Below, one piece after another: positions 1 through 64,000 of a stretch of DNA of 64,000 nt. The first letter of the stretch is position 1; the number at the start of each line of letters is the position of its first letter. The notes beneath the pieces are model-generated. The model had not been told where the DNA came from, made no database searches, and saw only the letters and a program-made list of their open reading frames with translations. Both the position numbers and the translations under genes were made by a program. Origin of the DNA: Escherichia coli (lineage in GTDB: Bacteria > Pseudomonadota > Gammaproteobacteria > Enterobacterales > Enterobacteriaceae); assembly GCF_003018115.1 (NCBI RefSeq), contig NZ_CP027457.1, one strand, 5' to 3'.

Positions 1-3000
1 ATATCTTCCGGAGACAGATACAGTTTCGGAACCATGACTGTCTGTCCGTTGATGGTGACTGACTCCCACCACAGCAGGCTTCTGGTCAGTTGTGCAACCT
101 GCCCGGCGGTCAGCGACACTCCAAAGGTCAGTCCGAGCGCTTTCTGTTGCGCTGCCGCGCTGTCCATCAGGTATTTCATCTGCGCCAGGTCAGAGCCTGT
201 GCCGTTAATATAACGTGAGCCCGTCTGGTTCAGTATGACGTTACTGACATACCGGGTATCAAAAGCCGCATCCCCCAGAAAGCGGTAATCTTTTTCCGGT
301 TTCAGGCCAAGACGGTCAAGAATGTACGACGAGCCCAGAAACTGTTTTTCATCGGTATATGCCGGGTCTGTTTCTCGTGGTGCCTGTCCGGGTTGCATCC
401 TGAGCAGGTCATACAGTCCGGCAAACAGACTGCTGTCCACCTTTCCGAGACCATCCAGTTTCGGGTTCACCGTAATCAGATACGGACTGTCCGGGTCCGT
501 GGACGGGACAAAATAACCATTGTTACCGGATGGCAGGGGATAGTTGCTTACACTTGCCCCGGACAGCGACAGCGCACCCGGGATATCCTTCAGCGTATCC
601 GGCAGCGCGTCATTCCATACAGGGCCGGTTATCCCGGTACCGCTTTCATTCAGCAGGGCTTCACCGCTCACCCCCTGACTGACCGTCGGTGGTGTCAGGG
701 AGTTCAGCGAAGGCACCGTTATCGTGTTACCTGCACCACCTGCCCGGGGCATGACAGTGGTATTACCGGTGTCAGTGGCAAAGCTGGCAGACACATCACC
801 GGCAGCGCTGATAACCGCACGGTACTGACCTGCCGGAGAGGTGCCACTGGCTTCTGTCGCATCCGGCGAGACCTGGCGATAGACCTTATACCATGGCTCA
901 GTAAACCACGCTTTGGGGAGTGAGCCGGAGGCAAGCCGCCAGACCGTTTCCTTTCCGGTGGTCCCCTCCTGCCAGCCCTGATTGTTCAGTGTGTCGCCAC
1001 TCAGGGTCATACTGCCACCGGCGAGAAGAAACGATGCCTCATTATCCAGTCGTCCTGCACGGATATGCATATCAGCGCCGCCGGATATCCGGGCAGCATG
1101 ACCGGAGGCACTGACTGTCACCGTTTCCGTATCGCCCGTACGGATACGGTATTCATCAGGTACCGTGGCACCCTCCCCCCAGTACACGGCCAGATATTCC
1201 ACACCATCATGCCGGACAACACCCCACCAACGGTTATTTTCCGGAACCGGTGAAATCACCCCGCGACTGCTTCCAGGAATGACCTCATGGCTGGCCGAAA
1301 TGGCATCCCAGGAATTCAGCAGATGCGCCGTATTCATGGTGATATCGCCACGTGTGGTTTCAATATTACCGGAACGGTTAATGATTTCGCTGTTTGCCGT
1401 ACCGCTGCTGTCCTTCTGTACCCACAGACTGTTGCCGGCCAGGATATCACCATGCTGGTTATGCAGACGGTCTGTAAACAGCTTCAGGTTATTCCCCGCA
1501 TAAATCAGCGCACTGTTCAGCAGGGTACCGGCCACATTCATTGTCAGACTGCCTGCCGTGCCGGTAAAACCACTGATGGTGATATCACTCCGGCTGTTCA
1601 GACTCACATCGCCACCGGCCTGAAGTGAACCCGGTGCGTTAAGGAAAAGACGCTGTGCGCTGAAAACACTGTTGCCTTTACCGGCAGTCAGCGTTCCATT
1701 GTTGGTGAATGCCTCTCCGGCACCGAGCACCATGGCATCACCCAGCATGACACCGCCGTTGGTGATGGCATTTTGCGACGTGACGGAAAGGGTTTTCCCT
1801 GCGGCCAGGGTACCGTAATTCGTGAGGGCAGCAATCAGTTTCAGTGTGACATCACCGGTGGCCACCACCTGGCCCTGACCACTGAAGTCCTGAGCGTCAA
1901 GCAGCAGGTTGCCTGCACTGTACAGCCGCCCTGTACCATTTTGCAGCAGTGAACTGCCCTTGACGCCAAGCCCGGAGGTTCCCAGCAGGGTACCGCTGTT
2001 GCTGAATGTGTGGTAATTCACCAGCAGATCCGCACCCTGAAGCGTACCGATATTATTCAGCGTGGTTCCTTTAACGTCGGCACTGCCGGTGGCAAGTACG
2101 CGTCCGCCGTTGACAGTATTCACCACATCCAGCAGCAGGGTGGCAGCCTGTACCAGTCCGCTGCCGGTGTTCGCCAGCACCTGCGCCGTCAGCGTGAGGT
2201 TACTGCCGGAGAAGATTTTGCCGTCGTTCTGCAGACGGTCAGTGGCGTTCAGGGAAACCCCGCCACCACCCTGTATCGTGCCCTGGTTACTCAGGGTCGC
2301 AGTACTGACATTCAGTGCATTCCGGCTCATCAGAACACCACCGGAACGGTTGTTCACGCCACCGGAGGCGGCCAGCGTCAGCGTTTCGCCCTGCAGATGC
2401 CCGCCGTTTGTGAGTTGTCCTGCCGTGATGGTGGTGGCATTTCCCTGTAATTGCCCGTCGTTTGTGACACTGTCTGCCTTCAGCGTCAGCACACCTGCAC
2501 TGAGCAGTTTTCCGCTCGCGTGATTGTTCAGCGTCTGATTCACCGTGAGCGTGAGAGCATCCACACCGGTGATGTCACCCGCACTGGTCAGTGAGTTCGC
2601 CTTCAGAGTCAGATTTTTTGCAATCCATTGTCCGCTGTTGCTTAAATTCAGTGCACTGAGCGCCATTTCACCGTTCGAGGTGACTTTGCTGCCTGCTGTG
2701 CTGACAAGCTCACCCGTCAGACGTGCAGTCAGGCTGTCAGCCGCCTGGATCGCCCCGCTGTTTGCCAGACTGTCTGCGGTGATCAGCACCCGTTTGCCCT
2801 GCCAGTGTCCGGAACTGGTAATACTGCCTGCGGTGATTGTCAGATCGCCGCTGGTCAGCAATGAACCTCCGTTATTCATCAGCGCAGGTTGAGGGGATAC
2901 CATACGAGCAGCAAGCGTCAGCGCGGCAATCCCGGTGAGCGAGCCACTGTTGGTGACACTGTTCTGGCGAATCGTGACATGGTCACCCTGGACAGTGCCG

Positions 3001-5501
3001 CTGTTATCCAGTGAGTTTCCATCAAGGGAGAGCGTGCCGGCCGAAAGCAGACTGCCCCGGTTGTCCGTGGTGGCTGCTTTCAGCGTGGTGTCACCCTGGC
3101 TCATGATATCGCCGGTACTGGTCAACTGACCGGTTGCCGAAGCAGTAAGGTTACCGGTTGCCAGTACGGAACCACTGTTCGCCCATCTGTCCGCCTGCAC
3201 GGTGAGATTCTGTCCCTGCGTGGTCCCTGCGGTATTCAGTGTTTTACCCCGGAGGGAGAGGTCGCCCGCCGTCAGCCAGCGTCCGTTACGGCCCTGTGAG
3301 AGGGTGTCGCCTGCAAGCGCCAGTGCACCTGCGCCCTGCAACAGGCCATCGCCATCCAGCGTGGTCGCCCTGACGTTCAGCGTGTCAGCGGTGATTTTTC
3401 CCGGATTGCTGAGGGAGGCAGTGTTTAACGTTAAACCGTTATCACCGGTGATAAGCCCGCTGTTGCGGATGTCCGGTATATCCAGCGTCAGGTCTGCAGC
3501 ACTGTACAGCGTGCCGTTCTGCTGATTATCAAGCCTCTGTGTGTTAACGGTGAGTGAGGCCTCCCCCTGCAACAGACCGCTGTTGGTCAGGGTCTGTGAC
3601 TGTGTATTCAGGGCGGAAGCAACAAGTACGCCGCTGCTGGTCAGTTCCGGCGCAATGAGGCTGAGCGACGGGGCACTGCTTTTCCCGCTGTGGGTGAGCT
3701 TTTCACTGGCGTTCACCACCATGGTCTGTTGTGCTGCCTGCGTACCTGCAAGACGTGCATCTCTGGCGTTGATGCTGAGATTTTTGCCGCTCTGAAGTTG
3801 TGCGCCCGCTGCGGTACTCAGTTTGTCTGCCTGAACCCGGAGGGTGTCACCGGCACTGGTTTCCCCGTCCAGCGCCACGGTTGTCACATTCAGCGTCATC
3901 GCAGCATCGCTGTGGGTGACTGATTTTTTACCGGAGCTCAGCGTCTGCGCACTGACTGTCAGCCCTTTGCCGCCGGACAGCACACCGTTCTGTGTCACAT
4001 CCTGCGCCTTCAGCACCAGTACATCATCGCTCACCAGCGAACCTGTACTGGTCAGTTTCCCACTGGCTGTGATATCCACTTTGCCCTTCGCGCCAGTGCG
4101 GCCGCTCTGGGTAAAGTCGCGGGTATTCACGGTCAGGCGACCGCCACTGAGCAGGGAGCCACTGTTGCTGAGCGTTGTACTGCCGAGCGTCAGGGAAGCC
4201 CCCTGAACAGCACCACTGTTATTCAGCGTGCCGGCATCGAGTCCCGCATGACCTTTCGCCAGCAATATTCCGTCCTGTGTCAGCGTGGTGGCGCTGGCCG
4301 TGAGATTCTGCCCGGCGGTTATCTGTCCCTGTGTTGTCAACGTGTCACTGGCGACAGTCACAATATTGCGGGCCGCGTTAATCTGGCTGGCGGTATCCTG
4401 TGTGATGTTTTTCGCGGCAAGCGTTACATCCCGGCCGGCAGTCAGTTTTTCATTCTGTTGAGTGATTCTGCCGCCGGCGGTCAGGCTGAGGTCCTTGTCG
4501 CTGTTAAGCGTTCCATTGCTGAGAACGATATCGCTCCGGCTGCTGACGCTCAGGTTACCTCCCGCTTTATGGTCGCCGGTTAAGGTGACGCCCTGACCTT
4601 TTGCAGTGACGGCCCCCGTGGCGAGACTGTTGTTGACAGTCAGTCTGCCGCTGGCATCCAGGGTGATATCGCCATCGCGGGCATAAAGGTTACCAAGATT
4701 AACCCCGACACCACTTTCAGTGGAGGTCAGATGAATACGCCTGGCGTACATTCCACCGAGCGCGCCGGTATCAACGGCAACTTTCGGCACATCACCTTCG
4801 CCCTTCAGTGCACTGACACGACCATCTGCAGTTATCCGGTTAGCGCCTGCAGTGACAGTTAAATCCTTCGCATGAAGCGCGGCATTCACTTCCGTTGCAC
4901 GGGCAATAATGGATACGGCATCGCTCCGGGTGCCGTCCAGGCCCGCGCCATTGATGGTGATACTGCCTTCAGTCACCTCCAGCGCCTGCAGGCTGCCGTC
5001 GGCATTCATCACAGGTCTGCCCGTGGTGAGCGTCGCGTGCGGCGTGTTGATAAAACCACAGCCGTCACAGGTGATACCATACGGGTTGGCAACAATCACA
5101 TTCGCCGCTTTGCCGGCCACTTCCGTATAGCCCTGCAGCAGTGAACGGTTACCGCCGGTCACTTCGTTGATGATACCCTTCGCTTCCCCGCCCGCTTTCA
5201 GGTTCGGGTTATTCTGTATCAGTCCACCAAGCTGCGTCGGATTAAGCTTACCGGTGGCATTATTGAGAATCAGCCCTTCCTTCCCGACGTTGTAATCCGT
5301 AAACCGGTTATGCGAAATCCCGGCCCCGTTCGGCGTGGCAATGTTCACGACCGGCACACCATTTGCCGCTTTATCCATTCCGGCCCCGTTTTGTGGGGTG
5401 ATGACGGCCCCCACAGCCGGTAACAACGGCTGCCCGGCGATAATCGTACTGATAAGGTAACTCAGCAGGCGGTAAGTGAAGCGAACGGGAGGCTGATGCA
5501 T
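1..5501 (-). CDS. cdiA: CdiA-like two-partner-secretion exoprotein (contact-dependent inhibition toxin / filamentous hemagglutinin family), N-terminal ~1833 codons only; C-terminal toxin region lies beyond window start
   Basis: Manual minus-strand translation from ATG at 5501..5499 gives [105 protein letters not shown], a TPS secretion domain. The ORF track shows no stop-bounded minus-strand fragments across 1..5500 apart from one 71-aa off-frame ORF, so the frame appears open to the window edge. Plus-strand ORFs here are low-complexity antisense products. Sits directly downstream of cdiB. Confidence 0.8.
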
Positions 5502-5513
5502 GGTAATAATCCC

Positions 5514-7280
5514 TTAAAACGCGACGGCAACGCGCCAGTAAACCGTGAGATGGTCAGGGGCAAGCCAGTCCGGGTAGACCAGAGGCAGTCCGGCGGTGAA
5601 CGAACCGGAAACATGACCACTGGTGGTGCTGAGCCCGGCAGCAGCACCCCACAGCGTGCCGGACGAGTACGGGTCATCGCTGTCAGAGTGCAGCCAGCCG
5701 CCGTCCAGTGCAGCCACTGCACGGACAGTTCCCACATATGGCAGGGAGAACAGAGACCAGGACAGCTCATTTCGCAGATAACCGCCGTTATTACCGGAGA
5801 TATACTGCTCCTTAAAGCCACGCACTGAACTCTCACCCCCGAGGCTCAGTTGTTCCACACCATGAAGACGGTCCGGTGACCACTGGGCATAAGCGCTGGT
5901 CAGCCACCACACCCTGTCCGTGACGGGGCGCTGAAAACTGGCACTCACCGACCATTTCCGGAACTGATTTACGGGCAGGTCTCCCCTTTTCCCGTGGTCG
6001 CTTTCTGCGCCGAACCAGGGCATCCCCCGTGTGAATACCGGATTCAGTGTTCCGACCCCCCCCAGAAACTTGTGTGTGTGATTCAGCCCGACAGAAAATG
6101 AAGTGAGTTTACGGCTGCTGCCCTGAAGCAGAACATCATCCAGATAATTGTGAATAATGCGGTGCTGCAGACCTCCGGTCAGTGCTGTCTTCATGTCCCC
6201 GTTACGGAACAGAACATGCGACAGTCCCAGCCGGTGAGTCTGCAGGTCTCCCGTGGAACGCCACCGCCAGCCCCGGTTATCAATGGTGCTGAGGTAGTCA
6301 CTCCATGAATACGTGTAATCCACCAGGGTATAGCCATACGGCAGACTGACACCGGCGGCAAAATTCCTCGCATCATGTGACACCGAAAAGTCACTGCTCC
6401 GTCCCCCGCTGACAAACCAGTTGTCAGCCAGCCCCAGCGGATTATTAAAGGAAAGGACACCATTTAACTGCCCCGTACCGGTATTCTTCTGTCCGCTGTT
6501 GTCGAAGCCCGCGCTCCCTGTGACAGGCCATTCCGGCGATGCCGTCAGTGTCACCACCGACCATCCCTCACGGTCACCGGGCGATATTTCAATCTGTACC
6601 GGCTCCGTACGCAGACGGTTAATCTGCTCCATCCCCTGCTCAATATCCCGCAGGTTCAGAACCGCCCCCTCCATTCCCGGGAAAACCATCTTCAGGGTGC
6701 GGGCAGGAAGGTCAGCGCCTTCCGCCCGGATTTGCTGCAGCCTGCCTTCCATGACCGTTATGTGCAGTACGCCCCCTGAAAGGTCCTGCTCTGTCAGAAA
6801 GGCCCGGCTGGTGATATATCCCCGACGTATATAGCCGTCCGTCACAGCATCCGTGACCGTGGTCAGCCCCGTGATATTCAGACACTGATTCACCCACGGT
6901 GCCACCAGTCTGTCGGTTTCTGCAGACGTCAGTCGGGTGGCCCCACTGACAACAATGCGTGACACCGTAAAGCAGGGACCTTCAGTACCGGCAGACGTTT
7001 CCCGAGACGGTACAACAGTCAGCGGCGTACTGCGCTCCAGCGCATCACGCTGACGCTGGTTTTCATCCAGCAACTGCTGCTGTTGCTGCTGAATTGCACT
7101 GCGGTCACCCGGAGACAGCATGGCTGCCGGAGACGAAAACGAAAGAATACAAAGGCAGGGGAGGAGGGAAAAATAGCGTGCCACCGGAGAGAAAGTGCGG
7201 AGCTTAAATGCGCACTGACCGGAAACCATACCAGGCAACAAATTTCTGTTCGCCAGTAAGTTATCCTGCCGGTGCTGCAT
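5514..7280 (-). CDS. cdiB: CdiB / TpsB-family outer-membrane transporter (ShlB/FhaC-like) for CdiA
   Basis: 588-aa ORF ending in aromatic ...YWRVAVAF typical of outer-membrane beta-barrels; stop 13 nt upstream of the cdiA start; classic tpsB-tpsA order. Confidence 0.8.
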   Translation of the reverse strand: MQHRQDNLLANRNLLPGMVSGQCAFKLRTFSPVARYFSLLPCLCILSFSSPAAMLSPGDRSAIQQQQQQLLDENQRQRDALERSTPLTVVPSRETSAGTEGPCFTVSRIVVSGATRLTSAETDRLVAPWVNQCLNITGLTTVTDAVTDGYIRRGYITSRAFLTEQDLSGGVLHITVMEGRLQQIRAEGADLPARTLKMVFPGMEGAVLNLRDIEQGMEQINRLRTEPVQIEISPGDREGWSVVTLTASPEWPVTGSAGFDNSGQKNTGTGQLNGVLSFNNPLGLADNWFVSGGRSSDFSVSHDARNFAAGVSLPYGYTLVDYTYSWSDYLSTIDNRGWRWRSTGDLQTHRLGLSHVLFRNGDMKTALTGGLQHRIIHNYLDDVLLQGSSRKLTSFSVGLNHTHKFLGGVGTLNPVFTRGMPWFGAESDHGKRGDLPVNQFRKWSVSASFQRPVTDRVWWLTSAYAQWSPDRLHGVEQLSLGGESSVRGFKEQYISGNNGGYLRNELSWSLFSLPYVGTVRAVAALDGGWLHSDSDDPYSSGTLWGAAAGLSTTSGHVSGSFTAGLPLVYPDWLAPDHLTVYWRVAVAF

Positions 7281-7454
7281 ATTCTCCTCGTGGGGTATCC
7301 AGTGTAAATTAACGTAAGTGGAATGTCAGTGCTGAAATTTACACCAGATAAAAAACATACAGAAACAATCCTGTTATGTAAAATCCGGAAAAAATGTCAG
7401 AAATGTGATCAGAGTTGTGTTTTACGGAGGGGAGTGCACTGCGCACGGACTAAT

Positions 7455-7590
7455 CGGAACCTATCGGCTGAGCGATATCGATCCGGAAGCGTATCTGCCT
7501 CATATACTGAGAGTTTTGCCGGAATGGCCTTCCAACCTGTTGATGAACTACCTCCATGGAACGTAGTGCTCACCAATAAATAAGCGTCAT
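7455..7590 (+). mobile_element. IS66-family remnant (degenerate 3' end of tnpC)
   Basis: DNA aligns with 13784..13918 (gatccggaagcgtatctgc...ccggaatggccttccaacc...ccatggaacgtag...caccaataaataagcgtca); translation ends ...PPWNVVLTNK like the IS66 TnpC C-terminus but with frame disruptions. Confidence 0.55.
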
Positions 7591-7624
7591 GCCTAACTTA
7601 AAGTAAATAGAATAGCAGATATGC

Positions 7625-8203
7625 TTAATCCTTTTTGTTGAGTGTCACTGGACCATAGACCATAAAAACACAAGTTGAACCAGATACTCCCCTATAACCT
7701 CCCTGTCCATCGCCGAGATAACAGGCAAGAGCAGTAAATTCCCAGGCATCATCCATAGACGCAGCAATTTTGCGTGTGGTTAGTGTTTCTTTGCCATATT
7801 GCTCACCAAAGTCGTGCACGCGCCGGGCATATTCTCCAAGTGACTCGCTGACTGACGGATGGTCCCACCCCCATAACCAGGTGCTGTCTTCAGTATCGTA
7901 AGTGCCAACCACTTGAACAGGTGCTGTGACCATGATCTCTTTTTCATCATTGGTGAAGGTGATTGTACCTGTATTAAGATCAACATCCCACGCAGCAGTA
8001 TCAAGTCCCCACATTTCTATAGCGGCTTGTGTGAGTAACTGCATTTCGTTATTCGCTCGTGCAATTGTGAGATCTGGCTCTGAAAGAATTGCTGTGTTAG
8101 CACTGGAATCTTTATTCTTTCTGCCAAAAAGCTTCTTGAATAAATTAGTCATTCCTACTCTCCCGTTTTCTGCAAACACTTTGGCTGAATTATTAACGTT
8201 CAA
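7625..8203 (-). CDS. hypothetical protein, 192 aa, no recognised family
   Basis: Intact ORF downstream of the ykgG-like gene on the same strand; no motif recognised. Confidence 0.4.
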   Translation of the reverse strand: MNVNNSAKVFAENGRVGMTNLFKKLFGRKNKDSSANTAILSEPDLTIARANNEMQLLTQAAIEMWGLDTAAWDVDLNTGTITFTNDEKEIMVTAPVQVVGTYDTEDSTWLWGWDHPSVSESLGEYARRVHDFGEQYGKETLTTRKIAASMDDAWEFTALACYLGDGQGGYRGVSGSTCVFMVYGPVTLNKKD

Positions 8204-8641
8204 ATTTTGTCAGACATGTGTATACCCTAACCTGACATCAGGCCTGATAATGAAAAACTATCAGAATAAAATCGTCATGAGTATTTATTGAGACAAGTAA
8301 TTAAAGGTCATAGATTCATTTATGACATATTCAGGCGTGATAGCGGCATCGTGGTAGTGACTCAGTCCTTTAAACCCGCAATATAAAACGAAAAAACAGA
8401 CCGTTTTTCAGAAGATTAGCGCATTTATTGAGAAGTTTAAAGGCGTGGGAGGGCATCTTTAGTTACAAGCACCCAGACTAACCCTTGCCACAATAAACAG
8501 GCATGAACACTGACTGCTATTGTAAGGCATTAACGGAGTCCGTATTGACGCTTACGCTCAAGTCGCGACTAATACAACTAAATGAATGATTAACAGCTCA
8601 GCTAAACGGAGCTGTTAATCGTATATACATACTAAAATGTA

Positions 8642-9337
8642 TTAGCAGTCATCAATAATCAAGTAAGTTGCATGTACTGGTCCATGCACACCAACAACTT
8701 TGATCAGTTCTATATCTGCAGTAGAACTTGGGCCTCCAATCAGATTGATACAGGAAGGCAGTCGTTGTCCTTCCTGAGCCATTTCATGAAGTTTTTGCGC
8801 AAGCTGAGCCACTCGGGGGAGAATAGTGCTTTTGCGTAAAACAAATAATGATGCTTCAGGCAAAAGGCTTACTGAGCGCCCACGTTCTGGTGCGGAGAAT
8901 AAGACAATGCCTCCTGATTCTGTCAGCCCATACTCAGCGAAAACGACACCAGTTTTTGCCTTTTCAGCAAGATGGATATTTTCATCGCCCTTCTCCGGAT
9001 CCCACAGAGCAGCGTCCATTTCTTTTTGTAGCAATGGCGTAATCCCTGTATCGACCAGTCGTTGATCGTTGCTGATAATGACTGGCCCGGAACCGAACTT
9101 CCAACAGATGTCTAAGGCTGTTGATGGTGCGTTCTCAGGCGACACCAGAACACACTCGGCAAGCATCACTTCCGAGGCAAATTTAATAAACGCCTCACAG
9201 CGTTGGTCTGATGTCAACTCTGTTAAACGTGTCGTAGCCAGCGTATTTACAGGCTCCGGCATTGCTTCGGGAATATGTCTTACTGGTCTGCCAAGCTTTC
9301 TGGCGATCGCAACGAGAAATTCCTCTCTGTTTTCCAT
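8642..9337 (-). CDS. ykgG: LutC/YkgG-family lactate utilization protein
   Basis: 231-aa ORF; third gene of a lutA-lutB-lutC-type cluster, sequence consistent with YkgG/LutC. Confidence 0.7.
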   Translation of the reverse strand: MENREEFLVAIARKLGRPVRHIPEAMPEPVNTLATTRLTELTSDQRCEAFIKFASEVMLAECVLVSPENAPSTALDICWKFGSGPVIISNDQRLVDTGITPLLQKEMDAALWDPEKGDENIHLAEKAKTGVVFAEYGLTESGGIVLFSAPERGRSVSLLPEASLFVLRKSTILPRVAQLAQKLHEMAQEGQRLPSCINLIGGPSSTADIELIKVVGVHGPVHATYLIIDDC

Positions 9338-9340
9338 AAA

Positions 9341-10756
9341 TTACCCCTCCTTCTTATGTCGCTTGAACCAACTACGGAAGCTTTCTCCATCAGGTGATGG
9401 CAGGTCTCTGGCTTCAGTCCATTCTTTTATCGCTCCAACACTAATCGGCGTTTTTCCTTTCCTGATGAACAGACGGGCTGTTTTGGCCCCAGCAACCATA
9501 CCTACCTTCCACAACGCCGGATGGCTGTTTATGTAATTGAATGCTCTGGTTATACGGCGTTCCGTTAATGGTGTGATTTCAGACTCTGCCATAACCTGGC
9601 GATGTTTTTGTATTAGCGTTGCCAGAGGTATTTTTACAGGACATACCCCATTGCAGGCAGTGCACAATGAGCAGGCATAGGGTAAATCCTTAAAGTCTTC
9701 ATATCCACCAAGCAATGGGGAAATAACCGCGCCGATTGGCCCCGGGTAGATTGAACCATAACCATGCCCACCAATCTGACGATAAGCCGGGCAGGTATTA
9801 ATGCAGGCACCGCAGCGGATACATCGCAATACATCGCTGAATTCTGAGCCGAGAATCTCTGAACGCCCATTGTCAACAATAACGAGATGGAACTCTTCCG
9901 GACCATCAACATGTCCTTCTTCTCTGGGGCCTGTAAGCCAGGTGTTATAACCTGTCAGTCTCGCCCCGACAGCACTCCTTGCAAGCATGGTAATCAGAAC
10001 ATCCACCTCCTGGAATGTCGGAGCAATACGCTCCATACCCATAACAGCAATATGTGTTTTAGGTAATGTGGTGCACATCCGTGCGTTGCCTTCGTTTGTA
10101 ACAAGGCAGACTGACCCTGTTTCTGCAACGGCAAAGTTACACCCCGTTACGCCAACTTCAGCACTCAGAAAATCTTGTCTGATTTTCTCACGGATGAACA
10201 ATGTCATTGCTTCTGGAGTTTCAGGCCCGTCATACCCCAGATGTTCATGTAAAACTCTGCGGATTTGATGGCGATCTTTATGTATTGCCGGCACAACCAC
10301 ATGCGATGGTGGCTCATGTGCTAGCTGAAGAATATATTCCCCAAGGTCCGTTTCAATCACGGGTATCCCGGCTTTCTGAAGAACGGCATTCATGCCAATT
10401 TCCTCAGTCACCATTGATTTGGATTTAACAACCTTCCTGGCGTTTTTTTCTTTCGCCACCTTCAGTATGTAACTGGTTGCATCCTCTCTGGTACGGGCAA
10501 AATATACATGCCCGCCATTCGCAGTAACCTTTTCGGACAATTGATACAAATAAGCATCAAGATTTTCCAGAACATGCCGACGAATCTGTTCAGCTCGTGA
10601 ACGCCATTCCTCCCAGTGTCCCAGTTCATCAACCATTTTCTGTCGATTAGTCCCTATGCGCTCCTGTGCGTTAGCCACAGCTTTTCGCATGATCGGGTCC
10701 TGAATCTGAATACGGATACGCTCTTTAAACCTGATATCACTTGTTTTCAAAGACAT
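9341..10756 (-). CDS. ykgF: LutB/YkgF-family iron-sulfur lactate utilization protein
   Basis: 471-aa ORF with two CxxCxxCxxxCP ferredoxin-type motifs (CIRCGACINTCPAY, CSLCTACNGVCPVKIP). Confidence 0.8.
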   Translation of the reverse strand: MSLKTSDIRFKERIRIQIQDPIMRKAVANAQERIGTNRQKMVDELGHWEEWRSRAEQIRRHVLENLDAYLYQLSEKVTANGGHVYFARTREDATSYILKVAKEKNARKVVKSKSMVTEEIGMNAVLQKAGIPVIETDLGEYILQLAHEPPSHVVVPAIHKDRHQIRRVLHEHLGYDGPETPEAMTLFIREKIRQDFLSAEVGVTGCNFAVAETGSVCLVTNEGNARMCTTLPKTHIAVMGMERIAPTFQEVDVLITMLARSAVGARLTGYNTWLTGPREEGHVDGPEEFHLVIVDNGRSEILGSEFSDVLRCIRCGACINTCPAYRQIGGHGYGSIYPGPIGAVISPLLGGYEDFKDLPYACSLCTACNGVCPVKIPLATLIQKHRQVMAESEITPLTERRITRAFNYINSHPALWKVGMVAGAKTARLFIRKGKTPISVGAIKEWTEARDLPSPDGESFRSWFKRHKKEG

Positions 10757-10766
10757 TCTGTTTACC

Positions 10767-11486
10767 TCATCTGTGCATCAGGACTTCAGCAATATGCATC
10801 ACTTTTACAGGATGCCCTTCACGGTTAAGCCGACCGCCGATGTTTAGCAGGCAACTGGCGTCAGCCCCGATAAGAAAATCAGGTTTAACATCCATAATAT
10901 GCCCGACTTTCTCTTTCACCATTTCACCAGAGATCTCCGCCATTTTTACAGAGAATGTGCCGCCAAACCCGCAGCACGTTTCCTGAGCGTGAAACGGCAG
11001 TAGCTCAAGCCCCTGTACATTCTCAAGTAGCAAAAGCGGCTCTCTGGTTACCCCCAGCTTACGGGAAAGGCTGCAGGAGGGATGGTACACAGCGCGACCA
11101 TTGAGTTTTGCCCCAACATCTGTGATGCCAAGATGATTTACTATAAATGATGTCAAATCATGCAGGCGTTCAGCCACTTTTTCAGCTCGTGCCGCCCACT
11201 CAGGTTCTTCACTGAGATAGCGAGCGTAATTTTTTATCGTGTAAGTGCATGACCCGGCAGGAGATACTACCGGCCAGTCATTCTCTTCCAGCGAAGATAT
11301 GAGATTTTTCATGCCCGGGATGGCATCACGAACATAACCGCCATTTATCGCTGGCTGACCACAACATCCCTGCTTTTCGGGGAAATGGACATTGCAACCC
11401 AATTGCTCCAGTAACAGCACACTCTTTTGTGCCATCCGGGATTTAAACGCATCACCAATGCAGGTGACGAAAAAGTTAACATTCAC
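10767..11486 (-). CDS. ykgE: LutA/YkgE-family Cys-rich (CCG domain) Fe-S oxidoreductase subunit
   Basis: 239-aa ORF with GCCGQP and CCGFGGTF motifs typical of the YkgE/LutA family. Confidence 0.8.
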   Translation of the reverse strand: MNVNFFVTCIGDAFKSRMAQKSVLLLEQLGCNVHFPEKQGCCGQPAINGGYVRDAIPGMKNLISSLEENDWPVVSPAGSCTYTIKNYARYLSEEPEWAARAEKVAERLHDLTSFIVNHLGITDVGAKLNGRAVYHPSCSLSRKLGVTREPLLLLENVQGLELLPFHAQETCCGFGGTFSVKMAEISGEMVKEKVGHIMDVKPDFLIGADASCLLNIGGRLNREGHPVKVMHIAEVLMHR

Positions 11487-11535
11487 AGAAATTTCTCCTG
11501 TTGATTAATATTCCACGTCCTTTTGTTGTTTTTTC

Positions 11536-19568: not shown

Positions 19569-21431
19569 TCACGACAGCTCAGGAGGGTTATTCCTGATGT
19601 CATCTTCACAAATAATGGTTAACGCATCATATATCATTCTGCGTCTGTTCCTGTTTTCGGCCTTATCGCCATACAACATCATCACATTTTTAATTTCATC
19701 GACCGGTGATTTCACATAGTGAACTAATACACCAAGCTTCTCAACACATTGCAGTAAAGTATATTTCTTACTGCCTGTGAAAAGCCCTATCATAGTTTCT
19801 TTACGTTCGCGACTGGATAATACTTTGTTTTCCATAATGACTTCAGCCAGCGTCTTACCATCATAAACATACTCTTTATCTATCAGAATATTTATCTTAT
19901 CCAGCACCTTCTCTACGTCATCAAGCAAACCTGTAATATATGGGGGCGCAATATATGGTTTCGTACTGATCTTTTCAAGCATACAATTATACATCTTAAT
20001 AACACGCATCAGGGTAAAATTGTTCGCATCATACTGTATTTCACCCTCCTTATATACAGGTTCAATAAGTGGTATTGTTTCAATAAATGCATCCTGATAG
20101 GCTTTTACATGGTCAAGCCAATAAAACAACGAGCCATACTTTATATTTTTTCTATTTACTTTAACCTCCAGTGCTGTCCGAAGCAACGATAATGCCCCCC
20201 TGACATATCCTGAAGGTAATTCACCAAACAATCCTTTTCTTTCCATGTCATCATAATGCTGCAGCACATCATTAATTTTATTTTTCCTTATCAGACAAAT
20301 GTACACCGCAAGTGTTTCGTAGCAGCTGGTCACATGAACAGCCTCATTCTGCAACTGCCCAAAATAGCTTATAATCTTTTTCAGATATGCGTCATCACAA
20401 CCATTCTTATCATTAATATTAAATACAAGATCTTTCAGACGGGAAATATATTCCTGAGATTTATCATCAAGTGAAACACTATAACGAGACAATGTTCCTT
20501 CTGCACTGTTTTCAAACTTATAAAACATTTCCAGTAATTTTTTTGCATAAGGCGTTGTATCAAAGCTGGTAAAGTCATAAAGATATTGCGCAGCGTAACC
20601 ATACAAACCATGAATCCAGAGTCCTTCTCTCACCAACACTCTGAGATAATATGCAAGGTTTTTAAGTATCTTCGTCTTTCGTTGTATATCAAGTAAGACA
20701 CTTAATGAATAAAATGCATTATAGAATTTATCAATATTCCTGAGCACTTTCTCCAGTTCATCCTTATCCAGCTTCTTCTCCCGGTAATCCTTTTTATATT
20801 CATTTTTGATAGCCATGATATATTGTTGCATCAGGCTCTTGCTTTTCCCGTTATCCTTCCGTATAGTTCCTGTATATTTCCCCAGAGCATACAGCTTTCC
20901 ATTTTCATGAAAATCTTCCTTGTTGAATCCCAGTTCAGCCAGATATTCCCGAAGATAACGTTTAACAGCAGCTTCATCGCTTTCTGTATCAGCGTGATCA
21001 AGACAAGGGCAATACGATTTCTGTAAAAAATTATAAATATGATAATAAAAAGCAGAGTCATTCTCTGGTCTGTATGTATTATACATATCTACAACAAGAA
21101 AAATAACCCCAAAAGTGCGCAGACAATAGCTGCGAAGGAATTCAGGTTTTAGTGTGGAATGCACTGGATAAGAATTCATCATGTAATAAAAATGTTCATA
21201 TCGGGCATATATGATCCGCCGTTGCTCCTGACTGAACACCCCTTCAGCATCAATAATACGACTGATCTCATTATAACGTTGATCCCAGAATTTTTGATGC
21301 ATTTCAAAATTGGTACTCTTCCGCTTGTGTGCCGGATTCTCGCCTTCCTTAAACAACCCCAAAACAGTACAAATATCATACAACAGATTTGTAAATGTGC
21401 GCATATGCTGTGCTCTCCGGTTGGTTTGCAT
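19569..21431 (-). CDS. hypothetical protein, 620 aa, AT-rich orphan ORF
   Basis: Long uninterrupted ORF, Lys/Tyr/Asn/Glu-rich, no Walker or other catalytic motif recognised; divergent from alpA. Confidence 0.6.
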   Translation of the reverse strand: MQTNRRAQHMRTFTNLLYDICTVLGLFKEGENPAHKRKSTNFEMHQKFWDQRYNEISRIIDAEGVFSQEQRRIIYARYEHFYYMMNSYPVHSTLKPEFLRSYCLRTFGVIFLVVDMYNTYRPENDSAFYYHIYNFLQKSYCPCLDHADTESDEAAVKRYLREYLAELGFNKEDFHENGKLYALGKYTGTIRKDNGKSKSLMQQYIMAIKNEYKKDYREKKLDKDELEKVLRNIDKFYNAFYSLSVLLDIQRKTKILKNLAYYLRVLVREGLWIHGLYGYAAQYLYDFTSFDTTPYAKKLLEMFYKFENSAEGTLSRYSVSLDDKSQEYISRLKDLVFNINDKNGCDDAYLKKIISYFGQLQNEAVHVTSCYETLAVYICLIRKNKINDVLQHYDDMERKGLFGELPSGYVRGALSLLRTALEVKVNRKNIKYGSLFYWLDHVKAYQDAFIETIPLIEPVYKEGEIQYDANNFTLMRVIKMYNCMLEKISTKPYIAPPYITGLLDDVEKVLDKINILIDKEYVYDGKTLAEVIMENKVLSSRERKETMIGLFTGSKKYTLLQCVEKLGVLVHYVKSPVDEIKNVMMLYGDKAENRNRRRMIYDALTIICEDDIRNNPPELS

Positions 21432-21486
21432 TTTATCGCAGAGGACATTCTGAGCTTAACGTATCAAACTGACACAACGACATGCA

Positions 21487-21792
21487 ATGCATATGGAGAA
21501 CAATATGTCAAATCAAACCGGACAGCTTTACACGCCTTCACGCATCCTGCGTATGGCTGAACTTACCCGACTGCTGGGTATATCAAGATCTACTATTTAC
21601 GTGAAAATAAATCCGGCCTCGAAATACCACGACCCTACCTTTCCCAAACCAATAAGGCTTGGTAGTGCATCCGTAGGCTGGCGGGCATCTGCCATCGATG
21701 AGTGGCTGATGTTACATACGGCACCAGCCTGGTCTGAACCTGAAAACAAACGAAAGGAACTTAATGATGACGACAAAACTATCACTCCCTGA
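21487..21792 (+). CDS. alpA: AlpA-family prophage transcriptional regulator (small HTH protein)
   Basis: Core LYTPSRILRMAELTRLLGISRSTIYVKINP...FPKPIRLGSASVGWRASAIDEWL matches the AlpA pattern; the true start may be an internal Met. Confidence 0.7.
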   Translation: MHMENNMSNQTGQLYTPSRILRMAELTRLLGISRSTIYVKINPASKYHDPTFPKPIRLGSASVGWRASAIDEWLMLHTAPAWSEPENKRKELNDDDKTITP

Positions 21793-23293
21793 ACTTGACA
21801 CAACTAAACTGCCTGACAGGTGCCAGGCATTACTTGATGAAATGCATGAAGAAACAGGAATACGCCGTGAAATACTTCTGTCTGTTATGCTGACGGTCAT
21901 GGCTGCCTCGGTCCAGGATACGCATGAAGTTGAACTTTCCGGAGGGCAACGTACCAGCCTTCAGATATTTATGTGTCTTTCATCAGCATCAGGCAGTGGA
22001 AAAACCTCTGCCTGCGCAAAATTAATCGCTCCTGTTCATGAAACAGAAGAAGAACTACATCAGGCATATATCGACGATAAAAAAAACTATGACCGAATGA
22101 TGGAAATGTGGACAACAGATAAAAAAATCCTGGAGCGGAGATATAAAAAGGAAATTGAAAGATCCCCGGAAAATGCTGCTGCTGCACGAGCAGCACTTGA
22201 AAAGTGTATAGCAAATAAACCCGAACCTCCCGTACAACAGGTTCTCATCGTGAATGACGCGACACCAGAAGGGATAGCTTTGAAACTCAGCCAGTCACCC
22301 TCTCTTCTGTTGCTGTCTGATGAAGGAGGTACTATTCTGGATAAGCGTTTCGAACGCAAATCGGCACTGTACAACACATTATGGAGTGGGCAACCAGTCA
22401 ACGTTGAACGGGCATCCAGACCCGGGTTCCGGCTGAATGATGTCCGTCTCACTATACTTATACTGACTCAACCGGTAATATTTAATAAGTTTTTTACTCT
22501 CACTGGCGATCAGATCCGGGGCAATGGCTTTCTGGCCCGGTTGCTATTTTGCGAACCCGGAGCAATTAAAATAATGACGACAGAACCGCATACTGCCACT
22601 CCTGTTGTGACGCAACAATGTGCAAGCTGTTTTCGTAAGAAAAGTTTTGGCAGTCAGATCAGAGACTCTCTGAGAGCATCCAGAGAAAGACGTGCAAAAA
22701 GTAAAGAGCGCATCTGCATGACATTATCAAATGCAGCATCCCGCGCACTGGAGCGCTTTCACAAAGAAAATATGGATACTGTCAGACAGAATCCTCATAT
22801 GGGTACTTTTGAAGACATTATTGTCAGAAAAAGAGAGCAGGTTGTCAGGATAGCAGCACTTCTGGAACTGGAGAAAGATCCAGACTCGACAGTAATAACG
22901 CTGGAAAGTACTAATAGCGCCATTTATCTCATTGAATTTTATTTCAAGCATCTTATATATAAACTTGAATCCCTTCGGGAAATATCCCCGGCTGAGAAAC
23001 TTGATAAATGGCTTCAGAAAAGAATTATCACAACAGCAGGTTACATATTCCAGAAAAGTTATATTTTACAATATGCCCCATATGCTCTCAGGAAAAAATG
23101 TGTTCTGGATGAAGCACTTGACATACTGGCGGAACAAAGGAAAATAAGGATTGATGATAACCTGGTTGTTTATATAGGAAACACGATTACACCATCCGAA
23201 CTGGCAAAAAAACTAAATATTCCTGCATTCGATGCCGGAGTTTTCATTTGTGATCATCAAAACATACTGAAGTATCACCGAAACAGACTATAG
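21764..23293 (+). CDS. YfjI-like DUF3987-family protein (P4-type primase-associated domain)
   Basis: 509-aa ORF immediately after alpA, as in CP4-57 alpA-yfjI; family assignment from recalled similarity. Confidence 0.55.
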   Translation: MMTTKLSLPELDTTKLPDRCQALLDEMHEETGIRREILLSVMLTVMAASVQDTHEVELSGGQRTSLQIFMCLSSASGSGKTSACAKLIAPVHETEEELHQAYIDDKKNYDRMMEMWTTDKKILERRYKKEIERSPENAAAARAALEKCIANKPEPPVQQVLIVNDATPEGIALKLSQSPSLLLLSDEGGTILDKRFERKSALYNTLWSGQPVNVERASRPGFRLNDVRLTILILTQPVIFNKFFTLTGDQIRGNGFLARLLFCEPGAIKIMTTEPHTATPVVTQQCASCFRKKSFGSQIRDSLRASRERRAKSKERICMTLSNAASRALERFHKENMDTVRQNPHMGTFEDIIVRKREQVVRIAALLELEKDPDSTVITLESTNSAIYLIEFYFKHLIYKLESLREISPAEKLDKWLQKRIITTAGYIFQKSYILQYAPYALRKKCVLDEALDILAEQRKIRIDDNLVVYIGNTITPSELAKKLNIPAFDAGVFICDHQNILKYHRNRL

Positions 23294-23363
23294 ATACTAT
23301 CGGACAAAAAATAAATTATCACAAGTGTATTATTCGTTATAATAATGAATAATCGTTATCTGA

Positions 23364-23410
23364 GTGCAATGCCAGGTTTTCATTACGAACTGGCATTGCA
23401 TTTATTTTTC
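23364..23410 (+). terminator. Hairpin terminator between the yfjI-like gene and the integrase
   Basis: 11-bp inverted repeat TGCAATGCCAG / CTGGCATTGCA followed by TTTATTTTTC. Confidence 0.5.
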
Positions 23411-23462
23411 AAAAAAGAAAGCAGTAACCATTTGGCTACTCTGAGTATGCCAGTCCATGAAA

Positions 23463-24680
23463 CTAAGCGAATTCCTTAGTGTTTTTAGCAAGTTGAGACA
23501 TCACATAATCCGCCCATGCCTGCATCATCGGTACACGCTGCTCCAGTAGATCAGTACGATGATATGCCGCCTCAACCTTATTTTTCAGCGTATGAGCGAG
23601 CGCCCTTTCCGCCAGATCCCGCGAATACCCCTGTTCACTACACCAGTCCCTGAATGTTGAGCGAAAACCATGTGCCGTGGCAACTCGCCCCGGTATATCA
23701 CTGATGGCTTTCTTTTTACGCAGAAAACTCGTCAACACCATATCTGAAAGGATCTGCTGCTTTCTGGGAGAAGGAAACACTAGTTCATCATGCAAACCAC
23801 GTATATTTTCCAGAATGTGAATGGCCTGCCGGGATAAAGGAACACGATGCTGTATCCTGGCTTTCATTCTTTCTGCGGGTATAGTCCATATCCGCTTATG
23901 AAAATCAATTTCAGCCCAGCGCATTCCCCTGGCTTCGCCCGAGCGGGTTGCTGTAAGTATCACCATTAATAACAGTGCCCGGGTAACATTATAAGGTTCA
24001 TCTGTATACACACTGGTCGCCACAAAAAGCGGTAACTGCCTCCAGGGCATTGCGGGTTGGTGTTCATCACGTCCTCTTGTCTGCTGAGGAAGCAAATGGT
24101 CAACCACATCAACAGGGTTTGCCACACAAAAACCGTGCGCCCATCCCCACTGCATAACAACATGAATGCGCTGTTTAACCCGGCTTGCCGTTTCTGACAA
24201 GGTTAACCAGACTGGACGCAGTGTTTCTGCCACGTCCGCAGCCGTAATCGAATCCAGCGTTTTTGCTCCCAGTTGAGGAAACGCGTAATTTTCAAGCGTC
24301 GATAACCACTGCCTGACATGCTTTGGATTTTCCCATCCCGGTGACAATTCAGCATGTACACGCCTGGCTGCATCGGCAAATGTTGGGATAACAACTTTTT
24401 CAGCTTCAGCCTTTTTAATCTCCAGTGGGTCATCACCTGCAGCAAGTTGCTCTCGCATTATCCGGGCAGCACGTGCAGCTTCAGCAATACTGACCTCAGG
24501 ATAAGTTCCCAATCCAGCATTACGCCTTTTTTGTGTCACCGGACTTACATAACGAAAAACCCATTTACCCCGCCCTTTTACTGAAGAAGGATGAAGAGTC
24601 AGTCCTGTAATTCCCCCATGGGGCAATGGTTTGTCATCAGGTTTGATATGCCTTGCTTTAGTATCCGTCAATACTGCCAT
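23463..24680 (-). CDS. P4-type tyrosine integrase
   Basis: 405-aa ORF with N-terminal MAVLTDTKARHIKPDDKPLPHGGITGLTL... and C-terminal catalytic region (HGFRSTF...LAHT...AAYHRTDLLEQR) typical of P4-family integrases. Confidence 0.85.
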   Translation of the reverse strand: MAVLTDTKARHIKPDDKPLPHGGITGLTLHPSSVKGRGKWVFRYVSPVTQKRRNAGLGTYPEVSIAEAARAARIMREQLAAGDDPLEIKKAEAEKVVIPTFADAARRVHAELSPGWENPKHVRQWLSTLENYAFPQLGAKTLDSITAADVAETLRPVWLTLSETASRVKQRIHVVMQWGWAHGFCVANPVDVVDHLLPQQTRGRDEHQPAMPWRQLPLFVATSVYTDEPYNVTRALLLMVILTATRSGEARGMRWAEIDFHKRIWTIPAERMKARIQHRVPLSRQAIHILENIRGLHDELVFPSPRKQQILSDMVLTSFLRKKKAISDIPGRVATAHGFRSTFRDWCSEQGYSRDLAERALAHTLKNKVEAAYHRTDLLEQRVPMMQAWADYVMSQLAKNTKEFA

Positions 24681-24866
24681 ACGCTAATTCCTGTTACTCT
24701 GGTATGCCATCCAGTATGCCATTAGTCTCTCGCTTCACTAAGAATACATTAGATAATATCGGACAGCAAAAAGTGTAATACATTGTTTATAATGAAATTA
24801 TATAACACCCCCGGATTAAGTCAGATTTATTTCAGGCGGCCCCCCTCACCGCCATATTTAAAGAAG

Positions 24867-24898
24867 AGCTCGTACGAAAGTACGGGCTTTTTTTTCGT
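24867..24898 (+). terminator. Rho-independent terminator (8-bp stem, GAAA loop, U8) with no plus-strand CDS upstream
   Basis: GCTCGTAC gaaa GTACGGGC followed by TTTTTTTT. Confidence 0.5.
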
Positions 24899-24945
24899 AT
24901 ATTGCACACACCGGGGGGATGAGAATCCCCGACCGGGATACTTAG

Positions 24946-25632
24946 TTAATGCAACGGTTCACTCTTTGTCGCCGCGACTAATGGGCGAATTTTGTCACGA
25001 GTCTCCCAGACCGGAGGGATTTCCTCCAATTTAGTGACAGAAGCTCGTACAAAAGGCACCCGTGCAAGAGTCATAATCGTATCCAACCAACGGTCACGAA
25101 TAATGCGATCCGCCCTTTCATGACTCGGGTCATCCAGCTCAATAACACAGACTATTTTATTGTTCTTCTTTGAAACCAGAACATAATCCATTGCCATGCC
25201 ATTATAAATTGCAAAGAAACGCTTTCTTTCTTCTTCGCTAAACTCAGGTTGTTCTGGAAAGTTGATCAAGCGCCCCAGAGAGACCTGGCAATGGATATGA
25301 CAATAATGTCCAAACCATTTTTCCAGATTATCGAAATACATTTTTTCACAACGCGTGATTAACCACTCTTTTCTTTCCAATAAAATACCTTCGGCAACCA
25401 TTCCCTGAAATAACTCATCTCGCTCTTGCCAACGAGAGTCACGATAGGTTTTCTGCGGTATATAGCTCCTTGTCGACGCCTTAGCGGCAGGGGAAGTTGC
25501 AGATGAAGGGACTGGTTGCGATTTAGCGATGATTACCGATGAGGCAACTTTTCGGAGTGTCAATTTTCTGGCAACAGCAAAACCGGCGATAAATGCAATT
25601 GTCAAACAAGTTACAAAAGACATAAAGCTCAT
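24946..25632 (-). CDS. membrane-anchored hypothetical protein, possibly DUF2726/Vsr-like nuclease fold
   Basis: 228-aa ORF with hydrophobic N-terminus; C-terminal DYVLVSKKNNKIVCVIELDDPSHERADRIIRDRWLDTIMTLARVPFVR resembles the D...(I/V)E(L)D..sH pattern of that fold. Confidence 0.4.
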   Translation of the reverse strand: MSFMSFVTCLTIAFIAGFAVARKLTLRKVASSVIIAKSQPVPSSATSPAAKASTRSYIPQKTYRDSRWQERDELFQGMVAEGILLERKEWLITRCEKMYFDNLEKWFGHYCHIHCQVSLGRLINFPEQPEFSEEERKRFFAIYNGMAMDYVLVSKKNNKIVCVIELDDPSHERADRIIRDRWLDTIMTLARVPFVRASVTKLEEIPPVWETRDKIRPLVAATKSEPLH

Positions 25633-26166
25633 AATTAATGTTCACCTATCCATGTTGATTATATTTCATTACCAATGTTACTCGCTGAAGCGTGTTACAT
25701 GCCAACAATGCAACGATCAATATATAGTTAGTATCATGTTTTGATTATTACAACCATCCCTATTTAGCCATTGCGGCTTGCCTTCCACAAAAAAACAACA
25801 ACACACAATATTAGCCAAAGAATTAATTAAGATTAACCTTACATTTATAATATTATCCCTAAAGAATAAATCAGAGGAATATATTCGGTGTTAAACAGTC
25901 AGTCAAAGTATGGCCCATTGTTGATTAAACCTCATAAGCAAAATTGGCACCAGATCTCCTGTACAGGTTGAATGGCCGAAAAAAGATAGGCAGATGCTCA
26001 TTTTTTTGGCTTCTGGAAGAAAAACTCTCCGCGCTGGCAGTATTACACTGGTCTGATGCTATGACGAAAAATGCCTGGTAAGAGTATCTAAACCAGACTC
26101 CAGTTCAGCTTATCAACACCCTCAAAGTCGCCCCCCTGAACGCTAACCTGAAGTGAAAATCTGTTG

Positions 26167-26195
26167 AAATAAAACAAAGCCCGGTTCGCCCGGGC
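26167..26195 (-). terminator. phoH rho-independent terminator
   Basis: GCCCGGTTCGCCCGGGC hairpin with a downstream U-run on the minus strand. Confidence 0.6.
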
Positions 26196-26213
26196 TCTGC
26201 ACCGATAATACAC

Positions 26214-27278
26214 TTAACTGTATGCATGTAGCGTACGTTGGCAAAGTGCCGAACGTACGCAATCCTCTTTACCGAATCGGACGATCCCGACCATTTCATC
26301 TTCTTCGAAACGTTCCAGTGCGTCACTTAATCCGGAGTGCACGCCGCGAGGTAAATCGCATTGCGTGATATCACCGTTGACGATAACCGTCACGTTCTCC
26401 CCGAGGCGGGTTAAAAACATTTTCATTTGCGCGGCAGTCACATTCTGCGCCTCGTCAAGAATGACGACTGCATTTTCAAAGGTACGTCCACGCATATAGG
26501 CGAACGGCGCAATTTCCACCTTCCCTATTTCCGGTCGCAGGCAGTACTGCATAAAGGAAGCCCCTAAGCGCCGGACCAGCACGTCGTATACCGGGCGAAA
26601 ATAGGGAGCAAACTTTTCTGCGATATCTCCAGGTAAGAAGCCAAGATCTTCATCGGCTTGCAGAACTGGACGGGTGACGATAATCCTGTCGACATCCTTA
26701 TGTATCAGGGCCTCTGCCGCTTTTGCTGCGCTGATCCAGGTTTTTCCGCACCCGGCTTCGCCCGTGGCGAATATCAGCTGCTTACTCTCAATAGCCTTCA
26801 GATAGTGCAATTGCGCTTCATTTCGCGCGAGGATGGGCGAGGTATCGCGACTGTCGCGGGCCATACCAATGGCTTCTACGCCGCTCATCTGCACAAGCGA
26901 GGTGACCGATTCTTCTTCACGCTGCTTATGGCTGCGCGAATCCCGTCTCAGCACACGTTTTGCCTCGCGACGAGCTTTGATCACTGCTTTTTGTCTTCCC
27001 ATGGAGAGCACCTTGAGTTGTTTGTATTCATCACACGCGCCGTTGGCAGCGCGATTATGCGCACGAACATCAGAGGGTTGGCTTCCTTGTAAGCCATAGT
27101 TTGCTTTTGGATAAAATGCCGAAAAACGGCTACGCGCACCGTTTACGGCGTCGGTAACACATGAAAAGAAAGGATGAGGTTGAAAATGCAAAGTGACGAG
27201 ATGACTACCGGAGGAGAAAACTCCGCGAGTGGTGGCGCGTTGATTATCTAAAACATGTCCAGTACAGGACGTTACCAT
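26214..27278 (-). CDS. phoH: PhoH phosphate-starvation-inducible ATPase
   Basis: 354-aa ORF with Walker A GEAGCGKT and the PhoH core. Confidence 0.9.
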   Translation of the reverse strand: MVTSCTGHVLDNQRATTRGVFSSGSHLVTLHFQPHPFFSCVTDAVNGARSRFSAFYPKANYGLQGSQPSDVRAHNRAANGACDEYKQLKVLSMGRQKAVIKARREAKRVLRRDSRSHKQREEESVTSLVQMSGVEAIGMARDSRDTSPILARNEAQLHYLKAIESKQLIFATGEAGCGKTWISAAKAAEALIHKDVDRIIVTRPVLQADEDLGFLPGDIAEKFAPYFRPVYDVLVRRLGASFMQYCLRPEIGKVEIAPFAYMRGRTFENAVVILDEAQNVTAAQMKMFLTRLGENVTVIVNGDITQCDLPRGVHSGLSDALERFEEDEMVGIVRFGKEDCVRSALCQRTLHAYS

Positions 27279-27473
27279 CCGCGATCTCCATAGTGACTGA
27301 CTATCACTGCCGGGAACTTCCGCTGCTACTTAATAAGTACAACAGATCTCGCATTTATTGCAACAATATATTTACTTATATTTAACTATAAAACACCATT
27401 TCAGTGACATTAGTTTCTACTGGAAAGATGACAGAGTGATGACAGTGATGAAAAAAGCTGTGTGCTTTCAGCA

Positions 27474-27620
27474 GGATTTGCATCAGGCATCAGTGCACGA
27501 TCGCCGGATGCGGCGTGAACGCCTTATCCAGCCTACCAAACCCGCACTGATTGTAGGCATGATAAGACGCGCAAGCGTCGCATCAGGCATCTGCGCACAA
27601 ATGCCTTATCCGCCTAAAAA
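27474..27620. repeat. REP/BIME cluster
   Basis: Copies of gccggatgcggcgtgaacgccttatcc and gcctgatgcgacgcttgcgcgtcttatcatgcctac type palindromic units. Confidence 0.8.
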
Positions 27621-27622
27621 CA

Positions 27623-28894
27623 TTAAACCCGCAATAATGCGCTTCCGAGATAATCGTTCGCGTCCTTCACTCCCGGCAGCGCAAAAAAATAACCGCCGCC
27701 GATAGGTTTAACGTATTCCTCCAGCGCTTCGCCATTGAGCCTTTTTTGTACTGTCAGGAAGCCTTTTTCCAGATCGTGCTGGTAGCAGACAAACAGCAAC
27801 CCCATATCCAGTTGTCCGGAGTTGGTGACGCCCAGTGAATAACTGTAGCCACGACGCAGCATCAGGCTGGACTCACTCTCCGCCGTGCGGGGATTCGCCA
27901 GCCGGATATGGCTGTCCAACGCAATCACCTTCCCTTCCGGGTCGCTGGCGTAATCAGGCACATCATGCTCATGTTGCATTCCCAGCGGCGCACCGGTTTG
28001 CTTATCACGGCCAAAAATCGTCTGCTGTTCTTTCAGCGGCGTTCTGTCCCAAAATTCCACTCGAAACTGAATCAAGCGTACTGCCTGATAGCTGCCACCG
28101 ATTGTCCACGCAAGCTCCTGCTGATCTGCCGTTACCCACACCACTTTTTGCATCAACTTATCATTCTGGCTATCGGGATTGGCAGTGCCGTCTTTGAAAC
28201 CCAGCAAATTAATCGGCGTCTCTTTGCCTTTACTACGCGCCGCGTGATCGGAAATAAACCCTTCCCGCTTCCAGCGCACACTGAGCAAATCCGGCGTGTG
28301 TTTGATGATATCGCGCAGCGCATGGATCACCGTGTCCTGGGTGTTGGCGCAAATCTGTAACAACACATCACCATGACATAACGCCGCATCCAGCGAGTCG
28401 TTGGGGAAACGCGTCATCTTCTGCAGCTTTTTTGGCATCTGTGGCGCAAGGCCAAAGCGCTCATCAAACAATGAGTGACCCACCGATAACGTGATGGTGA
28501 GATTATCGGGCGCAATGTAGCCGCCAAGAATGCCGGAATCGAGTGGTGGCAGGCGCGGATTTGGCGTTTCTGGTGCTGCTCCGCCCTGAGTCAGAAAAGC
28601 AAAACGCTGAGTCAACAAGCGAAACAACCGCTCAAGATCGGCTTTATCGCTGGCAAGCACATCAAACGCCACCAGCATCATTGCGGCCTGTTGTGGCGTC
28701 AGGATCCCTGCCTGATGCTCACCATAAAACGGCTGTTTCTCATTGCGTGCATCCGGTGAAAGCGTACCCGGCGCACTTTGCGTTTTTTGTGCATGAGCGA
28801 CCGGACAACTTCCCGCCAGCGCCAGTGCACCAATCCCTTTCAGTAAACGTCGGCGTGACGGTCCATTCACGCCGTTTTCATCTTTATACTGCAT
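27623..28894 (-). CDS. efeB: EfeB Tat-exported Dyp-type peroxidase / deferrochelatase
   Basis: 423-aa ORF with twin-arginine signal (SRRRLLKG). Confidence 0.9.
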
Positions 28895-28899
28895 AACGC

Positions 28900-30027
28900 T
28901 TAATCCAGTCCCAGCACACCGCGAAGTTGCGCCAGATCTTCCGCCAGCGCAGTAATCGGTCCTTTCAGTGCATTCCGGTCGGCATCGGTCAATTTGTCGT
29001 AGGTTTCAAAACCGTCTTTAGTACGGTATTTCGCCAGAATGGTATCGACCTTTTTAAAGTTGGCATCGACTTTTGCCAACAGTTCCGGGTTGGCTTTTTG
29101 CAGTTGTGGACGCAGCAGATCGACAATTTTCTGCGAGCCTTCAACGTTAGCCTGGAAATCCCACAGATCGGTGTGGCTGTAGCGATCTTCTTCACCGCTG
29201 ATTTTGCTGGCTGCCACTTCCTCAATCAGTCCGGCTGCGCCGCCGACCACTTTTGAAGGTGGGAAAGCCAGTTCACTGATGCGTTTTTGCAAATCGACCA
29301 CATCGGTATAAAGCTGGTCGGCATACTTATCCATCCCTTTGGTGGTGTTGTCGCCAAACAATGCTTTTTCCAGACGGTGGAAACCGGTGAATTTTGGATC
29401 AGCAGCTTTTTGCTCGTAATCATCTTCACGGGCGTCAATGCTGCCATCCAGATCGGAGAACAGTTCAGCAATCGGTTCAATGCGCTCATAGTGCTGGCGC
29501 GTCGGCGCATACAGTGCTTTCGCTTTTTCGATATCGCCTGCTTTAATCGCGTCGGTAAAGGCTTTGGTGTCGGTCACCAGCTGTGTGGTTTCCGCCATGA
29601 CATACGCTTTATATGCAGTAATTGCACCACCAAGACTTAACAGCGCATCACTTTGCGCCGCATCCGCCGTTGCCTCACCTTTGACAATCAACTTCCCTTT
29701 CGGGTTAGTCAGCAGACCGCAGGTCATATCGTATTCGCCAGGCTGTAAATTCGCCGTCATTTTCTGGCTAAAACCAGGGGCGATATTTTCCCGCTCTTCC
29801 ACCACCATCACGCCTTTGAGGATCTCCCACTCCAGCGCCTTCTGGCTGTGGTTCTGAATAATGAACTGTGTTTTCCCGGCGTTAACCGTAATGGTCATCG
29901 GTTCGCACTGCTTATCCGTCACGGTCACTTTGACCTGCGGCACATCAGCGGCGTTAGCCATAAAAGCAGAAGAGAACAGCGCAGCCACGCTCAACTGCAA
30001 TGCGTTACGGCGGAAGTTAATGGTCAT
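28900..30027 (-). CDS. efeO: EfeO periplasmic iron-uptake component
   Basis: 375-aa ORF with signal peptide, positioned between efeU and efeB. Confidence 0.9.
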
Positions 30028-30084
30028 GACGAGACTATCCCTTTAAAGTATGTTGTAACTAAGCAAGAGTTTGCGTCGTATTTG

Positions 30085-64000: not shown

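Follow-up and report, generated by a model that had tools for sequence, protein, structure and literature searches.

Escherichia coli EC93 carries two contact-dependent inhibition (CDI) systems, both of class I (PMC8190604). In the prototype of this class, CdiA-EC93 (cdi-1), a fragment spanning Arg1358–Phe1646 binds E. coli BamA (Ruhe et al. 2017, PMC5371414), and classes I, II and III are only 24–27% identical in this central receptor-binding region (PMC5371414). The toxin of CdiA-EC93 is an ionophore, paired with a CdiI of 79 aa. The second system, cdi-2 (cdiBAI-2), resides on plasmid pCP127 (Waneskog et al. 2021, PMC8190604). Class IV loci (cdiBCAI), which encode a lipidated CdiA, additionally contain a cistron for an acyltransferase (PMC8510554), the HlyC-type cdiC, and their FHA-1 and receptor-binding regions have diverged. 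Effectors exchange CdiA-CT/CdiI modules with one another (PMC5371414), and one of the E. coli toxin types, type 17, has a PtsG entry domain and is predicted to be a cytosine deaminase; it is listed as uncharacterised (Halvorsen et al. 2024, PMC11630599 Table 2).

The window (the whole stretch of E. coli DNA that was analysed, 64,000 nt) begins within a known, already catalogued class I CDI system, whose toxin type is likewise already catalogued. On the minus strand, cdiB (5514..7280) is a complete ATG-to-stop ORF of 588 aa that encodes a TpsB/Omp85-family outer-membrane transporter, with Pfam matches to ShlB (1e-90), POTRA_2 (1e-22) and POTRA_3 (1e-17) that define two POTRA domains. Reading of the 12-nt spacer that follows (5502..5513, minus strand) revealed neither a cdiC acyltransferase gene nor any other ORF between cdiB and cdiA. 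The cdiA gene starts at ATG 5501 (MHQPPVRF...) and remains open for 1833 codons until it leaves the stretch at position 1 (1..5501, minus strand); this part represents the 5′ 57% of the gene, residues 1–1833 of a probable 3225. Counted from 5513 down to base 3, the stop-free frame spans 1837 codons; neither of the remaining minus-strand frames over cdiA contains an open run of >100 codons. A sequence-only reading of the same DNA had described a minus-strand TpsB transporter followed by a TPS-domain exoprotein, which the ShlB, POTRA and TPS matches and the 12-nt spacer confirm. It had also named a pseudogene within 1..5500 as the outcome that would overturn it; within 1..5513, cdiA shows neither a frameshift nor an in-frame stop.

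Upstream of cdiB, the homology to a plasmid-borne copy of the locus (L006) reaches about window position 7439, past the cdiB start, and delimits a candidate promoter region (7281..7439, minus strand) that travels with cdiB. A promoter scan returned three sigma-70-like sites at 7382–7281, a count at or below the shuffle expectation.

The visible part of CdiA has the domain order of a CDI effector. Residues 1–35 (5397..5501, minus strand) form a hydrophobic N-terminal region that precedes the Pfam TPS match and is a putative signal peptide. The TPS secretion domain (residues 36–288; 4638..5396, minus strand) matches PF05860 (1.1e-49) and TIGR01901 (5.9e-17), as the sequence-only reading had anticipated for a database search with the N-terminus, and carries the motifs NPNL at 98 and NPYGI at 139. 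The FHA-1 beta-helical repeat filament (residues 289–1375; 1377..4637, minus strand) gave several weak Fil_haemagg/DUF5649 matches. It is followed by the class I receptor-binding domain (residues 1376–1664; 510..1376, minus strand) and by the start of the Tyr/Pro-enriched (YP) domain (residues 1665–1833; 1..509, minus strand), which is cut by the window edge. The YP domain was placed by the domain order given in PMC9086364 and by its 99–100% identity to EC93 CdiA, with exact boundaries that are approximate. L (14%), G (13%), T (12.7%), A (10.9%), S (10.7%) and N (7.9%) are abundant in the repeat region. The earlier description of at least 5.5 kb of Gly/Asn/Thr/Ala-rich hemagglutinin-type repeats holds for the open frame and for the composition, but it had lumped the receptor-binding domain into the repeats. 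The window itself thus holds a TpsB transporter gene adjoining an exoprotein gene, and in the exoprotein a TPS domain followed by FHA-type repeats; domain content and identity to EC93 CdiA support the assignment of the locus as cdiB plus the 5′ part of cdiA.

Comparison with the two EC93 systems provided the class. CdiA residues 1376–1664 are 98.3% identical to the BamA-binding CdiA-EC93 fragment Arg1358–Phe1646 (five substitutions in 289 residues), and because of this identity the window CdiA is, by sequence, class I and predicted to target BamA. The receptor-binding domain sets the class and, therefore, the target range. Although the domain order is also the same as in CdiA-EC93, the two proteins are only 40–44% identical over FHA-1 residues 300–600 and differ in length by 18 residues. 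The cdi-2 system of EC93 is the closer counterpart over these residues: it has the same cdiB–cdiA arrangement, its DNA is 98.3% identical over window positions 1–7139, and CdiA-2 is 97–100% identical over residues 1–2300 (TPS, FHA-1, receptor-binding domain, YP and the start of FHA-2; past residue 1833 via the public copies described below). However, the cdi-2 locus is plasmid-borne, whereas the window locus lies in a chromosomal serX island. Assignment to class IV was considered and rejected, as the locus is without cdiC and both FHA-1 and the receptor-binding domain are EC93-like.

The remainder of cdiA, the toxin and cdiI were read from public copies (proxies) and not from the window's own DNA. 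Window positions 1–5513 share 100% DNA identity with E. coli 2014C-4135, whose cdiA encodes 3225 aa, and contig NTDY01000062.1 is also 100% identical over the 5′ cdiA. The exact CdiB protein is present on 22 public contigs; all eight of those listed encode a 3225-aa CdiA in which PT-VENN, DUF6862 and Deam_C are present, and DUF6911 follows. Seven of these eight CdiA proteins match the 2014C-4135 protein exactly and show no difference from the window over its 1833 residues; the remaining one differs by three substitutions in FHA-1. Among the contigs examined, none is identical to the window over the full shared length, with one or two mismatches located outside cdiA.

In the identical copies, cdiA runs for a further 1392 codons (4.18 kb) and VENN lies at residue 2923, approximately 3.3 kb outside the window, leaving a C-terminal region of 303 residues counted from VENN in the 3225-aa protein. 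The toxin tip, which had been expected just beyond position 1, is therefore considerably more distant in these copies. The accompanying expectation that VENN, the polymorphic toxin, cdiI and orphan modules all lie outside the window agrees, by proxy, with every listed contig carrying the exact CdiB. A VENN pre-toxin region with a variable toxin is seen by proxy only, in 2014C-4135 and the eight listed contigs. The same applies to an immunity gene 3′ of cdiA: a 127-aa DUF6911 ORF, encoding the putative immunity protein, directly follows the cdiA stop codon in every proxy, with orphan toxin/immunity modules downstream of it. Those seen in the proxies comprise a colicin-D-like toxin and its immunity gene, a protein with DUF4258, and a VENN fragment accompanied by CdiI_ImmP. 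Relative to EC93 CdiA-2, the full-length proxies diverge in this part, with only 46–64% identity in the distal FHA-2 and pre-toxin regions and an unrelated toxin/immunity pair; they also differ from CdiA-EC93, with a deaminase and DUF6911 in place of the ionophore and its CdiI.

Profile searches with the C-terminus of the proxy CdiA matched PT-VENN (2e-19), Deam_C (PF24241; 2.3e-50), MafB19-deam (1.7e-5) and dCMP_cyt_deam_1 (0.003). The domain directly after VENN aligns with residues 2–167 of PDB 6VEK, the CdiA-CT of EC3006 (Bartelli et al. 2022, PMC9424206), at E 7e-70, and matches Pfam DUF6862 (7e-10). This alignment covers the N-terminal 166 residues after VENN and retains Tyr5, Cys55 and Cys65; an aromatic residue after VENN and a Cys55–Cys65 pair are features of the EC3006, NC101 and STEC_O31 entry domains (PMC9424206). 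The proxy domain is accordingly assigned, by homology, as a PtsG-dependent-type cytoplasm-entry domain. The cargo behind it differs, being a BECR-fold tRNase in EC3006 and a deaminase fold in the proxies.

The last 135 residues of the proxy tip (about 3090–3225) make up a zinc deaminase domain of Deam_C/MafB19-like type, in which an HAE motif (H3152, E3154) and a CxxC motif are present. Across 34 homologues the Cys pair is invariant, and the H, A and E residues are kept in at least 90%. A cytidine-deaminase fold was recovered for this domain; the best fold match is the plant RNA-editing DYW domain, with DddB, SsdA and DddA also among the top matches. Like DddA (B. cenocepacia), SsdA (P. syringae) and DddB/BaDTF3, the domain has a C-terminal-hairpin-type zinc-deaminase fold with HxE and CxxC, occupies the C-terminal position of a polymorphic toxin and is accompanied by a putative cognate immunity gene. 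The combination of a PtsG-type entry domain with MafB19/Deam_C is that of toxin type 17 (for example STEC 2573 WP_077879060.1, PMC11630599), likened here by domain description, and we infer that the window's out-of-view tip is a predicted cytosine deaminase of this type. When full-length CdiA, CdiI and the proteins of the orphan modules were scanned against NCBIfam, the TPS and FHA repeat models were the sole matches, and none covered the toxin or the immunity proteins. A PADLOC scan of toxin, CdiI and CdiB gave no match, and no relative turned up when PDB sequences were searched with the deaminase-family profile. For CdiI, the sole PDB match was marginal (6ANZ, an uncharacterised protein; E 1e-4).

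The most likely toxic activity of the proxy tip would be C-to-U deamination of nucleic acid, and DNA appears somewhat more likely than RNA as the substrate. In two screens, toxins of the MafB19 clade proved active as DNA cytosine deaminases. A tip that acts instead on RNA (C-to-U in tRNA, rRNA or mRNA) or on free nucleotides is possible, and RNA would agree with the DYW domain as the best fold match, but we hold it only tentatively, as the assayed members of the MafB19 clade deaminate ssDNA or dsDNA and DddB, SsdA and DddA are among the top fold matches. Narrower still, and in our view unlikely, is the proposal that the type 17 tip would be a C-to-U RNA deaminase, not a DNA mutator of the DddA/SsdA kind, combined with a new immunity fold in DUF6911. 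If true, it would constitute an RNA-editing interbacterial toxin delivered by CDI and paired with a new immunity fold.

Comparison with the empty site of E. coli F9792 places the CDI locus on an island that is inserted at the serX tRNA gene and horizontally acquired. The junction leaves a 15-nt 3′ remnant of serX (tRNA-Ser; 24840..24854, plus strand) as the right island boundary, and a tyrosine integrase is encoded at 23463–24680. The window yielded no tRNA gene with ARAGORN, and the serX attachment site is seen only through the empty-site comparison. The island is 99.9% identical to that of 2014C-4135 over 24.9 kb. In an E. coli genome comparison it was closest to 2014C-4135, and the window's core genome, which represents a different lineage from 2014C-4135, was closest to the F9792/O169:H41 lineage. 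One and the same cdiBAI unit is found next to IncFII plasmid genes as well as on a serX island in chromosomes of unrelated background. IS66 and other transposase fragments are abundant on the island, and several neighbouring genes are pseudogenes in a related genome.

Taken together, we consider with high confidence that the locus is a class I CDI system (cdiB plus 5′ cdiA) on a horizontally acquired serX island, with a deaminase tip as read from the copies. According to the published model for EC93-type systems, CdiB would export CdiA, FHA-1 would form a filament tipped by the receptor-binding domain, and secretion would then pause while CdiA's C-terminal half stays in the periplasm. Export would resume once BamA on a neighbouring E. 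coli cell has been bound, FHA-2 would insert into the outer membrane of the target, and the toxin region at the C-terminus would be cut after VENN. The missing 1392 residues would, as in the identical copies, supply FHA-2, PT-VENN, the PtsG-dependent-type entry domain and the terminal deaminase, which the DUF6911 protein, encoded directly 3′ of cdiA, would neutralise in sibling cells.

CdiA C-termini are known to recombine. The window's cdiA could therefore bear another toxin/immunity pair than the proxies, either through recombination at or after VENN or through promotion of an orphan module. Such exchange between effectors is documented (PMC5371414), the deaminase/DUF6911 module itself occurs as an orphan behind a different CdiA of 3239 aa (L015, L019), and the window's core lineage differs from that of 2014C-4135. 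Against this stand the deaminase tip in all eight listed contigs with the exact CdiB, the near-identity of the whole island to that of 2014C-4135, and NTDY01000062.1, which combines its identical 5′ cdiA with the same deaminase tip and orphan array; we consider another toxin improbable. Slightly less probable again is a lesion outside the window (frameshift, stop or IS insertion) that would reduce the locus to a pseudogene remnant: the transposase fragments on the island and the decayed neighbouring genes would fit such a history, but the visible 5.5 kb of cdiA carry no lesion and the 3225-codon gene is intact in every near-identical copy examined.

A TPS domain, a ShlB-type transporter and haemagglutinin repeats are common to all TpsA/TpsB pairs, and would equally suit a two-partner-secretion adhesin or haemolysin (FHA/ShlA-like) without interbacterial toxin delivery. 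The 97–100% identity to EC93 CdiA, which has demonstrated CDI activity and includes the BamA-binding domain (PMC8190604), effectively refutes this reading, and the full-length copies carry PT-VENN, a toxin and an immunity gene; we therefore rejected it, its probability being close to nil.

The window locus represents class I CDI in its textbook form, and annotated public E. coli genomes already contain its 5′ cdiA, identical to the base. Through BamA, the strain can probably target other E. coli, as its receptor-binding sequence suggests. The chromosomal-island and plasmid-linked copies of one cdiBAI unit show that this CDI weapon travels horizontally. The scientific interest rests less on the window locus itself than on the target of the type 17 deaminase toxin, which lies outside the window: delivered by CDI, a nucleic-acid deaminase could cause mutations in neighbours that survive, as DddA does, or serve as a base-editing scaffold.

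The minus strand of the window carries adjacent genes for a TpsB transporter and a TPS-domain exoprotein, as the sequence-only reading had proposed. The first, cdiB (5514..7280), is an ATG-to-stop open reading frame of 588 aa whose product matches ShlB (1e-90), POTRA_2 (1e-22) and POTRA_3 (1e-17) in Pfam, and therefore encodes a TpsB/Omp85 transporter. The cdiA ATG lies at 5501, 12 nt past the cdiB stop codon, and its frame is open to base 3 of the window (1837 codons from 5513, 1833 of them protein); the other two minus-strand frames of the cdiA region contain no open stretch of more than 100 codons. A search of the visible cdiA for the in-frame stops or frameshifts of a pseudogene found none, and a TPS secretion domain is firmly matched at residues 36-288 (PF05860, 1e-49; TIGR01901, 6e-17), including NPNL and NPYGI motifs. 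Beyond this domain come ~1100 residues with an abundance of Leu, Gly, Thr, Ala, Ser and Asn, among which several weak matches to haemagglutinin repeats occur. FHA-1 filament repeats are thus present as predicted, but the visible protein also comprises a complete class I receptor-binding domain and the first ~170 residues of a Tyr/Pro-enriched domain, which reviews tie to secretion arrest (PMC9086364). The G+C content is 55-59% in cdiBA versus 42-49% in neighbouring island DNA.

The interpretation as a contact-dependent inhibition (CDI) locus is supported, and sequence comparison identifies it as a known class I system, present and annotated in public genomes. By megablast, the region occurs in 782 of 5,426 complete E. 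coli genomes, with the best match (99.9% identity) in E. coli 2014C-4135, where it is annotated as cdiA and a ShlB/FhaC/HecB-family transporter. Plasmid pCP127 of E. coli EC93, which bears the two class I CDI systems studied by experiment (PMC8190604), shares 98.3% DNA identity with window 1-7139. CdiA-2 of EC93 is 97-100% identical to the CdiA studied here over residues 1-2300, whereas residues 300-600 (FHA-1) of CdiA-EC93, encoded by cdi-1, are just 40-44% identical. Arg1358-Phe1646 of CdiA-EC93, the fragment that binds E. coli BamA and defines class I effectors (Ruhe et al., PMC5371414), nevertheless corresponds to window CdiA residues 1376-1664 (nt 510-1376) at 98.3% identity, with 5 substitutions in 289 residues; among classes I to III, identity in this region is only 24-27% (PMC5371414). 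The genes present, the domain layout and the near-identity with the EC93 effectors are demonstrated directly. A class IV assignment was considered and rejected, because the 12-nt spacer between cdiB and cdiA is too short to hold a cdiC acyltransferase gene (PMC8510554).

Window 1-5513 shares 100% identity with 2014C-4135, whose cdiA has 3225 codons, 57% of them represented in the window. The 2014C-4135 copy bears out the expectation of a toxin tip beyond the edge, but with VENN at residue 2923, ~3.3 kb outside the window, the toxin does not lie immediately past position 1. To assess 2014C-4135 as a fair proxy, we looked up the exact window CdiB protein in public assemblies, where 22 contigs encode it. 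All eight contigs listed carry a 3225-aa CdiA with TPS, Fil_haemagg_2, PT-VENN, DUF6862 and Deam_C domains, followed by a DUF6911 gene; as far as CdiI is visible, it too is identical across the eight. Seven of these CdiA proteins show no difference from the 1833 window residues or from the complete 2014C-4135 protein. Over the 5.8 kb compared, contig NTDY01000062.1 shares 100% identity with the window, and it has the same downstream array. From these copies, it is very probable that the window's own cdiA ends in the same way. Within the first 7.4 kb, the window and 2014C-4135 differ by 8 substitutions, all confined to 740 bp of cdiB (5772-6511), with zero in 5.5 kb of cdiA. As the CdiB allele of the window is the commoner of the two (22 contigs), this cluster may be a recombination patch in 2014C-4135.

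The proxy CdiA matches FHA-2 repeats (1.8e-43), PT-VENN (1.7e-19) and DUF6862 (7e-10) in Pfam, and its tip matches Deam_C (PF24241, 2.3e-50) and, partially, MafB19-deam (1.7e-5). The first 166 residues past VENN match the entry domain of PDB 6VEK (E 7e-70); the features described for that domain, Tyr5 and the Cys55-Cys65 pair, are conserved. The toxin domain comprises the last ~135 residues and contains AHAE (3152-3154) and C3182-x-x-C3185; across 34 homologues neither Cys varies, and H, A and E are each retained in at least 90%. Serratia, Yersinia, Xenorhabdus, Cedecea, Hahella and metagenomes are the sources of these homologues, many of which are labelled as fragments of filamentous haemagglutinin. 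Helices and strands of the toxin domain follow one another up to a terminal beta-hairpin, without helix 4, an arrangement that fits the C-terminal-hairpin division of deaminases to which the MafB19 clade belongs (Iyer et al.). This toxin type is already catalogued: a MafB19 deaminase with a PtsG entry domain is the E. coli CdiA-CT 'type 17', a predicted cytosine deaminase explicitly described as uncharacterised (Halvorsen et al. 2024). MafB19-clade toxins showed DNA cytosine deaminase activity in two screens, with EcDa01 among the enzymes assayed. We modestly favour DNA as the substrate of the predicted deaminase; RNA is a less probable target, and nucleotides or something else would be less probable still. 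The toxin/immunity DNA is rare, with 3 hits in 5,426 complete genomes, and a broader assembly collection has 347 indexed blocks with the exact CdiI.

Orphan modules had been anticipated downstream, in agreement with the array that follows cdiI in the proxies: in order, a colicin-D-like toxin paired with a colicin immunity gene, an ORF of 285 aa, a DUF4258 protein together with an ORF of 87 aa, a VENN fragment truncated at its 5' end alongside a CdiI_ImmP gene and, at the end, IS66 copies. The deaminase/DUF6911 module itself occurs as an orphan (locus 9070-10384) in E. coli 89-3156 (CP027366.1) and AASBVO010000006.1, where a 296-309-aa ORF with DUF6862 and Deam_C sits behind a different, 3239-aa CdiA with its own 77-aa immunity gene and is followed by a type I restriction-modification system.

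The locus lies on an island spanning window 1-24839, whose right end is marked by a 15-nt 3' remnant of tRNA-Ser (serX; 24840-24854) adjoined by a tyrosine integrase gene (23463-24680). Window 1-24915 is 99.9% identical to 2014C-4135, whereas the flanking core shares only 96-98% identity with that strain and 99.2-99.7% with E. coli F9792, whose genome groups with those of O169:H41 strains; the island is therefore horizontally shared. F9792 has the empty site, in the order ghrA, serX, DUF2726, phoH (DUF2726 gene at 24946-25632 in the window). In 2014C-4135 the island measures ~71 kb, reaches an intact serX and also holds a type I restriction-modification system, DarTG, dGTPase and Ag43; EPEC E2348/69 has the same integrase module with different cargo. 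A pgaABCD, dgcT, IS3 and ycdU block separates phoH from the island in 2014C-4135 (window 24855-26213 versus 29235-40097 of comparison locus L004) and is absent from the window, F9792 and E2348/69, where the DUF2726 gene adjoins phoH.

An identical cdiBAI unit adjoins IncFII repA and tra genes on LGZH01000049.1 (GCA_001191205.1), which looks like an F-type plasmid; positions 1-21767 hold cdiB, cdiA (identical CdiA) and cdiI beside IncFII repA, finO, traX and traI. Homology to the window reaches only ~160 bp upstream of cdiB (about 7439), near a transposase remnant (7423-7583). The island further carries a lutABC-type lactate utilisation operon with a lactate permease (8642-13092); lutC (8642-9337) is intact in the window and frameshifted in 2014C-4135 by a difference of 1 nt at 8815. 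A fragment of an IS66 transposase (13457-13943), which shares 99% identity with the IS66 by the 2014C-4135 orphan array, and a truncated autotransporter beta-barrel ORF (14003-14443) are debris from earlier rearrangements inside the island. A 2.5-kb insert between efeU and putP (31049-33588) contains a plus-strand ORF (32097-33440) for a protein of 447 aa, in which a repeat of ~60 residues occurs three times (motif ...W...ARNYL..GL...). Found in 645 of 5,426 complete E. coli genomes, where the matches listed name it a hypothetical protein, it is absent from 2014C-4135 and has no NCBIfam match.

Following the published model (PMC8510554, PMC9086364, PMC9424206), from which we infer the steps of action, CdiB would export CdiA, FHA-1 would build a filament tipped by the receptor-binding domain, and a pause in export would keep the C-terminal half in the periplasm. 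Once CdiA binds BamA on a second E. coli cell, export would restart; FHA-2 would then enter the outer membrane of the target, with the C-terminal region cleaved after VENN. The entry domain would cross the inner membrane via PtsG and the proton gradient, the predicted deaminase would damage nucleic acid, and the DUF6911 protein would protect siblings.

Follow-up and report, generated by a model that had tools for sequence, protein, structure and literature searches.

Orphan cdiA-CT/cdiI arrays are a known system of toxin and immunity genes, and the Pfam YezG-like family is taken here to be equivalent to DUF600/Imm36. Experiments have validated YezG as an immunity protein that acts on the YeeF DNase (PMC7033585), and DUF600/Imm36 and Imm-NTF2 have both been tied to NucA-type nucleases (PMC3482391). 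As a hallmark of polymorphic toxin systems, Zhang et al. (2012; PMC3482391) described polyimmunity proteins, in which immunity domains of unrelated families are combined and whose genes as a rule are not close to those of toxins. For DUF6882, the domain family with which the present analysis is concerned, the sole literature mention found was the listing of two adjacent DUF6882 genes in a Fusobacterium island.

The window, a stretch of 64,000 nucleotides of Escherichia coli contig NZ_CP027457.1, had been described in an earlier note as carrying an intact ORF of 192 codons that lies downstream of a ykgG-like gene, on the strand of the lactate genes and just inside a degenerate IS66 remnant. This description was correct in its outline: the frame is open at exactly 7625-8203 on the minus strand, which also encodes all the lactate genes, the lutC/ykgG-like gene is found at 8642-9337, and the ORF is bracketed by IS66-family 3' remnants (7436-7589 and 13764-13919). 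The frame of the 192-aa version was confirmed as intact, but its start was not, since the real one is almost certainly the ATG at 8152 (8150-8152), 17 codons downstream of the TTG, which gives a product of 175 aa. No Shine-Dalgarno sequence was found ahead of the TTG (8203), and a GGAG stands 7 nt upstream of the ATG; the homologues all start at the Met of this ATG, the TTG extension is missing from every one of them, and a purine-rich GGAG/GGGA is kept at the Shine-Dalgarno position in six orthologous loci. RefSeq annotates a CDS at 7625..8152, WP_000182867.1, of 175 aa, named DUF6882 domain-containing protein. The features of the locus are collected in Table 1.

Table 1. Positions of the DUF6882 gene, its surrounding scars and the neighbouring genes in the window
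Feature	Position	Strand	Evidence or remark
cdiB gene, ShlB/POTRA domains	5514-7280	-	adjoins very long cdiA
Mosaic module of 6,257 bp: DUF6882 block, scar and lutC-lutB-lutA-lctP	7331..13587		common to IncI1-type plasmids
Block of 925 bp: IS66 tip, DUF6882 gene and upstream flank	7434..8358		moves as a unit between two E. coli contexts
3' remnant of IS66-family transposase gene, co-inherited with DUF6882	7436..7589	+	DDE_Tnp_IS66_C, E = 1e-5, below the curated cut-off
DUF6882 CDS, 175 aa plus stop, start almost certainly ATG 8150-8152	7625..8152	-	Pfam, RefSeq, homologue starts, dN/dS, AF2
Codons 1-12, MTNLFKKLFGRK, amphipathic motif followed by disordered linker	8117..8152	-	resemblance to the MinD membrane-targeting sequence
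TTG-started in-frame extension of the mechanical ORF, probably 5' untranslated and not coding	8153..8203	-	
Native 5' flank of DUF6882 gene, probable own promoter and leader	8153..8331	-	homology to an Enterobacterales chromosome (L016)
GGAG Shine-Dalgarno, 7 nt 5' of ATG	8160..8163	-	read from sequence
hsdR fragment of about 95 bp (type I restriction), recombination scar	8360..8455		between DUF6882 block and lutC
lutC, lutB, lutA and lactate permease gene (context only)	8642..13092	-	Pfam and NCBIfam assignments

The dN/dS ratio of the gene against five Enterobacterales orthologues was 0.07-0.23, and this value, together with homologues across phyla, indicates that the ORF is a real gene under purifying selection. 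Its GC content was 0.449 (GC3 0.386), the window mean being higher (0.499). No consensus sigma-70 site in the 5' flank passed the scan, and the search of the lutC-DUF6882 spacer, which is uninformative, gave neither a consensus promoter on the minus strand nor a terminator. The view that the ORF is spurious, or a decaying remnant in island DNA, could draw on its position among pseudogenes and IS debris, on the lack of a detected consensus promoter and on one distant, frameshifted copy (Frischella), but was found extremely improbable given an intact frame that is identical in about 52 E. coli records, the low dN/dS, the conserved start, Shine-Dalgarno sequence and 5' flank, the full-length Pfam match and a confidently predicted fold. 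A 121-aa plus-strand ORF (7926-8291) runs antisense to the gene and is most likely a spurious shadow, because of the strong purifying selection on the minus-strand frame. Two short palindromes were observed at 8208-8248 in the native 5' flank, ATCAGG/CCTGAT (8237-8248) and TGTCAG...CTGACA (8208-8213 / 8232-8237); they are partly conserved in the L016 flank and could be an operator, although six-base repeats often arise by chance.

The ORF had also been described as an orphan with no recognisable motif, which the profile searches did not bear out. The protein matched Pfam PF21813 (DUF6882) with E = 1.3e-33 and 116.3 bits, against a gathering cut-off of 23.9, residues 56-182 of the 192-aa ORF being aligned to profile positions 12-139 of 142. 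The conserved core was present (W55, D58, Q80, WLWGWDHPS at 92-100, W137 and G151-Y153), and its columns were invariant or nearly so in an alignment of 47 sequences, query included. A word-index search returned 377 homologues, with identities of 65-83% in other Enterobacterales, about 68% in Burkholderiales and Xanthomonadales and about 55% in Sphingomonadales, and an exhaustive profile search gave 2,432 family representatives at 50% clustering. In a scan of species-representative genomes, members were found in Proteobacteria, Planctomycetota, Deinococcus, Actinomycetota, a cyanobacterium, and Chloroflexota and Bacteroidota MAGs. A lack of conservation in any other genome, named in the earlier note as the sign of a spurious ORF, therefore does not apply. 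Within E. coli, identical DNA with an intact frame was present in about 52 complete records; about 1% of complete E. coli genomes carry the gene, which was also found on six Escherichia plasmids. As judged from its sequence, nothing sets the window gene apart from the other members of this catalogued but uncharacterised family (length class about 160-190 aa, WLWGWDHPS core). Two side observations concern other members: in Frischella japonica (L050, 6001-6499) the coding sequence is divided between two reading frames, so that this copy is probably a pseudogene, and a single contig of Rosenbergiella collisarenosi (L025 and L032) carries two DUF6882 genes separated by about 57 kb. A defence-system or phage origin was rejected, as the gene had no PADLOC or PHROGs match and tblastn against 50,697 phage records gave no match.

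Of the two roles proposed earlier, an accessory gene of the mobilised lactate module and an unrelated cargo gene, the genomic comparisons favoured the second. Searches by tblastn for LutA, LutB, LutC and LctP within 6 kb of DUF6882 were negative in all 80 species-representative loci, and no lut genes were seen near DUF6882 in 10 further annotated loci. In E. coli, the gene occurs in two contexts. The first comprises the window and IncI1-type plasmids. Region 7331-13587 is shared at 99.94% identity with plasmid NZ_CP024481.1, on which IS66-family elements, their transposase genes frameshifted, stand on both sides of the module. The second comprises about 48 E. coli genomes that have the same block without lut genes. 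Only the 925-bp block, including 206 bp upstream of the gene, is common to both, and a single SNP (99.9% identity) distinguishes its window/plasmid version from that of a lut-less chromosome (E. coli RM10466, L003). A recombination junction lies at 8358/8359, and directly beyond it is the hsdR fragment (8360-8455); over 400 E. coli records, for the most part plasmids, carry an annotated HsdR gene that matches this fragment with 85-88% identity. On account of this junction and fragment, the spacer between lutC and DUF6882 is regarded as a patchwork of scars. The hsdR fragment is the scar of an earlier plasmid context.

Further comparison was made with an unrelated, lut-less Enterobacterales chromosome (L016), on which the orthologous gene has pyrBI and nrdDG as neighbours; the 734 bp at window positions 7598-8331 match this locus with 84.9% identity. 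The homology extends from 179 nt 5' of the CDS to 27 nt 3' of it and, because it covers the 5' flank, indicates that the gene came in alone, on a minimal fragment that included its own upstream region. Taken together, these comparisons demonstrate the acquisition and assembly history of the block, the steps of which are as follows. E. coli gained a single-gene fragment of about 0.73 kb from another Enterobacterales chromosome; this fragment became attached to an IS66 3' stump, giving the 925-bp block; the block later joined the lactate cluster through the junction and the hsdR scar; and the resulting mosaic circulates on IncI1-type plasmids and, in this chromosome, adjoins the cdiBA locus.

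Co-transcription of DUF6882 with lutC, as an accessory of the lutABC-lctP module, would be in line with the shared strand, the position downstream of lutC, the lack of a terminator-like site found between the two genes and the joint occurrence of lut genes and DUF6882 on at least six Escherichia plasmids and one chromosome. This explanation is nevertheless very improbable in view of the 80 and 10 other loci without lut genes nearby, a 489-nt spacer that holds both the junction and the hsdR fragment, a conserved 5' flank of its own derived from a lut-less chromosome, and the about 48 E. coli genomes with the identical block and no lut; a functional link to lut is effectively refuted. With high confidence, DUF6882 is a real gene that travels as a passenger, independent of lut. 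As a catalogued family member and a passenger, it is not to be used to extend the lactate module.

Some further observations were made on the surroundings of the module. The IS66 remnant at 7436-7589 is labelled by RefSeq as a pseudogene of a "transposase domain-containing protein". This stump and that at 13764-13919 are 86% identical and form co-oriented direct repeats; as regards the idea of an IS66 composite transposon, these two 3' stumps are all that the window keeps. When plasmid L002 (16029-18828) was compared with window 13572-13943, an extra IS66-family element of about 2.4 kb was seen in the plasmid, where it separates the right-hand IS66 stump from the lactate permease end of the module, a difference that may reflect plasmid gain or chromosome loss. 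The closest chromosomal record is that of E. coli 2014C-4135 (L001), 99.93% identical to the window over 16.3 kb. lutC is intact (231 aa) in the window (8642-9337) and in the plasmids, and is annotated as frameshifted in L001 (13083-13606), so that the window derives from a close relative of that record and not from the very same sequence.

On its other side, the block adjoins a cdiBA locus (window 1-7280, minus strand), whose cdiA is annotated by RefSeq as a contact-dependent inhibition tRNA-nuclease effector. The DUF6882 gene is co-oriented with cdiB and lies 345 bp from its start (7280), and the family shows links to CDI systems, so that the gene might be considered the cognate cdiI. Such an assignment is highly implausible, because cdiI genes come after cdiA, this gene is found upstream of cdiB and is separated from it by an IS66 stump, and the identical block is present on plasmids and chromosomes without this cdiBA locus; moreover, a different small gene, of the DUF6911 family, directly follows cdiA according to RefSeq, where it takes the cdiI position in the reference strain.

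To survey the neighbourhoods of stand-alone copies, the genes nearest to DUF6882 on either side were assigned to Pfam families in the 80 loci, and the 25 commonest families per side were listed. No toxin domain was present among these listed nearest-neighbour families. The recurrent neighbours were lineage-specific, namely phenylalanine hydroxylase upstream (7) and PrmA downstream (6) in Sphingomonas, where DUF6882 is placed between the phenylalanine hydroxylase gene and prmA, and GNAT (6). A conserved partner gene was sought and rejected: the immediate downstream genes of two Enterobacterales loci were unrelated (E = 0.37), and all-against-all clustering of neighbours gave genus-level synteny only. 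No tandem DUF6882 paralogues occurred in the 80 loci, the copies on Streptomyces plasmids were also solitary, and a TpsB gene was found within 6 kb of DUF6882 in just one of the 80. SUKH/SMI1_KNR4 genes were located 2-3 kb away in two loci, which is suggestive and not significant. In the second E. coli context, the gene is co-oriented at the distal end of a degenerate array made up of a CdiA-like gene, a small ORF, a VENN pre-toxin fragment, an IS3 element and an adhesin fragment. No toxin remnant was recognised in the 206-bp upstream flank of the E. coli gene, which has stops in all three frames. The adhesin fragment of RM10466 (L003, 10800-10952), annotated as an "adhesin" pseudogene, ends in GGWNPKFNADLRHYLAHT and its stop codon abuts the DUF6882 block exactly; it had two short homologues only in a database of 5.8 billion proteins, with no intact E. 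coli copy, and was rejected as a nuclease tail since it showed no similarity to NucA-type toxin tails.

Domain fusions were more informative as to function. Among the top 150 family representatives, 51 were fusions of 240-553 aa with DUF6882 at one end, and the partners recognised by Pfam at E <= 0.001 among these 51 were Imm-NTF2 (4), YezG-like (1), Imm48 (1) and DUF4259 (1). The partner segments clustered into three recurrent modules and singletons. That the modules are diverged second copies of DUF6882 was rejected (hhalign probability <1%), true tandem duplications being restricted to P0121 and P0140. Module N1 (10 members) is N-terminal and gave consistent YezG-like matches on one profile region (1.4e-9 in P0181), and module C1 (12 members) gave weak Imm-NTF2 matches; a C1-type fusion adjoins rpsD and adk. 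The singleton partners of P0168 and P0121 matched Imm-NTF2 at 2.2e-9 and 2.6e-5, respectively, and a word-index search with the C2 partner returned one fragment only.

A motif scan of metagenomes yielded 32 loci with stand-alone N1 genes, none of them with a fused N1 and none adding a new DUF6882 context. An ORF is present upstream of N1 in 30 of these loci; in 17 of the 30, its C-terminal domain shares 40-79% identity with one nuclease tip, and several loci show a 4-nt overlap between the toxin stop and the N1 start. According to Pfam, the upstream ORFs are CdiA-type (TPS, hemagglutinin repeats, DUF637 and PT-VENN) with complete Endonuclea_NS_2 ends. Since it lies directly behind CdiA nucleases in 17 of 30 loci, N1 has the genomic context by which cognate immunity proteins are customarily recognised, which accords with YezG acting as the immunity protein of YeeF and with the ties of DUF600/Imm36 and Imm-NTF2 to NucA-type nucleases. 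In the metagenomic loci L107-L138, CdiA-type Endonuclea_NS_2 toxins are each followed by a YezG-like gene of about 130-145 aa with the motif IWGLTFTLYPDGKF; as these genes are individually below Pfam thresholds, the set seems to be a CdiI family that is under-annotated. Two loci (L102 and L103) have DUF6882 itself in such a position: an Imm45 gene comes first, then an Endonuclea_NS_2 tip that is truncated (profile positions 57-131 of 132, E = 4.9e-19), and the end of this tip shares 8 nt with a gene for an N1-DUF6882 fusion. These loci are an orphan toxin/immunity cassette array.

The structure prediction suggested in the earlier note gave a confident AF2 model (pLDDT 89.6) but no significant fold match to solved structures, and the protein had no sequence match in the PDB. 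DUF6882 is a small cytoplasmic alpha+beta protein without signal peptide or membrane span. Trp, Gly, Ala and Pro account for most of its conserved positions, a few others being polar (Q80, S100 and Y153), and no recognisable set of catalytic residues was present among them. The N-terminus has a subfamily consensus of M-x-GFLKKLFGGK, the E. coli version of which (MTNLFKKLFGRK) forms a helix at residues 4-8 in the AF2 model, followed by a low-confidence linker at 10-20. The membrane-targeting sequence of MinD is KGFLKRLFGG (PMC5471200), which is nearly identical, and the hydrophobic moments are also close (0.40 in DUF6882, 0.45 in MinD); the motif is followed by a flexible linker in DUF6882 and differs in being N-terminal, whereas that of MinD is C-terminal. 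It was found in 72 of 108 close stand-alone homologues and 12 of 149 distant representatives, and is thus restricted mainly to the proteobacterial stand-alone subfamily, in which it may reasonably be taken for a peripheral membrane tether.

Considering these results, the explanation that we prefer is that DUF6882 binds toxins as an immunity-type domain of the polymorphic-toxin systems and that the E. coli copy is an orphan immunity gene, a reading to which we assign a probability of about 50%. It is supported by the fusion of DUF6882 to immunity families, in keeping with the polyimmunity pattern, by the partner N1 being the immunity module of CdiA-CT nucleases, by the fused gene behind the nuclease tip in L102 and L103, by the place of the E. 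coli gene at the far end of the degenerate CdiA array in the lut-less context, and by conserved positions rich in Trp, Gly, Ala and Pro without a catalytic set, as in many Imm families. The case is one of guilt by association, and some of its evidence has limits: in the fusions, N1 alone could account for immunity to the adjacent nuclease, and NTF2-like folds have many roles. The DUF6882 domain itself had no Imm Pfam match and no toxin partner was found for it; the position downstream of a toxin was seen in the fused relative (L102 and L103) and not in the window gene or the stand-alone copies, which had no toxin gene adjoining them among the neighbour families listed for the 80 loci.

A cellular role outside conflict has to be weighed against the immunity reading. 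Here DUF6882 would be a small protein at the membrane that serves in binding or regulation, perhaps in connection with lipids or ligands, the fusions would combine generic binding domains, and the E. coli copy would be a hitch-hiking accessory gene. Many stand-alone copies are indeed single, unusually conserved and in stable housekeeping synteny, and such a role is a possibility to be taken seriously, for the family and for the E. coli copy alike, though the less probable of the two. It leaves unexplained that the recognisable partners are almost all immunity families (Imm-NTF2, YezG-like and Imm48), that N1 is demonstrably an immunity gene of CdiA nuclease toxins and that the fusion occupies the immunity slot behind a toxin tip. 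The patchy spread (about 1% of complete E. coli genomes), in islands and plasmids, likewise points to an accessory gene of the conflict type.

If DUF6882 is an immunity protein, it would bind an incoming toxin domain in the cytoplasm and block it stoichiometrically, a nuclease that arrives through CDI or a comparable system being a plausible candidate for the toxin. In the proteobacterial subfamily, the domain would be tethered by its N-terminal helix, amphipathic and MinD-like, and by the linker that follows, so as to stay at the inner face of the cytoplasmic membrane, where imported toxins arrive. The fullest form of this proposal, in which DUF6882 is a new and structurally novel immunity domain whose stand-alone proteobacterial form, tethered to the membrane, acts as a widely conserved and pre-emptive orphan guard against imported toxins, likeliest CDI-type nucleases, is speculative and on balance doubtful. 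A guard role at the membrane would explain the persistence of a solitary gene far from toxin loci.

What the analysis adds is a functional hypothesis for a family of about 2,400 clusters without an assigned function. The leads are the fusion partners and one cassette context, which point to toxin immunity, a fold without a solved relative, and an N-terminus that resembles a membrane tether. If confirmed, DUF6882 would represent a new immunity family in the polymorphic-toxin repertoire and an example of a conserved immunity gene not linked to a toxin, which bears on resistance to non-kin attack.

When compared with the known systems, the locus resembles LutABC/YkgEFG operons in that DUF6882 is a same-strand neighbour in the window and in six plasmids, and differs from them in that the genes do not co-occur in other sampled genomes and the junction is a scar. 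With regard to YezG/DUF600/Imm36, it is N1, and not DUF6882, that gives YezG-like matches and that, like YezG, directly follows a non-specific nuclease domain; the likeness thus concerns the partner, the hhalign probability between DUF6882 and N1 being <1%. Imm-NTF2 and other NTF2-fold immunity proteins (e.g., Tai3) are likewise counted among the closest known systems. Polyimmunity and orphan immunity proteins offer several points of likeness: DUF6882 is small, alpha+beta and Trp-rich, is fused to immunity domains, with the fused form behind a toxin tip, and is encoded away from toxins, patchily, in islands and plasmids and, in one context, at the end of a degenerate CdiA array. Unlike these proteins, it is absent from the described Imm families, occurs as single copies and not in arrays, is often found in stable core-gene synteny and is unusually well conserved.
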